Part shown: positions 1 to 50,046 of the stretch, piece after piece
How positions within the stretch are numbered: the stretch's first letter is position 1
Layout: every line of letters begins with the position of its first letter
Virus record (IMG/VR): IMGVR_UViG_3300030376_005812
Location: 1-50,046 of that record
Reading direction: 5' to 3' (one strand)
Length of the DNA: 50,046 nt
Origin: a virus
Taxonomy: Duplodnaviria; Caudoviricetes
The notes under the pieces: model-generated
Told to the model about the DNA's origin: nothing
What the model saw: only the letters and a program-made list of their open reading frames with translations
Databases searched by the model: none
Made by a program: the position numbers and the translations under genes

Positions 1-98
1 ATAACAAACTAAGCAACAAGTTGTGGGTAGTAGACTTCAAGACGTGCGCTGGCTCCCCCCATCTTCGGTTGCAGACATGCCCGTGGGAGTTCCAGACT
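1..98. repeat. Terminal direct repeat, copy 1 (circular assembly overlap)
   Basis: Bases 1-98 are identical to 49948-50045; only the final base 50046 differs from base 99. One ORF reads in frame across the join. Confidence 0.95.
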
Positions 99-722
99 CA
101 GCACTACTTCCACACGATTAGAAAACAGGCCCTCAGGGATGACCTCCTTCAGGTGCTGGACCTGCCTTCCAACACAGAGATGGGCGGGGTGATGCACATT
201 GCCGTAGCCAAGCCGACTATCCAGTTCGGCATGAACGACAGGTACTACACTTTGGACACGACCCCCTTCAAGTCAGGCCCACGCAAGGGACAGCCGCGTA
301 ATACCAAGAAGTATGAGGGTGAGCCTTGCATAGATATCTACCAAGACAGGTGCATGTCTTGGTACCACGGCCTTGATGAGTATGAACACTTGGCACCCGA
401 GCGGGCAATCGACCCACCTGTGAATATTTCTTTCACTCCACGGGCTATGCTCCTTGAACAATCCATGGACTCGATGTATCATGAGCGGCTCAAGAAACTG
501 CGGGCCTACAGGTACGCCCCGTGCCAGCCAGACCAGTTCCCAGTTGGAGAAGTAGTCGCCCAACACAACAAGCTACCCACGTATTCCTCTTTTATCATGG
601 CCCCGGTCAGCAGATGGTTGGATGTCATGAAGGACGAGCACTTCGTCATAAGAGACAGGGATAACTCGGAGCTCGTCGATGGGGTTCATGCTTCCTTCAA
701 CCACCCGGATACTGATCAGTAG
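1..722 (+). CDS. PD-(D/E)XK (Cas4/AddB-like) exonuclease, 3' part; continues from 49404 across the circular junction (about 421 aa in total)
   Basis: WVVDFKT motif III and Q..HY (QTQHY); same frame as the ORF starting at 49404. Confidence 0.85.
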   Translation, partial: NKLSNKLWVVDFKTCAGSPHLRLQTCPWEFQTQHYFHTIRKQALRDDLLQVLDLPSNTEMGGVMHIAVAKPTIQFGMNDRYYTLDTTPFKSGPRKGQPRNTKKYEGEPCIDIYQDRCMSWYHGLDEYEHLAPERAIDPPVNISFTPRAMLLEQSMDSMYHERLKKLRAYRYAPCQPDQFPVGEVVAQHNKLPTYSSFIMAPVSRWLDVMKDEHFVIRDRDNSELVDGVHASFNHPDTDQ

Positions 723-737
723 GCTCCTCAATGGAGA

Positions 738-1115
738 ATGCTCATGAGTGAAGAATCAGAAGAAACAAAGGCTCCCCCCAAACATTCGTGGAGTCGGAAT
801 CCCTTTGCACCTTTTCGGATTGAGATCCTGCAACTGGTGATCTACCCGAAGATCCTTGAGCTAGTGGAAAGGGAGGACGTGAAGTCCAAGACCGATCTGC
901 TTATCCGATTCAAGGAAGCCCATAACAGTGGGGTATCAATGACAACCTTCGATGAGTGGTTGTCTGATCTTGGCATCACCTTCGAACGAGTGACCAAGGT
1001 CAACCTTCCTGAGGGCATGAAGAAACCCGTGATCAAACAGCGGGTCATTCGAGCCCAACAAGAGCAGGAAGCATCGACAGATATCGAAGACGAAGTCTTC
1101 AAAGAACTTAGCTAG
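738..1115 (+). CDS. Hypothetical protein, possible winged helix-turn-helix
   Basis: GGAG upstream; segment LLIRFKEAHNSGVSMTTFDEWLSDLGIT resembles an HTH; lies within the recombination operon. Confidence 0.6.
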   Translation: MLMSEESEETKAPPKHSWSRNPFAPFRIEILQLVIYPKILELVEREDVKSKTDLLIRFKEAHNSGVSMTTFDEWLSDLGITFERVTKVNLPEGMKKPVIKQRVIRAQQEQEASTDIEDEVFKELS

Positions 1116-1123
1116 GTAGGAAT

Positions 1124-2029
1124 ATGTCGAATACACACACCCTTGCGACAGGGTCAACAGTCGCAAACAAGTACCCTTCACTCGGCTCTGTAGCAGGCAA
1201 CACTCAATACCCACTGGGTAAGATGTTTGGCCTGTTGGTGGGAGAGTCGAGTTCGGGGAAGTCATTCATTATGCAGTCCAACCCGGACGCATACATCATC
1301 AACGTGGACGAAACTGCAGCGGTCTACCCAGACAGTCCAGCCTGCATGTTTCCTGTGGCGGGATCAGATGGAAGGCCCGTCGATGAGAATGGCAACCCCA
1401 TAGTCATGACGTGGGACCACGTCGAGCAGAAGAAGAAGCTCCTCTGTGAGCTTGCCAATGAGAACAAGCCGAGACCGGCCACTGTTGTCTTGGATACCAT
1501 CAGCGACTCACTCAGGTTGCTCCGGCCCTACATCGCAAAGATGTACAACCGGGAGAAGTTTACAGACGTAGACGGAAGACTTGGGTGGGAACGCCTCTTT
1601 GAGACCCTGATTGATTTTGCAGTCACTCTCAGACGGCACGGCTATGGTGTCTTCTTCATCTGTCATCTGGCCCGAAAGCACATCCCAATGGCTGAGAACC
1701 AGCACGTTGAGGAATTCCGCATCATGCTTTCCGATGGCCTGTATGCCAGACTCTTCCCGATGTTCGACGTGGTTATCCCCGTCATGGCGGATTGGCGAAC
1801 AGAAGAAAAGATCATTGAAACAACTACCACTATTGCTGGTAAGCAAGTCAAGCGTAAGGTGCCCCAGACCGTCAAGGTAAGGAAGCACATCGCAGCATTC
1901 GAGAATGAGAAGCTTGAGGGTATCGTAAAAACCCGAACGCTTTCTCGGATGACAACGGTCGAACTGCCCGAGGACAATCCTTGGGGAGCTATCGAATCCG
2001 AGTTTATTCGGGCGAACACAGCCCGCTGA
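1124..2029 (+). CDS. AAA_24 / Sak4-like P-loop ATPase (probable recombinase)
   Basis: Walker A GESSSGKS, Walker B VVLDTIS and VFFICH; located between an exonuclease and an SSB-like gene, the usual Sak4 context. Confidence 0.8.
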   Translation: MSNTHTLATGSTVANKYPSLGSVAGNTQYPLGKMFGLLVGESSSGKSFIMQSNPDAYIINVDETAAVYPDSPACMFPVAGSDGRPVDENGNPIVMTWDHVEQKKKLLCELANENKPRPATVVLDTISDSLRLLRPYIAKMYNREKFTDVDGRLGWERLFETLIDFAVTLRRHGYGVFFICHLARKHIPMAENQHVEEFRIMLSDGLYARLFPMFDVVIPVMADWRTEEKIIETTTTIAGKQVKRKVPQTVKVRKHIAAFENEKLEGIVKTRTLSRMTTVELPEDNPWGAIESEFIRANTAR

Positions 2030-2084
2030 CGGGCGGGCTGGTCCGCCTCCCACTACTGCCACCTAACACCAAGGAGATAATCCC

Positions 2085-2612
2085 GTGGCTATCGACACCT
2101 CTGTAAAGTCTATGTTCTCTCAGTTTCAGGCGCAATACGAAACCGCTCAGGCCGACAACGGTATGGGCAGTCTCGGCTGGTGGCCTGACGCTGGTGAGCA
2201 TCAGGTCTTCGTCACCAACCTCAGCATCGAGCCCAGCGTGTTCAAGCAGCGCGATGGTATGGAGATCGAGGGCTTCACCGCCCAGTTCGAATACCAGCTT
2301 CTCGAAGATGCTGGCAGCCCCGAGGAACCCCGCAAGTTCCAAGGCGCACCTTTCACCCTCCCCGGAGATCCCTCCCGCATCACCGACGACAAGTCCAAGA
2401 TGCGTTGCGAGATCGAGACCCGTCGCCTCAAGGGCCACATCGAGACTTGCCTGAACAAGTCCACCAACGACCTTGGTGCTGCTCTGCAGGATCTGGAGAA
2501 TATCCTCTCCGACCCCGAGCGCAGTGTTGTGGTTTCCTGCAAGTGCCAGTATGATACTCGCAATGGGAGAACATATCGGAAGGACTTCCTCACGAAGAAT
2601 CTCTCTTCCTGA
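2085..2612 (+). CDS. Probable single-stranded DNA-binding protein (DUF669-like OB fold)
   Basis: AAGGAG SD with GTG start; PDAGEHQVFVTNLSIE pattern; follows the Sak4-like gene; strong C-ending codon bias. Confidence 0.6.
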   Translation: MAIDTSVKSMFSQFQAQYETAQADNGMGSLGWWPDAGEHQVFVTNLSIEPSVFKQRDGMEIEGFTAQFEYQLLEDAGSPEEPRKFQGAPFTLPGDPSRITDDKSKMRCEIETRRLKGHIETCLNKSTNDLGAALQDLENILSDPERSVVVSCKCQYDTRNGRTYRKDFLTKNLSS

Positions 2613-2647
2613 GCCTCCGACCCTACCGAGCTCCCCCCACTGTTCGG

Positions 2648-2687
2648 CTCCGGGGTTCCCTAACACGGACCCCGGAGTCTTCTTTTT
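2648..2687 (+). terminator. Rho-independent terminator
   Basis: CTCCGGGGT/ACCCCGGAG stem followed by TCTTCTTTTT, downstream of the SSB-like gene. Confidence 0.8.
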
Positions 2688-2923
2688 ATAGGTAAGTTGT
2701 CAGAGCCTTGGGAATGGCTAGTAGCCAGAGGGTCAACTACGGCCCGAAGTTATCACGCATCACGTGACATGACGTGGTGTTGCACCTGCCATAGTCATAT
2801 ATGCAGGTGACTGTTTTTGCTTACTTTCGCAGTTGGTGGCTCCTTTCCGTCGTACCGTTTTCTACGACTAGCCCTATCGACATCAGAAAACACCCTTCGT
2901 TTCAAACCTCATTTGGAGACAAC

Positions 2924-3172
2924 ATGACTCAGATTACCCCTGTGGGTAGGCCCCGCAAATCCTCAGACCAGCGGAAGTATCAAGCAATCAACTTGAACCT
3001 CGGCAACGACGGCGCACTCTTTACCCGCCTCGATGCCATGCTCGATCAGATCAACGAAAATGGGGGGAAGTACACCCCACCGCTCAGCCGTAATGCTCTG
3101 ATCAAGATGTTCATCATGTACGGGCTGGACAACATCGACAAGATCCACAAGCCCGTGAAGTTTAGTGAATAG
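2924..3172 (+). CDS. Ribbon-helix-helix-like DNA-binding protein with N-terminal GRPRK (AT-hook-like) motif
   Basis: GGAG SD before ATG 2924; beta strand AINLNL followed by two helices, the second SRNALIKMFI. Confidence 0.6.
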   Translation: MTQITPVGRPRKSSDQRKYQAINLNLGNDGALFTRLDAMLDQINENGGKYTPPLSRNALIKMFIMYGLDNIDKIHKPVKFSE

Positions 3173-3656
3173 TGAAGTCAAATCACTGGCTCACTTTCAA
3201 GCCCAAAAGGACCAGTGGCAAGTTGGAGATGGCCTTCGGGTTTCTCTTCGGCGCGGAGTCAAGAAACTTGTTGAGGTGCTCCCCTCTAAGTTCAAGCACT
3301 CCGCCTTAGGTCTGTTCCGGGAGCCCCTCTTATCCTCCCAAGACACAGACCGCTACAGGACTTGGCTTCTCGCAAGCTCAGTCTTCCAAGGCAGCCACGA
3401 TGGATGGGTATCCCATTATGAGGGGGATACTCATCCTGTCCTTTGGCTTGGTGACTGCAAGATAAACCAAACCAATATGTCTAACCTAACACAGCTCAGG
3501 TTTGACATAAGAAAAAACCACATAAAACAAGCGTTGCAGTTTCCATCTACGGAAGACGAAACGCTGTGGTTACTTTCTCGTTTTAGTCCAAGACTGTTTC
3601 CTGCCTCAATCAGATGGAATCCAGAAAGAGTTCTTCAGATATGGATTCCGTTGTAG
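3165..3656 (+). CDS. Hypothetical protein
   Basis: 163-aa ORF overlapping the end of the preceding gene; no recognised motif. Confidence 0.6.
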   Translation: MNSEVKSLAHFQAQKDQWQVGDGLRVSLRRGVKKLVEVLPSKFKHSALGLFREPLLSSQDTDRYRTWLLASSVFQGSHDGWVSHYEGDTHPVLWLGDCKINQTNMSNLTQLRFDIRKNHIKQALQFPSTEDETLWLLSRFSPRLFPASIRWNPERVLQIWIPL

Positions 3657-3913
3657 ACTGGGGGGCCGGAGACCTAACAGTGGAACGACACATCATGATG
3701 ACAGACACGATCTTCAATCGAACAGTTTCAATCACCGCAGTGAAAGGCAGTTCAACTGTCTTCATGAGAGTTACTTCGTCAAAAGATCCGACGAATACTT
3801 TCCAGATTCCCGTACAAGTAGATGATCTCCCCGAAAAGTACGACGGTCTTCGGGAGTACGTGGAAGAGAGTCAGTCATCATCCTCGTCGTCATCATCATC
3901 GTCGTCGTCGTAG
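3614..3913 (+). CDS. Hypothetical protein with C-terminal poly-Ser
   Basis: Last plus-strand ORF before the convergence point; the start codon is uncertain. Confidence 0.55.
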   Translation: MESRKSSSDMDSVVDWGAGDLTVERHIMMTDTIFNRTVSITAVKGSSTVFMRVTSSKDPTNTFQIPVQVDDLPEKYDGLREYVEESQSSSSSSSSSSSS

Positions 3914-4074
3914 TTGTCTTGGAAGTCACAGCTTTCCCAGACAACCTCCTGCTTGACCTCTTCAAGCACCCCGATGATTGTGAACTTGTCTAAGTTCCAC
4001 TCGACAGCCCAGCCGTTTATTTGTTTGACGAGATGAGCAGCCAACATCTCAGCCGGGTCCATTCGTTCACTCAT
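3871..4074 (-). CDS. Small acidic protein with poly-Asp tail
   Basis: ATG at 4074 overlaps the stop of the phosphoesterase gene (ATGA coupling); MSERMDPAEM...DDDDDDDDEDDD. Confidence 0.7.
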   Translation of the reverse strand: MSERMDPAEMLAAHLVKQINGWAVEWNLDKFTIIGVLEEVKQEVVWESCDFQDNYDDDDDDDDEDDD

Positions 4075-4841
4075 TTCATCTCCAGAAGCTCGGCACTCCA
4101 GTTCACACCGTTGAGTCGAGACAGGCGACCGGGCTTGCATTCCACCACCAGCATAGCGGTACCCCACTGGCTGGTGTCCTTGCGTTTCATCCATCCCGGA
4201 TTGAGCGGCCCAGCTGTCCCCACATTTGCATACCACCACGGCAGGGGAATCCTAGCCGTCCTCCGCATCTGAGTGGGGGGAACAGGGCGATGAGTATGCC
4301 CACGGACCATGAGCAGGTTCGAGTACCCGCCCATGAAGTTCATGAACTGGAGACCCTCCAGCTCGTCTGAAGACTGGCCTGCATCAAACCCGTGATAGAA
4401 GATGCACTGGCCCACCTTGTAACACCCCGCCGGGGACTTCTCGTAGGGGGTCCACTCCCACGATCTGAACTCCTCCCCGTACTCAGGGTGCTTCCTCCAG
4501 TCCACCAGATCCCTGAATTCCCTTGGAACCCGTCTAGGATCCTCTGTAAGGAGATTGTCGTCGTGGTTCCCCATGTTGCACCACGTTTTGGTGGAAGCCG
4601 GGAGAACGCCTCTCAGGTCCTTCAGGAGCTTGTAGCCCGATTCGTACTCATCTTGCAGGGTATGGTCATACTCGTTGGCGTGGATTGATCCCGCCCCCGC
4701 CTCGAACAGATCCCCCAGATGTCCGAAGTGGGTAAGCCCCTTGATGTCCGATAATGTATTGAGGATCCAGTCCTTGGTTTCCTCGGGCATGAAAGGACAG
4801 TGGGTGCAGGAGATGACCGCTATTTTGGCGAGACCAGACAT
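4071..4841 (-). CDS. Calcineurin-like metallophosphoesterase
   Basis: Motifs ISCTH (normally DxH), GDLFE, GNHD, YHG and GHTH in canonical order. Confidence 0.85.
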   Translation of the reverse strand: MSGLAKIAVISCTHCPFMPEETKDWILNTLSDIKGLTHFGHLGDLFEAGAGSIHANEYDHTLQDEYESGYKLLKDLRGVLPASTKTWCNMGNHDDNLLTEDPRRVPREFRDLVDWRKHPEYGEEFRSWEWTPYEKSPAGCYKVGQCIFYHGFDAGQSSDELEGLQFMNFMGGYSNLLMVRGHTHRPVPPTQMRRTARIPLPWWYANVGTAGPLNPGWMKRKDTSQWGTAMLVVECKPGRLSRLNGVNWSAELLEMK

Positions 4842-4910
4842 TCCAATGTAGTCCTTCTCTTTATTGTCTTTCTCCCCCCATAAAGGAGAGAGACCCTTGG
4901 TACTTCCGGT

Positions 4911-7900
4911 TTACTGGATTCCTGACTCCCCGATCCGTGGGGCTTTTCTCTCTTGTAGGGTGCTCCAGATGTACTGGGCGGTTTGAGCATCCACCTCAGG
5001 TTCAGGAGCCTTGTCAAAGTAGTTGTCAGGAACAAACTGGTTGTACCGTTCTTTAGCTGCAACTTCCATGGTATCAGCAATCCTCGACACCACAGACCTC
5101 TCCCTTAGCTTGATCGCATTTTTCATCTGGGCTTTAGTGACGGTTAGCGGCATACCGAACCGGCCTTCGAACTCTGCCTTTACCTGCTCAGCCTCACCCA
5201 CATTGTTACCCAACACAGATGAAATCCACTTCCGCCTGTACTCTCTCATCTGTTCTCGGTTGCGGAGCAAGAAACCACTCAACTGCTGTGGCTCCTTTAC
5301 TGACCGGAGATCCGTACCAAACGAACGGAGCAGCAGGGTAGTCGGGTCGAAGCCGCCAACGAATCGTCCGTCCGCCTTGTACACGGGGACCTGACCATTC
5401 TCCATCTTGCCCCAGTTGGCGAACTCACGCTGGAATCCAATCGCACCCGGAACCTGATTGGCAACACCCAACGCACGACTTACAGCAACACCGCCCGGAA
5501 TCACACGAGGAATGGTTTCAGCAAGCAACTCAAAGTCCTGAGTGCCAATAGCCTGCGCTGCGTTGATCACCACATCCAACGCAGGGGGAACAAAGTTCGA
5601 AACCAGAGCACCCGTTGGGTCTCTTTCTCGGAAGAACCTGTCCCCCCCGAACGTGTCAACGATGGACCCGGCAAACAGGCCACGAGACAGATCAAGGTTT
5701 GCGTTCTTGCCAACCTCGTATGCAATGGCACTGTATCCCATCGCTTTGATTGCGTGCTGGAATGCACTTCCCCCCATCTCGCCGGGGTTCAGCAGGGTTC
5801 CCGTGATCTGACGAATGGGGAACTGCAGAAACTGACGAGCCAGAGGGTTGTTCATGTACGCTGAGTAGAAGATCTCAGGGCGGTTGATTGGATCACTACC
5901 GAACTGGGTTCTCTGAACCAAGCTCATGGTGTCATCCTTCATTCGACCCAAGTCCTCAAGGCTGTTCAGCTTGCCTGCACTAATGCGTGCGTGCTTGGAT
6001 GCGTGAGCCATGGTGAGTCGGTTGAACCACTCAGCCTTTTCGAATGGCTTCATCACCCCTTCGAACAACCAGTACTTGAGCCCACCCTCCTTCTGCCGAT
6101 AACCACTGCGGAGGTTGGCCTCATCCACCATGTGGAACGCAGACTTGCCGATGTCAGCAAGTTCGCTGAAGTCCACGTCTCTCTCTACACCCCCCACTGT
6201 CATGCGCTCAGTGAAGTGCTTTCTCATGAGCTCTGCGCGTTGTGGGTCGGTCATCCGAGCAGGCATCTTTGCACGGTCACTTGCGTAAGACACCATCTGC
6301 TTGAATGCGTCGGCGTAACCCTTCATGGTCGGACCCACTCCAACCAAGGGCATACCCATGGTCAGAGGCTGAAGCATGTTGAGCTGAATGCTGCCCAAGT
6401 TCAGACCGAGGTGGGATGCGTACAGTCCACGCGAAAGACCACCCGTGTAGTTTGCATTCTTCCTAAGAGCTTTTCGGGTGGGGTCTTCAAGCCAGTCCCG
6501 CATCTGACCGACAAACTTCTTACCGGGCTCTCCCGTTTTTTCTATGGCCTTACCCAGAGTTCCATTGGCAAACCCGTTAATGGAGCTTTCCATGAACTTG
6601 GTCACGCCCTCGTTGACTACATCAGAAACATGCCTTCGCCCAGTAATAGTGGGAAGCACGTTTTCCGTAATCAGGTTACGAGTTCGTGTGTCAGCCAAGG
6701 ACTCGACTGAACCTTCAAGCAAGTCGAGAAGGCTCACTCCCCCCAGCGGTTCAAGCTTTGTGACGAGGTCGATGTTGGAAGCTACACCGGGAACACCCGA
6801 AGGACTCACCTTGTCGTAGAGGTCAGCAAGAGTTGCGGGTTCTTCGTCAAGTCCCTGCCTCAGGTTTGCCCAACCAGTTAGCTTTTTACCCTGTCTGGTT
6901 TGATTACGCTTGGCTTCGATAACCTCGGGAGTGAGTGTGTCTTCAAGTGCGGCAAACACACCCCTACGCGGACGAGCAATGTGCATCGTGTAGGTCAAAG
7001 CGGATCGGTGGGAGTACCGCCTGAACTGCTCTTGGAAGTTGATGCGGTAAGTGGAGGCTCGTTTTTCTGGGCGATCAAGAAGTGCTGCCACTTCCCTAGA
7101 GTGATCGTCGATCATGGTGTCGAGGTCATCAGTTGACCCGAAGGTATCCCGCATTCTCCTCAGATCATCAGGATCCCAAAAGCCAACAAACCGCTTCCGT
7201 GTCTGTGCTGACTTACCAAGAAAGTAGTCTGCCTGCTTTCTGTCAAAGCCCAACTCTTCGACAGGAAGTTCTTCACCATCTCTGCCTATGGTTTTGATGA
7301 TGTTTCTAGGTACGTAAGCTTCTCTGTCTCGCAACCCACGCTCAGTAAACTCAGCCAACTTGCCCTGCATTTTGTTCCAGAGCTCTCGGGCTTTTATTGC
7401 AACGTCTGCTTGAGGATCAGAGCTTCTAGCCGTCCTCATGAAACCCATGACATCATCGTCAAAGAAGTTGCCGGTAACGTCATCAATCATCTTGAACAAG
7501 CCTACGGCTTCGCCCGCACTCTCTGACTTGGCAGCGATTGCGTGACCAATTCGTGTCACCTTGTTGGGGTCAACGACAAAGTTCTCCAGACCTTCCTTGC
7601 CAAACAACTTGATCAGGCGGTCCCTCCTGAACTCCTTCATCGCATCAAGGTACTCATCCAAACCGTAGTCGTTGACTATTTGGTCAAGCTTTGCCTTTTG
7701 CTGAGGACTTGTAAACAGGTTGGGAACTATGTCAGACTCTTCAACCAACTCAGGAGTTCTACCTTCTATAAGTTCCCGAGCATGTCCCTTTGTTGATGTA
7801 CTGACAAACCTACCTTGAGTCAACGAGTGGAAGTGTTGACGTTGATCAGCGTCTCTTGCAATCTCGGCATCTTCAACAATGCGATTTCTAAATGAACGAG

Positions 7901-8831
7901 ACCAGTCTTTTTTGTCTGCTTCTCTGGTCAGGTACTTGCTGCTTCTAACTTCGTCTTCCAGTACCCGCCTGAGTTCGTCGGGATCTCCTGATCCGTACTC
8001 AGCGTAAATCCTGTCTATTGCTCTGTCTCGTTTGTTGTTGATCTCAGCAAGACGACGTATCTCTTTGCGGCCCAGAGTAGTGGGCTCTGCAAACTGACCG
8101 ATCCGTGATCCATCAGGAGACATGTCTTGAATGCGTGCAAACTTGAGACGCACATCCTTTTCGCCAAACGGAGTCAGGTCAGGCCGAGTGACTGCACGGT
8201 CAGGTACGTCCCACTTCTGCATCTTGATGCTCATCGCATCGTTGATTTCGTGGAGGATTTGTTTGACTTGTGGGTTCCGTTCGAGGTCCGGGTCAAGAGT
8301 GTTTACACGAACACCCGTTGTCTTTTCGATACGGTTGATCACATTCTCCATTGCAGGAGATACAGTCTTGAGTTCCAACTTCTGAAGGTCCTCAAGGACA
8401 GTAGCCATTTCCTGCATGATCGGACCAGCAGGAGTGCCATGAAGCTGACTGGTTGTGGGGGTAAGCCTCAGAGCATGAAGGATGCGAAATGCCAGTCCTT
8501 CGTTTTGTAGGTAGCGGTTCCAGTTCTGGGTGGAGAACAACCGACCCGTAGAACGCAAAGCCTTCCCTGCGGGGGGAGTCACAAGAAAGGACAGCAGCAC
8601 GAACGGGTTGGTGGCGATGTCCACCATGGTGTTCGTGAGCATATTGTTGCCAAGAGCATCTTTGATGTCATTGACATAGGTGTCCCTTTCTTCAAGGGAC
8701 AAGTCATCTGGGCTCAGAATCGTTCGACGCAATGACTCGAACGAAGCCTCACCATCAGACAACTGCGTGAGAAACACATCCGGTTTGTCGTATGACCGGA
8801 TCGGATCAAATGGCTGGGGAAAGGATGACAT
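4911..8831 (-). CDS. Large internal virion / DNA ejection protein (putative)
   Basis: 1306 aa, helical and charged with a Gly/Ala-rich C-terminus; last large gene of a podovirus-like structural module. Confidence 0.6.
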   Translation of the reverse strand: MSSFPQPFDPIRSYDKPDVFLTQLSDGEASFESLRRTILSPDDLSLEERDTYVNDIKDALGNNMLTNTMVDIATNPFVLLSFLVTPPAGKALRSTGRLFSTQNWNRYLQNEGLAFRILHALRLTPTTSQLHGTPAGPIMQEMATVLEDLQKLELKTVSPAMENVINRIEKTTGVRVNTLDPDLERNPQVKQILHEINDAMSIKMQKWDVPDRAVTRPDLTPFGEKDVRLKFARIQDMSPDGSRIGQFAEPTTLGRKEIRRLAEINNKRDRAIDRIYAEYGSGDPDELRRVLEDEVRSSKYLTREADKKDWSRSFRNRIVEDAEIARDADQRQHFHSLTQGRFVSTSTKGHARELIEGRTPELVEESDIVPNLFTSPQQKAKLDQIVNDYGLDEYLDAMKEFRRDRLIKLFGKEGLENFVVDPNKVTRIGHAIAAKSESAGEAVGLFKMIDDVTGNFFDDDVMGFMRTARSSDPQADVAIKARELWNKMQGKLAEFTERGLRDREAYVPRNIIKTIGRDGEELPVEELGFDRKQADYFLGKSAQTRKRFVGFWDPDDLRRMRDTFGSTDDLDTMIDDHSREVAALLDRPEKRASTYRINFQEQFRRYSHRSALTYTMHIARPRRGVFAALEDTLTPEVIEAKRNQTRQGKKLTGWANLRQGLDEEPATLADLYDKVSPSGVPGVASNIDLVTKLEPLGGVSLLDLLEGSVESLADTRTRNLITENVLPTITGRRHVSDVVNEGVTKFMESSINGFANGTLGKAIEKTGEPGKKFVGQMRDWLEDPTRKALRKNANYTGGLSRGLYASHLGLNLGSIQLNMLQPLTMGMPLVGVGPTMKGYADAFKQMVSYASDRAKMPARMTDPQRAELMRKHFTERMTVGGVERDVDFSELADIGKSAFHMVDEANLRSGYRQKEGGLKYWLFEGVMKPFEKAEWFNRLTMAHASKHARISAGKLNSLEDLGRMKDDTMSLVQRTQFGSDPINRPEIFYSAYMNNPLARQFLQFPIRQITGTLLNPGEMGGSAFQHAIKAMGYSAIAYEVGKNANLDLSRGLFAGSIVDTFGGDRFFRERDPTGALVSNFVPPALDVVINAAQAIGTQDFELLAETIPRVIPGGVAVSRALGVANQVPGAIGFQREFANWGKMENGQVPVYKADGRFVGGFDPTTLLLRSFGTDLRSVKEPQQLSGFLLRNREQMREYRRKWISSVLGNNVGEAEQVKAEFEGRFGMPLTVTKAQMKNAIKLRERSVVSRIADTMEVAAKERYNQFVPDNYFDKAPEPEVDAQTAQYIWSTLQERKAPRIGESGIQ

Positions 8832-8843
8832 CCTACCCTTTTA

Positions 8844-9278
8844 TTACTTAATACGGGTGCGGAACCGAATGACTACAGTAACCGTATCATGCTCAGTGCC
8901 AGCATTACCGGGTTCAACGTTCAAAGCAATCATTGAACCTGCAGGAACATAATTTTCAGTTGCGCTGACAACACCATCCACTGGGGTGTATGCAGCATTA
9001 ACAACAACTGCAGAACTAAGAGCAGCACCCGCCGAGTCTGGGTCAGTTGAATACGTCCCATCAGCAGCAGCATCAAGTCTCTTCAGCTGAAAAGTGTCAT
9101 TAGCGTCCGCCTCAGGGCAGATGAAAAATACGGAATCAACAACCAGATTGCGTTCTGCGTAGTGCAAAACAAAGTCGTCACCGTCCGCCAACTTCGCACC
9201 AACACCAGTCACAACAATAGAAAGAGTCTGGAACTGATCCGGGTAAGAAGTCACATCAAGAATGTTTTCGCCTGCCAT
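8844..9278 (-). CDS. Putative virion structural (beta-rich, decoration-like) protein
   Basis: AAGGA SD; beta-strand-rich acidic 144-aa protein in the structural module. Confidence 0.5.
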   Translation of the reverse strand: MAGENILDVTSYPDQFQTLSIVVTGVGAKLADGDDFVLHYAERNLVVDSVFFICPEADANDTFQLKRLDAAADGTYSTDPDSAGAALSSAVVVNAAYTPVDGVVSATENYVPAGSMIALNVEPGNAGTEHDTVTVVIRFRTRIK

Positions 9279-9289
9279 GTGTCTAATCC

Positions 9290-9850
9290 TTAGGAAAGAA
9301 GGTCGTTGACCCCGACCTGCCCCTCAGTGGGGGGAGTAAATGCGCCGTCGCCCATGGCTTCGGCAAGTTCTCGAATGAGATCCCGACGCGGAACCCCACC
9401 AATTACGACAGCACCGGAAGGAAGGTACCTTCCCGCTGAGATGCGATTATACAGGTCGGGTGCCATTTGCTGAAGCTTACGCTCATTTTTTTCAATGTCA
9501 CGTTGCCGCTCACGGTCTCTGATCTGCTGAAGCTTTAGAGCTCGTTGCTGGGCTCTTGCCTGTTTACGCTGAAGCTCAAGTTCAGGGAAGTCTGAAAGTA
9601 GCTGCTGGTCAGTAAGTTGCCTGTCCCCAAAGAACATGGGAAGAAGGAAGCCAGCACCAATACCAGCACCCCCGATGTAGCTCAGCGGGTTGCGCTTACC
9701 CTCTTCCGCCTTGGCAAGAGGGTTCATCATTGCACGGCCAACGTCTTTGTACTTCCCCCCAGCAGTAACGTACTGAGCAGCGGTACCTACGCCTTTGCCT
9801 GCGCCAAGAAGACCTCTACCAATCGAAGCAAACGCCGCTGGAATAGCCAC
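9290..9850 (-). CDS. Putative internal virion protein
   Basis: Gly/Ala-rich N-terminus, hydrophobic GGAGIGAGFLLPMFF segment and Gln-rich coiled coil. Confidence 0.55.
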   Translation of the reverse strand: MAIPAAFASIGRGLLGAGKGVGTAAQYVTAGGKYKDVGRAMMNPLAKAEEGKRNPLSYIGGAGIGAGFLLPMFFGDRQLTDQQLLSDFPELELQRKQARAQQRALKLQQIRDRERQRDIEKNERKLQQMAPDLYNRISAGRYLPSGAVVIGGVPRRDLIRELAEAMGDGAFTPPTEGQVGVNDLLS

Positions 9851-10942
9851 TTAGTTACCCCCGAACATTGAGGCCACATCAGCAGAGGATAGAGTTCGTT
9901 CGCCCCGCATACCTGACAGCCTATTTTCTTCACCTGCCAGTAGAGCCAAAAGTTGTGGGCTCATCTGGCGTTGACGATCAACCGCACGACTTGTCTTAAC
10001 TTGATCTAGTCCTGACTCAAGTTGTTGGTTGTACATTTGGTTTGCAAATCGTTGGTTCTGACCAGAAAGCAATTGGCTCATAGCTGCAATTTGTTCGGAA
10101 GCCAAACTATCAGATGCAGCTCTACGTTGTTTTGCTTGGGTACGACTTCGACCCACGTCTTCTGCAGCTAGTAGGGGGAGGGCAGCAAGAGCAGTAAGAG
10201 CAATGCCAAGAGGACCACCTGCCAGAGCACCAGCTCCACGAGCCAACCCAGCCATGCGCCCAACCTTGGCAACATTACTCGCAGCCTTTGCAGCCTTCGC
10301 AGCCTTTGCACCTTTGGAAACCTTCTTACCCTTCATCTTGCCAGAAGAAGACTTGGACTTGGACTTAGACTTTTCCTCTGACTTAGGGAAAACACCAACG
10401 CCCGCATCTCTCATCTGCTCAGGAGTTGGCTTCAGAGTTCCAGACTTAGGTGTTTTCTTCCTAGTCTTTTTCTTAGTTTTCTTTTGGGTAGGTTGAGGTC
10501 GGAGTGCAGGTCGTCCTCGAAGACTGCGCTTAGCAGCACGCTCTCTACCAGCAGCCACTTCCTTCTCATCAGGAAGGTTTCTCCCCCCAGCTTCCTTGTA
10601 CTCACTAGCCATCTTGCCCTGCCTGCGATCTGCACGCTTGGCTTGAGCTGCTTTTACAGCAGCTTCTTTAGGCTTAATGTTGAGTCCCAACCTATTTGCC
10701 AGCGTAGACATAGCAGCAGCTGTGTTGGCTTTTGACGTATTGCTCGGGAGATTATTAAGCGCGTCAGACCGCTTGTACCGACTCAAAAAACTTTGTCTTG
10801 CACTATGCGGAATGTTAGCAGGAGCACCGTACTGCTTTATCAGCTTCTCATAGGCAGCTTTTACTTCAGCTTGAGTAGCACTAGCAAGGTCTTTTGTTTG
10901 GCCTTTAAACTTAAGGACTCTTTGTTTTTCAGCTTCAGCCAT
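9851..10942 (-). CDS. Basic putative internal virion protein
   Basis: Lys/Ala-rich low-complexity middle (KAAKAAKAA, KSKSKSKS) followed by a Gly/Ala hydrophobic segment. Confidence 0.55.
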   Translation of the reverse strand: MAEAEKQRVLKFKGQTKDLASATQAEVKAAYEKLIKQYGAPANIPHSARQSFLSRYKRSDALNNLPSNTSKANTAAAMSTLANRLGLNIKPKEAAVKAAQAKRADRRQGKMASEYKEAGGRNLPDEKEVAAGRERAAKRSLRGRPALRPQPTQKKTKKKTRKKTPKSGTLKPTPEQMRDAGVGVFPKSEEKSKSKSKSSSGKMKGKKVSKGAKAAKAAKAASNVAKVGRMAGLARGAGALAGGPLGIALTALAALPLLAAEDVGRSRTQAKQRRAASDSLASEQIAAMSQLLSGQNQRFANQMYNQQLESGLDQVKTSRAVDRQRQMSPQLLALLAGEENRLSGMRGERTLSSADVASMFGGN

Positions 10943-11279
10943 CGGTCACCTCAATAGCAATTCCGGTGTTGTCGTTTGAGTCTACGAGGGAGCCAAGTCC
11001 CCCCACTGTAGTGTCTTCTCCCTTGAGAGCCCACACAAACACGTTCGGGGTTTCGAGTGCTTCTTCCTTGCGGAGTGTCCACAGCCACCGCCTCACCATC
11101 TTGGGTGTGACAGGCTTGTCCCAAGTAACCTCGTGGTCTTCAAGACCGAGGTCCTTGAACTTGAGCCCCTTGTCCACCGCAAGACCAAAAGCATTCTCAC
11201 CCTCGAATGTCACAGCCCCCTTGCCGAAGTCGGCAACCATCTCAGTCAGGAGCTTGGACATTTCTTTCCACTGAGCCAT
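10935..11279 (-). CDS. Hypothetical protein
   Basis: 114-aa ORF tightly packed in the structural operon. Confidence 0.7.
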   Translation of the reverse strand: MAQWKEMSKLLTEMVADFGKGAVTFEGENAFGLAVDKGLKFKDLGLEDHEVTWDKPVTPKMVRRWLWTLRKEEALETPNVFVWALKGEDTTVGGLGSLVDSNDNTGIAIEVTDG

Positions 11280-11281
11280 GA

Positions 11282-13069
11282 TCAGAAAAGACTCCTAAGA
11301 GCGTTTAGTCTTGCATCAACATTAGTTTGCTGGGCTTGAACAGCAGGGGCATCGTCAACACCGAGCAGGAGTTGGTCGAGTTCTGCAGGCAGTCCTTCAA
11401 TAACAGCCCTCTGCCTAGCCACATCAAGATCGGTTTCGGCAGCTGAATCTCTCAAACCCCTTAGCGTGGTAAATTCAGGAGGTCCTTGATCAAGATCAAG
11501 ACCTGAGACAAAAGACTCACGCGCATTGCCGAGTAGATCCTGAAGTTCAGAAATTTCATCGGGGTCCAACCGAGAAAGAATAGGGCTTTCTCGGATAGTC
11601 GTTGCAAGATCTTTGTCAGAGCCCACAAGAGAAGGAATATCAAGAGTCAAAAGGTTCTGACTTTCAAGTCCCCTTTCAATCTTGTCAATTGCTTTCATCA
11701 TTGCTCGTTGGTCATCAAGACGTTGATTTTGAAGAGATGTTCCATACTGAGTAAGTGATGATGCTACATCTCGGTATTGCTCAGCAAGAAATCTTTGCTG
11801 AGGACCCTTTGCTATATCAACATCTGCTGAGTCAGTTTCAAGATCAAGCCCCATCATAAAACCGGAACGCTCTGCTTCTCCACCAAATCCACTTGACTGC
11901 GCTGCTAGATCAGTTGACCGCTCTCTTAGCCCATCCCCAAGTTCGTTTAGGGCAGCAGCAAAAGCCACCTCGCTAACTCCCGACAGACGAACAAGCTCTG
12001 TTACATCTTGAACTGTACCATTAGCGGCAAGGGTATCAAGAGCAGCCTTCATTGCATCAGCGTTGAAATCACTACCTGCCATAGTCCTAAAAGACTTCAT
12101 GACGCTAGTTTTGAGATCTCGCATAACTTCTGCTTCGTGTGCTTCTTGAAACTCAGGGCTTTCAAGAATGCTCTGAGCACTAAAGCTTTCTCCCAACTCA
12201 GAAAAACCTAGACTAGCAACTCCAAGTTCAACGTTCTTGACGGCCAGCCCTTTGTTAATGTCCATAAACTCCCCGTCTTTAGTCTTGATGTTCCTAACAC
12301 CAAGGTTGTAAGCGTACTCAAGGAGGTTATTTCTTTGTGAGATGATGTCTGTGTCGTTAAAGATAAACAGAAGGTTTTCACCTCCTCTGACATTGTTTCT
12401 GTTAATGCCTTCAAGATTTGCTTCTGGGTCCAAAGCAAGGTCATTAGCAATAACTCTACCTACTTGGGCTCCTCGTTCAATTTGATCACCTAGTTCAGTC
12501 TGATCTTCAAGCGCACGTTCTCTAACGAACTCCATTTTTTCTTTAAGGTCAGTTTCTGTTGAGCCAATGGCAATACCTAGAATTGCAGCCTGAGCTTCAG
12601 AATCCGTCTTTTGTTCCCGGAGTTCACTTTCTCTTTTAGCTTGTTCTCTAGTAAGCTTGCCTCTTTGTACTTCTCTTTTTTTCTCAAGAGCCTTAAGTTC
12701 CAACTCGTATGCTTGGCTTGCTCTAGCCAGTTCATTTTGCTTTTTAGCTTGGTCAGCTTGGTCTTTTCTAAGAGCCATTTGCTGGCTAAACTGCTGCTGG
12801 CTTTGTGCCATTTGGTCTCGGGTAAGCTGATTGCTTGTAGCAGCTTGCTCCCGATCAAACGACATTTTCCTTTCAGCCAGCTCCTTGGTCTGTTGGAGCT
12901 GAAGAAGCTGCTGCTTTTCACGAGACTCAGCGGCAGCCTGTTGAGCTTCCTTCTGGGCCTTCAGTGATCGTTCCGTGTTGCCTGCAGCAACCGCACGATT
13001 GACAGCATCAGTTGCTTCCCCACTAACGGCGGAAACAATAGGAGAGTTGGGCTGGGGCATTCGGCTCAT
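11282..13069 (-). CDS. Putative internal virion (ejection) protein, coiled coil
   Basis: Gln/Glu/Ala-rich helical 595-aa protein downstream of the nozzle gene. Confidence 0.6.
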   Translation of the reverse strand: MSRMPQPNSPIVSAVSGEATDAVNRAVAAGNTERSLKAQKEAQQAAAESREKQQLLQLQQTKELAERKMSFDREQAATSNQLTRDQMAQSQQQFSQQMALRKDQADQAKKQNELARASQAYELELKALEKKREVQRGKLTREQAKRESELREQKTDSEAQAAILGIAIGSTETDLKEKMEFVRERALEDQTELGDQIERGAQVGRVIANDLALDPEANLEGINRNNVRGGENLLFIFNDTDIISQRNNLLEYAYNLGVRNIKTKDGEFMDINKGLAVKNVELGVASLGFSELGESFSAQSILESPEFQEAHEAEVMRDLKTSVMKSFRTMAGSDFNADAMKAALDTLAANGTVQDVTELVRLSGVSEVAFAAALNELGDGLRERSTDLAAQSSGFGGEAERSGFMMGLDLETDSADVDIAKGPQQRFLAEQYRDVASSLTQYGTSLQNQRLDDQRAMMKAIDKIERGLESQNLLTLDIPSLVGSDKDLATTIRESPILSRLDPDEISELQDLLGNARESFVSGLDLDQGPPEFTTLRGLRDSAAETDLDVARQRAVIEGLPAELDQLLLGVDDAPAVQAQQTNVDARLNALRSLF

Positions 13070-13077
13070 GGGTTACC

Positions 13078-14112
13078 TTAGACTGGGATCTGACCGGCGC
13101 GTGACCGCTGGATAAACTCTTCGCTCATCATACCGGGCTGGTTGAAGATACCCGGTGAGCTCAGCTGGAGAGCATACAGGTTTGCATACGTATCGAACTT
13201 GGACACAACTGTGTGGGGGTTGGATGCGACCATGTTGTACACGGCCTGCCTTCCATCAAACAGGTATTTGGTAGCCTCACTCAGAGCCATCTGCTCATAC
13301 TGGGATGCAGCCTGTGCCGCAGCAGTACCAAATGCAGCAGCCTGTCCGTACCCAGCCATCTTCATCTGGGATCGAGACTCATTGAATTGGTTTGACATCT
13401 GACCAAGGGCAACCTGTCGCTGCTGGTTGTTCTGGAACTGAGCTGTCTCCCGTGCAGCTTGCTGCTGCTGGGGGGTCATTCGAGTGCCGTCCGGGTTCAT
13501 TCCATTTTCAATGTACCTAGACTGAGACTCAGCATTCCGCTGCATACCGAGAGAAGCCGCTGACATCTGCTCAGCAGTTCGATCTTCGTACTCATCAAAG
13601 ACACCTTCAATGTCTTCACGGTACTGATCAGACGCAGCAATGATCCGGTCAGAACCCTTCTTAGCCTGACGCGAGTACTCTTCTGGAATCTGACTAAGCA
13701 GGTTCTCCATGTTGTCAATTTGATTTTGACGAGCCATGAAGTTCTGCTGCACAGCATCTTCAGTGTTGGCAAGGTCGGACAGAGCAGCTGCGCCCACCTG
13801 ATTCAACATGCTGCTTGGGATGTCAAGGAACGAACCCATTTGCTGGGAGTTGTAGCTTTGTCCTACTCCCCCCATCTCGATGCGGGAATCACCAAAGTTG
13901 TAGGTGTCCGCTCGTCGAGGTTGGCTGGGCTGGTTGGATCCAGACGACCCGAACGGAGCCTGCTGGTTCATTCCTGAGTAGAACCCGTCCTGCCGATTGG
14001 TGTCACCTTGACGATAACTGACCAAAGCACCCGGATTGTTCCCAAAAGCATTGTCAAAAAGACCACCATACTGGCCTCTGAATTGATTGTAGAAGTCGTT
14101 GGGCTCTGCCAT
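13078..14112 (-). CDS. Putative DNA-transfer / ejection protein
   Basis: Gln/Asn/Met/Gly-rich composition typical of podovirus pilot proteins; directly after the nozzle gene. Confidence 0.55.
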   Translation of the reverse strand: MAEPNDFYNQFRGQYGGLFDNAFGNNPGALVSYRQGDTNRQDGFYSGMNQQAPFGSSGSNQPSQPRRADTYNFGDSRIEMGGVGQSYNSQQMGSFLDIPSSMLNQVGAAALSDLANTEDAVQQNFMARQNQIDNMENLLSQIPEEYSRQAKKGSDRIIAASDQYREDIEGVFDEYEDRTAEQMSAASLGMQRNAESQSRYIENGMNPDGTRMTPQQQQAARETAQFQNNQQRQVALGQMSNQFNESRSQMKMAGYGQAAAFGTAAAQAASQYEQMALSEATKYLFDGRQAVYNMVASNPHTVVSKFDTYANLYALQLSSPGIFNQPGMMSEEFIQRSRAGQIPV

Positions 14113-17084
14113 TATGTTGCCACCTCTGCACTGTTAGTCGCAGTTATTGTACCCTTAGCCTGCAGCTGAATTAGCCTGTAGTCTACATCAGCACAGAAAA
14201 TTTCCAAAGCGGGAGATACTGAGAAAGCCTGAAAACCATGCTTTCCCTTCAGCTGTGTTTCGTTCAGGTCGTAGAACGCAGCGTAGGTATCAGGGTCTCC
14301 CTCCTTGATTGCCTCGATCACATCCCCGTCTCGGTCGATCGGCAGAGCATTGGTCTTGAAGGTAGTGCTGTCCCCCTCATACAGACCCGCCCTCCAATAT
14401 GCCGCCTTATTGGTGGCCGTATCAAGGGATCCACGCTGAGCCACATCCGAGAAGTAAGCTCCAAGAGAAGACAGGTGCTTGACCCGGAACACGTTGTTTC
14501 CGCCGGGAGGTCTCAGCTCACTGCCCGCAAAGCTGGTGACTGGAGGACCCACATATCGGAAGTACATGGGGGAGACCGAGACCATGCCCACATCAGCCCA
14601 GTTGTTAGAGACCGCTGAGATTGCTGCAAACTGGGTCGCATCAAGGAACAGGATATCGCCGCTGACCTTGATGATCTTGGCCTTCATGCCAGACAAGCCC
14701 GGAGTGATGGTAGTCCCCACCGCCCCAGCACTGGTCTTGTTGGCAGTCACATAAACGAATCCCCCCACTAGGTCCGTGCTGGTCTCTTCCTCACCCGCAG
14801 TAGTAGCCAAGGTGATGGTGCTGTTTGCCGTACTCACGGAGTTGACTGCGTGCTGGGCATTGGCACAGGTGCTCTGGAGCATCCTGACCATTGGCTTGTT
14901 GTCTTCTGTCAGGTTCTGACGCTTGTTGTCAAGAATCCAGATGCCAGCCTTGAAGTCTGTGTTGTCGGATGCGGTTCCTGTCGGGTGGTTCATCACCCAG
15001 AGAACCCGCTCCTCCAACCGAGCAGTGCTGTCGGACAGAACCGAAGTCCAGTGGCCCCGAGAACACAACGAGAACGTGGCATCATGGATCTCAGTTACCT
15101 TGCCGGTATTGAACCACAGGCAAGCAACCTGATCCAAGTCGGGATTGAACACAAAGACGCACATCTGAGTGGGGTCAAAGGACACAATCAACTTGTCCGA
15201 AGACTTGGCCCAGTCCTCCGAGATCAACTTGTCGAGCACATTGACATCGTCGATCTGGGTATTCATGTGGATGGCCTTCAAGCCCTGAGACGCAAGGTAG
15301 TACGCCATCGGACCCACAGTATCCGCAGCCCTGTGGTTCACCACCCCGAGACCCTTGTGCGCTTCCACCTGACGGAGGAATGCACCCTCCTTCATGATGT
15401 AGTACACCCGATCCCGAGAGAACCCAATCACCGCAGGACCCACAGGCAGGAACTTGTCCACCGTATTTGTCGGCATGTCCGGCACGTAACGGTTCAGTGG
15501 GGGGAACAACTCAGGAGAAAGCTCATACACGGAAGACCATCGAGTCTCCCCCAGCCCTCGATAGTTGTCGCCCGGTCTTGCCTCAATCGTCGTGCTTGCA
15601 GGCTGATCCCTGATGTTACTGACGAGCATGGTGCCTTCGTACAGCAGGGAAGAACCACCCTTGGGCATGACCTCGTCGTAGATCGACTTGTCTACGTAGA
15701 TGTCCTGATAAACCAAGGAAGTATCGTTTAGCTGGTACCAGTAGACCGCAGTTCTTGTGGTGGTACTGGAGTTGTTTGCTGACGGATCCTCAGTAGTACC
15801 GTTGGCTTCAGGCCCGTTTTCAACACCCCAAGAGTTCAGGTCGATGATTGCTTCAAGGTGGAGGATCCCCCCAATGTAGGTGCCTCCTCCATCCTGCATT
15901 CTGACTGACCGATAGACGTAAGCTTGGTTGTACTTGGTTGCGTCGTATCGAATGTCCAGACCAAGGTACCGAGAGTTGTTACTCGGGAAGTCTTCCTTCT
16001 TTGCCTCACACACCTGAGACAGTGCTGATCGTCTGTTCGTTCTGGTGTCAAACAAGTAGTAGGCAAACGAGTAATCGCCATACTCAAACAGGTGGGCATC
16101 AGCGTTTACTGTGTCTGCTGGATCACCCGTCGAACTATTAAAGTAAGAAGGGTTAGTATCTACGTTTCCGTAGTTAATGTCCTCAAGATCAGATTCAGTT
16201 GTGGCAACAATCCTTGCAATAGCAGGAAAGTCACTGTCCGTAGCCCTGTACAGAGTATTAGCTACTCCGTCTGCTTCCTCTCCAATGTGAATAAGAGCAA
16301 GGTTAGTTCCGCCCAAGTCGTCAGGGGGAGCTACTCCGATGACGTTGAGGTCCTTCTTGAGTTTGGGCTGCTTACCCGGACCTACTTGGGGATCTGCAGT
16401 TCGAGCACCAATTGTCTTGGGGTCAAAGTTTGCATTGTCATCAACGTAGAAAAGAACCGGGTTATGGCCTTCGCAGAAGATGTACACGAATCTGCCCCAC
16501 ACAGAGACGGACATCTTCCGGTCAGCGGGGAACCTATCAGTAAGAAACAGAGTGTTGTTGCTGTCTGAAGGATCGCCCACAGGAGCACTCGTAGGAGTGT
16601 CGATATCGCTTGGGCCATCACCTACGTCAATGGTTCCTGTCGAGTCCGAGATAATAGTCGGTGCATTCTGAGCAGTATTTCCGGGCGTAAACCAACGGCC
16701 TTTTCTCCCCCCAGCACCCGCGAGGCTGTTGAAGTACTCGATGCAGACTGTGGTGTTCTTGCCCGTCTGCTGAACCCGATAGACGTAACCGTAACAGTAG
16801 CCCTCGTCGCCCGAGCTGTTGTTGACTCGGAAGGTAACAGGAAAGAAGTCGATTACTTCTGCGCTTGAGTCGTACTGGTAGAGAGTTGACACCCCACTGG
16901 TGAGGTAGAAGTCGAAGTCTCTGACCTTTCGGAAACCAGCCAAGGGGCGCAAGCCCCCCTCGACTGACCCATCCGCCCCAACAAGCTCAAACGCCCGGTC
17001 AAACCGGGTGGAGCTACGGGGGCGACTTTTATCTTCAGATGTTGAAGTAGTCGCGTATGTCCACTGAGTTGATTTTCTATTCAT
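14112..17084 (-). CDS. Tail nozzle / tail tubular protein B-like (beta-propeller)
   Basis: 990 aa beta-rich; N-terminal GGLRPLAGF and later RWS..SPELFP and HKGLGVVNHRA segments resemble P22 gp10 / T7 gp12-type proteins; genomic position fits. Confidence 0.65.
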   Translation of the reverse strand: MNRKSTQWTYATTSTSEDKSRPRSSTRFDRAFELVGADGSVEGGLRPLAGFRKVRDFDFYLTSGVSTLYQYDSSAEVIDFFPVTFRVNNSSGDEGYCYGYVYRVQQTGKNTTVCIEYFNSLAGAGGRKGRWFTPGNTAQNAPTIISDSTGTIDVGDGPSDIDTPTSAPVGDPSDSNNTLFLTDRFPADRKMSVSVWGRFVYIFCEGHNPVLFYVDDNANFDPKTIGARTADPQVGPGKQPKLKKDLNVIGVAPPDDLGGTNLALIHIGEEADGVANTLYRATDSDFPAIARIVATTESDLEDINYGNVDTNPSYFNSSTGDPADTVNADAHLFEYGDYSFAYYLFDTRTNRRSALSQVCEAKKEDFPSNNSRYLGLDIRYDATKYNQAYVYRSVRMQDGGGTYIGGILHLEAIIDLNSWGVENGPEANGTTEDPSANNSSTTTRTAVYWYQLNDTSLVYQDIYVDKSIYDEVMPKGGSSLLYEGTMLVSNIRDQPASTTIEARPGDNYRGLGETRWSSVYELSPELFPPLNRYVPDMPTNTVDKFLPVGPAVIGFSRDRVYYIMKEGAFLRQVEAHKGLGVVNHRAADTVGPMAYYLASQGLKAIHMNTQIDDVNVLDKLISEDWAKSSDKLIVSFDPTQMCVFVFNPDLDQVACLWFNTGKVTEIHDATFSLCSRGHWTSVLSDSTARLEERVLWVMNHPTGTASDNTDFKAGIWILDNKRQNLTEDNKPMVRMLQSTCANAQHAVNSVSTANSTITLATTAGEEETSTDLVGGFVYVTANKTSAGAVGTTITPGLSGMKAKIIKVSGDILFLDATQFAAISAVSNNWADVGMVSVSPMYFRYVGPPVTSFAGSELRPPGGNNVFRVKHLSSLGAYFSDVAQRGSLDTATNKAAYWRAGLYEGDSTTFKTNALPIDRDGDVIEAIKEGDPDTYAAFYDLNETQLKGKHGFQAFSVSPALEIFCADVDYRLIQLQAKGTITATNSAEVAT

Positions 17085-17092
17085 GGTCTAAC

Positions 17093-17368
17093 CTACTTCA
17101 GCACCTTGATGGGGCTTCTGAGTCGAATCCGGTTCCAACGAGTCTTGCGGCCCTTGCAGCCACAGTCCTTCTTCGTCTTCTTGCTGATCTTGGATACGAC
17201 CAGCTTGATACCAGTGTACTTGGTAAATGTCTCAACCAAGTCCCCAAGTCCAACACTTCCGCATTGAGTGCAGCGTGACCCCGGAACGTACTGAGGTTGC
17301 TCGGGAATCTCAGGATTGGGAAGGTCTCTTGGGTTGAAGTCTTCTTCGATAAAGTTAGGAATGCTCAT
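17093..17368 (-). CDS. Small Cys-containing phage protein (GLGD...CGC..R family)
   Basis: CTQC, GLGDLVETFTKYTGI and DCGCKGRKTRWN motifs. Confidence 0.7.
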   Translation of the reverse strand: MSIPNFIEEDFNPRDLPNPEIPEQPQYVPGSRCTQCGSVGLGDLVETFTKYTGIKLVVSKISKKTKKDCGCKGRKTRWNRIRLRSPIKVLK

Positions 17369-18786
17369 GGGGGTGGTATCTCCGTCCAGTCCGCCGTGTC
17401 TGTAGAAACAAAGAAGCTACCAAAGTCTCCAGCGTTAGGTGTTATTTCTACCTGAGCAAAATCACCGTTAGCCAGTTCGAGACCTCCGGGAGCCACTATA
17501 TAAACCCGTGCAGGCACAAAGTTGATCCCAGTAGGAGTAGGAAATCCTTCGTAAAAAACCTTTACCTTGTACTGGTACCTAACAGTAAGTCGGTCAGCAT
17601 CAAAAAGAACTTGGTTGTTTGCGTTTCCAGCTTTGTAGACTTTTCCTTCGGAAGGAACACAACCACCACCGCCGCCATCAACAACAACCTCAAGGTTTTC
17701 AATGTCGTAGTTGTCAGATACTTCAAACTCAATAGACATAAGCGTCTTGCCTGAGCTTGCCGCTATGGGGATGGGGTTTGTTTGGTTAGCGGGGTACTGG
17801 AAAAAGTCTGCAGTTATCCCCTCAAACCCAAAAGTGGTCTGTCCATTTTCGTAAAGAGTGTCGGCACAAAACAACTCCACATCAGGAATGTTTGACAGAC
17901 TGCTTGCAGGACAATTGTTTTCTTGAGCGTGGCAAGGACCACGTAAAGCTTCTGGTGTGTCGGGGCCAGTAGAACAACACAACTGATCTACCTCTATAGG
18001 TTCTCCCGGAAATCCCCCTCGAAAATCTCTACAGGTACCCCCAGAAGGACCATAAACACTAAGAGATCCTGAAACTCCAGCTGTTCCTGTCCACCTAAAC
18101 AGAATAGGAACGCAACCTGAAACCGTAGATTGGTTAAATCGCCTAACCGCTGCTGTTCCTTTTCCGCACAGAAGAGGACAACACCCATCTGTGTCGAGTG
18201 TGCAGCCTTCAGTAGAGCAGCCGCCTCCACTACCGCACCGAAAACCTATTGTACCCCACAAACAACCGCCGCCTACGCCACAATCACCTTGGTCTGAAAG
18301 ACAACAATCACAGTTGTACCTCTCATTCGCGCAATCGTTAGCACAAGTGTCCCCTGAGCAGTTGCAAGAGACATTGCAGTTTACAAAGCCTCCTTCTTGA
18401 AGGACTTTGATTCCTATTAGGTAGCTGAAATCTCTGTATCCATCTTCAAGAGACCAATTACAAATCCCATTCTGTTCACCCTGAACCCAACCAAGATCAT
18501 CGCCCGGAACACCCGGAAAAATCTGAGAAGGACAGCCATTGCATTCGTCTAACCGGAGTTCTCCGCCACCACACTGAGGGCCCCCTAATTCCTTATCGCA
18601 ATAAAAAGCAGTTGTGATGCTCGTAATGTTTCCCACTAACCCAATGGGAATTTGAAACGAAGCCTCTACGGGCTTTACCCAAATCTGCGACCCGCTGTAC
18701 CCTTCTTTGGGGGGAGGCGGAGGCCAATTGCAAACTCCAGTGTCTTCATTAGCAGGCTTGTTGCAGCAGCAAACTTGATGGGTCAT
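17365..18786 (-). CDS. Cys/Gly-rich putative virion surface protein
   Basis: About 33 Cys in 473 aa with N-terminal VCCC; ATGA-coupled to both neighbours. Confidence 0.7.
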   Translation of the reverse strand: MTHQVCCCNKPANEDTGVCNWPPPPPKEGYSGSQIWVKPVEASFQIPIGLVGNITSITTAFYCDKELGGPQCGGGELRLDECNGCPSQIFPGVPGDDLGWVQGEQNGICNWSLEDGYRDFSYLIGIKVLQEGGFVNCNVSCNCSGDTCANDCANERYNCDCCLSDQGDCGVGGGCLWGTIGFRCGSGGGCSTEGCTLDTDGCCPLLCGKGTAAVRRFNQSTVSGCVPILFRWTGTAGVSGSLSVYGPSGGTCRDFRGGFPGEPIEVDQLCCSTGPDTPEALRGPCHAQENNCPASSLSNIPDVELFCADTLYENGQTTFGFEGITADFFQYPANQTNPIPIAASSGKTLMSIEFEVSDNYDIENLEVVVDGGGGGCVPSEGKVYKAGNANNQVLFDADRLTVRYQYKVKVFYEGFPTPTGINFVPARVYIVAPGGLELANGDFAQVEITPNAGDFGSFFVSTDTADWTEIPPP

Positions 18787-19922
18787 CCGTCACAGACTCC
18801 ATCATGGGCAATCTGCATCTGGAACCAACACTGAGGCACAGTCTTGTCTGCTCCGTCAGGAAGGTAATCAGCCAGTGTCTTGTCCTTGTCCCACCACAAA
18901 AACACCATTGGAGAGTAAGCACTTATCGTTGTGGTGCCACTTGAGTGGGGAAATTCAGTTGAGTCAAACGCCCTTGGCGCAAAGTCAGCAGGGTAGTTAG
19001 TGGTAGCCTTTGCACTAATGTCCACTCCCCCCACGAAAAACTCTTGGGTTGTAGATGCTCTTCTGGTGTTGTAAGTGCTGGTAAGGACTGGGACTTCTGC
19101 CAAGTTGTAAGCGTACACGTCTCCTGTGCCGGGACTATCCCCCGACGTATTGCTTGTAGCCGGAATGTCTCCCGCTCGACGTTGGAAAAGGTAGGCAAAC
19201 CGATTCTTTTCTACTGAGCGGTATCCTGTAATGGAAGCTACGCCAAAGTAGAGACGAACGTCCTTTTCTTCGTCATCGTCAGCAGTGTTGCCGATTTTGA
19301 GAAGGTTGCCTGTTTGAGCTGTCTGGGCGTACTGAGCTTTTACTTGGAACTCAGTTGATGTGGTGGTCACATCAATCGTGTTGTTCTTAGCAGTGACTGA
19401 CCTGACTGACGTATCGTTTACCGTAAGGTTAATGGTGTTGTTGTCAGAACTTGAAGCAACGGTAAGGCGGGAAGTATCGGTACTTTGAATTGTTTTGACT
19501 ACAGCTTCTTCGCCCTCCCCTGCTGCCGTTTTAAGGATGGCCTGACCCGCACCCCCAGAAGTGGCTACGCTAATGACACCGCGCTGGTCGGAGCTACCTC
19601 CGATGAGGCCACCCTCTTCAAGAGTCTCGACCGGGTCCATACCGACCGGGACTGGATTACCACTACCGCCGCTGGGGGTGGGGATGGTCAGCTGGAATGA
19701 AGGCCAAGGAGTACCCTGATTGATGCTGGGGTAACCACCCGCCATTGAAACAGGACCGTTGTAGATGCCCGGTGCGTTGTCAGGAAACCTGCCCGGAAAC
19801 CTGATCTTCTGCCCCCAAAAGTCAGAGAGCCTACCACCAAGAGTAGGGCTCAAGCCTGACTGATTCCAAGGAGGTTCCTGAGAGGAACTTACTGGAGTTG
19901 GAAACAGAGCACCGTCGTACAT
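18783..19922 (-). CDS. Putative tail / fibre-associated structural protein
   Basis: Pro/Gly-rich N-terminus followed by Thr/Ser/Val beta repeats; lies in the tail module. Confidence 0.55.
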   Translation of the reverse strand: MYDGALFPTPVSSSQEPPWNQSGLSPTLGGRLSDFWGQKIRFPGRFPDNAPGIYNGPVSMAGGYPSINQGTPWPSFQLTIPTPSGGSGNPVPVGMDPVETLEEGGLIGGSSDQRGVISVATSGGAGQAILKTAAGEGEEAVVKTIQSTDTSRLTVASSSDNNTINLTVNDTSVRSVTAKNNTIDVTTTSTEFQVKAQYAQTAQTGNLLKIGNTADDDEEKDVRLYFGVASITGYRSVEKNRFAYLFQRRAGDIPATSNTSGDSPGTGDVYAYNLAEVPVLTSTYNTRRASTTQEFFVGGVDISAKATTNYPADFAPRAFDSTEFPHSSGTTTISAYSPMVFLWWDKDKTLADYLPDGADKTVPQCWFQMQIAHDGVCDG

Positions 19923-20863
19923 TAGGGAAGCACCTGCAGATTATCGTGGTTGTCCCAAGTGTCCTTGTCCCAGTGCTTGGGCAGACGCATTTGCATGTTA
20001 GCGTAGTGATCGCAAACAGTCTTCATCGCATCCTTGTACTGCATCTGGATCATCTGGTAGTGAGTGCCGCTGACCTTCTTGTAGGCAGCCAGCTTCAGTG
20101 ATCCCGCTGCAGCGACCGCCTCATACATGGCCTGCAACCCAAACGGTGCGATCTCGTACTTGACTGCAGAAGAGTCCGAGTGAAAGTCGAATGGCAGTCG
20201 AGTCGTCAACGTCAGGTTGGTATTGCCTTTGGCAGCACTAATTGTGCTGCTTTCAATGAGTCGTTCTTCAACAACAGAAACAGTATTCGGGCTTGCTCCA
20301 CTACTAAAGATGCGAAGCATTGAACCTGCGTAAGCATTTGGCCTCAAATCGTGAGCCCCAAGCGTAGCGGTTCCCAACTCCAAAGTGTTTGCATTTCTGT
20401 CCGAATCAGAAGTCAGCTTTCCTGCCTCACCATAGTGAAGCATTATGTCACCTGAGTGGGTATAGAAAATGTCGATGTCCTGAGTCTCTTTGGGGATCGG
20501 ACGCACGGAGAGCTGGTTACCCTCAAGCGACCAGTTCGGACCACTAGGAGAGTAAAACGACCGAGGAGTCGTATCTCTTTCAACACGCCCCGTGTCTGCG
20601 TTATAGGTACATACCGACCAGACCTCACCCACAGTGGGGGGCAACTGGTAGTACTGCTGATCTGCAGCCAGCGAAACACGAAGCCTGCACACCACAGGAT
20701 TCGACAAGCTGTTGTTTACCCGCGACACCACACTCGTCATTGAAGGCATGATGACATGCCTAATCATGAAGTCGTCAGAGTACTTGGCATCCAGATCCGG
20801 GTCATCCAAGTAACCTCGGATCCGCTCAATGACCGTGTACAGAAATGAGTTGGTTGCGTGCAT
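19922..20863 (-). CDS. Head-tail adaptor / tail tubular protein A-like
   Basis: ERIRGYLDD N-terminal helix, QQYYQLP and LSVRPIP motifs typical of podovirus adaptor proteins. Confidence 0.7.
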   Translation of the reverse strand: MHATNSFLYTVIERIRGYLDDPDLDAKYSDDFMIRHVIMPSMTSVVSRVNNSLSNPVVCRLRVSLAADQQYYQLPPTVGEVWSVCTYNADTGRVERDTTPRSFYSPSGPNWSLEGNQLSVRPIPKETQDIDIFYTHSGDIMLHYGEAGKLTSDSDRNANTLELGTATLGAHDLRPNAYAGSMLRIFSSGASPNTVSVVEERLIESSTISAAKGNTNLTLTTRLPFDFHSDSSAVKYEIAPFGLQAMYEAVAAAGSLKLAAYKKVSGTHYQMIQMQYKDAMKTVCDHYANMQMRLPKHWDKDTWDNHDNLQVLP

Positions 20864-21141
20864 TATCTACCTTCGCCTCTGATGAACATGTCAAGGATGT
20901 CGTCGAGGTTCTCTCGGATCCCCATGTTCTGCCGTCTGGTGACCTTGTCCGTACCTTCCATGAAGAGCTTGTCCAGCAGTGGGGCAACCTTCATGCTGTA
21001 CATATCAGCCTCGTCATAGTCGCCAATCCGCATAGCTTGGCCTTCCTTCTTGGTGGCTTCGAGGAGCTTCCGAACCTCTCGGGTGGAGAGTTCGGGCTTG
21101 AAGCCTCGGGCCAGCTTCAGCATTCTGACGAGGTTACTCAT
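20863..21141 (-). CDS. Hypothetical protein
   Basis: 92-aa ORF coupled to the adaptor gene. Confidence 0.65.
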   Translation of the reverse strand: MSNLVRMLKLARGFKPELSTREVRKLLEATKKEGQAMRIGDYDEADMYSMKVAPLLDKLFMEGTDKVTRRQNMGIRENLDDILDMFIRGEGR

Positions 21142-21145
21142 GGGG

Positions 21146-21712
21146 TTATCCGTGGGTGATTATGCGGGATGAAGATTGTGCCATTGATTGTAACTCATCT
21201 TTTGCGGCTTGGAAGGATTCTCCCCCCATTGCCTCGGGGATGTAGCGGTCCTGACCGATCTCCATTCGGTGGGCCGCATCGAACATACCCATGTGGTTCA
21301 AGCGATTTATGGCATCAGACTTCTCAAGCTTGCCCTCTTCACGATCAGCAAGCTCCCTGTTTCTGAGGCCTCTCATTTTCTGGTGCATGTTCTCGATCAT
21401 GTCCTCAGCCATGCAACATCGCCACCTCAAGTGGTCAAGGGTGGGCCGACCCTCACGATACAGGTCTGGGGGGTGGGGCATGGTCTCAAGTTCAATGCAG
21501 ACCCGAATGCCATCTGAATCGTCATACACCCATTCGGCTAGGACGAAGTTGCCGGTGCCACTGTGGTGGTAGACAAAGAGCCGGTCTCTCTTGGTGGCTC
21601 TTCGGACAGCACGAATCCACTCCCCGTCCGGGAGTAGCTCATGCCGCTCGTCCATTGAAAGATAGTTCTCGGCGGCTTCTTGCTTTGGATCGTAAAGGAT
21701 CTCGATATTCAT
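21146..21712 (-). CDS. Hypothetical protein
   Basis: AAGGAG SD; 188 aa. Confidence 0.75.
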   Translation of the reverse strand: MNIEILYDPKQEAAENYLSMDERHELLPDGEWIRAVRRATKRDRLFVYHHSGTGNFVLAEWVYDDSDGIRVCIELETMPHPPDLYREGRPTLDHLRWRCCMAEDMIENMHQKMRGLRNRELADREEGKLEKSDAINRLNHMGMFDAAHRMEIGQDRYIPEAMGGESFQAAKDELQSMAQSSSRIITHG

Positions 21713-21730
21713 GGTTTCTCCCTTGGAAAC

Positions 21731-21976
21731 TTACCACTTCTTGCAGGACCAGTAACGGGCAGTGAGCTTGTTCGTGGCGGTAGCACACTTGTGTCTGGCC
21801 CGGAATGACTTGCGTCGAGCAGGCCGGTTCTTCTTGATGGTCATATTAGCATCTCCGTAGCGGATGATCTTTTCCTGACCGTTTTGGCAAGCCTTCACCA
21901 CGAACTTCTTGGTCTTGGTTCGCTGGTTCCGTGGCTTGTTGCACGGCATGGTCTTCTTGTTGATCTTTGCAGCCAT
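21731..21976 (-). CDS. Small basic conserved phage protein (DUF6321-like)
   Basis: KKFVVKAC..IIRYGD..PARRKSFRARHKC..TARYWSCKKW signature. Confidence 0.8.
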   Translation of the reverse strand: MAAKINKKTMPCNKPRNQRTKTKKFVVKACQNGQEKIIRYGDANMTIKKNRPARRKSFRARHKCATATNKLTARYWSCKKW

Positions 21977-22266
21977 TACTTCTTCTTTGTCTTTTTCATA
22001 AGTTCAGCGTAAAGCTTGTCAAACTTCTTGCTTGGATAAGGGGCTTCGAGAAGCTTTTGAATTTTCTTTTTTGTAGCTGGGGTCTCAAGAAAAAGTAAGT
22101 CTGGACGAGTCGGCTTGCTTGTAAAAGCATTTCGGTCAATACGGATCGGAGAGTGCTCTACTGGAGGTCCAGTCCGCGTGCTAAAGTCCATAAACTCCGA
22201 TGTATCTTTACGTCGTGGTTTAAGGCGAGAAAGAAGACGTAGCAAAATTTGAGTCTTATCAGCCAT
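21976..22266 (-). CDS. Small basic hypothetical protein
   Basis: TAATG-coupled on both sides; Lys-rich. Confidence 0.65.
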   Translation of the reverse strand: MADKTQILLRLLSRLKPRRKDTSEFMDFSTRTGPPVEHSPIRIDRNAFTSKPTRPDLLFLETPATKKKIQKLLEAPYPSKKFDKLYAELMKKTKKK

Positions 22267-22520
22267 TACTTAACCACCTTGTACTTCTTTTTGGTCTTCT
22301 TTTTCCAAGAGATCTTGGCAGGACCTGTCTTCTTTTTAGCCGCAGTTGTACACATGGCCTTGGTTGGTCTGCACGCAGGGTAGGGTCTTGAGCTCCCCCC
22401 AGTGGCAGACTTCCGACCACAGGGCTTGCCCGTTTTGCAATCAATCCAACCCTTGCCCTTGTTACGAGCAAACCAACCACGAAGACCTTTTGACTTTTCA
22501 AGCTTGAACTTGGTAGCCAT
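22266..22520 (-). CDS. Small basic conserved phage protein (DUF5872-like)
   Basis: GLRGWF..WIDCKTGKPCGR..YPACRP signature. Confidence 0.75.
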   Translation of the reverse strand: MATKFKLEKSKGLRGWFARNKGKGWIDCKTGKPCGRKSATGGSSRPYPACRPTKAMCTTAAKKKTGPAKISWKKKTKKKYKVVK

Positions 22521-22669
22521 TACTTCTTGACCTTGAGCTTCTTCTTGCTTTTGTTGCCCCAGTTAGCTGCCCCTGCTTTGCGGCACTTTACAAGAGCACC
22601 GGAAGCATAGGCCGAGGGAAACACGCGGTATCGAGCTTTGACTTTGTGATAGCAAGCATCCTTAGCCAT
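22520..22669 (-). CDS. Small basic conserved phage protein (49 aa, absent from the ORF track)
   Basis: Translated by hand: MAKDACYHKVKARYRVFPSAYASGALVKCRKAGAANWGNKSKKKLKVKK; stop/start overlaps on both sides. Confidence 0.8.
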   Translation of the reverse strand: MAKDACYHKVKARYRVFPSAYASGALVKCRKAGAANWGNKSKKKLKVKK

Positions 22670-22788
22670 CAATACCCACCCATCATCCTTGGCGGCTTAG
22701 TGCTTGCAGCCGCAGTCGCTTTTCCCGACTTCACCTTCATCTTCTTTTTCTTCTTGGGCATTGCGCCAGTCTTGACTGTGTACTTCAT
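22669..22788 (-). CDS. Small Lys-rich protein (39 aa, absent from the ORF track)
   Basis: Translated by hand: MKYTVKTGAMPKKKKKMKVKSGKATAAASTKPPRMMGGY; AAGGA SD; TGATG coupling to the next gene. Confidence 0.7.
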   Translation of the reverse strand: MKYTVKTGAMPKKKKKMKVKSGKATAAASTKPPRMMGGY

Positions 22789-22798
22789 GGTCTAATCC

Positions 22799-23122
22799 TT
22801 AGGAGCTAGGGATGTTGGAGGCAAGGAGGGGACGAACGCAAGGCTTTGCTACTGCAGTCTTGGCGGACTCGTCCATAAGATTGAGAAGGGCATTGAACAC
22901 AACAGCGACATTGTTGATGTCTTGGCCTGTCAGCTTGGAGATGCCCTCAGCATCGCGGCCATCTTGAAGCTCACTTGTGTCATTGGGGAAGAGAGAGCTA
23001 ACAGTGCTCCACTTCTTGGCCCAATCCTCACCCCGAACCGTGACGTACCTGAGGGTTTCGCACATTGGCCGGATGTAGTTGTTTGCGAACGCAATAGCTT
23101 CTTGGTCTGTAATGTCTGCCAT
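22799..23122 (-). CDS. Hypothetical protein (follows the beta-helix gene)
   Basis: 107-aa helical ORF with AGGT SD. Confidence 0.7.
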   Translation of the reverse strand: MADITDQEAIAFANNYIRPMCETLRYVTVRGEDWAKKWSTVSSLFPNDTSELQDGRDAEGISKLTGQDINNVAVVFNALLNLMDESAKTAVAKPCVRPLLASNIPSS

Positions 23123-23131
23123 TTTGATTAC

Positions 23132-24244
23132 CTAAAAGACGTGGGAGGTTTCCGGTGTAGGTCGCACCATAGGACCAACGTCGGGGAATGTTTTTCTTGA
23201 GGAAGAAGTAGGGGAAACAACACTCGGGTCGGAGAGGCTTTTGAGTGCCCCGCGTTGACGAAGCAAGGCTCCGCCACCAGACGTTGAGTTTAGCTCGTAG
23301 TCTGTGGTATCTACAAATGGACTTGCAGACAATGTTATTGCATTGTAGTTCACGTCGCCCATGTTTGTGTAGGCTGCGCCTGAGAGGGATCCGGTTGCAT
23401 TGTTGTTGAGGAACAACCCTGCGGTTGACGTGTTTGTGCCCTGTAGATTTTCGAATCCCTTTGCTCCGTTGTAAACAATGTTGTCTTGGATAACCGTAAC
23501 GCCTACGCCTGCAGCATCCTGACCCTCCAAAAGCTGGAGGCCAATCCCGCAATTTTCAATGACGTTGTTCATAAAGGCTCCACCAATCTTGTTGTTGTCG
23601 CCTGTCATTTGAATGCCGATAAGGTCACTGTCTCCGTTGCCTTTGAACACACAGTCAATCACGTTGTTGGTGATGTGGCTGGCATTCAGGCTGAGGATTC
23701 TAGCTCCTGATGTGGTCGTCCCCCCATTTGCGTGGAAGTAACAGCCAACTAGAGTTGCCCGCAAAGCCTCAACAATAGCGTTGGAAGCAATGGGAGCAGC
23801 AACATGGACGTTGATGAAAGCACCATCGTTGCAACGAGCGATGGACCCTGCAGTGCTAGTGCTTGTTACCTTGCAACGGTAAGCAACTGTATAGTCGCCA
23901 GACAGCCATAGACCAAGAGTCCAACCTCCATTTTCAATATCCAAGCCCTCAACAACGACATGCTCACCATTCACAATGAACCGCTGGGTCATCTCAAACA
24001 TGCCGCCATCACCGATGGTAGACGTGTAACCTCTGATATGAATCGGGGCAGTAGCGGTTCCACTTACGCCCCACGTGATGTTTCCTGTGCTGGCCCGTGA
24101 GGAAGTGCGCTTGACGTTCACTCTGTCGCCCGCAGCTACTCCGCTCAAGCAGGCTGCAAAATCCTGCCAAGCGTTTGCTTCAGACGTGCCATCGTTGCTT
24201 CCACTGCTGAGGTCGTAGTTGAGATATCTTTCGGTGAAAGCCAT
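23132..24244 (-). CDS. Right-handed beta-helix (pectin-lyase fold) tailspike-like protein
   Basis: NDGTSEANAW and GDRVNVK start; repeated Asn/Gly/Ile/Cys ladder strands (NNVIDCVFKGN, NNVIENCGIG, DNIVYNG). Confidence 0.7.
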   Translation of the reverse strand: MAFTERYLNYDLSSGSNDGTSEANAWQDFAACLSGVAAGDRVNVKRTSSRASTGNITWGVSGTATAPIHIRGYTSTIGDGGMFEMTQRFIVNGEHVVVEGLDIENGGWTLGLWLSGDYTVAYRCKVTSTSTAGSIARCNDGAFINVHVAAPIASNAIVEALRATLVGCYFHANGGTTTSGARILSLNASHITNNVIDCVFKGNGDSDLIGIQMTGDNNKIGGAFMNNVIENCGIGLQLLEGQDAAGVGVTVIQDNIVYNGAKGFENLQGTNTSTAGLFLNNNATGSLSGAAYTNMGDVNYNAITLSASPFVDTTDYELNSTSGGGALLRQRGALKSLSDPSVVSPTSSSRKTFPDVGPMVRPTPETSHVF

Positions 24245-24247
24245 TCA

Positions 24248-25060
24248 TCAACTTTCTTCTAGCTCAACCATCACAGTAGCTCGTGTGACTGTAGCCGGGG
24301 TTCCTGTAATCTCAAACTCAAACATGTCGTCAGCCGCAATCGTTGCGTCATCAAACCCGGATGTAATCTCTGCGGTCTGAGCACTGGACACTGCAACCAC
24401 GTCAGTCGTGGCAGAGGTTCCAGTGATTGCCCCGCTTGCTCGGGTTCTGATCGTGAAGGATACGCTGCCGCTTTGATCACAGATCAGGTTGATCTGTTTC
24501 ACTGTGCAGGCGTATGGAATTCTCCTGTGGCCTTTCACCCCAGCAGTCAGAACCGTACCGCCTCCGTCCACCGTGATTCCGATGACTTCCTTGTTCTTCT
24601 TGGAGTCAAGAGTGGTTTGGAGGTCGGTGACGTTTGAAATGCTGTGAGTGTGGCTAGAAGCAGCCTTACCATCCAACGTCGATTGGAGGCTGGTGACGTG
24701 GGCAATCTCAATAGCATCTGGAACCCAAGCACTTATACCATTCCACTTGAGGTATTCGTGGATACCGGGAGAAGACACTGACACGTTGGTCAGGTCGTTC
24801 AATACGTGGGTTGCTTCAGTGTAGGAAAAGACACCCGTGCTGCTGTTGTACGAAAGAGGGCTGGTAGCTGACACGGAGTCCCGCGCATTCGCCGCGCTGA
24901 ATCCCGGAGCAGTCGCACTCACCGTAACCGTGGGGGGATCGGTCTTGCTGACCGCAACCGTAGGGCCAGCCTGTTGTGTAACCGAAACAGTAAGAGAGTC
25001 TGCCGGAGTAACAGTTACTGTGGGGGGATCAGTAGAACTGACTACTACTGTATTGGGCAC
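24248..25060 (-). CDS. Fibre protein with phage tail repeats
   Basis: TDPPTVTV occurs twice; PLSYNSSTGVFS; HVTSLQSTLDGKAASSHTHSISNVTDLQTTLD repeat. Confidence 0.7.
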   Translation of the reverse strand: MPNTVVVSSTDPPTVTVTPADSLTVSVTQQAGPTVAVSKTDPPTVTVSATAPGFSAANARDSVSATSPLSYNSSTGVFSYTEATHVLNDLTNVSVSSPGIHEYLKWNGISAWVPDAIEIAHVTSLQSTLDGKAASSHTHSISNVTDLQTTLDSKKNKEVIGITVDGGGTVLTAGVKGHRRIPYACTVKQINLICDQSGSVSFTIRTRASGAITGTSATTDVVAVSSAQTAEITSGFDDATIAADDMFEFEITGTPATVTRATVMVELEES

Positions 25061-25063
25061 GGC

Positions 25064-25798
25064 TTACCTCGTAATTTCAGGTCGGACCTTGATCGTACCT
25101 TCAAGAAGGCGAAACTTTCTACCATCAGACGGGTAGTTGGTAAGCTCAATGTCGTACAGATAAGTCTCAGGAGCAGACAAAGCTGCGGTTGTAGCGTTCG
25201 GCAGCAAGACAGTCACAAGCCCAGTGGTGGAGCTGCTGATGGTGATGTCAGCGTCAAGCCCCCCAGTGAAGTTGATTGCGGTTGCGTTCGGATAAGACGA
25301 AGTAATCGTCGTGTTTCCTGCCGTACCCGCTACATCCTGAGTGAGGGTAACCACTTCTCCCGAAGCAGATGCTGTGATGTTAATGGAGGCAGCGTTGATT
25401 CCTGTAGCCAAAGCGGTAGCTGCGTCGGAAGCATTGGCCTTGTCTTCAACAGAAAGAATCTGAAGCACGCCAGTGGAAGCTGCAGTCAGCTGGGTGCCGG
25501 TTGAGGAACTGGAAACCTTGAAGGTTTTTCCCGTCCCTGCTGTGTCCGTAATCGTCAAGGTCTTATCAGCTACGTTGTTTGCGCCCGTAAAAGTCACGGT
25601 TGCCGTTGCGGCTGTAGCAGCACTCAAAACCTTTGCGCTGGATGACGATGAAGTAAACGCTTCTCGAAGCTGCATTTCAGCAGTCACTGCTGGGCTCAGC
25701 CCGTGCAGCGTGATGGGACTACCACTTGAATCCTTGAACGTAATGTCAAGAGTTTCATCCTGCCCCTGATTGATGGTCCACTCATAGCTGGTAGCCAT
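25064..25798 (-). CDS. Structural protein with BppU/LtfC-like Ig-type scaffold and an inserted Thr/Ala-rich domain
   Basis: INQGQD..F..AEMQLR N-terminal half and YLYDIEL..RLLEGTIKVRPEITR C-terminal half. The start is moved to ATG 25798, downstream of the terminator. Confidence 0.65.
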   Translation of the reverse strand: MATSYEWTINQGQDETLDITFKDSSGSPITLHGLSPAVTAEMQLREAFTSSSSSAKVLSAATAATATVTFTGANNVADKTLTITDTAGTGKTFKVSSSSTGTQLTAASTGVLQILSVEDKANASDAATALATGINAASINITASASGEVVTLTQDVAGTAGNTTITSSYPNATAINFTGGLDADITISSSTTGLVTVLLPNATTAALSAPETYLYDIELTNYPSDGRKFRLLEGTIKVRPEITR

Positions 25799-25810
25799 TT
25801 GTAATCCCGT

Positions 25811-25860
25811 AAAAAATGAGGGTAGGGGGAAGGGCAACGAATCACCCCTCCCCCCGCCTC
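25811..25860 (-). terminator. Rho-independent terminator after the major capsid gene
   Basis: On the minus strand: GGGGGAGGGGTGA-TTCG-TTGCCCTTCCCCC stem-loop followed by ATTTTTT. Confidence 0.75.
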
Positions 25861-25876
25861 AAGGGAGAAATCTAGA

Positions 25877-27415
25877 TCACTCGCCGTACTCAGTGTCAGT
25901 GCTGCAGCCGGTGAGCTTCATTCCGCAAGGCTGATCAGGAATCAGCTGCATTCGGAGCATACCGGGGAGCTGCACACCCTCAGTCACTTGACTGAAGTTG
26001 CCGACGCTCTTCGAAATCGGAGCCTTGATGCCCGAGTAACCGAGTGCCGGAGCAACGAACTCGAACGGGATAAAGGACTCGACTTCGCTTGCACGCTGGG
26101 TGCCAGCGGGTGACGGCGGAACGTAACGCTTCCAGTTCTGACCACCCTTACGGATGCCGTAAACTGCGCCATCTTCAACATAGTTCGAGGTGTAACCCTT
26201 GTAGGTACGCCCGTCCATGGTGAAGCTGAAGCCGTCTGCAGAACCTTCAGAGCTGAGGGACGAAGGACGGCCAGTACGATCAACCATGTACTGTCCGATC
26301 TTCTGCGACTCGTAGTTGAGCCACACACCATCAGATGCAATCAGGCAGTCGATGTACATTCCGTAACGGTCCTTGGCACGATGGAAACCGCGCAGGTACT
26401 GACGAAGCTTGTGCTCAGTCAGAGCACCAACGCTGCTCTTCATGTAGGACTTGTGCTCGGCGTGGGTGTCCACGTCGATGCTGTTGCCAGAGATAGCATC
26501 ACGACCAAGAAGCTTACCCGTCTTCTTGAACCACGAGTTCACACCAGCAATCGCACCATCGTTGGTGATTGCCGTTGCAGCCTTGTGAGTTCCTGCTGCA
26601 ATAAGTCGATCACCAGCACCAAGAGTACCGTCAAGGTTGTTGTCGTCATTGGTACCAATGACCAAAGACCCCTTCACCTCATCAACAGCCAAAACATAAG
26701 CGTTAACCTTTGCAGCAGTAGTTGCATCGTCATGGGTCTGGGTATCGGTGTCGTCGAGAATTTCGACACGCATACCCACAGCAAAACGATGATACGCCTT
26801 TTCACTCAAAGTCAGAGTTACTGCGTGAGTCACGTCAGCATGAGCAGTACTAGCATCAGCAACAGTAGCAATCGTACCAAGCTGATACTCTTCGTTCTCG
26901 GTGGTGTACCAAGTGTTGCAGACGGTCTGAGCAATGTTACGAGCAAAGCCTTCCATCTTAGGAGCAATCACGCTTCCGATGAACGCCGGAGTTGCTTCGG
27001 CCTGAAGCTCACCAAGGGTCATCATCAGGTTGGTGTGGATTGCACGCATGGGAACCTGAAGTCGGTACGGGGTAGCATTTGCACCCAGAGTTGCATCAGG
27101 GAAGGTCTGCGAGAGATTCTGCAGGTGAAGCTTTGAACTAAGAGCAGAATCCGTGTCACCAAACATGGTGAAATCATTGGTGACTGTCTTATTGCTCATA
27201 TCGACGACACCGGCCATGGAGCCCATGAACACCTTGGTAACAAGCATGTCACGGCCAATTGCCGATGCGGGGCCAACGCCCTGCTGAGAAACGATAGTGT
27301 CCCGCCACGCGGGGTCCATCGACGGGAGGATCACGCCGATGTTCTTGTTGATGACTTCCTCAATACGCCCGCTGTGGGTGTTAAAAAGGGAGTCGGCTGT
27401 AACTGTATAAGCCAT
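25877..27415 (-). CDS. Major capsid protein
   Basis: 512 aa; order portal-scaffold-this gene; AAGGA SD; followed by a terminator. Confidence 0.8.
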   Translation of the reverse strand: MAYTVTADSLFNTHSGRIEEVINKNIGVILPSMDPAWRDTIVSQQGVGPASAIGRDMLVTKVFMGSMAGVVDMSNKTVTNDFTMFGDTDSALSSKLHLQNLSQTFPDATLGANATPYRLQVPMRAIHTNLMMTLGELQAEATPAFIGSVIAPKMEGFARNIAQTVCNTWYTTENEEYQLGTIATVADASTAHADVTHAVTLTLSEKAYHRFAVGMRVEILDDTDTQTHDDATTAAKVNAYVLAVDEVKGSLVIGTNDDNNLDGTLGAGDRLIAAGTHKAATAITNDGAIAGVNSWFKKTGKLLGRDAISGNSIDVDTHAEHKSYMKSSVGALTEHKLRQYLRGFHRAKDRYGMYIDCLIASDGVWLNYESQKIGQYMVDRTGRPSSLSSEGSADGFSFTMDGRTYKGYTSNYVEDGAVYGIRKGGQNWKRYVPPSPAGTQRASEVESFIPFEFVAPALGYSGIKAPISKSVGNFSQVTEGVQLPGMLRMQLIPDQPCGMKLTGCSTDTEYGE

Positions 27416-27443
27416 GTTGAAATAGTCCTTGGGAAATTAGCCG

Positions 27444-28361
27444 TTAGGCTTTTGACTCGTCACCTGCAGAGGAGTCCTCTGCAAGCCTACTAAGTACATC
27501 CGCATTCCAATTTTGGACGGATGTATCCACGTCCCCCCGAGTCATACCAGACTTGAATTCTGGTTCTGGCACGGGAGGCTTGGAAGCAAAAGTCGATTCC
27601 CCGGAGACTGTTTCCGGTGCTCGACCGATTGAGTCGATGTCACCGATTACCGTCCGGTATGTGCTCAGCACTTTCTCAGTTGCTTCTTGAGCGGTGGGTC
27701 CTACCCAAGCTTCGCTAAAGTTGCCTTCCCGAGACTTTCTGTCTTGGAGCATCTTTACCGTTTGCTCGTGAACCTGCTCCTCGAAGCTGGATCGTGCCTT
27801 ATCGAACGCTTCTGAATTGTCGCCTGACTTCAGGCGACCCAACAATACATCAACATCTTTGTTTGTGTCAAGAGCATTGTTTACACCCTGACGCATTTCG
27901 CGCTGAAGCATTGAAAGTCGGTACTGACGAAGCTCTTCTGAGGTCGCCTCAGCTTGTCTGCGGGCCTCTTCGTCTTGGTAGTTCATCTGGGTTTCTCCCT
28001 CGGTAAAATCGGGTTCTTCTGGTGATTCTTCGGGCTCTTCGCTCCCCCCATTGACTGCGTCCGAGTACTGAGACATGTACTCCTCGATCTGCTGGGGGCT
28101 GTAGCCTGACTCGGAAAGCACGACGCGGGCCGCACGCATACGACCTTCATCACTGACCTCGTTGCTCATCAGCTGCATGGTGCTGGACTTGAAGTCGTTG
28201 AGCTGACCAACCTGCTGTTCAAGTTCGGAAGAACGCTGCTGGGCTGCAAGAAGGTCTTGAATGGTGAATGTGGTGCCGTCGATTTCGATCTCCGTATCCA
28301 TGGAGATTTCTTCGATGCCGTCGTTTTCAACCTGAGGAGTTTCGTTTGAATCACTGAGCAT
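27444..28361 (-). CDS. Capsid scaffolding protein
   Basis: Acidic coiled coil with EIEIDGTTFTIQDL; between portal and capsid genes. Confidence 0.75.
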   Translation of the reverse strand: MLSDSNETPQVENDGIEEISMDTEIEIDGTTFTIQDLLAAQQRSSELEQQVGQLNDFKSSTMQLMSNEVSDEGRMRAARVVLSESGYSPQQIEEYMSQYSDAVNGGSEEPEESPEEPDFTEGETQMNYQDEEARRQAEATSEELRQYRLSMLQREMRQGVNNALDTNKDVDVLLGRLKSGDNSEAFDKARSSFEEQVHEQTVKMLQDRKSREGNFSEAWVGPTAQEATEKVLSTYRTVIGDIDSIGRAPETVSGESTFASKPPVPEPEFKSGMTRGDVDTSVQNWNADVLSRLAEDSSAGDESKA

Positions 28362-30348
28362 TATTCATTCCTTGAAGCTGGGGCGGCCCTTGAGGCTGCT
28401 GTTGAGGAAGTCCCATCTCGGCCAGCTCGTCCGGGTTGGGAACCATGGAGGGAAGTGTCTGACCCATAAAGGAGATCAACGCTTCTCGGTATGACTTGAA
28501 TGAGTCCTGCACTTCAGGAGCTGCGACTCCCATGGCAGGACCACTCATGAATGCGGACAGTACCCTAAGTTGCACGTCGGGTCGAGACGTGTGGGGGGTA
28601 ATGATGATTTGCTGTGGTTGTTCACCTGACCCGTAAAGGGTGAGGATGTTACGGACTACAACTTCGTAGGCAGCCTTTTCCTCGTCCATCCACATGGCAA
28701 AGTCGAGGCCCTCCTTGAGAGCCAGCAACTTGACCCCCATGGGGTCGGTAAGCCTCTTGTCCAAAAGCTGGATAGCTTCCTGCTTTCGGGACACTTCGGA
28801 TCGAGGGTTTGTTTCCCTGACCGCAAAGGAGACCTGACTCATGTTGGGGATGGGGTTCTGCTTGAAGTTGACTGTGCTCGTGTCGGGGTCGATTACTGCA
28901 CCAGCCAGATCCAAAGTCAGCTTGTTAACTGGGATGGAGGGGTTGCTGACCACGATGTGGCGGGTGGCGTTTGAGACGGTGGCCTTGTACATCTGCCCGA
29001 ACGCACGCTGAAGACCCGAGCTTGGGTGAGTCATTGCCCGGTTGAGCTGCTCATCAAGGAACTGCAGACCCGCCGCGCTATCCACGCGACCCTTCTCCGC
29101 AATCAGATCCTGTAGGGGGGAGAGCTGCTTCATAATGTCGCGGGCAAACCCGGCTACCTTGCCCGGAGCATCACCCGAGTTGTGGGGGTTGACCACGATG
29201 GGCCTGAAGTCCTCGCCCATCAAAGCATCCTTCGAGTACGTCATGTACCGAAGGCCCTTGCCCACATCACGAAGAACGGCACGATCGTTGATGGTGCCGT
29301 GGGGTAGAAGGACAACTCCGTACTTGTCGATGTCTCTCACATTATTGAAGAGAGACTTCATCATTCTTTCGAGTTCTCTGACAAGAGAGAACATCAGATC
29401 AAACATGCCCATGCCGTGGAATGTGCCCGAGTCCATGAATCGGGCAAAGCCTACGGGGCAGTACACTTCGAGGTCGGAAAGGTCCTGATCCTCGATGATG
29501 TAATCACCGGAAGAAACGATGTATCTAGAGCAGGTACCTCGTGGCCCATCAAGCCACAGCTCCCTGATCTTGACCACATCCATATCTGTTTCATAGTTCC
29601 CAGAGGTGTAGTGCATGCTCTGGCCGGAGAAACTCCGGTCAGGGTAGTTATCGTTGAGTTCCCCTTCTTCGGGAACTTCCATGTTGTGACCCTGTTCCCA
29701 GACCCACACATCCATGTCCTGCTTGTTTCTTTCGATCTTCCCCCCATAGATGTTCTTGAGGAAGCTCAGGGGCACCATGCGCTGGCGAATCATGCCGCGC
29801 ACCTTGGTGTTATCGACGTTGAGGCTGGGGAACGGGAAGAGTTCCTTGGGATGGATCACTTCGAGGTCAGCAGACAACCCGATGGTGGGATGCTCGTTGA
29901 TGTGGCCTGTGATGCCGCAAGAACCAAGAGTGACAAAAAGGTTGGCAAACTGACTGGTTACTTCTTCAACCTGATGCTCGGAGAACACGGCATCAGCAAT
30001 CAGCTGAGCACTGGTTCTTTCTCTAAGTCCAGACAAGGAATTACCTTGTCGCATGGCCTTGGGCCTGAGGTCCATTGCGGAAAGTCGCCCACTTACCCGG
30101 TCGATCATTGAGATCAAGTCCTGAGACTGGAACTCAAGGTTTCCGTCCTTGTCGAGGTAGTGGGGGATGATGTGGTTCTTGACAGGATCAAAGGCATCGA
30201 ACCGGCGGTACCCATTCAGGTAGTACCAAGCAAGCTGCCACATGCTTCTTCGATAGGAAAGGCGAGACTGCTCCCGTTCCATGTGGAGGGAGATGATTCG
30301 AGCCAAGGACTTCTTGTCCTTGGGAAGCTGCACAGTGTCAATCGCCAT
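28351..30348 (-). CDS. Portal protein
   Basis: 665 aa downstream of TerL; W..AWYYLNG, KIRELW, SAAGLQFLDEQ and a Gln/Pro-rich tail, as in P22-type portals. Confidence 0.85.
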   Translation of the reverse strand: MAIDTVQLPKDKKSLARIISLHMEREQSRLSYRRSMWQLAWYYLNGYRRFDAFDPVKNHIIPHYLDKDGNLEFQSQDLISMIDRVSGRLSAMDLRPKAMRQGNSLSGLRERTSAQLIADAVFSEHQVEEVTSQFANLFVTLGSCGITGHINEHPTIGLSADLEVIHPKELFPFPSLNVDNTKVRGMIRQRMVPLSFLKNIYGGKIERNKQDMDVWVWEQGHNMEVPEEGELNDNYPDRSFSGQSMHYTSGNYETDMDVVKIRELWLDGPRGTCSRYIVSSGDYIIEDQDLSDLEVYCPVGFARFMDSGTFHGMGMFDLMFSLVRELERMMKSLFNNVRDIDKYGVVLLPHGTINDRAVLRDVGKGLRYMTYSKDALMGEDFRPIVVNPHNSGDAPGKVAGFARDIMKQLSPLQDLIAEKGRVDSAAGLQFLDEQLNRAMTHPSSGLQRAFGQMYKATVSNATRHIVVSNPSIPVNKLTLDLAGAVIDPDTSTVNFKQNPIPNMSQVSFAVRETNPRSEVSRKQEAIQLLDKRLTDPMGVKLLALKEGLDFAMWMDEEKAAYEVVVRNILTLYGSGEQPQQIIITPHTSRPDVQLRVLSAFMSGPAMGVAAPEVQDSFKSYREALISFMGQTLPSMVPNPDELAEMGLPQQQPQGPPQLQGMNNAQ

Positions 30349-30592
30349 TGGAATTCAGCTTCCTATATCCTTCGGGCATTTCCTCAAATAAGTCTATGCC
30401 TCGTAAGTTGATGGATTCACCCACCTCTACCGGGGTGGGGTCTATGTCTACTGCCTCATGACCTTCGTGTACTGTAGACGAAGGCACCACAGAATAAAAG
30501 TGTTGTACCAAAGTTCTGTAGTATTCAAAAGGGATCGTCACATAGCGGGGGTCAGACTTTTGATCCTGAATCGGTTCCTGATTGTCTTGCAT
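30338..30592 (-). CDS. Hypothetical protein between TerL and portal
   Basis: 84-aa ORF overlapping both neighbours. Confidence 0.65.
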   Translation of the reverse strand: MQDNQEPIQDQKSDPRYVTIPFEYYRTLVQHFYSVVPSSTVHEGHEAVDIDPTPVEVGESINLRGIDLFEEMPEGYRKLNSNGD

Positions 30593-32495
30593 TGAATAGC
30601 TCCGACACTTGTTCTGGGGTCAGTTTTGAAGGATCCAAGGACTCTACGTAGTTCAGTCCTGAATTGGGATCGACTGTGATTCCTTTGCGGATCTGCTCCC
30701 AAGGATCCACAGGGTCATCAAGTTTCTTGGTGGCGTACTGTCGGCCCTTGACGATGAACATCGACATGGAAACGGTGTCAAGGACATCGTCGTGCTGGAG
30801 CCCCCCACTGGGTGCGTCTGGGTTGAACTCGTCGATCTGGTTGAAAAGCATGGACCACGGGCTGTCGTACCGTCTTCGAAGGGGCATCTTGATCAAGCCA
30901 TGCTCAAACCTGAATCCGAGGGCGTTGATCTTGGAAGTCTTGTCCATCTGGCCCACCCTAAGGGGTACGATCCTCGGAAGCTCCTGAACACCGGCCATCT
31001 CCACAGCTCTCTGCTTCACGATTGACTGCATCGTGTTGTAAAGAGAGACAGACTGAGATACGACCTCGGGGTGGATGGACTTGCACCCCCACCGCTGTGC
31101 CATCTGGAATGCTTTGGTAATCAAGACCGACTCTCGGGTCTGCCCCGCCCAACAATCCAACACGAAAAGAGAAGCTTCAACAAGATCGTACCCCATCAGG
31201 GTTGCCACCTTGTAGTCGGAATCCTTGGTGCTGGTGTAGGAAGTGTCGCAGGTAATGAAGGTTCGGACTCGATTCCTCAGGAAGTTGGCAAGGCTTTCGG
31301 AGTTCTTGTTGCCGTCCTTGTCATGCCAACACATGAGGGTCTTGCTGTTGATGGGATCTTCACCGTCAGGCTCTTCAGTCCACCAACCATGCTTTGTTTC
31401 TTCGAGGGTTCCGAAGTGCTGGTCCTCTGCCTGACCCGGTTCGGCCATGTACTCGGCAGCGTAGTTTGCAGATCCGATGAGTCGCTTGATCTGCTCAAGG
31501 GAAACAGCATCTTTCAGTCGATCGTCTTTTGCCTTGTCGGAGTCAGTAAGAGGCCACATAACAGGCCAACAAGAATGACGATCTCCGTCTTCGTCTCGAT
31601 ACTCCGCTTTGAGTACAAGACGGCTCCACTCGTCAAAACGAGGGTCCCTAGAACGATGCCCAGAGGCAGTTTCTTCAGTATCCATCGCGTGCCACGCATA
31701 GTGCCTCCTTGACACAAAAGTAGCCAGCCACCTAACGCTGGTGTCTCTTCGGGTCACCATGGGCATGACCACCTTGAAGAGAAGCTGTTCCATGTAAGAA
31801 CGAAGCAACGAGAGAGATGTTCCGGCCCTACCGTCGTATTCAGGGTCATCAAGAAGATAACACTGAGGACGACCACCACGCTGTCTCGACTCTGCAGAAA
31901 GACTTCTGAACCAAGATCCATTATCAAGGTACATCAGCTCGATACCGAATGACTTTTCACCACGTTTGGGCGTAATGCGGCCACCCGGAGATTCGGGAGC
32001 AAAGTCGTCATAGATCCTGCTGTTGTCCGTGAACTGCGTCTTCAGTATCTGTGCAGTCTGGGCTGCATTGTCATGAGACGATGTTGCGTAAATGAAAGAG
32101 TACCCCGGCCTCGAAAGCATTTGCAGCAGTGCAGACTTGCGAATGCAGTTGCTCTTTGCGAAACCACGGGGAGCAACCACGATCGCTCGACGCGACAGAG
32201 CCCACAACCTGTAGATGGCAAAGTGTCCTAGCGGCGGCTCCAGTGGAGTATCGTCGTAGAACATGGGATAGAACTCTGCTTCATCGTCAGGGTACAGATA
32301 GTACGTATCGAAGAACTGCACAGCTGACGCAAAGGCCGTTGCTTTCCTTTGCGGGTCGTTGTGCTGCACCATCCACTGACGACATGCGTTCACCCGAGAC
32401 AGTCGTTGCCCTTCGGGTGTCAGCTCAAGATAGTCGGGGGGAAGAGGGTAAAGAGGATTACCCTGATCCTTCATCGGAACTGGTGCAACCTTCAC
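30552..32495 (-). CDS. terL: Terminase large subunit
   Basis: Walker A APRGFAKS, Walker B YLLDDPE, RNase H-like nuclease FITCDTS..DSDY and HDDVLD. Confidence 0.92.
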   Translation of the reverse strand: MKVAPVPMKDQGNPLYPLPPDYLELTPEGQRLSRVNACRQWMVQHNDPQRKATAFASAVQFFDTYYLYPDDEAEFYPMFYDDTPLEPPLGHFAIYRLWALSRRAIVVAPRGFAKSNCIRKSALLQMLSRPGYSFIYATSSHDNAAQTAQILKTQFTDNSRIYDDFAPESPGGRITPKRGEKSFGIELMYLDNGSWFRSLSAESRQRGGRPQCYLLDDPEYDGRAGTSLSLLRSYMEQLLFKVVMPMVTRRDTSVRWLATFVSRRHYAWHAMDTEETASGHRSRDPRFDEWSRLVLKAEYRDEDGDRHSCWPVMWPLTDSDKAKDDRLKDAVSLEQIKRLIGSANYAAEYMAEPGQAEDQHFGTLEETKHGWWTEEPDGEDPINSKTLMCWHDKDGNKNSESLANFLRNRVRTFITCDTSYTSTKDSDYKVATLMGYDLVEASLFVLDCWAGQTRESVLITKAFQMAQRWGCKSIHPEVVSQSVSLYNTMQSIVKQRAVEMAGVQELPRIVPLRVGQMDKTSKINALGFRFEHGLIKMPLRRRYDSPWSMLFNQIDEFNPDAPSGGLQHDDVLDTVSMSMFIVKGRQYATKKLDDPVDPWEQIRKGITVDPNSGLNYVESLDPSKLTPEQVSELFNARQSGTDSGSKV

Positions 32496-32875
32496 GAAGG
32501 ATGCTTTCCAAGCAGATTCACTGCAGCTGCACGAAGGATCAATGCAGACAGATATTCGATGTTGTCACTCATGTAGCTGTTTTCAGCAAGGAAGTTGGCT
32601 ACGTGGACATACCTGTCCTTGAAGTGGGTGTCGTCCAGAACCTCGGTGCGGATCCTTTCACCAAGGTTGCCCGCGCTACCGGCCCAGTGTGCTGGATCAC
32701 GAATGCCGAGCTCCTGCAGGATAGGCCCCCCACTACGGGCGATGGACTCACGATCCAGAGTCAGGATCCGGTTGAGTGCTTGTGCTCCCCTCCGACCCAG
32801 CTTCGGCCTCTCGGGCTTCTTTGGCTGGGAGGTACTGGGCCGCGAAGTGTGGTTTTTCGTTGTCGGTGAGGACAT
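32492..32875 (-). CDS. Hypothetical protein upstream of TerL
   Basis: GTGA-coupled to terL; AGGAG upstream of ATG 32875. Confidence 0.6.
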   Translation of the reverse strand: MSSPTTKNHTSRPSTSQPKKPERPKLGRRGAQALNRILTLDRESIARSGGPILQELGIRDPAHWAGSAGNLGERIRTEVLDDTHFKDRYVHVANFLAENSYMSDNIEYLSALILRAAAVNLLGKHPS

Positions 32876-33236
32876 CTGGAATCTCCTTGAGGTTGTTTAC
32901 AAGTCTGTTGGTCACGCCAGTCATCACGACCTTGTGACCCTCTTCTTCTTTGGTCATCTCAACTCGTTGCTGACCAATCAATCCGTTTGCCAAAGCAACT
33001 TCTTTCAGGATACCACGAAGCTGCGCCATTGCACGAAGAGACACTTTAGGGTCTGCATCGCGTGAGTGGGTGATCAACTGCGTCATTTCTTCCTGAACAT
33101 CCCACTGATTTGCTTTGATCGCAAGAGCAGCACCTTCAAGAGAAAAGAATGACCTTACGGTTTCCTCTCCACTAGGCACCTTTTCGATGTTCGCGTTCTT
33201 CTTGGTCAGCTTTTTATGGGGTTCGGGGGGCACCAA
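32748..33236 (-). CDS. Hypothetical protein, candidate terminase small subunit
   Basis: Helical 162-aa protein with a C-terminal beta strand, near terL; AGGAGG upstream. The function is inferred from position only. Confidence 0.5.
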   Translation of the reverse strand: MVPPEPHKKLTKKNANIEKVPSGEETVRSFFSLEGAALAIKANQWDVQEEMTQLITHSRDADPKVSLRAMAQLRGILKEVALANGLIGQQRVEMTKEEEGHKVVMTGVTNRLVNNLKEIPDVLTDNEKPHFAAQYLPAKEAREAEAGSEGSTSTQPDPDSGS

Positions 33237-34584
33237 GAATCCTCCTAAGAGTGTCTATGTCAGCCAAGTCCTGAAGTGCAGGCAGTGAAGCAGTTCCCAG
33301 CTGATACTGATCATCAGACTTTACGTACCTAGTAACCGGAGTTTCAATTGGGTTATCCATTGCTTCTCTAAATCGACGTTCACGGAGCTTTTTGTTGTCA
33401 GGAAACTCCTGACTCATAACTGCTGCCTTTTTGAAGTCCGGGTTCTGTCTCATGGCCTTACCAAAACCAGCCACTGCAACCTTCGGCTTGGACGAGAAGT
33501 CAGCAATGCCGTAGTTTCTTGACCCTACTTGAACTCCCCCAACTTCTCTAAGCTGACCAAAAAGCCCAGTCGCTATTTCTGTCGGTCTCTTCTGGACAGG
33601 AGATGTCATCGAGGCGTAAACGATAGATTTCAAAGGGTTACTTACCTCAGAAGATATGCGACTTACTGCTTCCTGCCGAATCTGATCAACCCTATCGTCC
33701 TTAAGGTTTTTGATAACGTCATCTACATTGGGGTCTTTATACTGCCTAGCCATCTTTGCGACAAAGTCGCTTTGGGGCTTAAGCTTTGCCAGATTGGTTA
33801 GGGCTGTTGGGTTAAGGGTCATTGTGCCCATAGGCGCGTCTCCCCCCAACGCGAGGAGCCTTTCGACAAAGAACTTGTACTCCTTTTTAGGAAGCTGATC
33901 TCGCAACTCGGCAAGCAACTCCTTTCTTACCGTTTGGTCCCCCATTGCTGCAACCCGAGCGTAGTTATCAAGATCAACAGCAGTTACATCGTCAACAAAA
34001 CTGCTGGTCCCTTGTCGTCTAAGCGCAGCCTTCTTTATGTCCGCTGCCGTTGCAAGTCTCTTTGGTAGCTTTGTCTTTTCAAGATCAGCAGACGAAACAG
34101 TATATGCTGCTTTCTTGCTGCCTTCCGCAGACTGACGCATCAACCTCAGTGCATTGACTGCCTGTGCCGTAGGAGGTCCCATGGGTCTGGGAGGCGGAAC
34201 GTTTCTTCTTCCCCGCAGCTTGGTAATTGCGTCCATGATCCCAGTCTCTGACTTTACAACGTCAGGTCCCAGTGGGGGTCCTTGCGCTGTCAGCTTCCCA
34301 TGGGGTCTACCGAAGTTGATTGGGAACTTGTCCTCTATTAGCTCTGCGATTTCCTTCTTAGACATCTTGCTAATGTCGGCTGGGGTCTTGCGTGAGATGG
34401 CCGCAAGCAAGGCAACTACTTCAGGGTCGAGAAGAAGCTTAGTCTTAGGAGAAGAACCGGGCGTTGCCGCCTTTGACTTCCCAGTCTTTGACTTCAGAAT
34501 CTTGTCGGGAATCTTTCTACCGAACTCACGATTGATGCGTTGAAGTTGTGCTAGTTTTGCCAGTGCTCTAGCTGCTGCGCTCAT
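33214..34584 (-). CDS. Basic hypothetical protein (456 aa)
   Basis: Long Lys/Arg/Ala-rich ORF, ATGA-coupled to the upstream gene. Confidence 0.75.
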   Translation of the reverse strand: MSAAARALAKLAQLQRINREFGRKIPDKILKSKTGKSKAATPGSSPKTKLLLDPEVVALLAAISRKTPADISKMSKKEIAELIEDKFPINFGRPHGKLTAQGPPLGPDVVKSETGIMDAITKLRGRRNVPPPRPMGPPTAQAVNALRLMRQSAEGSKKAAYTVSSADLEKTKLPKRLATAADIKKAALRRQGTSSFVDDVTAVDLDNYARVAAMGDQTVRKELLAELRDQLPKKEYKFFVERLLALGGDAPMGTMTLNPTALTNLAKLKPQSDFVAKMARQYKDPNVDDVIKNLKDDRVDQIRQEAVSRISSEVSNPLKSIVYASMTSPVQKRPTEIATGLFGQLREVGGVQVGSRNYGIADFSSKPKVAVAGFGKAMRQNPDFKKAAVMSQEFPDNKKLRERRFREAMDNPIETPVTRYVKSDDQYQLGTASLPALQDLADIDTLRRILGAPRTP

Positions 34585-35096
34585 GAGTCGAGTCCCTTTT
34601 CAAGGATTTGCCGTGACTTCTTTTCGTGGTCTTCTTGAAGATCAGATGCGCTGACGTGCAGAGCCATCTCGGTCAGTCGTTTAGCAGCTTTCCTCGCAAG
34701 CGAGGAAACCTCTTGAGGCGTTGCAAGGCCGTGCATCCGTCGAGCCGCAAGCAGTTCGGCAAGCACGTTCTTCCATTCGCGGTTGAAGTAGGCAGTGTCC
34801 AGTTCCTTGTTGCCGCGCTTCAAGTTCTTTTTGAGCGGATCGCAACCCGGCACATAGAAGTCTTCCTGACCCACTCGACATACAGCCTTCATCGCAAGTT
34901 GGAATGAAGTGATGTCCACCATCGCGGTTGTTCCAATGTGAACGAGCGGAACCTTCAACGCTCTGCACAAAGAACGAAACCCGCGACGTGTCATTCCCAT
35001 GGGAAGAAGCTCTTTGATGAAGTAGTCTTCACTGAAAAGCTTCAGCCCCCCACCAAAGGAAAGATAAACCTGAGAGTTGTCGCTGGAGGTTGCCAT
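34581..35096 (-). CDS. Hypothetical protein, possible HTH DNA-binding protein
   Basis: ELLPMGMTRRGFRSLCRALKVPLVHIGTTAMVD resembles an excisionase/MerR-like winged HTH. Confidence 0.55.
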   Translation of the reverse strand: MATSSDNSQVYLSFGGGLKLFSEDYFIKELLPMGMTRRGFRSLCRALKVPLVHIGTTAMVDITSFQLAMKAVCRVGQEDFYVPGCDPLKKNLKRGNKELDTAYFNREWKNVLAELLAARRMHGLATPQEVSSLARKAAKRLTEMALHVSASDLQEDHEKKSRQILEKGLDS

Positions 35097-35131
35097 GCGT
35101 TGGAACTTCTGGTACGATCGTCGTCCCGACC

Positions 35132-35386
35132 TCAGCGGGCTCCTGCACCAAAGCTGTTAAGAAGGTTTTCAAGCCTCCTCTTACGGGCCTTTTCTTTTCT
35201 TTCGTTTGCAGTCAGAAACGCATCTCGATTAGCGGGAGTACGAAGATCGAGTTTCTTGGATGAGTTGAAGGTATTGCCTGCTCTGCGGCCACTCGTGGTA
35301 AACAGCCGATCCATCGGCCTCATGCCCCTTCGTGGTTTTCGATTAGCAGAAAGAGCAAGGAGCTGATCTAGGGGATTCGCAAACAT
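35132..35386 (-). CDS. Small basic hypothetical protein
   Basis: GAGG SD upstream; first gene of the minus-strand arm. Confidence 0.6.
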   Translation of the reverse strand: MFANPLDQLLALSANRKPRRGMRPMDRLFTTSGRRAGNTFNSSKKLDLRTPANRDAFLTANERKEKARKRRLENLLNSFGAGAR

Positions 35387-35409
35387 TTACTTAGCCTCAA
35401 GGGAAACAC

Positions 35410-36837
35410 ATGAACTGGAACAATAACCCGTTGGAATCACTAGAGCCTATCAAAGTTGGTAGGCGAGTACTTCGTGATTATTTCACAGGATCGTCAGGAC
35501 ATCAAGGTTTGTATCGGTGGAGGGGAGAGTTTTGGCACTGGGACGGTCAACAGTGGGAGATTCTTCGTGAAGACAAGATCCGTGAGCGGGTACTGCTCAT
35601 CTTGGAAGATGCGGTTTGGGAACAATTTACCGCAAACGGTCCTGTCATCAGACGCTATGCCCCCGACAAAAACAAGATCGAGGGTGTCGTCAATGCTTTG
35701 GAAGCTCTATGTCGGCTAGACAAGGAAGAGGTTCCTTGTTGGATCATACCACAGGAACAACATATTGATCCAGCACATTGTATTGCGTTCCAAGATCACA
35801 TCATCGACATCAAAAACAGCACTTCTGAGTCTTGGGTAATGAAAGACAGAGACCAGCGATGGTTTGATACGTCGGTTATTCCGTGTGGGATTGATCCTGA
35901 TGCTGAGTGTCCTCGTTGGGAAAAGGCATTGCACGAATGGGGCAACGGAGATCCTGAGTGGGGTCGTTTGCTGCAGCGTTGGTTTGGGTATTGTTTGATG
36001 GGCACGCGCAAGTATGCGAAGTGGCTGTTGATGTACGGCAAGATCCGTGGTGGCAAGGGCACAATCTGCAGTGTGTTGAAGCAGTTGACCGGCCCGACCA
36101 CTTATCTGAGTACGTCGCTGGAGGATCTGGCAAACGAGTTTGGGCTGGACGGTTTGGAACTGAGCAAGGTGCTGAGTATCAGCGAGGTTTCAGAGATTGA
36201 CAGCAAGTCAGGGGAAAGGGTTTGTCGGATACTCAAGAACATCGTGGGCCGTGACCCCATGACTGTGAATGTGAAGTACCGAAGGCAGCTCAGAAACGTG
36301 ACTGTTGGGGCTGCGCCGCTGATGCAGTCCAACGAGATCCCAGTTCTGCCCAACAAGGGCCGTGGATTGTCCGGCAAGATGTTGGTTCTGCCTTTTGATG
36401 TCAGCTTTGAAGGTCGTGAAGACTTTGAGCTGGATGCGGATTTGAAGAAGGAGATCCCCGGCATTGCAGCATGGGCTGTTCGTGGTGCGATTGAGCTTGA
36501 GGGGTCTGATCGGGACAACAAGTGGCCTGTTCCTGAGGCGGGCAAGAACGCGATCCGTCTATATCACCTGCAGAACAACCCCTTCGACAGCTTCTTGGAG
36601 GCTCGGTTCATCAGGAACGAGAGTGGGTTTACTGCCAATGAGATTGTCAGGAGTCAGTGGGAAAGTTGGCTGCGGGCAAACAAAGTCAAGATGCACGTCC
36701 CCCGCAACATGCTGATCCAGCGGATTGCTCAGGACTGTTCATGGGATCTGAGGCAGACAAGGCTGTCCCAAAATGAGGGACATCACCGTGGTGTTGCTGG
36801 CATGACCTTGAAGAGGGAGTATGATGACGAGCATTGA
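35410..36837 (+). CDS. D5/P4-type superfamily 3 helicase lacking a primase domain
   Basis: D5_N-like FWHWDGQQW, CPRWEKAL..LQRWFGYCL, Walker A GKIRGGKGT, Walker B ISEV, LKNIVGRD..VNVKY and motif C QSNEIP. Confidence 0.88.
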   Translation: MNWNNNPLESLEPIKVGRRVLRDYFTGSSGHQGLYRWRGEFWHWDGQQWEILREDKIRERVLLILEDAVWEQFTANGPVIRRYAPDKNKIEGVVNALEALCRLDKEEVPCWIIPQEQHIDPAHCIAFQDHIIDIKNSTSESWVMKDRDQRWFDTSVIPCGIDPDAECPRWEKALHEWGNGDPEWGRLLQRWFGYCLMGTRKYAKWLLMYGKIRGGKGTICSVLKQLTGPTTYLSTSLEDLANEFGLDGLELSKVLSISEVSEIDSKSGERVCRILKNIVGRDPMTVNVKYRRQLRNVTVGAAPLMQSNEIPVLPNKGRGLSGKMLVLPFDVSFEGREDFELDADLKKEIPGIAAWAVRGAIELEGSDRDNKWPVPEAGKNAIRLYHLQNNPFDSFLEARFIRNESGFTANEIVRSQWESWLRANKVKMHVPRNMLIQRIAQDCSWDLRQTRLSQNEGHHRGVAGMTLKREYDDEH

Positions 36838-37073
36838 TGGACAAGCCTGAAATTAACATGAAGGTGTCTCCCCCCATTACCCAGAAGGTGTCGGCTGCCC
36901 TGCAGGTGCTAGAGTATCTGCGCGATCAGGAGCAGCCCACCTTCATCATTTCGGGGCCGGATGACCCACAGGTGTTGCCTCAAACACCCAAGGCTTTGGA
37001 TCCGCAGGAAGTGGCTTTGAAGAAAGCGACTCTGCAGTATCTGGTCCACTATTTCCATGGCGAGATGGACTGA
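36834..37073 (+). CDS. Hypothetical protein
   Basis: Coupled to the helicase stop; 79 aa. Confidence 0.65.
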   Translation: MMDKPEINMKVSPPITQKVSAALQVLEYLRDQEQPTFIISGPDDPQVLPQTPKALDPQEVALKKATLQYLVHYFHGEMD

Positions 37074-37510
37074 CCCAACAATCTGACCAGTGGGGGGTAC
37101 CAGACGCTCCATGGCGGCCCTATCCCTTTTATATCTTTTCTCTCTATAAAGGGAAGGACCCCTTGGTATTGCCGGTATAGAAAATTTCTAGAAAGATGGG
37201 GTGTTACGTCAACAAAGACAACGCACACGCAGGGGGCCGACGGGGTTGACACATAACTCAAACAATCTTCGGCACAACTACACACCAGAAGCCAGTGGTA
37301 CCCAGTCTTCACAACTGAAGACCCCGTAACGCACACCTACACACGCACGTACCCCCACCCCCTACCTTCACATCGTCCTAGTTCGTACCCCGGAACCACA
37401 CACCTGCACACCCCGTGTCCACCACCACTACCCGGTCGTACCCCGTGCGGGTCACCCCTCTGCCTCTTGGTCAGAGGGGAGCCCCTCTACTTCTATCTCA
37501 CATTCACTGG
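37074..37510. other. Major non-coding region: candidate replication origin or physical genome end
   Basis: Largest intergenic gap; AT-rich tract at about 37121-37195; C/A-skewed tract with CGTACCCC three times. Confidence 0.5.
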
Positions 37511-37518
37511 AGTACACC

Positions 37519-37734
37519 ATGACTAACCCGAACGACGACTTCCGCACCTACTTTCGGAACCTAATCGCCAAGGCCAAAACCAAGGGGACTCCGCTCGGCA
37601 AGCTGGAGGTGAAGGTCCACGAGGCCGCCCTCATCGGCAAGACCACTGGCAACTGGGAGCCACTCGCCTCAGCTTTCACTGAGTTCCTTCTGTTCGAGGC
37701 AAGAAGCACAAACAACCGGCCCTCCGCGTCCTGA
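37519..37734 (+). CDS. Early hypothetical protein
   Basis: GGAG SD; C-ending codon bias. Confidence 0.75.
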   Translation: MTNPNDDFRTYFRNLIAKAKTKGTPLGKLEVKVHEAALIGKTTGNWEPLASAFTEFLLFEARSTNNRPSAS

Positions 37735-37819
37735 CCTCCGGGCGACGACCCCCGCTTGCACGGGGGAGTCGTCTCCCTCTCTTGTTTTCTTTCACATTTC
37801 CCCTTTCTAGGAGCTTTCA

Positions 37820-38257
37820 ATGACTTTCGACATCACTTCACTTCGCGACACCACCACCGACCACGCCACCACCTGCATCGTCCAGTCCGTGGCTGTGGCG
37901 CAGCACGACGGCACCACCGTGGTCGAACTCCGTACCGATCGCGGTGCCCTGCTCAGCTGGGTCACCCCCGAATCACACGCGGGCGCACGTCGCGCATTCA
38001 ACACGCGCCTCGAACAGGTCGCATCCATCTTGGATCGAGCCAACAGCCTCGCAGCTGACGAGAACGCAGTCACCCAGCAGCCGGACGGCAGCAGCCGATT
38101 CGAGATCCAGTTCGAGGACCAGCCGGAGATCACAGTCGTCATCGACCGAGTGAACCGCAACGCACGCAACACGCAGATCGGCGACCTGATGCCGACGAGC
38201 GACACGCAACTCGTCCCGAAGTACGGCACCTCCGTCGAGGTCGCTAACTGTCCTTGA
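37820..38257 (+). CDS. Early hypothetical protein
   Basis: AGGAG SD; strong C/G-ending codon bias. Confidence 0.8.
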   Translation: MTFDITSLRDTTTDHATTCIVQSVAVAQHDGTTVVELRTDRGALLSWVTPESHAGARRAFNTRLEQVASILDRANSLAADENAVTQQPDGSSRFEIQFEDQPEITVVIDRVNRNARNTQIGDLMPTSDTQLVPKYGTSVEVANCP

Positions 38258-38336
38258 GTCTACGGGGAGTCCAGGCTGACGCTTGGACTCCCCTCCCCCA
38301 AAGGCGGCGAATCAAATTGTCCAATGGAGAATCAAC

Positions 38337-38564
38337 ATGAAGAGACTGCCACGCAAAAAGTGGAGACAGCTTGTACGTCAATACAGAAAAGGACGATCCG
38401 CTCAGTATCAGATGGATGTCATTCTGCAAAAGCACTGCACAGACGAAGCATACGCGCTGTTTCTAAACTTCAACGACCTCGATGACTACGACCTCGACGT
38501 AGAAACCATGATCCAAAAACTTGAACTCGACGCAAAGATGGAGAATCAACATGCCCTTGCGTGA
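38337..38564 (+). CDS. Early hypothetical protein
   Basis: GGAG SD before ATG 38337. Confidence 0.7.
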   Translation: MKRLPRKKWRQLVRQYRKGRSAQYQMDVILQKHCTDEAYALFLNFNDLDDYDLDVETMIQKLELDAKMENQHALA

Positions 38565-38910
38565 ATCAAAGACCTTCTATCAACCAGTGGTACTCACTGT
38601 GTTCAAGAACCGCAACGTCACACAGACAGTGACCCAGTTGGATGGCTTCGAAGAGATCCCATCCATGTCCATCTTCGATAACACTGCCGATGCACTCAAA
38701 GCTGGGTATGCAATGCGCCGCAGTCGAGAGGAGTGGCTCCTTCAAAAGCTCAACATGCACGACACTGACAATGAACAGCTTGAATGGCTTGACTACATCG
38801 GGTGGACTGAACTCCCTGAGTTCATGGTCGAACTCCGTCAGTTCCACTGCAACATGACAGTGGACAGTCAGGACTCTCGATGCTTCCCTGATGACAAGAT
38901 CCCGGTCTAA
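38551..38910 (+). CDS. Early hypothetical protein
   Basis: GGAG SD before ATG 38551. Confidence 0.7.
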   Translation: MPLRESKTFYQPVVLTVFKNRNVTQTVTQLDGFEEIPSMSIFDNTADALKAGYAMRRSREEWLLQKLNMHDTDNEQLEWLDYIGWTELPEFMVELRQFHCNMTVDSQDSRCFPDDKIPV

Positions 38911-39005
38911 CCCCTTCCTACTTTGTGGGCCTACTTCCCCCCGCCGTGTGGCCGGGGGGAAGTATTCCCCTCTCACCTTTTCTACTCTTTTAGAAAGACA
39001 ACATC

Positions 39006-39482
39006 ATGACTTTGATCCTCAATCGTACTCAGTTCATCGACGTGGACGCTCCCGTGTCCGCAGGTGGCTATGCCTGTGACATCTCCAACGTCACTGCATC
39101 CAAGCCCGGTGAGCCTCTCTCCATCACCATCGTCTGCAATGTCGTTGATGATGGCATCAACAAGCAGGTTCTTGATCGCCTCAACTTCGAGCATCCCAAG
39201 AACGCAGTCCGTGACATCGCCAAGCAGAAGGTTGTTGCATACCTCAATGCAACTGACCAGAGTGACAAGCTCGCTGACTTCAGCAAGTTCATGCTTGGTC
39301 AGGGTGGATTCGACTTCAGCTGCCTGATCGGTGGTCAGTGCTGGATCCACGTCATCGAGTCCGGTGAGTGGCGCAACGTGGACATCAAGGAGAAGCCCCG
39401 TGCTCTCGCCAAGGGTGAGACCTTCAAGGCCGCTGCACCTCACGACTCCACCAAGAAGCCCAACCTCACAGTCAAGCGTTGA
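39006..39482 (+). CDS. DUF669-like (SSB-like) protein
   Basis: PVSAGGYACDISNV..K..LSITIVCNVVD..VLDRLNF..AVRDIAKQKV..LIGGQCWIHV pattern. Confidence 0.65.
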   Translation: MTLILNRTQFIDVDAPVSAGGYACDISNVTASKPGEPLSITIVCNVVDDGINKQVLDRLNFEHPKNAVRDIAKQKVVAYLNATDQSDKLADFSKFMLGQGGFDFSCLIGGQCWIHVIESGEWRNVDIKEKPRALAKGETFKAAAPHDSTKKPNLTVKR

Positions 39483-39545
39483 CTGTGTACAGCCAAGGAC
39501 AGGTCAGTGAGCGTACCTACATACCTCACTGACCTGTCCACTTTC

Positions 39546-40013
39546 ATGTCAAGGATGACCATGACTATACGAAGAGCACACGCTGTCGCTGCATCCGACC
39601 TCGGATCATTCGGCAACGTACCCGTAGCTGAGACCGATTCTTTCGATGTCCATGCTGACCCCAATCCGCAGTCCCCCGATGCACTTGGTGACTATGCGTA
39701 TTGGTCTGACGATGACGACTTCGAGATTCAAACCTCATCACCTGAAGAGCAAGATCTGCTCAATGCAGCATCAATGCTCACTGGTACCACCAACAAGCTG
39801 CCATCTCCTCCCAGCTTGTACTCCCGGACCAACATCAGGCGACGTGGCTTTGGCCTTCGAGAACATCCTGACCACGCAGCCCGTGACGTTCGATGCCCTG
39901 TCAATGAGCGTAAGCCCATCACCAGAGTTCGACATCACGGCATCAACCCTCACGATGAGGACACTTGGTTCACATCAGTACGTGTCCGCTACCACAAAGA
40001 AAGAGTCGCATGA
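39546..40013 (+). CDS. Hypothetical protein
   Basis: ORF after a long hairpin, coupled to the next gene; the start is uncertain. Confidence 0.55.
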   Translation: MSRMTMTIRRAHAVAASDLGSFGNVPVAETDSFDVHADPNPQSPDALGDYAYWSDDDDFEIQTSSPEEQDLLNAASMLTGTTNKLPSPPSLYSRTNIRRRGFGLREHPDHAARDVRCPVNERKPITRVRHHGINPHDEDTWFTSVRVRYHKERVA

Positions 40014-40273
40014 CCACTACCCTCAAGGGTGCATTCCACATCAACAACAGGCTCTACGAGATGTGGGTAGAGCCTGCTTCACCCCTCATGCCCCATATCA
40101 TTCGGAATGATTTTGATTCTTGCCTTCCAATCAAACAACCGATGATTCTCGCACAGGGCAATGAGGTCACAGTCCTCAACATCTACACTGCATGGAAGCA
40201 GACCATGCAGAAGCAAACAAAGTCAGATGGTTGCACTGCCACCATCGTACCCTCATTGGAGTCCGAAATATGA
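40010..40273 (+). CDS. Hypothetical protein
   Basis: ATGA coupling at both ends. Confidence 0.65.
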   Translation: MTTTLKGAFHINNRLYEMWVEPASPLMPHIIRNDFDSCLPIKQPMILAQGNEVTVLNIYTAWKQTMQKQTKSDGCTATIVPSLESEI

Positions 40274-41094
40274 ATGGCCTCATGCTGCACTGCGGTGCAA
40301 GCCACGCAACTTGGGACGACGTATGCAACGTCGTCGTCGAAGACAGCATCACCAGTAACACATACACACCAGTGCCTCACGCCACCCTCGTGAATCAAGT
40401 CCTCGAAGTTCTGGATGACTTCAACCTTCAGGTTGTCGAAGAAGCTCACGCTCTCATGAAGAGGAAGCAGCGGTACTTCGGGTACTTCAAGATCAAGGAT
40501 CCCAGTAACAACTGTGGAGTTCCCACAGACTCCGATGGCAACAACATCTACGACTTCACTCTCGGGATCAGGAATGGTCACGACGGTCAGATCCCTGCCT
40601 CTGCTGCTTTTGGTCAGAGTTGTTTCGTCTGTGACAACATGGCCTTCTACGGTGACATGATGCAGTTCAGCAGACGACACACTCGCAACGTCATTCGTGA
40701 CCTGCCCCGTGTCATCTACGACAACTTCACCCAGCTCCATGACTACATGGAGGGAGTCAACGAACGGTACGGAGTCTACAAGCACAACGCAGTCAAAGAC
40801 AGCACCGCGTTCAACGACATCCTCATCACTGCACTCAGATATCAGGCAGTGACTGCAACCCACATCCCTCACGTCATCCGTGAGTGGGATCGTTCCATCG
40901 CAGGTGAAGGACCCGGTGGTCACTCTGAACTGTCTGGCAACAGTTACTGGTCCCTGCTCAACTGCTTCACTGAAGTTGCAAAGAACAGACCATCACCTGC
41001 CGTCCAGCCTGCACGCACAAGCAGGCTCACCAAGCTGCTCGACCAGTATGTCGGGCTCACCCCCCAACTCACAAGTGGAGGCAACTTTTCATGA
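40270..41094 (+). CDS. DUF932-family protein
   Basis: LMLHCGA..TYTPVPH, RYFG, LGIRNGHD, FVCDNMAFYG, RRHT and WSLLNCFTEVAK motifs. Confidence 0.8.
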   Translation: MNGLMLHCGASHATWDDVCNVVVEDSITSNTYTPVPHATLVNQVLEVLDDFNLQVVEEAHALMKRKQRYFGYFKIKDPSNNCGVPTDSDGNNIYDFTLGIRNGHDGQIPASAAFGQSCFVCDNMAFYGDMMQFSRRHTRNVIRDLPRVIYDNFTQLHDYMEGVNERYGVYKHNAVKDSTAFNDILITALRYQAVTATHIPHVIREWDRSIAGEGPGGHSELSGNSYWSLLNCFTEVAKNRPSPAVQPARTSRLTKLLDQYVGLTPQLTSGGNFS

Positions 41095-41285
41095 CTACGA
41101 CATCAAAGCCTGAGGTGGAGGAGCTCGACAAGATGCTTACCTTCCTCGACAACCTTCAAGCTTCAGGCAAGACCAACATGCTTGCTGCACCTGACTTCCT
41201 TCTGTCTGAATTCTGGGTAACCCATGCGGAGTCAAAGGCAGTCTTCAACTACTGGGCTCAGCTCAAGCAGAAGGGAGAGCGATAG
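41091..41285 (+). CDS. Conserved small phage protein
   Basis: FLDNLQASGKTNMLAAPDFL..F..YW pattern; ATGA coupling. Confidence 0.7.
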   Translation: MTTTSKPEVEELDKMLTFLDNLQASGKTNMLAAPDFLLSEFWVTHAESKAVFNYWAQLKQKGER

Positions 41286-41286
41286 C

Positions 41287-41406
41287 ATGTCACGCGCTGC
41301 ATTCGAGAAGATGTGTCGCATCATCGAGTTTGCACTTCTGATGTTCGGGGTTGTATTCTTTGGCTCAATGCTTTACGCCATGATGCTGGAGACTACCAAC
41401 CGATGA
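41287..41406 (+). CDS. Small membrane protein
   Basis: GGGAG SD; 39 aa with one hydrophobic helix. Confidence 0.55.
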   Translation: MSRAAFEKMCRIIEFALLMFGVVFFGSMLYAMMLETTNR

Positions 41407-41729
41407 TGAACTTCGAAGGCTATGACAAACTCATGCCCCCACACATCAAGGAACAGCTGATCGCTTGGTTCGAGACTGGGACCAAGCCTTCAGCCTTCCT
41501 GCATCGAGCACTCAAGAACGACTTTGTATCTGCAGTTCTTTGTGCAAACACAGAGGAACTCGAGTCCATCTACTCCGTCGCAAGTTTCATCCACCACCAA
41601 CTACCTGCTGGTGCATGGGGGACTCGCTACGTGGTTGATGACTGGAGTAAGGCCCGATTAATCACACCATTCTCAATAAAGAAAGAGGAGGAATACCGCA
41701 ATGGAACACATCAGAGACCAGATTCTTGA
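41403..41729 (+). CDS. Conserved phage protein
   Basis: P.HI..L..W...G..PS.FL..AL.ND...A...P..AWG....V..W pattern; GGAG SD. Confidence 0.7.
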   Translation: MMNFEGYDKLMPPHIKEQLIAWFETGTKPSAFLHRALKNDFVSAVLCANTEELESIYSVASFIHHQLPAGAWGTRYVVDDWSKARLITPFSIKKEEEYRNGTHQRPDS

Positions 41730-41982
41730 ACAGTTCAAGGATACCTTCAATGGTGACCTCAGCACCAAGGAAGGGATGGAGTTTGTAAGCGAACTCCACA
41801 AGACAGGGCACCACATCAACACGATCCTCGAAGCACTCACTGAACATCTCATCTCACGAGCCAAGCACGAAGCTCTTCAAGAACTCATTGATGAGGCAGA
41901 AGCAGAGGAAGCCAAGAAGAGCAGTGTCGTCAACAACGCCAAGGTCATTCGAGAAGGGAATGACATCCCGACTGGCGTGTAA
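41701..41982 (+). CDS. Hypothetical acidic protein
   Basis: GAGGAGG SD; followed by a terminator. Confidence 0.75.
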   Translation: MEHIRDQILEQFKDTFNGDLSTKEGMEFVSELHKTGHHINTILEALTEHLISRAKHEALQELIDEAEAEEAKKSSVVNNAKVIREGNDIPTGV

Positions 41983-42003
41983 GTAAAAGTCTTCATCCCT
42001 CCG

Positions 42004-42039
42004 GCCCTCATGCTCCTCGCGGGTGTGAGGGCTTTTTTT
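42004..42039 (+). terminator. Rho-independent terminator ending the early region
   Basis: GCCCTCA/TGAGGGC stem followed by T7. Confidence 0.85.
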
Positions 42040-42082
42040 GTTGTGCCTACTGTCGAATCAAAAATAGGACGTTGCCTTTCTT

Positions 42083-42091
42083 TGATACACT
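42083..42091 (+). promoter_or_regulatory. Extended -10 promoter (TGnTACACT), probably leaderless
   Basis: TGA-TACACT ends 6 nt before ATG 42098; no SD present. Confidence 0.5.
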
Positions 42092-42097
42092 TGAGTC

Positions 42098-42649
42098 ATG
42101 TCCAAGGAGGTAAGCCAAGATGATCTTCTTGCATTTCTCAGGTGGTGGGTACGCCCCCGTTTGCTTTCATTCCCACGTTGGGAGTTTGATGAGATTATCA
42201 ATGAGGGTTATGAAGTCTGCATGTCGTTGCTTCCTTCGTGGGATCCAGACAAAGGCAGCTACATCACCTACCTCAAGCCCCGCCTCTACGATTACCTCAT
42301 CCGTAAGTACCGCAAGGTCAACGGCATCACCACCACCAGATACGTGGGGGGAGAAATAAAAACCCGTGTGGCAAACAAGCGAGAGTACAACTTCACCGAC
42401 TTGGGTTACATCCCCGGCAAACCAAACAATCAACCCCCTCCCCCCAGCTCGATCCCTTGGGACAGGTTGACCCCGAAGATGCGGGATCTTGTGTTGCTTC
42501 TAAGCAGAGGCTACACGCAGAGACAAGCCAGTAGGATCATGAACGTTCATGAATCAGCGACGACCAAACGAATCAAAAGAATCAGGGAGCACTGGAATGA
42601 CATCAGATATACTTCGCATGATGGCACAGGAGAGCAAGAGATTGAATGA
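42098..42649 (+). CDS. Sigma70-family (ECF/FliA-like) sigma factor
   Basis: Region 2 (DEIINEGY..WDPDKGSYITYL..RL) and region 4 HTH (LTPKMRDLVLL..GYTQRQASRIMNVHESATTKRIKR). Confidence 0.75.
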   Translation: MSKEVSQDDLLAFLRWWVRPRLLSFPRWEFDEIINEGYEVCMSLLPSWDPDKGSYITYLKPRLYDYLIRKYRKVNGITTTRYVGGEIKTRVANKREYNFTDLGYIPGKPNNQPPPPSSIPWDRLTPKMRDLVLLLSRGYTQRQASRIMNVHESATTKRIKRIREHWNDIRYTSHDGTGEQEIE

Positions 42650-42785
42650 GATCACCACCAAGGTAGAACACTGCCGCATCGCTCTCGGTTACAACTACGA
42701 ACAGATCGTTCAACACCTCATCGAGTGCGGCCTTGCCTCCGATGAGATCGAAGCCGACGAGTTGCTTCGAGAAGTAGACGAGTAG
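42597..42785 (+). CDS. Hypothetical protein
   Basis: GGGAG SD; overlaps the 3' end of the sigma gene. Confidence 0.55.
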   Translation: MTSDILRMMAQESKRLNEITTKVEHCRIALGYNYEQIVQHLIECGLASDEIEADELLREVDE

Positions 42786-42843
42786 TCGTGCAGCGAAGCC
42801 GCCGGGGTGGGCGGCTTCTCGCACTGCTTACAAGGGAGATCTC

Positions 42844-43590
42844 ATGTCGTACATGAAGAGAGTTTACGAAGACAAACTCAACATACATCTAGATCAGTTT
42901 CCTTCTCGACCAGACTGCACCATGTGTGAGCTGCACGAAGAAGCAACCAATCCCGGTGTGCCCACTGTATGGTGGCACGAGTCAAGGGATCCATTCGAAG
43001 ATGTACCCATCCTCATCGTGCTCGGTATGAATCCGGGTTACCAAGAGGACAAGAAAAACCAACCATTCATCGGACCCTCAGGCCAGCTGCTCAAGGGTCC
43101 TTACCTCAAGGGATCAAAGCTCAATGAAGTTGCCTGCGTATACTTTGCAAACGCTGCTCGATGTTGGACCCCAAGTGCAAGTCCCCCCCGTCGAAAGCAT
43201 TTCAAGTCTTGTTTCGAACACACTATTGTGGACGCAAACAACATCGTCCGTGCTCGACGAGATGCAAAAGTTGCTTGGCTGTGTTGTGGAGCAGCAGCAG
43301 TTGACTCCCTCTCATCAGCCTTACTGCCCTCCCGAATCAATCTGTCGGGATCTTTCAAAGCTCAGTCGTTGCCTTTTGATCTTGTCGGACGTGATGCTGA
43401 GGGTCAGCTCGAAGCAGCCGGAAGGCAGTGCAATCTCTTTGCCACTTACCATCCCGCTGCAGTCCTTCGAAATCCTAACCTCATCCATGCCGTCGCAGAC
43501 CACCTCGCCCTCCTCCACTCCTACCTCGAAGGAACCATCCCAGTCCCAAGCAAGCCTACCTTGGTACCGCCAAGAGCCCCAGAATCCTAA
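42844..43590 (+). CDS. Uracil-DNA glycosylase family 4-like protein (SPO1 polymerase-associated type)
   Basis: CTMC, GMNPG..ED..PFIGPSGQLL, NAARC, KSC and TYHPAAVLR; four Fe-S cysteines are retained. Confidence 0.85.
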   Translation: MSYMKRVYEDKLNIHLDQFPSRPDCTMCELHEEATNPGVPTVWWHESRDPFEDVPILIVLGMNPGYQEDKKNQPFIGPSGQLLKGPYLKGSKLNEVACVYFANAARCWTPSASPPRRKHFKSCFEHTIVDANNIVRARRDAKVAWLCCGAAAVDSLSSALLPSRINLSGSFKAQSLPFDLVGRDAEGQLEAAGRQCNLFATYHPAAVLRNPNLIHAVADHLALLHSYLEGTIPVPSKPTLVPPRAPES

Positions 43591-43618
43591 GCACGTTCTA
43601 CCTCAAGAGGAGTAGAAG

Positions 43619-46099
43619 ATGACAAGCCCAAGGGTAATCTCACTCGACATCGAATCGTATGGCGCGTGCCATGCCAACAGTGAAGGCAAGCTTCTGCCCG
43701 AACAGAAGCTGTTCAATCCCTTGAGGTCCATGCACACTGACGGTGTGACAAGAGATGATCTTGTTCTTACTGTCGCAATTACCCTGCCGGAGTACGACCC
43801 CCGATGCAACTCTTCCTTCCCGGATTCGAAGACTACGATCACGAACTCGACATCGACTTCCAAGACCAAGTTAGTGACAGACTCGAACAGATCGCAGACT
43901 TCCTCATGTCAAGAGCAAACCAAACAGGACTCAGTCCCTTGGAGCTGCTCTACACTAGCGGCATTATCACCCGCGACGAGCATGGTCTTCCAGATGTCAG
44001 TCGAATCCCACCGGACCCTCTTGAGGAAGTGGCTCCAACACTCAAATACCATCCTTGGGATGAACCTACAGTTTGACATCCAGTACCTTCGCCAGCTTCC
44101 AGACTTCAGGTTTGTCCTTGATGGCCGACAAACTCTCATCGACCTTTCGGTCGTCAACTACATCCACAACGAGCTGCGCCCAGAGAAGTCACTCAAGTCT
44201 CTGGGTCCGGTTCTTGGCACCCACACCTACGAGCAAACAATAAAAGACGGTCGCTTCAAGAGCCCTAAAGACGCAGAGATTATTTCCTACAACGCGCAAG
44301 ACACTCACAATACAATGTTGTGTGTCTCTGAGCTTGCCAAAAGAATCTTGAAAGATCAGCCATGCCCGACCAACACCCAGTCCATCTCTTCGATAGAGAC
44401 ATTACCTTCTCCCTCAACTTCAACGGAGAGAGTTTCCGACTCAGAGCCAAGGACCTCAAGCAGTGCTTCAAGGAAGTCTTCGCTCACCCTCAGCTCTGGG
44501 CCAAGCCCATCGGTGGAGACCACACAATCTTCGACGAGTTGCCTGCCACCTCCATCGACATCAGCAAGTTCACTCTCAACTTCATCGCACTCGCAGCTTG
44601 CACCGTGTCCGAAAACCTTGATGAAGAGTTTAGCCGAGACGAAAGAGAGTAAGCTCTCCCCCCAAAGTATCGAGCATTACTCCGACACCATCTGGTCATG
44701 TATCACCATGTCAGAGTCGGGTATCCCCATGTCCTTTGACCTACTCAACAAGCAGCTAAAGAACCTGACTTTCAAGTGTGAGATTGCAGCGCGAGTATCC
44801 AAGAGCAAGTACAATCTTGTGCTCGAAGGAAAAGGCTCAGCCAAGTCAAAGCAGGAGTTCATTGACGAGATCATCGAAGAGATCGACAGTCACTCCTCCA
44901 TCGACATCCTCAGCCACCCCCTGCTTTCCCTTACTCCCAAGACGAAAAAGATCTCATGGTCCGAGGACAATCGCAATCTACTCTCATCCTACCTGCCGAA
45001 GGATCATCGACTGCAGTCTGCTATCAGGGTAGTGAAGTACCATGCTTCAGCACAGAAGTTGATCTCGACCTACCTGTACCCCCTGCTGAAACACAGGAGG
45101 AACAGACCACAGGACAAGTCATCGGTACTTATTCCGTTCTCGAAGGAGATTGGTTTAGCTCACCCGACGTGGTACATAGTTCCATCCCTGCCCAAGGACA
45201 CAGGATCGGAAGGCGGGACGATACAAGGCCGTATCACCTGCAAGAGTCCATCAGCTCAGACCTTTCCTCCCCCCATCAAGAAGGCGATGAAGTCCCGTTG
45301 GACTAACGGTTCGATCATTGGCTTCGACTTGTCACAGATCGAGCTTCGTGTTGCTGCCCTGTTGTCAGGTGATGACAAGCTGATCCAATCATTCACCGAG
45401 GGTCTCGACCTACACACCGACAGAACGGTGTCAGTCTTTGGCGAAGACATTCAGTCCGACCCCCAGTTCAAATCCAAGTGGCGACAGATCGGCAAGACCC
45501 TGAACTTTGCCGACCTCTTCTTGGCATCAGCCTCACGTATGCAGCGCACCGTTGTCGAAATGTGTGGCGACCTTATGCCCATTCCTTTCTTCAACAACAT
45601 CGTCAAGACCCGATACCTCCAACGACCCGGCCTCTGCTCTTGGCAGTACGAACTTGCCTGTGTTGCAGAGACCCAAGGCACCCTCGTACTTCCGATAACC
45701 GGACAGTCCCGCACCTTTACCAGCTTCGAAGTTGACCACACCAAGTGGGATCGCAATCGAATCGTGGCTCCTGTCTACAACAAGAACTTCAAGTCACTGC
45801 TCAATGAAGTAGTAAACTTCCCCATTCAGACGACAGCTGGCAATGTTCTTCTTCAAATCCAGCACAACTTAAATAGAATGATGGGGTCAATGAACCGCGT
45901 AGGCAGACGGCCCCTTATGTTCCTTCAGGTTTATGACGCGGTATACTTCGACTGTCCCACGGAGCAGGTCTCTGACCTTGAGGAAATGATTTCGAATGCT
46001 GTCGATCTGGTGGTTCATGGTGGTGGTTATTGGAATCAGCTGCAGCAGATCTTTCAGCGCACTGTCCCAGTGCTGTACGAAGTCGAGCAGGTCTCTTGA
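43619..46099 (+). CDS. polA: DNA polymerase family A (3'-5' exonuclease and polymerase domains, no 5'-3' exonuclease)
   Basis: ExoI LDIES, ExoII NLQFD, ExoIII YNAQD; TIQGRITCKSP, motif A DLSQIELR, motif B RQIGKTLNF, NFPIQ and motif C QVYDA. Confidence 0.92.
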   Translation: MTSPRVISLDIESYGACHANSEGKLLPEQKLFNPLRSMHTDGVTRDDLVLTVAITLPEYDPRCNSSFPDSKTTITNSTSTSKTKLVTDSNRSQTSSCQEQTKQDSVPWSCSTLAALSPATSMVFQMSVESHRTLLRKWLQHSNTILGMNLQFDIQYLRQLPDFRFVLDGRQTLIDLSVVNYIHNELRPEKSLKSLGPVLGTHTYEQTIKDGRFKSPKDAEIISYNAQDTHNTMLCVSELAKRILKDQPCPTNTQSISSIETLPSPSTSTERVSDSEPRTSSSASRKSSLTLSSGPSPSVETTQSSTSCLPPPSTSASSLSTSSHSQLAPCPKTLMKSLAETKESKLSPQSIEHYSDTIWSCITMSESGIPMSFDLLNKQLKNLTFKCEIAARVSKSKYNLVLEGKGSAKSKQEFIDEIIEEIDSHSSIDILSHPLLSLTPKTKKISWSEDNRNLLSSYLPKDHRLQSAIRVVKYHASAQKLISTYLYPLLKHRRNRPQDKSSVLIPFSKEIGLAHPTWYIVPSLPKDTGSEGGTIQGRITCKSPSAQTFPPPIKKAMKSRWTNGSIIGFDLSQIELRVAALLSGDDKLIQSFTEGLDLHTDRTVSVFGEDIQSDPQFKSKWRQIGKTLNFADLFLASASRMQRTVVEMCGDLMPIPFFNNIVKTRYLQRPGLCSWQYELACVAETQGTLVLPITGQSRTFTSFEVDHTKWDRNRIVAPVYNKNFKSLLNEVVNFPIQTTAGNVLLQIQHNLNRMMGSMNRVGRRPLMFLQVYDAVYFDCPTEQVSDLEEMISNAVDLVVHGGGYWNQLQQIFQRTVPVLYEVEQVS
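43804..44076 (+). CDS. Candidate nested gene 1 inside polA (90 aa, acidic)
   Basis: ATG-to-TGA ORF in an alternate frame; GGAG 11 nt upstream; begins where the polymerase turns Ser/Thr-rich. Confidence 0.55.
   Translation: MQLFLPGFEDYDHELDIDFQDQVSDRLEQIADFLMSRANQTGLSPLELLYTSGIITRDEHGLPDVSRIPPDPLEEVAPTLKYHPWDEPTV
44362..44652 (+). CDS. Candidate nested gene 2 inside polA (96 aa)
   Basis: ATG-to-TAA ORF in an alternate frame that matches the Ser/Thr linker end to end; GAAAGA upstream as for genes at 39006 and 40010. Confidence 0.65.
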   Translation: MPDQHPVHLFDRDITFSLNFNGESFRLRAKDLKQCFKEVFAHPQLWAKPIGGDHTIFDELPATSIDISKFTLNFIALAACTVSENLDEEFSRDERE

Positions 46100-46124
46100 C
46101 AAGTAAATTGTGGCTACCTAGTTT
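46096..46124 (+). promoter_or_regulatory. Sigma70-type promoter, probably leaderless
   Basis: TTGACA-N17-TAGTTT, then 6 nt to ATG 46131; no SD present. Confidence 0.65.
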
Positions 46125-46130
46125 GGCCGC

Positions 46131-46652
46131 ATGAAGAAAGAAATCACCATCGTGGTAGATGACAGGGAGAAGAAACCCCTAGCCTTCCCCTCCACAATCG
46201 TCTTCCTTGACCCAAGTAAGATGCCCACCCACAAGAAGCAGACAACCATCCGCATCCACACGGAGAAGGCCCGCCTCACCACTGCCGACTACCTCCTCAA
46301 AGGTGACCCCACCGTGGGGGGAATAGAACGCAAGGGTTCCATCAGCGAGATAGCCCAGAACTGCCTCACCAACGATGGCCGCCGCAAGTTCGTGGACTGC
46401 CTCAAGCGACTCAGGGACGAGTTTAGTAAGCCCTACCTCCTGTTCGAGGGGGACATACACAAGATCCAGTCAGCCAAGATCCACATCCCCGGACCTCCCT
46501 TCAATCCGGGGATAGCTGTTGACTCTTTGATGCGGCTTACTTTAGAATACAACGTACCTATCTACCTCATGCCTTGCTCGACCATTGCTCAACGGAGAGC
46601 CACAGGTGAGTGGGCTGCGCGACTCCTTATCAACACCGCCCTAATGGACTAA
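46131..46652 (+). CDS. ERCC4/XPF-domain nuclease (putative junction resolvase)
   Basis: IVVDDREK, LTTADY, IERKGSISE and YLLFEG motifs. Confidence 0.85.
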   Translation: MKKEITIVVDDREKKPLAFPSTIVFLDPSKMPTHKKQTTIRIHTEKARLTTADYLLKGDPTVGGIERKGSISEIAQNCLTNDGRRKFVDCLKRLRDEFSKPYLLFEGDIHKIQSAKIHIPGPPFNPGIAVDSLMRLTLEYNVPIYLMPCSTIAQRRATGEWAARLLINTALMD

Positions 46653-46657
46653 TCGAC

Positions 46658-47260
46658 ATGGCAGCCGTACTCAACTCAACTGTTATCACCCCCAAGGTCA
46701 TGAAGACAATGGCTGGCGGCAACAAGACCAGCGAAGTCTTCACCCTCAACACTGAAATTCAAACCGCGAGTGCTTCGGGTTGGGCCACCCCAGCTGCAGA
46801 CGGCACCGCATTTCAGGTCGTGTCTGATGGCTGGTCCAGACTTGCAGTTTGGACCGTACACGAAGTTGGCGGAACCAGTGATGCTTCTGCTAAGTACTCT
46901 GTAATTGGTCAGCGGCCTTTTGTATCTAGTCAAATCAAAACAGCAGCCACAGGTGATGCTGATGCTGGTTTTGATGCAGATGATTTTTGGCTTCCCTGCC
47001 CTGTAAAGGGAGATGTTAGTGTTGAAATGATTTCTGCTGCCCGACCAGTTTCAACAGGTGGCGTGATCAGCAATGGTGCTGACGTAAACACAGGGACGTT
47101 TCCAGCCATTGCACAAATAGGTATCGCAACTGGGGGGACTAATGTGTATGCCCTTCCCAGCGTGGTTGTGGATTGTTCTGGAACCCTGAAGATTTCAGCT
47201 TACGTTCACACCGGAGCTGGGGTTGAGGGTGGTGTTATCCTTGGTCAGTTCATTGCGTAA
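46658..47260 (+). CDS. Beta-rich hypothetical protein, possibly virion-associated
   Basis: Ala/Gly/Thr/Val-rich, about 200 aa. Confidence 0.6.
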   Translation: MAAVLNSTVITPKVMKTMAGGNKTSEVFTLNTEIQTASASGWATPAADGTAFQVVSDGWSRLAVWTVHEVGGTSDASAKYSVIGQRPFVSSQIKTAATGDADAGFDADDFWLPCPVKGDVSVEMISAARPVSTGGVISNGADVNTGTFPAIAQIGIATGGTNVYALPSVVVDCSGTLKISAYVHTGAGVEGGVILGQFIA

Positions 47261-47262
47261 CA

Positions 47263-47526
47263 ATGGGCACTCCTGACGACACAACGCCGTGGGCAATGAT
47301 CATCGGGTGGCTTCAGACTGCCCTTCTTGTTGCCGCTGTAGCCGGAATGTTTATGAAGGTGGGGGAGCAAACCCACCAGCTTGAATTGAACAGTGTGGAT
47401 ATCAAGGCTCTGACTGGAGTCTCAACTGACCTTCTGAAGTTTCAAGTCCTGTCCACCGCAAAGGATCAGGAACTTGAACGCCGCCTCAATGAGATGCTTG
47501 TACGTCTGGATCGACTTGAAAATTGA
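47263..47526 (+). CDS. Membrane protein with one TM helix and a coiled coil (holin/spanin-like)
   Basis: WAMIIGWLQTALLVAAVAGMF followed by heptad repeats. Confidence 0.55.
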   Translation: MGTPDDTTPWAMIIGWLQTALLVAAVAGMFMKVGEQTHQLELNSVDIKALTGVSTDLLKFQVLSTAKDQELERRLNEMLVRLDRLEN

Positions 47527-47544
47527 CTAATTGGGTAGTCAACA

Positions 47545-47739
47545 ATGGAAGAGCATTTTGTGGCGATCGGCCTCAGCATAGCTGGGCCTGCAATCCTTGG
47601 GGTCTTTGGGTTCCTTTGGCGAGTTAGTAGTAGGCTGACTGCCGCCGAGAAGATGATCGAAGCTCACGAGCATCGAATCGCTCGTAACAGCAATCAACTT
47701 CACAGTCATTTCGACAAAGCATTTACGATCAGGAAGTAG
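47545..47739 (+). CDS. Small membrane protein with coiled coil
   Basis: FVAIGLSIAGPAILGVFGFLW followed by a coiled coil. Confidence 0.6.
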   Translation: MEEHFVAIGLSIAGPAILGVFGFLWRVSSRLTAAEKMIEAHEHRIARNSNQLHSHFDKAFTIRK

Positions 47740-47748
47740 GCTGGTCTT

Positions 47749-48114
47749 ATGCTGAAGTATCTCATTGCATTTATCTTTTTGTCTGGGTGCCAAGCCGCCC
47801 CTTTTGTGGGAGTCCCGAGCGCAAGCAAGGGACTGAGCTATGTCACCGAGACGACGGGAACGGAAAACCTCTCAGTGCTCAGTGCAGTGGGGGGACTCTG
47901 CCTGATAGCGGGGATGGTCCTGCTCGTTGTGACACGGGGAGCGAGGGGTTGGTACCCTGTGATCGGGGGCCTAGTTCTTGTGGTACTGAACTACGTAGTG
48001 GCTCAGTACAGTCACTGGCTGTTTGTCCCTCTTGTAACTTTCACTGCCTTGATCTCAGGTGCATGGACATTCAAGACTGTCCGTCAAATTCTTCTGGAGA
48101 AGAAATCAAAATGA
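47749..48114 (+). CDS. Predicted lipoprotein with three TM helices (holin-like)
   Basis: Lipobox LSGC after a signal peptide; three hydrophobic segments and a basic C-terminus. Confidence 0.6.
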   Translation: MLKYLIAFIFLSGCQAAPFVGVPSASKGLSYVTETTGTENLSVLSAVGGLCLIAGMVLLVVTRGARGWYPVIGGLVLVVLNYVVAQYSHWLFVPLVTFTALISGAWTFKTVRQILLEKKSK

Positions 48115-48254
48115 TTACCCTTGCTTCCCTTTCAGGCTTTCTCGGTACCGTTTGGTTTATGGCTCTTCTGTGTGCTGCTTCCTTTGGAGCTGGCGTTGTT
48201 TTCAAGAAGCGGTTTCTTAAGCTGATCACCGGCGGAAAGTACCAAGGCGACTGA
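48111..48254 (+). CDS. Small membrane protein
   Basis: GGAG SD and ATGA coupling; one TM helix and a basic tail. Confidence 0.6.
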   Translation: MITLASLSGFLGTVWFMALLCAASFGAGVVFKKRFLKLITGGKYQGD

Positions 48255-48255
48255 T

Positions 48256-48747
48256 ATGAATACCCTAGTTGTTTTTCTTATTGCCTTTCTTCTTTGTCAG
48301 GATTCCCCCCACGAAGTCGAGTACACCTTGACTGAACAGGGACCCCGGACAATTTACGAAGGGACAGTAAGACTGAACTTCTCGGGAGAAACAACAGATC
48401 CCTGTATCAACAGGTTTGCTATCCCCATTGAAGAGGACAGCAGACTTGCGGGTCCGATCATCTCGTCGGATCCGGGCCAACCCATCTTGAATTACGACAT
48501 CGTTACTGTCGAATCAAAGACGTTGTATCTTACGTGGTGTAAGTTCAACAGCAAGATCCTCCACTACCCTCACAGCTTTCCAAGATACTTCAAGTTCTAC
48601 ACCATCAAGACCAAGTTCAACGGCGAGGACCTTGAAAAACTCCTTGCGGAGTGGGGTGTAGAAGATAGTCCTTGGGACCTGAACCTAGACGGTACGGTGG
48701 GGGGAGAAGATATTGCCATCCTCCTCAACGGCTGGCAAGCTTCCTAA
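48256..48747 (+). CDS. Secreted protein with C-terminal dockerin-like (EF-hand-like) repeat
   Basis: Hydrophobic N-terminus; NGEDLEKLLAEWG..DLNLDGTVGGEDIAILLNGW. Confidence 0.7.
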   Translation: MNTLVVFLIAFLLCQDSPHEVEYTLTEQGPRTIYEGTVRLNFSGETTDPCINRFAIPIEEDSRLAGPIISSDPGQPILNYDIVTVESKTLYLTWCKFNSKILHYPHSFPRYFKFYTIKTKFNGEDLEKLLAEWGVEDSPWDLNLDGTVGGEDIAILLNGWQAS

Positions 48748-48829
48748 CAGATCAATACGAACTCTTTCTTTCTGGCGTAGGGCTGGGCCGTGTGGCCCCA
48801 GCCCTACCGCCATTTATCAGGAGACAATC

Positions 48830-49201
48830 ATGTCATCACACTACGTTGCTACCCGCGAGCTTTCCGTTCCTTTCGAGATCACCCTGTTCCTTGACGGCAC
48901 CGAAATCGAGCCTACCTACTTCTCGGGTACCGTCTGGGGTTCAGCCCATCTGTACAGCGACGAAGTCTCCACCGACAGGGGCACCAAGAGCGAAGACACC
49001 ATTGACCTCGATGACGTTCTGCTTGGTGAAAAGTGCAAGATCAATGGCTTGTCTTGCACCACCGATGACATCCCAAACAGTATCATCACCCAGTCGTTGA
49101 TCGACTTCATCGTTGAGCACGCCAAGCAACAACTGCAGAACGAAGTCGATGGTCTTGGTCTTGATGACTTTGCTACCGGCTCAAACTTCTCAGCTTCGTA
49201 A
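48830..49201 (+). CDS. Hypothetical acidic protein
   Basis: AGGAG SD before ATG 48830; C-ending codon bias. Confidence 0.75.
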   Translation: MSSHYVATRELSVPFEITLFLDGTEIEPTYFSGTVWGSAHLYSDEVSTDRGTKSEDTIDLDDVLLGEKCKINGLSCTTDDIPNSIITQSLIDFIVEHAKQQLQNEVDGLGLDDFATGSNFSAS

Positions 49202-49212
49202 GGGAGACAACC

Positions 49213-49404
49213 ATGGATGCTGAAGCACAAAAGAAGTGGGATGCTGTCGAGTACTTCATCCACGACCTTCGACTCCCAGAGTACATAGGGAAAGGGGACC
49301 TCATTCGAGAAGTCAGTACCTTCACGAGTGCATACCGCATCGGGATTGTTATTGACTTTGAGGATGACACTTGGGAGTTCGAGATCAAGAAAGGATCGCT
49401 TTGA
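49213..49404 (+). CDS. Hypothetical protein
   Basis: AAGGGAG SD; TGATG-coupled to the nuclease gene. Confidence 0.7.
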   Translation: MDAEAQKKWDAVEYFIHDLRLPEYIGKGDLIREVSTFTSAYRIGIVIDFEDDTWEFEIKKGSL

Positions 49405-50046
49405 TGCCACCTGAAATTCAACCTGTTGACTTGCCTAAGACCATGGGAAAGGACGCAGCCGAATGGCTTGCAGTCCACGGACTTGTTGACAGAAAGCCCT
49501 CCCTCAGGTCTTCAGACTACGGCATGATCCGACGCTGCCCCTTCACCTACTACCTGTGCCGGAGGCTTGGCCTTATCAAGGAGCTCAGGTACAGCGAAGC
49601 TCTGTCCCGAGGCACGTGGGTCCACCATCGGTTTGCCATGATCACGCTGCCTGAGGAGGAAGCCACCTCCATGATGTACGGGCTGCTGGATGCCCGCCTC
49701 AAAGAGCTCAGACAGTCTCTCAAGGACTCACAGGCATCTCCCGACGCAACCTCCGACATCCTGTTCAGGGAGGAAAAGGACTTTCAAGTTACCTCGGCGT
49801 GGTTCGAAGCTGCCCTTACCGTGCCCTGTATTGACAATAGGCACAACCTCAAGGACTGGCTGCTCAACGATGACCAGTGGCAGCATGTCGGACAAGAGCT
49901 CCTGATCAAGCACGGCGACTGTGTGGTTCAGCCCGACCTCCTGCTGTATAACAAACTAAGCAACAAGTTGTGGGTAGTAGACTTCAAGACGTGCGCTGGC
50001 TCCCCCCATCTTCGGTTGCAGACATGCCCGTGGGAGTTCCAGACTA
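49404..50046 (+). CDS. PD-(D/E)XK (Cas4/AddB-like) exonuclease, 5' part (missing from the ORF track)
   Basis: Translated by hand: MPPEIQPVDL..SLRSSDYGMIRRCPFTYYL..SRGTWVHH..GQELLI..VQPDLLLYNKLSNKLWVVDFKT; open to the window end. Confidence 0.85.
   Translation, partial: MPPEIQPVDLPKTMGKDAAEWLAVHGLVDRKPSLRSSDYGMIRRCPFTYYLCRRLGLIKELRYSEALSRGTWVHHRFAMITLPEEEATSMMYGLLDARLKELRQSLKDSQASPDATSDILFREEKDFQVTSAWFEAALTVPCIDNRHNLKDWLLNDDQWQHVGQELLIKHGDCVVQPDLLLYNKLSNKLWVVDFKTCAGSPHLRLQTCPWEFQT
49948..50045. repeat. Terminal direct repeat, copy 2
   Basis: Identical to bases 1-98. Confidence 0.95.

What the first reader, a model, noticed from the sequence alone, without database searches (positions are those of the whole stretch)
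43619..46099. DNA polymerase gene appears to host two complete nested genes in an alternate frame
Seen: the 826-aa PolA ORF has no stop, yet it contains two Ser/Thr-rich low-complexity blocks that family A polymerases do not normally have. One lies between ExoI and ExoII, the other between ExoIII and the polymerase domain. Each block starts at the ATG of a same-strand ORF in the -1 frame (43804 and 44362). Both ORFs encode normal globular-looking sequences and use this phage's C-ending codons. Read one base over, NTC and NAC codons give TCN (Ser) and ACN (Thr), which is the same shadow seen under real genes here (2194..2454, 39064..39327). Inference: in these blocks the nested frame is the one under selection, and the polymerase tolerates the shadow as disordered loops. 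That would be a gene-within-gene architecture in an essential replicase, distinct from introns and inteins. Alternatives are ribosomal bypassing or RNA-level removal of the inserts.
Basis: partly seen in the sequence, partly recalled or inferred. Interest (0 to 1): 0.92.

Follow-up and report, generated by a model that had tools for sequence, protein, structure and literature searches.

The report
Two hidden genes inside polymerase gene
A marine phage's DNA polymerase gene carries two inserted stretches that each encode a small separate protein in a shifted reading frame, while the polymerase seems to be read straight through them as floppy loops; this way of packing genes was first described in 2025 for a different kind of inner gene.

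Summary
The 826-codon PolA ORF (43619..46099) is open. It carries two clade-specific insertions, at about PolA aa 62-110 and 248-344. Each begins at the ATG of a -1-frame ORF (43804..44076 and 44362..44652).

Evidence that the -1 frame is the selected one inside the inserts:
- Among seven near-identical relatives, 13 of 16 variant sites in the inserts are synonymous in the -1 frame and 3 of 16 in the pol frame. In the backbone the counts are 8 of 91 and 75 of 91 (Fisher p 5e-9 and 1e-6).
- Nested-frame omega is 0.03-0.05, as low as the polymerase backbone.
- A codon-usage classifier switches frame at the inserts.
- Nested ATGs and stops persist in every diverged lineage found.

The pol frame stays free of stops more often than synonymous resampling predicts (P 0.015-0.195 per insert), and AlphaFold2 models it as unstructured. 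I found no intron signature, no structured RNA, no slippery sites and no indels in an independent DNA run.

The architecture matches the "ShiLan" hidden out-of-frame insertions (PMC11855218, 2025), and this scan has noted that kind before on other DNA. The differences here are cargo with no match to any known family (no nuclease domain found), two inserts in one gene, a replicase as host, and vertical inheritance. The function of the nested proteins is unknown. I class it as a new variant of a known kind.

The parts
43619..46099 (+). Family A DNA polymerase gene (826 codons), open throughout; the host of both inserts
   Evidence: AF2 model pTM 0.72 with a well-folded backbone.
43802..43945 (+). 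Insert 1 (about PolA aa 62-109). In the pol frame it reads a Ser/Thr-rich, unstructured loop between ExoI and ExoII. The 3' boundary is approximate.
   Evidence: Absent from L004-L011 in alignment A1. pLDDT below 50 at aa 65-104. The codon-usage classifier prefers the -1 frame from about gene nt 151 to 420.
43804..44076 (+). Nested ORF1, -1 frame, 90 aa. The first 52 or so codons lie in insert 1. The last 38 or so codons overlap conserved exonuclease sequence, and the TGA falls within the Q-F-D codons of ExoII.
   Evidence: The ATG is kept in window, L003, L024, L025 and L021. Omega is 0-0.15 in close pairs. The backbone stretch under the tail has no internal -1 stop in 5 of 5 insert-1 bearers, against an internal stop in 6 of 7 pols without insert 1.
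43789..43792 (+). GGAG 11 nt upstream of the ORF1 ATG; candidate Shine-Dalgarno site
   Evidence: present at the same distance in all 5 insert-1-bearing sequences examined. It lies in the P-E codons of LPEYDPR, a peptide not shared by relatives without insert 1.
44362..44652 (+). Insert 2 and nested ORF2 (-1 frame, 96 aa, ATG to TAA), which coincide almost exactly. In the pol frame this is an unstructured Ser/Thr/Pro-rich linker of about 96 aa (PolA aa 248-344) between the exonuclease and polymerase domains.
   Evidence: Omega is 0-0.11 in the window clade. pLDDT is below 50 at aa 248-343. The classifier prefers the -1 frame at gene nt 721-1050.
44350..44355 (+). GAAAGA 6 nt upstream of the ORF2 ATG; a weak candidate ribosome-binding site
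   Evidence: Relatives have AAGGA-type sites instead (L003, L024, L021). The ORF at 39006 has the same GAAAGA upstream (listing).

Best explanation
Two 3n-long insertions were acquired by the ancestor of one clade of uncultured marine phages and sit at two permissive sites of the family A polymerase. One site is a loop between the ExoI and ExoII motifs. The other is the linker between the exonuclease and polymerase domains.

Each insertion is dual-coding:
- Ribosomes translating the polymerase read straight through it. They produce a Ser/Thr/Pro-rich disordered loop whose only constraint is that it contains no stop codon.
- Other ribosomes start at an internal ATG in the -1 frame and make a separate small acidic protein: ORF1, about 90 aa, and ORF2, about 96 aa. 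These proteins are the sequences under amino-acid-level purifying selection.

The -1 placement is not arbitrary. C-ending codons in the nested frame put C at the second codon position of the pol frame, which gives Ser, Thr, Pro or Ala and never a stop. The +1 shadow of a gene is also the frame poorest in stops in this genome.

Shown here: the insertions, the frame switch of selection, maintenance of both open frames, and the absence of intron signatures. Inferred: internal initiation, read-through of the polymerase, and any function.

The nested proteins match no known family. Because they are vertically inherited, lack any detectable nuclease domain and sit on the polymerase mRNA, I guess that they are accessory replication or host-takeover factors rather than homing elements. 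That guess is weak.
For: 1. Variants. Unique variant sites among seven window-clade relatives (one of them identical to the window): in the inserts, 13 of 16 are synonymous in the -1 frame and 3 of 16 in the pol frame. In the backbone, 8 of 91 and 75 of 91. Fisher p 4.9e-9 and 1.2e-6 (pairwise lists).
2. Omega (NG86). For window vs L001 and L002, the nested frame in the inserts gives 0.05 and 0.03, and the backbone pol frame gives 0.07 and 0.02. The pol frame inside the inserts gives 2.73 and 1.01, like the +1 shadow of the backbone (2.32 and 4.23). Nested-frame dS (0.08-0.09) equals backbone dS (0.08-0.12).
3. Codon usage. A classifier trained on the other 44 ORFs picks the right frame in 400 of 414 control windows. 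It switches to the -1 frame for windows starting at gene nt 151-331 and 721-961, and picks the pol frame in all other listed windows except the last one (gene nt 1291, -1 frame at 0.75).
4. ORF conservation. The ORF2 homologue is kept from ATG to stop in every lineage found, despite 18-49% identity between lineages: window, L003, L024/25, L004, L021/22 and L023. All 13 of 13 metagenome loci have it inside an open PolA frame. W46, F57, P61, I65, F70 and A76 are invariant.
5. Pol-frame openness. It exceeds expectation under synonymous resampling with genome codon usage. P(open) is 0.195 and 0.076 (window), 0.106 and 0.078 (L003), 0.015 (L004), 0.034 and 0.084 (L021), 0.147 and 0.076 (L024), and 0.136 (L023). 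Nested ORFs have C3 of 0.40-0.54 against 0.31 for the genome.
6. Structure. In the AF2 PolA model (pTM 0.72), flanking blocks have pLDDT 85-94 and the inserts have 25-29 with no secondary structure.
7. Ribosome-binding sites. GGAG lies 11 nt before the ORF1 ATG in 5 of 5 bearers. AAGGA-type sites precede ORF2 in L003, L024 and L021.
8. No RNA-level signal. Rfam gives no intron match. Insert 2 RNA folds no better than shuffles, z -0.24.
9. Not an assembly artefact. Contigs of an independent DNA run cover 43727-43978, 44069-44426 and 44600-44784 with 0 gaps, and there are many independent assemblies.
10. Negative control. The 163-aa alternate-frame ORF over the UDG-like gene shows 5 of 7 variants synonymous in the gene frame and 2 of 7 in its own frame.
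Against: No direct evidence of translation exists for either frame.

Deep divergence is uninformative. For window vs L003 in insert 2, identity is 35 of 87 in the -1 frame and 35 of 82 in the pol frame, and differences by codon position are 40/30/43.

The signal is weaker in the L003 clade:
- Insert 1, L003 vs L024: omega 0.51 (nested frame) against 0.62 (pol frame), with 18% nucleotide divergence against 6% in the backbone.
- Insert 2, L024 vs L025: 0.48 against 0.53.

Openness of either frame is partly a compositional by-product of the other. Permuting synonymous codons within an insert leaves the pol frame open in 13-55% of trials.

The window's ORF2 has only a weak GAAAGA upstream. The AF2 model of ORF2 is of modest confidence (pLDDT 64.9, pTM 0.48, 9 sequences). 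No free-standing homologue of either nested protein was found.

Resampling for the other lineages used the window's codon usage as a proxy, and the gene set was a crude greedy ORF set.
Confidence: 0.75

Rival explanations
1. The inserts are removed or skipped before the polymerase is made, either by an unrecognised small intron or by long-range translational bypassing. The nested ORFs would then be intron- or element-encoded proteins, and the open pol frame would be incidental.
For: The nested ORF2 fills insert 2 from edge to edge, as an element-encoded gene would. Openness of the pol frame is partly explained by C3-rich codons: within-insert synonymous permutation leaves it open in 13-55% of trials. 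No RNA data here can exclude splicing; RNA runs X21 and X22 gave no cover.
Against: The pol frame is open in every one of the 10 insert instances tested, each with resampling P of 0.015-0.195, and in 13 of 13 metagenome loci. No Rfam intron family matches at E<=1. Insert 2 RNA is no more stable than shuffles. Protein-coding constraint runs over the whole insert, leaving no room for a ribozyme core. The inserts, about 150 and 291 nt, are far longer than the 50-nt T4 gene 60 bypass gap (recalled). One contig from an RNA library runs unspliced across the insert 1 start at 43759-43898; this is weak evidence because it may be DNA carry-over.
Confidence: 0.08
2. The -1-frame segments are part of the polymerase itself. 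Ribosomes would shift -1 at the start of each insert and +1 at its end, so the polymerase carries two folded insertion domains.
For: Selection acts on the -1 frame inside the inserts. Homopolymer runs lie near two edges: CCCCC before the ORF1 ATG and CCCCCC after the ORF2 stop.
Against: This needs four programmed shifts per molecule. I saw no X XXY YYZ slippery heptamer in the 12 codons between the upstream -1 stop and the ORF2 ATG (read by eye). The nested ATGs are conserved at the insert starts in all lineages and stop codons at the ends, which initiation and termination explain and frameshifting does not. The pol frame would not need to stay open, yet it does. ORF1's -1 frame runs 38 codons into conserved exonuclease sequence, where selection is on the pol frame.
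Confidence: 0.04
3. The Ser/Thr-rich linkers are the selected feature of the polymerase. The -1 ORFs are compositional shadows that are never translated, because C at codon position 2 automatically removes stops from the -1 frame and fills it with Phe, Ile, Leu, Asp and Asn.
For: The compositional symmetry is real, by codon arithmetic. At deep divergence both frames show similar identity. No homologue of the nested proteins exists outside this gene. The ORF2 model has only moderate confidence.
Against: In the window clade 13 of 16 insert variants are silent in the -1 frame and only 3 of 16 in the pol frame, with omega 0.03-0.05 against 1.0-2.7. This is the opposite of what this rival predicts. 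The codon-usage classifier assigns the -1 frame. ATG, stop and an upstream GGAG are conserved. The true shadow ORF over the UDG-like gene shows no such pattern.
Confidence: 0.04
4. The architecture is the same, but the cargo is selfish. The nested ORFs would be degenerate or novel homing-type elements of the ShiLan kind that spread by invading polymerase genes, rather than accessory genes serving the phage.
For: The published cases of this architecture carry HNH homing endonucleases (PMC11855218; abstract, Results 3.1-3.5 and Discussion read). Polymerase genes are classic homing targets (recalled). Insert 1 is missing from L004, which needs one or two gain/loss events.
Against: Searches find no nuclease or any other known domain in either ORF: Pfam, PHROGs, a PDB sequence profile and Foldseek against PDB, 0 hits at E<=0.001. 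At 52-96 aa they are small for a site-specific nuclease. The insert-bearing pols form one clade (SH-aLRT 100), and insert 2 needs a single gain. The nested proteins diverge along with their hosts. No copy was found at any other site or in any other gene.
Confidence: 0.09

Closest known systems
ShiLan domain and Pacc40-type hidden out-of-frame HNH endonuclease insertions in mycobacteriophage DNA methylase genes (Arsenault, Gosselin & Gogarten 2025, PMC11855218; abstract, Results 3.1-3.5 and Discussion read)
   Same: An insertion absent from relatives. The host frame has no stops and is predicted to loop out. A complete ORF lies in the third (-1) frame and spans nearly the whole insert, with its stop at the insert end. 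No intron or intein signature. How the inner ORF is translated is open in both cases.
   Different: Here the cargo is two unrelated small proteins (90 and 96 aa) that match no known family and have no HNH or zinc-finger domain. The host is the replicase, presumably essential, rather than a dispensable methylase. Two inserts sit in one gene. The distribution is clade-wide and vertical rather than patchy. ORF1 has no stop of its own and runs 38 codons into conserved host sequence. Selection on the inner frame is quantified here.
Classical embedded phage genes made by overprinting (lambda Rz1 inside Rz, phiX174 E inside D and B inside A; recalled)
   Same: A complete gene with its own start lies inside another gene on the same strand in a shifted frame and is translated from the same mRNA.
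   Different: In those cases both frames encode functional sequence over the overlap. Here the outer frame is unconstrained filler within an insertion, except under the ORF1 tail, and the overlap region is itself a lineage-specific addition.
Inteins, and group I or II introns carrying homing endonuclease genes in phage polymerase genes (recalled)
   Same: Extra DNA inside an essential replication gene that does not destroy it.
   Different: No splicing domain was found in the pol-frame translation; Pfam finds only DNA_pol_A. No intron model matches. The coding frame of the extra DNA differs from the host frame.
Rickettsia palindromic elements inserted in frame into protein-coding genes (recalled)
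   Same: Inserted DNA is read through by the host gene as an added surface peptide.
   Different: RPEs are repeated, palindromic, and carry no gene of their own. These inserts are single-copy, show no notable inverted repeats at their ends, and encode proteins in another frame.

Membership tests
ShiLan-type hidden out-of-frame insertion element | Insertion in a host gene that is absent from close homologues | tested here: met
   Alignment A1: insert 1 is absent from L004-L011 and insert 2 from L005-L011.
ShiLan-type hidden out-of-frame insertion element | Host reading frame free of stops across the insertion | tested here: met
   Open in the window and in all relatives. Resampling P(open) is 0.015-0.195 per insert.
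ShiLan-type hidden out-of-frame insertion element | Complete ORF (start to stop) in an alternate frame filling the insertion | tested here: met
   ORF2 fills insert 2 exactly. ORF1 starts at the insert 1 edge but ends 38 codons into host sequence.
ShiLan-type hidden out-of-frame insertion element | Inner ORF encodes an HNH (homing) endonuclease | tested here: not met
   No Pfam, PHROG or PDB-profile match. Foldseek against PDB gives 0 hits at E<=0.001.
ShiLan-type hidden out-of-frame insertion element | Disjoint distribution indicating active homing | tested here: not met
   Insert bearers form one clade (SH-aLRT 100). Insert 2 needs 1 change and insert 1 needs 1-2.
Self-splicing intron (group I or II) | Match to intron covariance models, or a stable conserved RNA core | tested here: not met
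   Rfam scan of 43400-46300 at E<=1 gives only a chance snoRNA hit at E 0.14. Fold z-score is -0.24.
Intein | Hint or splicing domain in the host-frame translation of the insert | tested here: not met
   Pfam on the whole PolA finds only DNA_pol_A. The insert is modelled as coil with pLDDT 25-29.
Family A DNA polymerase with 3'-5' exonuclease (host gene) | DNA_pol_A domain plus ExoI, ExoII and ExoIII motifs | tested here: met
   PF00476 E 3.3e-24. Invariant SLDIE, GMNLQFDIQYL and YNAQDTHNT columns in A1. The motif names are recalled.
Beta-clamp-binding motif protein (ORF1 N-terminus) | QL[S/D]LF / QxxLF or the Hda-type QLSLPL peptide (consensus from passages of PMC12309361), conserved among homologues | tested here: inconclusive
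   The window has MQLFLPGF, L003 has QLYLSD, L024 and L025 have QPYLSD, and L021 has TPIFPE. The resemblance is partial and the Gln is not kept in all lineages. Binding was not tested and the host is unknown.

The most novel reading that the evidence does not exclude
The disordered loops of the polymerase act as a protected harbour, or even a birthplace, for small genes. A Ser/Thr-rich loop automatically offers a stop-free -1 frame rich in hydrophobic and acidic residues. New proteins could arise there de novo, be co-transcribed with the replicase, and be kept by selection. ORF1, with its N-terminal QLFLPGF resembling a beta-clamp-binding motif, and ORF2, with its acidic C-terminal tail, would then be replisome or host-clamp-targeting factors encoded inside the polymerase gene. 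That would make this a non-selfish, functional version of the hidden-insertion architecture.
Probability: 0.12. Interest if true: 0.8.

Novelty: new variant of a known kind. Interest (0 to 1): 0.62.

Why it matters
Gene finders report one gene here and miss two proteins that are under selection as strong as that on the polymerase itself.

The case extends the hidden out-of-frame insertion architecture, published in 2025, in three ways. The cargo is not a selfish HNH nuclease but small proteins of unknown function. The host is a replicase, presumably essential, rather than a dispensable methylase. And the distribution is stable vertical inheritance rather than patchy spread.

It also gives a clean natural example in which selection switches reading frame twice within one ORF. 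That makes it useful as a test case for methods that detect overlapping genes.

It raises a testable question: do permissive loops of essential genes serve as safe sites for acquiring, or for originating, new phage genes?

Tried and rejected
Searches for the function of the nested proteins led nowhere:
- Pfam, PHROGs and a PDB sequence profile (best E 0.066).
- Foldseek of the moderate-confidence ORF2 model against PDB (0 of 130 listed matches at E<=0.001; top hit ZapA, TM 0.38).
- ESM Atlas (only eukaryotic DUF clusters, uninformative).
- hhalign of ORF1 against the ORF2 family (probability 0.2%, so the two are unrelated).

Searches for free-standing homologues:
- Word-indexed search of 5.8 billion proteins with ORF2 and with ORF1: each found only its own cluster.
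- Profile search of 1.84 billion representatives: five small proteins, P0001-P0005. By sequence, P0001, P0002, P0003 and P0005 match the nested ORFs of the window clade, L024, L004 and L023. P0006 is a eukaryote-like repeat protein that I judge spurious.
- The context of P0004 could not be determined.
- Genome contigs: 0 of 57 pattern matches confirmed.
- Own genome: only the ORF itself.
- The cultured-phage collection holds no close PolA relative (all 430 records below 60% identity, covering only the polymerase domain).

Complex prediction of PolA with ORF2 gave no verdict. It is no evidence for or against binding.

RNA runs X21 and X22 gave no cover of the stretch, so they say nothing about expression or splicing.

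Deep-divergence codon-position counts were saturated and uninformative.

The repeat search at the insert edges showed only short, imperfect repeats that I take as chance. There was no target-site duplication and there were no terminal inverted repeats.

The closing count line ('0 of 45') is an indexing bug in my script. I used only the printed upstream sequences from that call.

The first attempt at the upstream negative control assumed colinearity and was wrong for the UDG-like gene. One search repeats it with an alignment.

Supplementary files of PMC11855218 were not consulted. Its Table 1 and its survey of other out-of-frame insertions, which I did not read in full, might list non-HNH or polymerase cases. 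I read nothing of the Gosselin et al. 2023 work, which I know only from earlier scan notes. My claim that no small non-nuclease cargo in a polymerase gene is in print rests on two full-text searches.


Full report
WHAT IS THERE. The window is a nearly complete virus record of 50,046 bases (completeness 98%). Related contigs come from marine metagenomes. The ORF at 43619..46099 (+) is open for 826 codons, and Pfam recognises a family A polymerase domain at aa 430-795 (E 3.3e-24). Two same-strand ORFs lie inside it in the -1 frame: 43804..44076 (90 aa) and 44362..44652 (96 aa). Among 45 crude ORFs of the window, the three most Ser+Thr-rich 40-residue windows are all in this gene: 23 of 40 twice in the second block and 19 of 40 in the first. 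No cultured phage in the collection has a close relative; all 430 hits are below 60% identity and cover only the polymerase domain.

THE BLOCKS ARE INSERTIONS. Eleven related viral loci were fetched, and ten polymerases were aligned (A1).
- L001 and L002 (98-99% identity) and L003 (67%) have both blocks.
- L004 (59%) has only the second block.
- L005-L011 (39-46%) have neither.

Insert 1 lies after LPEYDPRC, between the DIE and NLQFD exonuclease motifs, at about aa 62-110. Insert 2 lies after the ExoIII helix, at aa 248-344. Insert 2 coincides almost exactly with the nested ORF2, from its ATG to its TAA. A backbone tree (654 columns, insert columns dropped by the fill filter) puts all insert bearers in one clade with SH-aLRT 100. 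Insert 2 needs one gain. Insert 1 needs one or two events, because the basal three-way split is unresolved.

WHICH FRAME IS UNDER SELECTION. Openness alone proves nothing. C at the third position of -1-frame codons is C at the second position of pol-frame codons, so each frame keeps the other free of stops. I therefore used substitutions.
- Variant counts. Across seven window-clade relatives, one of them identical to the window, there are 16 unique variants in the inserts. Thirteen are synonymous in the -1 frame and 3 in the pol frame. The backbone has 91 variants: 8 synonymous in the -1 frame and 75 in the pol frame. Fisher p is 4.9e-9 and 1.2e-6 (pairwise details).
- Omega (NG86), window vs L001 and L002. 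The nested frame in the inserts gives 0.05 and 0.03, and the backbone pol frame gives 0.07 and 0.02. The pol frame inside the inserts gives 2.73 and 1.01, which is what a mere +1 shadow gives in the backbone (2.32 and 4.23). Nested-frame dS matches backbone dS.
- The L003 clade gives a weaker signal: nested 0.34-0.40 against pol frame 0.68-0.77. Two comparisons do not discriminate: insert 1 of L003 vs L024 (0.51 against 0.62) and insert 2 of L024 vs L025 (0.48 against 0.53). Insert 1 also diverges three times faster than the backbone there.
- At the deepest divergence both frames show similar identity, so that comparison is uninformative.
- A codon-usage classifier trained on the other 44 ORFs is right in 400 of 414 control windows. 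It switches to the -1 frame at gene nt 151-420 and 721-1050 and picks the pol frame in every other listed window except the last one, at gene nt 1291.
- Negative control. The 163-aa alternate-frame ORF over the neighbouring UDG-like gene behaves as a shadow: 5 of 7 variants are silent in the gene frame and 2 of 7 in its own frame.

THE NESTED ORFS PERSIST. A profile search of 1.84 billion representative proteins found five small relatives of ORF2. A metagenome scan found 13 loci, and in all 13 the homologue lies inside an open PolA frame. The distinct lineages are the window type, L003, L024/25, L004, L021/22 and L023, plus P0004 of unknown context. They share only 18-49% identity. Each lineage that I could read as DNA keeps ATG, stop and length; L023 is cut by the contig end near its start. 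The invariant core is L32, W46, F57, P61, I65, F70 and A76.

ORF1 keeps its ATG, with a GGAG 11 nt upstream, in all five insert-1 bearers examined. Its stop is the TGA formed by the conserved TTT-GAC of ExoII, so its last 38 codons or so overprint conserved exonuclease sequence. That stretch has no internal -1 stop in 5 of 5 bearers, while 6 of 7 polymerases without insert 1 have one. ORF1 and ORF2 are unrelated to each other.

THE POLYMERASE FRAME IS KEPT OPEN. I held each nested protein fixed and redrew its codons from genome usage. The pol frame then stays open with the following probabilities:

| Lineage | Insert 1 | Insert 2 |
|---|---|---|
| window | 0.195 | 0.076 |
| L003 | 0.106 | 0.078 |
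| L004 | no insert | 0.015 |
| L021 | 0.034 | 0.084 |
| L024 | 0.147 | 0.076 |
| L023 | not on the contig | 0.136 |

All ten instances are open. The nested ORFs achieve this through C3 of 0.40-0.54 against a genome value of 0.31. Permuting synonymous codons within an insert gives higher probabilities (0.13-0.55), so the signal lies in codon choice rather than codon order. The lineages are not fully independent, and the window's codon usage was used as a proxy for the others. The AF2 model of PolA (pTM 0.72) has flanks at pLDDT 85-94. Residues 65-104 and 248-343 sit at 25-29 with no secondary structure.

ALTERNATIVES.
- Assembly error is excluded. There are many independent assemblies, and contigs of an independent DNA run cross three of the insert edges without gaps. 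Only insert 1's approximate 3' edge is not well bridged: the contig ending at 43978 extends just past it.
- Intron. No Rfam match at E<=1 apart from a chance snoRNA, and insert 2 RNA folds no better than shuffles.
- Intein. No splicing domain was found.
- Double frameshifting. It would need four shifts per molecule, I saw no slippery heptamer (by eye), and it would not explain the conserved ATGs and stops.
- An RNA-library contig runs unspliced over the insert 1 start. It may be DNA carry-over.

WHAT THE NESTED PROTEINS ARE. Unknown. They match no Pfam, PHROG or PDB family. The ORF2 model is of modest confidence (pLDDT 64.9): a beta-hairpin, a helix and a long C-terminal helix ending in an acidic tail. 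It has no significant structural neighbour.

The consensus is QL[S/D]LF or QxxLF, and the Hda peptide is QLSLPL (passages of PMC12309361). The relatives read QLYLSD, QPYLSD and TPIFPE, so this is a partial, unproven lead.

No nuclease domain was detected, the inserts are single-site, and inheritance looks vertical. All of that argues against active homing.

COMPARISON WITH THE KNOWN. The closest published case is the ShiLan domain (PMC11855218; abstract, Results 3.1-3.5 and Discussion read; found). It is an insertion in a mycobacteriophage methylase gene whose host frame is open and which hides an HNH endonuclease in the third frame, with no intron or intein features. The present case shares that architecture, including the relative frame. 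It fails two features of the ShiLan family: an HNH cargo and a patchy distribution.

This scan has noted the same kind on other DNA. Fifty-nine notes hold the search words, and most of the eight shown concern HNH cargo.

I therefore class this as a new variant of a known kind. It has non-nuclease cargo matching no known family, two inserts in one replicase gene, clade-wide vertical retention, and inner-frame selection as strong as on the polymerase itself. Two full-text searches found no paper describing small non-nuclease genes hidden this way in a polymerase gene. I could not see the supplements of the ShiLan paper.

VERDICT. My confidence in the dual-coding, read-through model is 0.75, and I score interest at 0.62.

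Noticed in passing
window 43124..43615 (+), inside the UDG-like gene 42844..43590: A 163-aa ORF in the +1 frame of the UDG-family gene; one search puts the longest open +1-shadow run in the genome, 185 codons, in this gene. Variants against L001 show it is only a shadow: 5 of 7 are silent in the gene frame and 2 of 7 in its own frame.
   Followed up: yes
L006, L007 and L009, PolA alignment A1 columns about 531-580: The more distant polymerases carry a different in-frame insertion of about 48 aa just before the conserved YPTW motif. It is absent from the window clade and reads like ordinary protein in the pol frame. I did not check it for alternate-frame coding.
   Followed up: no
L005 and L010, downstream of the PolA match (open frame to 5244): In these relatives the polymerase frame continues about 60 codons past the point where the others end, as a Ser/Gly/Pro-rich tail.
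   Followed up: no
window 42844..43590 and 46131..46652: The polymerase is flanked by a UDG-superfamily gene (PF03167, E 8.6e-13) and by a small protein with a weak, sub-threshold ERCC4 nuclease match (E 0.0021). In the latter, 16 of 18 variants against L001 are silent, so it is under strong purifying selection.
   Followed up: partly
window 35410..36834 (+): A 475-aa protein matches only the C-terminal, helicase-like part of PHROG 'DNA primase' families (profile positions about 350-770).
   Followed up: no
window 43759..43898, RNA-library run X20: The single contig from a metatranscriptome run that touches this gene shows an 'opposite strands' joint (43759/43866). This is probably an assembly or library artefact.
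   Followed up: no
P0006 (profile search hit): A 1274-aa eukaryote-like protein with many tandem repeats of about 90 aa matched the ORF2 profile at E 3.5e-10 over 9 stretches. I take this as a repeat-inflated chance match to the beta-hairpin segment.
   Followed up: partly

What the first reader, a model, noticed from the sequence alone, without database searches (positions are those of the whole stretch)
44362..44652. Nested ORF 2 matches the exonuclease-polymerase linker almost exactly
Seen: the roughly 97-residue PolA segment PCPTNT...ETKES is about 45% Ser+Thr by hand count. It begins at the nested ATG and ends at the nested TAA, after which normal thumb-region sequence resumes (SDTIWSCITMSESGIP). 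The nested ATG is preceded by GAAAGA, as are the starts at 39006 and 40010. An in-frame PolA ATG at 44621 could also allow separate translation of the polymerase domain. Inference: a small gene inserted at a domain boundary.
Basis: partly seen in the sequence, partly recalled or inferred. Interest (0 to 1): 0.85.

Follow-up and report, generated by a model that had tools for sequence, protein, structure and literature searches.

The report
Hidden gene inside phage polymerase linker
A 96-codon gene lies in a shifted reading frame inside a marine phage's DNA polymerase gene, exactly where the polymerase reads the same DNA as a floppy serine/threonine-rich tether, and evolution has conserved the hidden protein rather than the tether.

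Summary
ORF 44362..44652 lies in the +2 (= -1) frame of the family A DNA polymerase gene (43619..46099). It coincides with a roughly 95-codon insert between the exonuclease and polymerase domains. Only one clade of marine phage PolAs has this insert.

The nested frame is open, with an ATG at the start and a stop at the end, in all 16 insert-bearing sequences I could read (9 distinct DNA versions). Two further lineages fit by a coding-compatibility check.

Between close relatives, changes pile up at nested codon position 3, which is PolA codon position 2. dN/dS is 0-0.39 in the nested frame and 0.54-1.42 in the PolA frame. The conserved polymerase core shows the reverse.

AlphaFold2 folds the nested protein (pLDDT 72.7). 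It leaves the PolA-frame reading of the same DNA disordered (pLDDT about 27).

The protein is an orphan: no Pfam, PHROG or fold match, and no free-standing homologue. Its function is unknown and its translation is untested.

The GAAAGA "RBS" and the in-frame ATG at 44621 are present but not conserved.

A sibling nested ORF (43804..44076) shows the same signature. This is a new variant of a known kind, the out-of-frame embedded gene. Its origin, captured gene or de novo birth, is open.

The parts
43619..46099 (+). Host gene: family A DNA polymerase (826 aa) with a 3'-5' exonuclease domain and a polymerase domain
   Evidence: ORF. Pfam DNA_pol_A, residues 430-795, E 3.3e-24. 360 homologues at E<=0.001. 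AF2 pLDDT 76.6, pTM 0.75.
44360..44650 (+). Insert 2: clade-specific PolA segment (residues 248-344) read in the PolA frame as a Ser/Thr/Pro/Ala-rich disordered tether
   Evidence: 115-120 aa between the DTHNT and HYSDTIW anchors in 16 of 51 anchored sequences; 27-28 aa in the other 35. 45 of 97 residues are S+T. Residues 249-333 have pLDDT < 50 and no secondary structure. The bearers form one clade, 97/98 support.
44362..44652 (+). Nested ORF 2: 96-codon gene in the +2 (-1) frame of PolA, coding a folded alpha/beta protein with an acidic C-terminal tail
   Evidence: Open with ATG and stop in 16 of 16 insert-bearing sequences. Close-pair changes n1,n2,n3 = 14,7,31. dN/dS 0-0.39, against 0.54-1.42 in the PolA frame. 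AF2 pLDDT 72.7. 5 homologous clusters of 91-105 aa.
44362..44364 (+). Conserved nested start codon ATG, read by PolA as the end of Pro248 plus the start of Cys249
   Evidence: All 9 distinct DNA versions start with ATG here. All 10 insert-bearing PolAs have a Cys at the start of the insert (EC, PC, QC or IC).
44650..44652 (+). Nested stop codon TAA, formed across the PolA codons AGT AAG (Ser344-Lys345) at the 3' edge of the insert
   Evidence: Every variant has a +2-frame stop at or just before the conserved (S/D)KL motif.
44329..44331 (+). TGA in the nested frame, 10 codons upstream of the ATG: it closes the frame on the 5' side
   Evidence: Read. In the L003 lineage the corresponding stop is only 2 codons before the ATG. 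This argues against a frameshift fusion.
44350..44355 (+).
44621..44623 (+). In-frame PolA ATG (Met335): present but not conserved, so there is no support for a separate start of the polymerase domain
43804..44076 (+). Sibling nested ORF 1 (90 codons, also +2 frame) in insert 1 between the Exo I and Exo II motifs
   Evidence: Close-pair changes at PolA positions 1,2,3 are 0,4,0; 0,3,0; 0,3,0; 0,6,2. PolA residues 66-103 have pLDDT < 50. GGAG ends 11 nt upstream of the ATG.

Best explanation
The PolA mRNA codes for two proteins over 44362..44652.

Ribosomes that start at 43619 read straight through. They make a full-length polymerase whose exonuclease and polymerase domains are joined by a disordered Ser/Thr/Pro/Ala-rich tether of about 95 residues.

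Ribosomes that start at the conserved internal ATG 44362, one base back (+2/-1 frame), make a 96-residue folded alpha/beta protein: a beta-hairpin, a helix, two short strands, and a long C-terminal helix ending in an acidic tail.

Purifying selection acts on the nested protein. The PolA frame only has to stay open and harmless. This works through codon choice. The nested gene's third positions are enriched in C, and PolA reads these positions as its second codon base. PolA therefore sees xCx codons, which give Ser, Thr, Pro or Ala and can never be stops.

Shown here:
- the anatomy;
- one phylogenetic origin of the insert;
- conservation of both frames;
- selection on the nested frame;
- the fold and disorder predictions.

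Inferred:
- translation from ATG 44362;
- that PolA tolerates the tether.

The protein's function is unknown. My best guess, at low confidence, is an accessory of replication or host take-over made together with the polymerase.
For: 1. The insert is a clade-specific, single gain. 10 of 20 aligned PolAs carry it. 16 of 51 anchored DNA sequences have 115-120 aa between the anchors; the other 35 have 27-28 aa. The bearers form one clade with 97/98 support, and one change explains the distribution.

2. The nested frame is open from ATG to stop in 16 of 16 insert-bearing sequences (9 distinct DNA versions, 8 distinct proteins), while the +1 frame has stops. P0124 can be coded over 96 of 96 residues in the +2 frame of the P0005 PolA. 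P0125 fits over 105 of 105 residues in P0006.

3. Composition does not explain the open frame. The probability that the nested frame stays open when the PolA codons are shuffled is 0.002-0.012 in each of 7 variants.

4. Selection acts on the nested frame.
- Three independent close pairs give changes at nested positions 1,2,3 of 14,7,31 (chi-square p = 1.5e-4).
- By PolA codon position the insert gives 8,32,19 and the polymerase core gives 12,14,97 (p = 4e-10).
- dN/dS is lower in the nested frame than in the PolA frame in 6 of 6 close pairs (0-0.39 against 0.54-1.42). In the core it is reversed (PolA 0.02-0.11; +2 frame 1.3-5.7).
- The only invariant PolA residue in the insert, Gly294, lies where the invariant nested Trp46 falls by the frame offset (my own mapping, no call tested it).

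5. The structure predictions agree. The nested protein has pLDDT 72.7 and pTM 0.58 from a 7-row alignment. PolA residues 249-333 have pLDDT about 27 and no secondary structure.

6. The PolA frame is also kept open. The probability that it stays open when the nested codons are shuffled is 0.02-0.37 per variant. C at nested position 3 is 52 of 96, against 166 of 460 at core position 3 (Fisher p = 0.0012).

7. The sibling ORF 1 shows the same signature.
Against: - There is no direct evidence of translation. No RNA run holds the stretch, which says nothing about expression either way.
- In the window the ATG has no Shine-Dalgarno core within 25 nt. AGGA occurs within 16 nt upstream in 3 of the 4 lineages.
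- No internal promoter was found beyond chance.
- Long +2-frame open stretches also occur over the conserved polymerase core as by-products. Openness alone is therefore weak evidence.
- One close pair (L039-L048) shows a flat distribution of changes (7,6,6) and only a modest dN/dS contrast (0.39 against 0.54).
- Deep pairs are saturated, and dN/dS there is similar in both frames (0.56-0.85; host-guided alignment).
- The AF2 model rests on 7 sequences and has no residue at pLDDT 90 or above.
- The protein has no family, fold or functional match, so the proposed function is a guess.
- The P0007 and P0010 lineages could not be checked, because no DNA was available.
Confidence: 0.8

Rival explanations
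1. There is no gene. The nested ORF is a by-product of composition. A Ser/Thr/Pro-rich linker made of xCN codons tends to lack stops in the +2 frame, and an ATG near its start is chance.
For: xCN codons cannot make +2-frame stops by themselves. Long +2 ORFs of 119-146 codons occur elsewhere in the same gene over conserved core sequence and look like junk. There is no Shine-Dalgarno core upstream of the ATG in the window.
Against: Shuffling the insert's own PolA codons keeps the +2 frame open in only 0.2-1.2% of trials. A linker-only model predicts that PolA codon position 2 varies least; it is the most variable (8,32,19 against 12,14,97 in the core). dN/dS in the nested frame is 0-0.39. The ATG is conserved in all 9 DNA versions. 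The nested protein is predicted to fold.
Confidence: 0.05
2. The nested frame is expressed only through a programmed -1 ribosomal frameshift from the PolA frame. That would give an exonuclease domain fused to the nested sequence (a dnaX-like truncated second product), not a free 96-aa protein.
For: The nested frame is the -1 frame of PolA, and it ends in a stop at the domain boundary. The internal ATG has a weak ribosome-binding context in the window.
Against: The nested frame is closed by a stop 10 codons upstream of the ATG in the window (TGA 44329-44331) and 2 codons upstream in the L003 lineage. By eye I found no X XXY YYZ slippery heptamer in the window between that stop and the ATG. The other lineages were not examined for one; in L003 only two codons lie between the stop and the ATG. 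The ATG itself is conserved in all lineages.
Confidence: 0.05
3. The insert is removed before or during translation, as an intron with an intron ORF or by translational bypassing. PolA would then never contain the Ser/Thr-rich tether.
For: Phage DNA polymerase genes often carry introns. SPO1 gene 31 is annotated with an exon junction in the phage collection (row H15). The insert sits cleanly between conserved flanks.
Against: The PolA frame stays open across the insert in all 10 insert-bearing PolAs and all 16 DNA sequences. Chance would give this with probability 0.02-0.37 per variant. All length differences between variants keep both frames. No Rfam family, group I or II introns included, matches 43000-46500 even at E <= 10. 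The ORF fills the whole insert and leaves no room for a ribozyme core. C enrichment at nested position 3 fits selection on how PolA reads the insert.
Confidence: 0.03

Closest known systems
Phage lambda Rz1 embedded in Rz, and phiX174 gene E within gene D (out-of-frame embedded phage genes; recalled, not tested here)
   Same: A complete small gene lies wholly inside a larger gene of a phage in another reading frame, with its own start codon. Both frames are maintained.
   Different: Here the host gene is the replicative polymerase, not a lysis or scaffold gene. The embedded gene coincides with a lineage-specific insert that the host reads as a disordered low-complexity tether. Selection bears mainly on the embedded frame. 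The same host gene carries two such genes.
Hepatitis B virus polymerase spacer domain overlapped by the PreS region of the surface gene (PMC9093120 and PMC3618453: search listing and starts of abstracts seen; the rest recalled)
   Same: In both, the overlap involves a polymerase gene. By the abstracts seen, the S gene is completely overlapped by P, and the spacer has been regarded as a dispensable tether. That PreS overlaps the spacer in particular, and that the spacer is disordered, is recalled.
   Different: HBV has a 3.2-kb genome under extreme size pressure, and most of it overlaps. This is a 50-kb tailed phage with no such pressure. The overlap partner here is an orphan 96-aa protein, and the tether exists only in the clade that has the nested gene.
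Inserts in family A polymerases that recruit partners, such as the thioredoxin-binding domain of T7 gp5 (PMC10201439, passages read)
   Same: A lineage-specific insert in a phage PolA at a permissive surface or linker position.
   Different: Those inserts are ordered domains read in the polymerase frame. Here the polymerase-frame reading is disordered and the information lies in another frame. In that paper 'disordered', 'low complexity' and 'linker' occur 0 times.
Inteins and intron-borne homing endonuclease genes in phage DNA polymerase genes
   Same: Extra coding DNA sits inside a polymerase gene at a defined site and is present only in some lineages.
   Different: It is not in frame as an intein is. 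There is no Hint or endonuclease match and no ribozyme match. The host frame is kept open, so the insert need not be removed.

Membership tests
Out-of-frame embedded (nested) overlapping gene | A complete ORF with its own start and stop lies wholly inside another gene in a different frame | tested here: met
   44362..44652 lies inside 43619..46099 in the +2 frame.
Out-of-frame embedded (nested) overlapping gene | Both frames stay open across diverged relatives, beyond what composition gives | tested here: met
   16 of 16 insert-bearing sequences. Shuffles give 0.002-0.012 for the nested frame and 0.02-0.37 for the PolA frame.
Out-of-frame embedded (nested) overlapping gene | Purifying selection on the embedded frame | tested here: met
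   Changes at n1,n2,n3 = 14,7,31. dN/dS 0-0.39 against 0.54-1.42 in the host frame, lower in 6 of 6 close pairs.
Out-of-frame embedded (nested) overlapping gene | The embedded product is translated | not testable with these tools
   No RNA run holds the stretch, and no proteomics or ribosome profiling is available.
Family A DNA polymerase (host gene) | DNA_pol_A domain and 3'-5' exonuclease motifs | tested here: met
   Pfam PF00476, E 3.3e-24, 86 bits against a cut-off of 34.3. LDIE, NLQFD and YNAQD are invariant or near-invariant in the alignment. Naming these as Exo I-III is from recall.
Intein | An in-frame insert with a Hint/splicing domain that folds | tested here: not met
   Pfam reports only DNA_pol_A for the whole PolA at E <= 0.1. 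The in-frame reading is low-complexity with pLDDT about 27.
Group I / group II intron carrying an ORF | A ribozyme core is detectable and the host frame need not stay open | tested here: not met
   No intron family in Rfam at E <= 10 over 43000-46500. The host frame is open in all variants. RNA splicing itself could not be tested.
Programmed -1 frameshift product (dnaX-like) | A slippery heptamer upstream, with the shifted frame open from the shift site | tested here: not met
   By eye I saw no X XXY YYZ motif in the window between the upstream stop and the ATG; the other lineages were not examined for one. A nested-frame stop lies 2-10 codons before the conserved ATG.

The most novel reading that the evidence does not exclude
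Ser/Thr/Pro/Ala-rich tethers in these phage polymerases are not linkers that happen to contain ORFs. They are the 'shadows' of genes, and they act as cradles for new genes.

An xCN-coded tether leaves the first two bases of every +2-frame codon free and can never create a stop. The +2 frame can therefore explore protein space at almost no cost to the host protein.

On this reading, nested ORF 2, nested ORF 1 and the unrelated +2-frame ORFs in a third insert site (L088, L091) each arose de novo inside PolA. This would be a recurrent route of gene birth in tailed phages that gene callers systematically miss.
Probability: 0.35. Interest if true: 0.85.

Novelty: new variant of a known kind. Interest (0 to 1): 0.68.

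Why it matters
Fully embedded out-of-frame genes are textbook rarities in tailed phages, and annotation pipelines discard them.

Here an essential replication gene carries two of them, each with a clean evolutionary signature. Related polymerases carry further candidates at a third site.

The case shows a simple coding trick. C-ending codons in one frame read as Ser, Thr, Pro or Ala in the next. This lets a folded protein and a harmless tether share the same DNA.

Three consequences would follow.
- Many 'low-complexity linkers' in viral proteins should be re-read in other frames.
- Phage gene counts are underestimates.
- The question of captured gene against de novo birth becomes testable in a system with many natural variants.

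The nested protein is also a candidate new partner of a phage replisome.

Tried and rejected
**Function and family searches that gave nothing usable**
- Pfam on the nested ORF 2 and ORF 1 proteins: 0 families at E <= 0.1.
- PHROGs on the 7 members of A4: best hit E 0.025, in 1 of 7 members.
- Foldseek against PDB: 0 matches at E <= 0.001. Foldseek against BFVD: 0 matches at E <= 0.001.
- VIA-align against 48,161 chains: best Z 5.3, below the level that the tool itself calls common.
- ESM Atlas: only fungal DUF clusters, with 141-157 shared features, below the 170 expected of true relatives.

**Homologue searches**
- The profile search of 1.84 billion representatives gave 6 hits. Five are 91-105 aa proteins of this family. 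One (P0126, 1274 aa, a repeat protein) I dropped as spurious after reading its sequence.
- Free-standing copies were sought in viral contigs (3 loci, all the PolA-nested site), in genome contigs (57 pattern matches, 0 confirmed) and in the window's own genome (1 match, itself).
- Compatibility check: P0122 fitted P0001 for only 81 of 96 residues and P0123 fitted P0008/P0009 for only 28 of 91. I take these as strain differences between cluster representatives, not as contradictions.

**An idea of mine that failed**
The +2-frame ORFs in the third insert site (L088, L091) looked similar to ORF 2 by eye. hhalign gave probabilities of 0.4% and 0.1%, and BLASTP gave E 0.036 over 22 residues. There is no evidence for one mobile gene family.

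**Binding, expression and signals**
- Complex prediction of PolA with the nested protein: no verdict (score 0.00). This is no evidence either way.
- No RNA holder was listed for the stretch.
- Read laying on 4 DNA runs gave no variants in the insert and no joints, so it added no new polymorphisms.
- The promoter and terminator scan gave counts at the level of the shuffles.

**Other**
- The phage collection holds no close relative of this PolA (best 27.7% identity over 33-44% of the query).
- Word-indexed searches with nested ORF 1 and with the L088 ORF found only their own clusters.
- Literature: searches (full-text searches; passages of PMC10201439) turned up no description of nested genes in PolA inserts. 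Supplements are closed and may hold more.
Full report
**What is there.**
The window is a complete or nearly complete marine virus record: 50,046 bases, 98% complete by CheckV's estimate. It has a large terminase subunit, a primase-helicase and a family A DNA polymerase gene at 43619..46099 (826 aa). Pfam DNA_pol_A matches PolA residues 430-795 at E 3.3e-24.

The PolA segment PCPTNT...ETKES is 97 residues. 45 are Ser+Thr (46%) and 61 are Ser+Thr+Pro+Ala. Its first codons, CCA TGC, contain the nested ATG, and its last codon, AGT, overlaps the nested TAA. Contigs from independent marine metagenome runs reproduce the stretch without a single difference, so it is not an assembly artefact.

**The insert is a single, clade-specific gain.**
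- Among 20 aligned PolAs, 10 carry the segment: the window and P0002-P0010, at 59-69% identity. The other 10 pass directly from RI..D(F/Y/W)P to T(D/S)KL.
- In DNA fetched from viral and metagenome contigs, 51 sequences had both flanking anchors. 16 of them (the window and 15 loci) have 115-120 residues between the anchors. The other 35 have 27-28.
- On a maximum-likelihood tree the 10 bearers form one clade (97/98 support). One change explains the distribution.

**The nested frame is kept, and composition does not explain it.**
- All 16 insert-bearing sequences (9 distinct DNA versions, 8 distinct proteins) have the +2 frame open across the insert. Each has an ATG at the start and a stop at the end, and the +1 frame is full of stops.
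- PolA reads the ATG as a conserved Cys (EC, PC, QC or IC) in all 10 insert-bearing PolAs.
- Two more lineages, for which I had only proteins, could be checked by a coding-compatibility test. P0124 can be coded over 96 of 96 residues in the +2 frame of the P0005 PolA, and P0125 over 105 of 105 residues in P0006.
- Shuffling the insert's own PolA codons leaves the +2 frame open in only 0.2-1.2% of 5000 trials per variant.
- A caution: long +2-frame open stretches also occur over the conserved polymerase core, where they look like junk. Openness alone would not be enough.

**Selection acts on the nested frame.**
Nested codon position 3 is PolA codon position 2.
- In three independent close pairs (window-L036, L003-L039, L004-L041), changes at nested positions 1, 2, 3 total 14, 7, 31 (p = 1.5e-4 against equal numbers).
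- Counted by PolA codon position, the insert gives 8, 32, 19 and the polymerase core of the same pairs gives 12, 14, 97 (p = 4e-10).
- Nei-Gojobori dN/dS in the insert is 0-0.39 in the nested frame and 0.54-1.42 in the PolA frame, lower in the nested frame in 6 of 6 close pairs. In the core it is 0.02-0.11 for PolA and 1.3-5.7 for the +2 frame.
- A linker that only needs small polar residues would conserve PolA position 2. The opposite is seen.
- Against this: the pair L039-L048 is flat (7, 6, 6). Deep pairs are saturated and uninformative.
- Across lineages the nested proteins share M1, L32, W46, F57, P61, I65, F70 and A76. The PolA reading has one invariant residue in the insert, Gly294. By the frame offset it lies where nested Trp46 falls; that mapping is my own and no call tested it.

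AlphaFold2 on a 7-row alignment folds the nested protein (pLDDT 72.7, pTM 0.58). The model has strands at 15-20, 23-28, 47-49 and 63-65, a helix at 29-40 and a long helix at 67-95. AlphaFold2 on PolA (20 rows; pLDDT 76.6, pTM 0.75) leaves residues 249-333 at pLDDT about 27 with no secondary structure. The same holds for residues 66-103, which are insert 1.

**How two proteins share the DNA.**
The nested gene has C at 52 of 96 third positions. The PolA core has C at 166 of 460 third positions (p = 0.0012). PolA therefore reads mostly xCx codons, which give Ser, Thr, Pro or Ala and are never stops. The PolA frame is also kept open more than chance allows: it stays open in only 2-37% of nested-codon shuffles per variant, and it is open in every lineage. 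So the region is truly dual-coding. The information lies in the nested frame, and the PolA frame serves as a harmless tether.

**Expression (inferred).**
- The conserved ATG points to internal initiation.
- A nested-frame stop lies 10 codons upstream in the window (TGA 44329) and 2 codons upstream in the L003 lineage. I saw no slippery heptamer between that stop and the ATG in the window; the other lineages were not examined. A -1 frameshift fusion is therefore unlikely.
- No Rfam family, introns included, matches the region.
- The ribosome-binding context is weak. The window has GAAAGA but no AGGA or GGAG core. Three of the four lineages have AGGA within 16 nt upstream.
- GAAAGA is not conserved and is not this genome's usual signal.
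- The in-frame ATG at 44621 is not conserved.
- No RNA data exist for the stretch.

**What the protein is.**
It is an orphan. The profile search of 1.84 billion representatives found five clusters of 91-105 aa, all of this family, plus one spurious repeat protein. Scans of viral contigs, prokaryote genomes and the phage's own genome found no copy outside PolA. Pfam, PHROGs, Foldseek, VIA-align and the ESM Atlas gave nothing usable. All lineages end in an acidic tail. I take this only as a lead to a protein-binding or DNA-mimicking role in replication or host take-over.

**It is not alone.**
- Nested ORF 1 (43804..44076), also in the +2 frame, fills insert 1 between the first two exonuclease motifs. 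In close pairs its changes fall at PolA positions 1, 2, 3 as 0,4,0; 0,3,0; 0,3,0; and 0,6,2.
- Related PolAs with a third Ser/Thr/Pro-rich insert inside the polymerase domain (L088, L091) again carry protein-like +2-frame ORFs. These show no detectable homology to ORF 2.
- The phenomenon therefore recurs with unrelated sequences. That fits repeated capture of small genes, whose C-ending codons read as a tether. It also fits repeated de novo birth inside xCN-coded tethers. I cannot decide between the two.

**Comparison and verdict.**
The kind is known: out-of-frame embedded genes such as lambda Rz1 in Rz and phiX174 E in D (recalled), and the polymerase gene of hepatitis B virus, which completely overlaps the surface gene and whose spacer has been regarded as a dispensable tether (listings and starts of abstracts; that PreS lies over the spacer is recalled).

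Four things are new:
- the host gene is a phage replicative PolA;
- the gene coincides exactly with a clade-specific insert;
- selection is clearly asymmetric between the two frames;
- the same gene family carries several such genes.

Full-text searches found no description of this.

I rate it a new variant of a known kind, with interest 0.68. My confidence that it is a real, selected nested gene is 0.8. Function and origin remain open.

Noticed in passing
window 43804..44076 (+): Nested ORF 1 (90 codons, +2 frame of PolA) fills a second Ser/Thr-rich insert between the first two exonuclease motifs. Changes between close relatives fall almost only at PolA codon position 2 (0,4,0; 0,3,0; 0,3,0; 0,6,2). 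GGAG ends 11 nt upstream of the ATG. PolA residues 66-103 are predicted disordered. The word search found only its own cluster.
   Followed up: partly
L088:1912-2196 and L091:1398-1697 (the latter runs to the contig end): Related PolAs have a third Ser/Thr/Pro-rich insert inside the polymerase domain (host S+T+P+A about 0.6). Each carries a protein-like +2-frame ORF, with AAGGAG 12-13 nt upstream of its first ATG. Neither shows detectable homology to ORF 2 or to the other.
   Followed up: partly
window about 44867-45304 and 45377-45733 (PolA residues 417-562 and 587-705): Long +2-frame open stretches (146 and 119 codons) lie over the conserved polymerase core, and they are also open in several relatives. 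Their translations are Arg/Pro/Gln-rich and look like junk. dN/dS in that frame is above 1. They are probably a by-product of codon bias and strong protein conservation.
   Followed up: partly
window 42844..43590 and 46131..46652: PolA is flanked by a uracil-DNA glycosylase superfamily gene (Pfam UDG, E 8.6e-13) and by a gene with a weak ERCC4-nuclease match below Pfam's cut-off (E 0.0021; 18.4 bits against 24).
   Followed up: no
window 43124..43615 (+): A 163-codon ORF overlaps the UDG-family gene in another frame. A matching open stretch is present in L001 and L002. I did not test it for selection.
   Followed up: no
whole window: The window is an entire virus record (50,046 bases, 98% complete by CheckV's estimate). 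Of the 10 largest proteins scanned, 8 have no PHROG match at E <= 1e-5; the two with a match are the large terminase subunit (30552..32495, -) and the primase-helicase (35410..36837, +). The phage collection holds no close relative of its PolA.
   Followed up: partly
L003:3497-5490 compared with window 46610..47260: Downstream of the nuclease-like gene, L003 has three tandem ORFs whose products end in the same motif (..GQFI.). The window has a single ORF ending that way. This looks like a tandem gene expansion in the relative.
   Followed up: no

Follow-up and report, generated by a model that had tools for sequence, protein, structure and literature searches.

The gene for a family-A DNA polymerase (PolA) in the 50-kb genome of an uncultured marine phage very probably houses a genuine small protein-coding gene, ORF1, nested in its +2 frame. 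In the window, the whole 50,046-nt stretch of DNA that was analysed, PolA is encoded on the plus strand at positions 43,619–46,099 (826 aa, with a 3'-5' exonuclease domain; DNA_pol_A, E = 3.3e-24, was the only Pfam match), and ORF1 (43,804–44,076, 90 aa) lies wholly inside it on the same strand. The first half of ORF1 occupies a lineage-specific insertion in which the pattern of variation points to selection on the nested frame, and the remainder runs over ancestral exonuclease sequence.

ORF1 and its insertion in the polymerase gene

The coordinates given for the nested ORF in the initial annotation were correct, as was its placement in the exonuclease region of PolA, reaching into the ExoII motif. 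The ATG at 43,804 is made up of the last base of a PolA Arg codon and the TG of a Cys codon, and in both nested ORFs described here (see ORF2 below) the start codon spans an NNA-TG(C/G) pair of PolA codons. The stop, TGA at 44,074–44,076, combines the last T of TTT (F152, 44,072–44,074) with the GA of GAC (D153, 44,075–44,077) and falls, as had been read from the sequence, in the CAG-TTT-GAC that codes for the Q-F-D of ExoII (N149–D153; 44,063–44,077, plus strand). In several lineages without the insertion the ExoII Phe codon is TTC, which leaves no +2-frame stop at that site. ExoI (I7–G15; 43,637–43,663, plus strand) includes the invariant residues D10, I11 and E12, and ExoI, ExoII and ExoIII are invariant across 16 aligned relatives.

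The Shine-Dalgarno-like GGAG 11 nt upstream of the ATG was confirmed at 43,789–43,792 (plus strand), where it is formed by the PolA codons for P57–E58. This spacing is rather long and the site is additionally constrained by PolA codons; spacings of 10–12 nt are also found 5' of other long ORFs of the same phage. CCGGAG precedes ORF1 in all four ORF1-bearing lineages, and insert-less relatives code for P-K or P-S there. The product is acidic and starts with MQLFLPGF, as first described, with a pI of 4.09 and 19 Asp + Glu residues against 5 Lys + Arg. The initial annotation had regarded loss of the ATG or shifting stops in close relatives, combined with normal synonymous variation in PolA, as evidence against its reading; the other insertion-bearing loci (16 of 16) all have the ATG at the homologous position, the CCGGAG, an open frame and the same TGA, and start, open frame and stop are also kept in seven of seven protein clusters. 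The ORF1 protein is 31–52% identical between lineages, compared with 66–70% for PolA, and in its insertion part M1, L15, E28 and I30 are the only invariant residues.

Insertion 1 (43,805–43,939, plus strand) corresponds to PolA residues C63–P107 and ORF1 codons 1–45, with boundaries set by homology with insert-less relatives. It is sited between ExoI and ExoII and measures 123–150 nt across lineages. Its PolA-frame reading contains 44% Ser + Thr against 21% for the entire polymerase, which bears out the earlier description of a Ser/Thr-rich insert under the ORF1 start. The order of insert followed by exonuclease sequence was also right, but the proposed division into 55–60 and about 30 codons was not, as homology assigns codons 1–45 to the insertion and codons 46–90 to ancestral sequence (W108–F152). 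The Ser/Thr-rich composition continues to approximately nested codon 59, which accounts for the higher estimate.

Insertion 1 and ORF1 are present together in the window clade (the window and seven loci, eight near-identical genomes), L016/L049, the L003 group and L017/L026, and both are absent from L004/L019/L020/L025, L047 and all more distant PolA relatives. In the PolA tree the carriers all fall on one side of a single branch, and a maximum-likelihood tree of 24 of the 64 sequences (a quick search with the insertion-2 columns unmasked, in which the 199-aa L047 has no firm placement) can be reconciled with a single gain. Divergence among the insertion sequences is no smaller than in the PolA sequence on either side, and they branch as PolA does, which points to vertical descent without traces of recent transfer; no further copies of the insertion were found within the phage genome. 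The same structure occurs in contigs of several collections (independent assemblies), a DNA contig from another study covers all of insertion 1, and runs belonging to 15 studies contain the stretch. The one RNA-library contig, 159 nt long, extends over 43,759–43,898; it may be carried-over DNA and is silent on the reading frame. The PolA frame is open across both insertions in every lineage and all length differences among relatives are multiples of three. With the host frame maintained in this way, the insertion is evidently translated, not removed. The same PolA loop holds unrelated insertions in L028 and L046. The +2 frame of the L028-clade insertion is likewise open (105 aa), but the variable sites there lie on PolA position 3 and conservation of the nested frame was not found.

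Selection on the two reading frames

Insertion 1 of the window clade has eight variable sites, distributed 0/7/1 over PolA codon positions 1/2/3. The seven on PolA position 2 are third positions of the nested frame: six are silent in ORF1 and one exchanges Asp for Glu, and all seven alter a PolA residue. Only 8 of the 89 variable sites in PolA-only regions of the same clade are on position 2 (Fisher p = 3.7e-6 for the comparison with insertion 1). Pairwise estimates by NG86 in both frames gave a corresponding picture for the insertion part. Between the window and L001, four synonymous and no nonsynonymous differences were counted in the nested frame and the reverse (0/4) in PolA; between the window and L002 the counts were 4/1 and 1/4. 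For L017–L026 they were 5/3 in the nested frame (pN/pS 0.16), with a PolA ratio of 1.41. Close pairs overall ranged from 0 to 0.16 in the nested frame versus 1.25–1.41 in PolA, and the pair L003–L017 gave 0.46 and 0.94, respectively. Codon usage was scored with a table built from 28 further long ORFs in the phage genome: across insertion 1 the log-odds per codon were +0.238 for the nested frame and -0.065 for the PolA frame, with an average of 0.257 in real-gene windows. Such a reversal between frames was seen in none of 635 control windows.

These data bear on the possibility that the insertion is simply a low-complexity Ser/Thr loop whose alternative frame is open by luck on a C-rich strand. 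Alternative-frame ORFs of 80–160 aa are common in this genome and the nested protein has no homologues or fold that our searches could find, both of which would fit a chance ORF; given these many ORFs on the C-rich strand and the open +2 frame of the L028-clade insertion, ORF length alone is no evidence of coding. Chance openness, however, does not predict the shift in codon position, the low nested pN/pS of close pairs with PolA above 1, or gene-like codon usage in the nested frame only, and diversifying selection on the PolA loop should strike positions 1 and 2 alike, which is at odds with counts of 0 and 7. The probability that the nested frame would be open across insertion 1, given the PolA peptide, is just 0.4–2.3% per lineage, and the probability that the PolA frame would be open, given the nested protein, is 7–29%. 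Both frames are open in all four ORF1 lineages, which, being of common ancestry, are not independent observations. A chance ORF is strongly disfavoured by these sequence comparisons, and we consider it extremely unlikely. Coding of the insertion half of ORF1 in the nested frame is in turn strongly supported, with substitution patterns that indicate purifying selection on that frame.

The initial annotation had taken ORF1 to be partly inserted and partly truly dual-coding. The inserted part of this claim holds, with the nested frame as the selected one, but for the tail the evidence is mixed. The overlap zone (43,940–44,076, plus strand; ORF1 codons 46–90 over ancestral PolA W108–F152/D153) has no nested-frame stops in any of four lineages, versus 1.5–2.2 expected in each (P = 8–18% each). 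The likelihood of the PolA synonymous codons is abnormally low there in the window, L003 and L017 (p = 0.004–0.013), and this deficit persists against stop-free simulations (p = 0.003–0.02). Codon choice was normal in L004, L019, L005, L033, L007, L009 and L011 and in the downstream control of each lineage; L028, L046 and L006 were likewise abnormal, which may reflect their own codon usage, as the codon table of the window's phage was applied to the other phages in this comparison. The ratio of +2-frame to PolA identity exceeds that of controls in five of six pairs. The suppressed synonymous variation in PolA that had been suggested as a check was seen within the window clade, where the tail has 2 variable sites in 137 nt against 3–5% elsewhere, but not between L003 and L017, where PolA synonymous divergence is 0.31 compared with 0.17–0.26 in the flanks. 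Nested pN/pS in the tail is 0.97–2.57 (NG86), and the tail sequence differs considerably between L003 and L017. Taken together with the undiminished synonymous divergence, these values mean that the tail could be an unconstrained run-on. True dual coding of the tail is moderately supported by sequence and structure prediction, and conservation of its amino acids is not clear; that PolA is the dominant constraint in the zone, with the nested frame kept open, is partly shown.

A second nested ORF and the nature of the predicted products

ORF2 (44,362–44,652, plus strand; 96 aa) is in the same +2 frame and occupies, almost exactly, a second insertion located between the exonuclease and polymerase domains of PolA. 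It gives every signal seen for ORF1, and more strongly. The protein is kept at 21–39% identity in five lineages, including L004/L019, which lack ORF1, and insertion 2 was acquired earlier than insertion 1. Nested pN/pS in close pairs is 0–0.18, the codon log-odds are +0.25 for the nested frame and -0.23 for PolA, and the AF2 model has a pTM of 0.59. Comparison of ORF2 with ORF1 in hhalign gave a probability of 0.3%. By these sequence criteria, ORF2 appears as a second nested gene, unrelated to ORF1.

The AF2 model of ORF1 comprises two helices, one long and one short, and a hairpin, with no catalytic signature. Mean pLDDT over 10-residue blocks is 83–89 for residues 21–60 and 73 for residues 61–70, so that the confident part of the model crosses the boundary between inserted and ancestral sequence. 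The N-terminus is modelled as disordered. Sequence, profile and fold searches found no relatives, family or recognisable fold for either nested protein, which leaves composition and context as the only basis for proposing a function. Our best guess, held with low confidence, is that ORF1 binds another protein and assists or modulates replication or a host factor; a role against the host or its defences is almost as likely.

The initial annotation had also noted, as a speculation, that the N-terminal MQLFLPGF resembles a sliding-clamp-binding motif. Clamp-binding motifs follow the consensus QL[SD]LF or QLxLxL, which the Q-L-x-L-P of the window resembles; a disordered N-terminus is usual for short linear motifs, and all but one of the 11 aligned sequences retain Q2 and L5. 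The motif nevertheless differs between lineages. L017-type sequences have Pro instead of Leu at its second position, both they and the L003 type carry Asp or Glu in place of the closing hydrophobic residue, and nothing of it is seen in L016. Moreover, a scan of 10 replication-side ORFs revealed neither a clamp nor a clamp-loader gene. On these comparisons we consider the clamp-binding reading very unlikely.

Alternative explanations and relation to known systems

Read-through insertions in DNA methylase genes of actinobacteriophages, known as the ShiLan domain and the Pacc40 insertion, conceal an HNH endonuclease in another reading frame (PMC11855218). The architecture of insertion 1 matches these cases in several respects: an insertion in a phage enzyme gene whose host frame is stop-free and whose host-frame reading is unassignable or disordered, a second-frame ORF beginning a few bases into the insertion, no detectable intron or intein features, and a host protein predicted to tolerate the extra loop (PMC11855218). 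The insertions in PolA might thus be selfish elements of this type, mobile now or once, that read through in PolA and hide an ORF serving their own spread, for example by homing or DNA binding. The near-exact fit of ORF2 to its insertion, the unrelated insertions in the same loop of L028 and L046, and L047, which is without insertion 1 yet not firmly placed among the ORF1 clades, would be in keeping with such an origin. We nonetheless consider it unlikely. The hidden ORFs here, unlike those in the methylase genes, match no family of nucleases or DNA-binding proteins and lack relatives elsewhere: searches with proteins from three to four lineages each yielded neither HNH, GIY-YIG nor any further nuclease family in Pfam (E <= 0.1) or PHROGs (E <= 1), the alignments contain no conserved His/Cys/Asn pattern, and homologues, whether free-standing or fused, were not found. 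The invariant residues of ORF1 do not look catalytic, and those of ORF2 are hydrophobic or structural. Inheritance looks vertical and not homing-like, and a disjoint distribution with insertions more alike than their host genes was not found; as given above, ORF1 is less conserved than PolA. Further differences from the methylase insertions are the ATG with GGAG upstream, the presence of two unrelated hidden ORFs in one essential replication gene, and the continuation of ORF1 for 45 codons past its insertion, over catalytic-domain sequence.

Introns, inteins and homing-endonuclease genes occur in phage DNA polymerase genes, among them gene 31 of SPO1, which is annotated with an 'exon junction', and the PolA insertions are similar in being intervening sequences with their own ORF at a tolerated site. 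The insertion could accordingly be removed as an intron or intein, or the ribosome could shift to the +2 frame and back, making the nested sequence a domain of PolA. That the nested frame resembles an ordinary folded polypeptide and the PolA-frame reading resembles filler would be expected under such recoding, and in the window a run of C immediately precedes the ATG. This run is confined to the window clade, however; L003, L017 and L016 lack it and have a +2-frame stop 0–2 codons before the ATG, rendering entry by frameshift implausible. A programmed frameshift into the nested frame was rejected on these stops and on the lack of a conserved slippery site in the lineages compared. The ATG conserved at both nested ORFs in every lineage would be needless for a shift. 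Unlike the polymerase introns and inteins, the region 43,500–44,900 has no Rfam match (E <= 1), Pfam searches gave no intein or Hint family, and no contig joins across the insertion. The open PolA frame, the length differences in multiples of three and the 45 codons of ORF1 beyond the insertion also speak against removal. Recoding or splicing is hardly plausible.

The combined results suggest a model in which ORF1 is a nested gene that came with an expansion of a surface loop. The insertion between ExoI and ExoII probably arose once, in the ancestor of one marine-phage sub-clade, and inside it selection acts on the nested frame while PolA reads through as a Ser/Thr-rich, stop-free stretch. This stretch evolves approximately neutrally in the PolA frame and is therefore presumably a disordered loop. 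Ribosomes initiating internally on the polymerase mRNA, at the ATG at 43,804 with the GGAG upstream, would translate ORF1 and run on over the ancestral exonuclease sequence to the TGA built from the Phe-Asp codons of ExoII. In the overlapped half the nested frame is held stop-free and appears to distort the synonymous codon choice of PolA, and this half probably adds a hairpin to the folded core of the protein. The ORF1 protein would be made alongside the replication proteins, and ORF2 occupies the earlier-gained insertion in like manner. A more far-reaching reading is that the PolA gene acts as a nursery for new genes, two tolerated surface loops having expanded until each coded for a +2-frame orphan, with the core of ORF1 straddling the boundary as a novel protein partly overprinted on the 3'-5' exonuclease domain; this is possible, but we regard it with some doubt. 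In the boldest version, if true, the nested proteins would be accessory subunits or modulators of PolA itself, with guaranteed co-inheritance and co-expression.

Small phage genes embedded wholly within a larger gene, on the same strand and in another frame, include Rz1 in Rz of lambda and B in A and E in D of phiX174. ORF1 resembles these and, like them, would use internal initiation. The overlap in those genes is ancestral along its full length, whereas sequence that is otherwise dispensable to PolA accounts for half of ORF1 and almost the whole of ORF2. Genes nested in the linkers of viral polymerases are a second precedent: the movement protein of apple stem grooving virus lies in the linker between RdRp and coat protein, and the spacer of the hepatitis B virus polymerase overlaps preS (PMC8227390). 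As in PolA, the polymerase frame in these viruses is a tolerant, fast-evolving linker and the other frame encodes a more conserved protein, an asymmetric evolution in which disorder in one frame eases the conflict between the two (PMC8227390). Both viruses infect eukaryotes, belong to the small RNA or reverse-transcribing kinds and face strong pressure to keep their genomes compact; the present case differs in being a 50-kb genome of the tailed-phage type with intergenic space to spare, in which the linker is an insertion of recent, lineage-specific origin within a family-A DNA polymerase.

Gene callers and curators take a long annotated polymerase ORF as fully explained, and here two more genes with a clear signature of selection appear to lie inside one. 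Read-through insertions with hidden ORFs, so far represented by homing endonucleases in actinophage methylases, would be extended to orphan non-nuclease proteins and to an essential replication gene of abundant marine phages. The insertions are a clean natural example of asymmetric overlap evolution, in which the host frame has become Ser/Thr filler, and ORF1 may in addition exemplify a gene partly overprinted on a catalytic domain. The findings raise the questions of whether the Ser/Thr loop affects proofreading and which partners the two acidic proteins bind. The shift in codon position of variable sites within lineage-specific insertions is a simple measure, and could be scaled up in the search for similar hidden genes.

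Two insertions in the polymerase gene

The viral record is complete or nearly so (50,046 bases; completeness estimated at 98%), and on its plus strand it encodes PolA (43619-46099), an 826-aa family-A DNA polymerase with a 3'-5' exonuclease domain (Pfam DNA_pol_A, E 3.3e-24). A UDG-family gene, recognized with Pfam, is its direct upstream neighbour, and the neighbourhood also holds a primase/helicase, a Sak4-like annealing protein, an ERCC4-type nuclease and a sigma-like gene; no clamp gene was found among the 10 replication-side ORFs scanned. No close relative is present in the annotated phage collection, where the best PolA identity is below 30%. Viral contigs yielded 11 related loci and a metagenome scan 51 more, with PolA identities to the window from 100% down to ~40%. 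The exonuclease motifs ExoI, ExoII and ExoIII are unchanged across 16 aligned relatives.

Nested in PolA, ORF1 runs on the plus strand from the ATG at 43804 to a TGA at 44074-44076 and encodes 90 aa in frame +2 of the host gene. The main features read from the sequence by the initial annotation are confirmed: a GGAG stands 11 nt upstream of the ATG (43789-43792), the stop falls within the ExoII Q-F-D codons, taking its T from the end of the Phe codon and its GA from the Asp codon, the product is acidic (pI 4.09), and the PolA reading of the region is rich in Ser and Thr (44%, versus 21% in the whole protein). The view that ORF1 is part insert and part ancestral overlap also stands, but its proposed division into 55-60 and 30 codons is replaced by one of ~45/45. 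As the extra sequence aligns as PolA C63-P107 (43805-43939; insertion 1), codons 1-45 are inserted and codons 46-90 lie over ancestral PolA, from W108 to F152/D153.

The distance between ExoI and ExoII was determined for all 59 sequences with both motifs (58 loci and the window; 38 distinct), plus L016 and L049. The baseline is 273-300 nt, and the distance rises to 423-435 nt in four lineages: the window clade (window, L001/L014/L021, L002, L015, L024 and L013), L016/L049, L003/L018/L022/L023 and L017/L026. The frame analyses left out L008 (C-terminus only), L062 (23% identical) and L063 (lacking ExoII). A second insertion of ~279 nt, between the exonuclease and polymerase domains, is found in all four of these lineages, and the L004/L019/L020/L025 lineage has insertion 2 and lacks insertion 1. 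In a quick ML tree of distinct representatives (24 of 64 sequences), this insertion-2-only lineage is sister to the lineages with both, and the tree is compatible with a single gain of each insertion. L047, a 199-aa fragment without insertion 1, has no firm place in the tree.

Other relatives vary at the same ExoI-ExoII loop. The L028 clade (also L029, L030, L050 and L059), ~45% identical to the window, carries a different insertion of 174 nt, and L028 (1677-1994) has a 105-aa +2 ORF that runs from an ATG to the same TGA in ExoII. In this clade the variable sites fall at position 3 of PolA codons and the nested peptide varies freely, showing that an open frame alone proves nothing. Synonymous codon choice in PolA before ExoII is also atypical in this clade, which may reflect a codon-table mismatch. 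In L046, where PolA is only ~8 codons longer at the loop, a 64-aa +2 ORF (424-618) begins at the homologous position, its ATG drawn from an R-W codon pair, and it runs past ExoII because the Phe codon is TTC and the TGA is thus absent; the ORF could be a proto-form or a coincidence.

Selection on the nested frames

Neither the loss of the ATG nor the variable stops that the initial annotation named as grounds for doubt were seen where insertion 1 is present; 16/16 other insertion-bearing loci retain the ATG, the CCGGAG ahead of it and the same TGA, and the same start and stop features occur in 7/7 protein clusters predicted by public gene callers. Within insertion 1, the window and seven near-identical relatives differ at eight sites, seven of them at PolA position 2 (position 3 of the nested frame). 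Six of the seven are silent in ORF1 and one is a D>E exchange, and all seven alter the PolA residue; the eighth site is silent in PolA and gives Q>E in ORF1. Where the gene encodes only PolA, position 3 accounts for 71 of the 89 variable sites and position 2 for 8. The shift in codon position has a Fisher p of 3.7e-6 when insertion 1 is taken by itself and of 1e-7 with the two insertions pooled. Diversifying selection on the PolA loop was considered as an explanation for this pattern and rejected, because it should affect positions 1 and 2 equally, and the counts for these positions are 0 versus 7 in insertion 1 and 1 versus 15 in insertion 2 of the L004 clade.

Pairwise NG86 estimates over the insertion, from a sample of four ORF1 lineages with close pairs in only some, gave synonymous/nonsynonymous changes of 4/0 in the nested frame and 0/4 in PolA for window-L001, and of 4/1 and 1/4, respectively, for window-L002. 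For L017-L026 the nested frame had 5/3 changes (pN/pS 0.16) and PolA a pN/pS of 1.41; for L003-L017 the ratios were 0.46 (nested) and 0.94 (PolA), and deeper pairs were saturated in both frames. When insertion 1 was recoded synonymously with the PolA-frame peptide held fixed and phage codon usage applied, 0.4-2.3% of recodings per lineage had a stop-free nested frame (3.5-4.6 stops expected); the converse recoding left the PolA frame open in 7-29%. In each of the four lineages, neither frame contains a stop. Codon log-odds trained on 28 other long ORFs of the phage were +0.238 per codon for the nested frame and -0.065 for PolA, and none of 635 control 45-codon windows from those genes had as large an excess of the +2 over the main frame. 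As judged from these sequence comparisons, the nested frame is the frame under selection within insertion 1. Coding in the nested frame is strongly supported for the inserted half of ORF1; the true dual coding that the initial annotation proposed for the other part has moderate support, with mixed signals.

Over the tail (43940-44076), PolA is clearly the main constraint. Here pN/pS is 0.31-0.49 for PolA and 0.97-2.57 for the nested frame, the latter biased upward since nested 'silent' sites are PolA second positions. The nested tail has no stop in any of the four lineages, with 1.5-2.2 expected in each and an 8-18% chance of none, the lineages not being independent; insert-less relatives mostly have 1-3 nested-frame stops over the zone. 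Synonymous choice in PolA was evaluated over the 40 codons before the ExoII Phe in 15 of the 64 sequences, using the window's codon table also for other phages. It was abnormally poor in the window (p = 0.004), L003 (0.013) and L017 (0.007), also when only stop-free recodings served as the comparison (0.007, 0.022 and 0.003, respectively), with L016 at 0.09. Choice was normal in L004, L019, L005, L033, L007, L009 and L011 and in downstream control zones; L028, L046 and L006 were likewise abnormal, with a codon table possibly unsuited to them. The window clade has few variable sites over the tail (2 in 137 nt, versus 3-5% elsewhere). Between L003 and L017, synonymous divergence of PolA, which the initial annotation proposed to examine, is not reduced, and the tail is poorly conserved. 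The ratio of +2-frame to PolA identity exceeded that of control windows in 5/6 pairs. The balance tips slightly towards selection on the tail at the amino-acid level, and selection keeping the tail open would be somewhat more likely than that.

Insertion 2 is filled by a second nested gene, ORF2 (44362-44652, plus strand; 96 aa, +2 frame of PolA). Its protein is conserved at 21-39% identity in five lineages, including one without ORF1, with a nested pN/pS of 0-0.18 in close pairs. Downstream of insertion 2, variable sites fall mostly at PolA position 3 (9/8/56 for positions 1/2/3). A third +2-frame ORF of 116 aa (44956-45306, plus strand) lies there within a highly conserved part of PolA, and L004 and L019 have 82-aa counterparts; the +2-frame codon log-odds are negative (-0.21 over 44653-45400), and this ORF is probably a by-product of the C-rich strand. 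Upstream of PolA, a 163-aa alternative-frame ORF (43124-43615, plus strand) overlaps the UDG-family gene (42844-43590).

Probable expression of the nested genes

Both nested ATGs are formed by the last A of a PolA codon and the TG of the Cys or Trp codon after it. In the window (43802-43807 and 44360-44365) and at the homologous sites in L003, L004, L016 and L017, the codons involved are R-C or R-W for ORF1 and P-C or E-C for ORF2. The need for this TG explains the conserved Cys or Trp at the head of otherwise variable Ser/Thr-rich PolA segments. L004, which lacks ORF1, still carries an ATG out of frame at the corresponding site, where it opens an ORF of five codons only.

Internal initiation would be the simplest reading of how ORF1 is made, and the 11-nt GGAG spacing is inside the range seen upstream of the phage's other long ORFs. 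Entry by frameshifting from PolA is implausible, since a +2-frame stop lies 0-2 codons upstream of the ATG in L003, L017 and L016 and the C-run ahead of the window's ATG is not conserved. No special RNA structure was detected around either nested ATG (folding z-scores -0.8 to +0.85). Removal of the PolA insertion by splicing is unsupported: there were no Rfam matches to a ribozyme or RNA family at E <= 1 and no Hint or intein family in the Pfam search, the PolA frame is open through the insertions with all length differences being multiples of three, and a DNA contig from another study spans the whole insertion, with none of the contigs joined across it.

A 159-nt marine metatranscriptome contig (sequencing run X20, 95-99% alike) covers 43759-43898, including the 5' edge of insertion 1, without a skip. 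This contig, in which an 'opposite strands' joint probably arose during assembly, does not show transcription. The low-depth contigs recovered gave no additional variants or expression evidence.

Nested products and known precedents

The gene architecture and the selection on the nested frame are the solid part of the analysis; as for function, a non-enzymatic, protein-binding role for ORF1 when the replication genes are expressed is proposed with low confidence. Neither ORF1 nor ORF2 belongs to a family in Pfam or PHROGs, the only PHROG matches (E 0.025-0.36) being disregarded. An ORF1 profile retrieved seven clusters among proteins of 49-165 aa, all nested copies, and three representatives of nested copies among 1.84 billion proteins of all lengths. 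Three weak matches to long proteins (E 8e-6 to 2e-4), Calx-beta or Ig-repeat adhesins, were treated as spurious and arise from a shared acidic loop of the D-x-D-G type. The loop in question, D-x-D-G-x-P-D-like and encoded at 43970-43990 over the PolA T-M-V-F-Q codons, is the best-conserved stretch of ORF1 (residues ~56-64). The ORF2 profile found six clusters, all nested copies, and no homologues among longer proteins in what was a weak test; ORF2 is likewise an orphan. ORF1 and ORF2 are unrelated to each other, and no paralogue or repeat copy of either is present in the window.

In the AF2 model of ORF1 (mean pLDDT 68) both termini are disordered, and between them lie a long helix (residues 17-41), a short one (45-51) and a hairpin-like element. 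The confident part of this model crosses the boundary between insertion and tail (pLDDT 83-89 for residues 21-60, 73 for residues 61-70), a further sign that the nested frame matters in the tail. ORF2 was modelled as a small alpha/beta domain with a long C-terminal helix (mean pLDDT 72). Foldseek found no PDB fold match for either protein at E <= 0.001, and the best Z values in a wide VIA-align search, 4.4 (ORF1) and 5.0 (ORF2), were under any meaningful level; a winged-helix or excisionase-like ORF1 has no backing from the structure searches. The ESM Atlas held no usable match for ORF1, and its fungal DUF matches to ORF2, with shared features below the guide value, were treated as chance. Complex prediction for PolA with ORF1 scored 0.00, taken as 'no answer'. 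The resemblance of the ORF1 N-terminus (MQLFLPGF) to a clamp-binding motif, suggested by the initial annotation, was discarded, as the motif is not conserved among ORF1 copies.

Literature searches turned up no account of a gene nested in a family-A polymerase of a phage. The closest precedents are the ShiLan domain and the Pacc40 insertion (PMC11855218), which share the architecture described here. The present nested ORFs differ from them in content, having no nuclease signature, and in evolutionary mode, as their inheritance looks vertical, with ongoing purifying selection. The same asymmetric evolution is described (PMC8227390) for the movement protein of apple stem grooving virus, nested in the polymerase-coat linker, and for the spacer/preS overlap of HBV.
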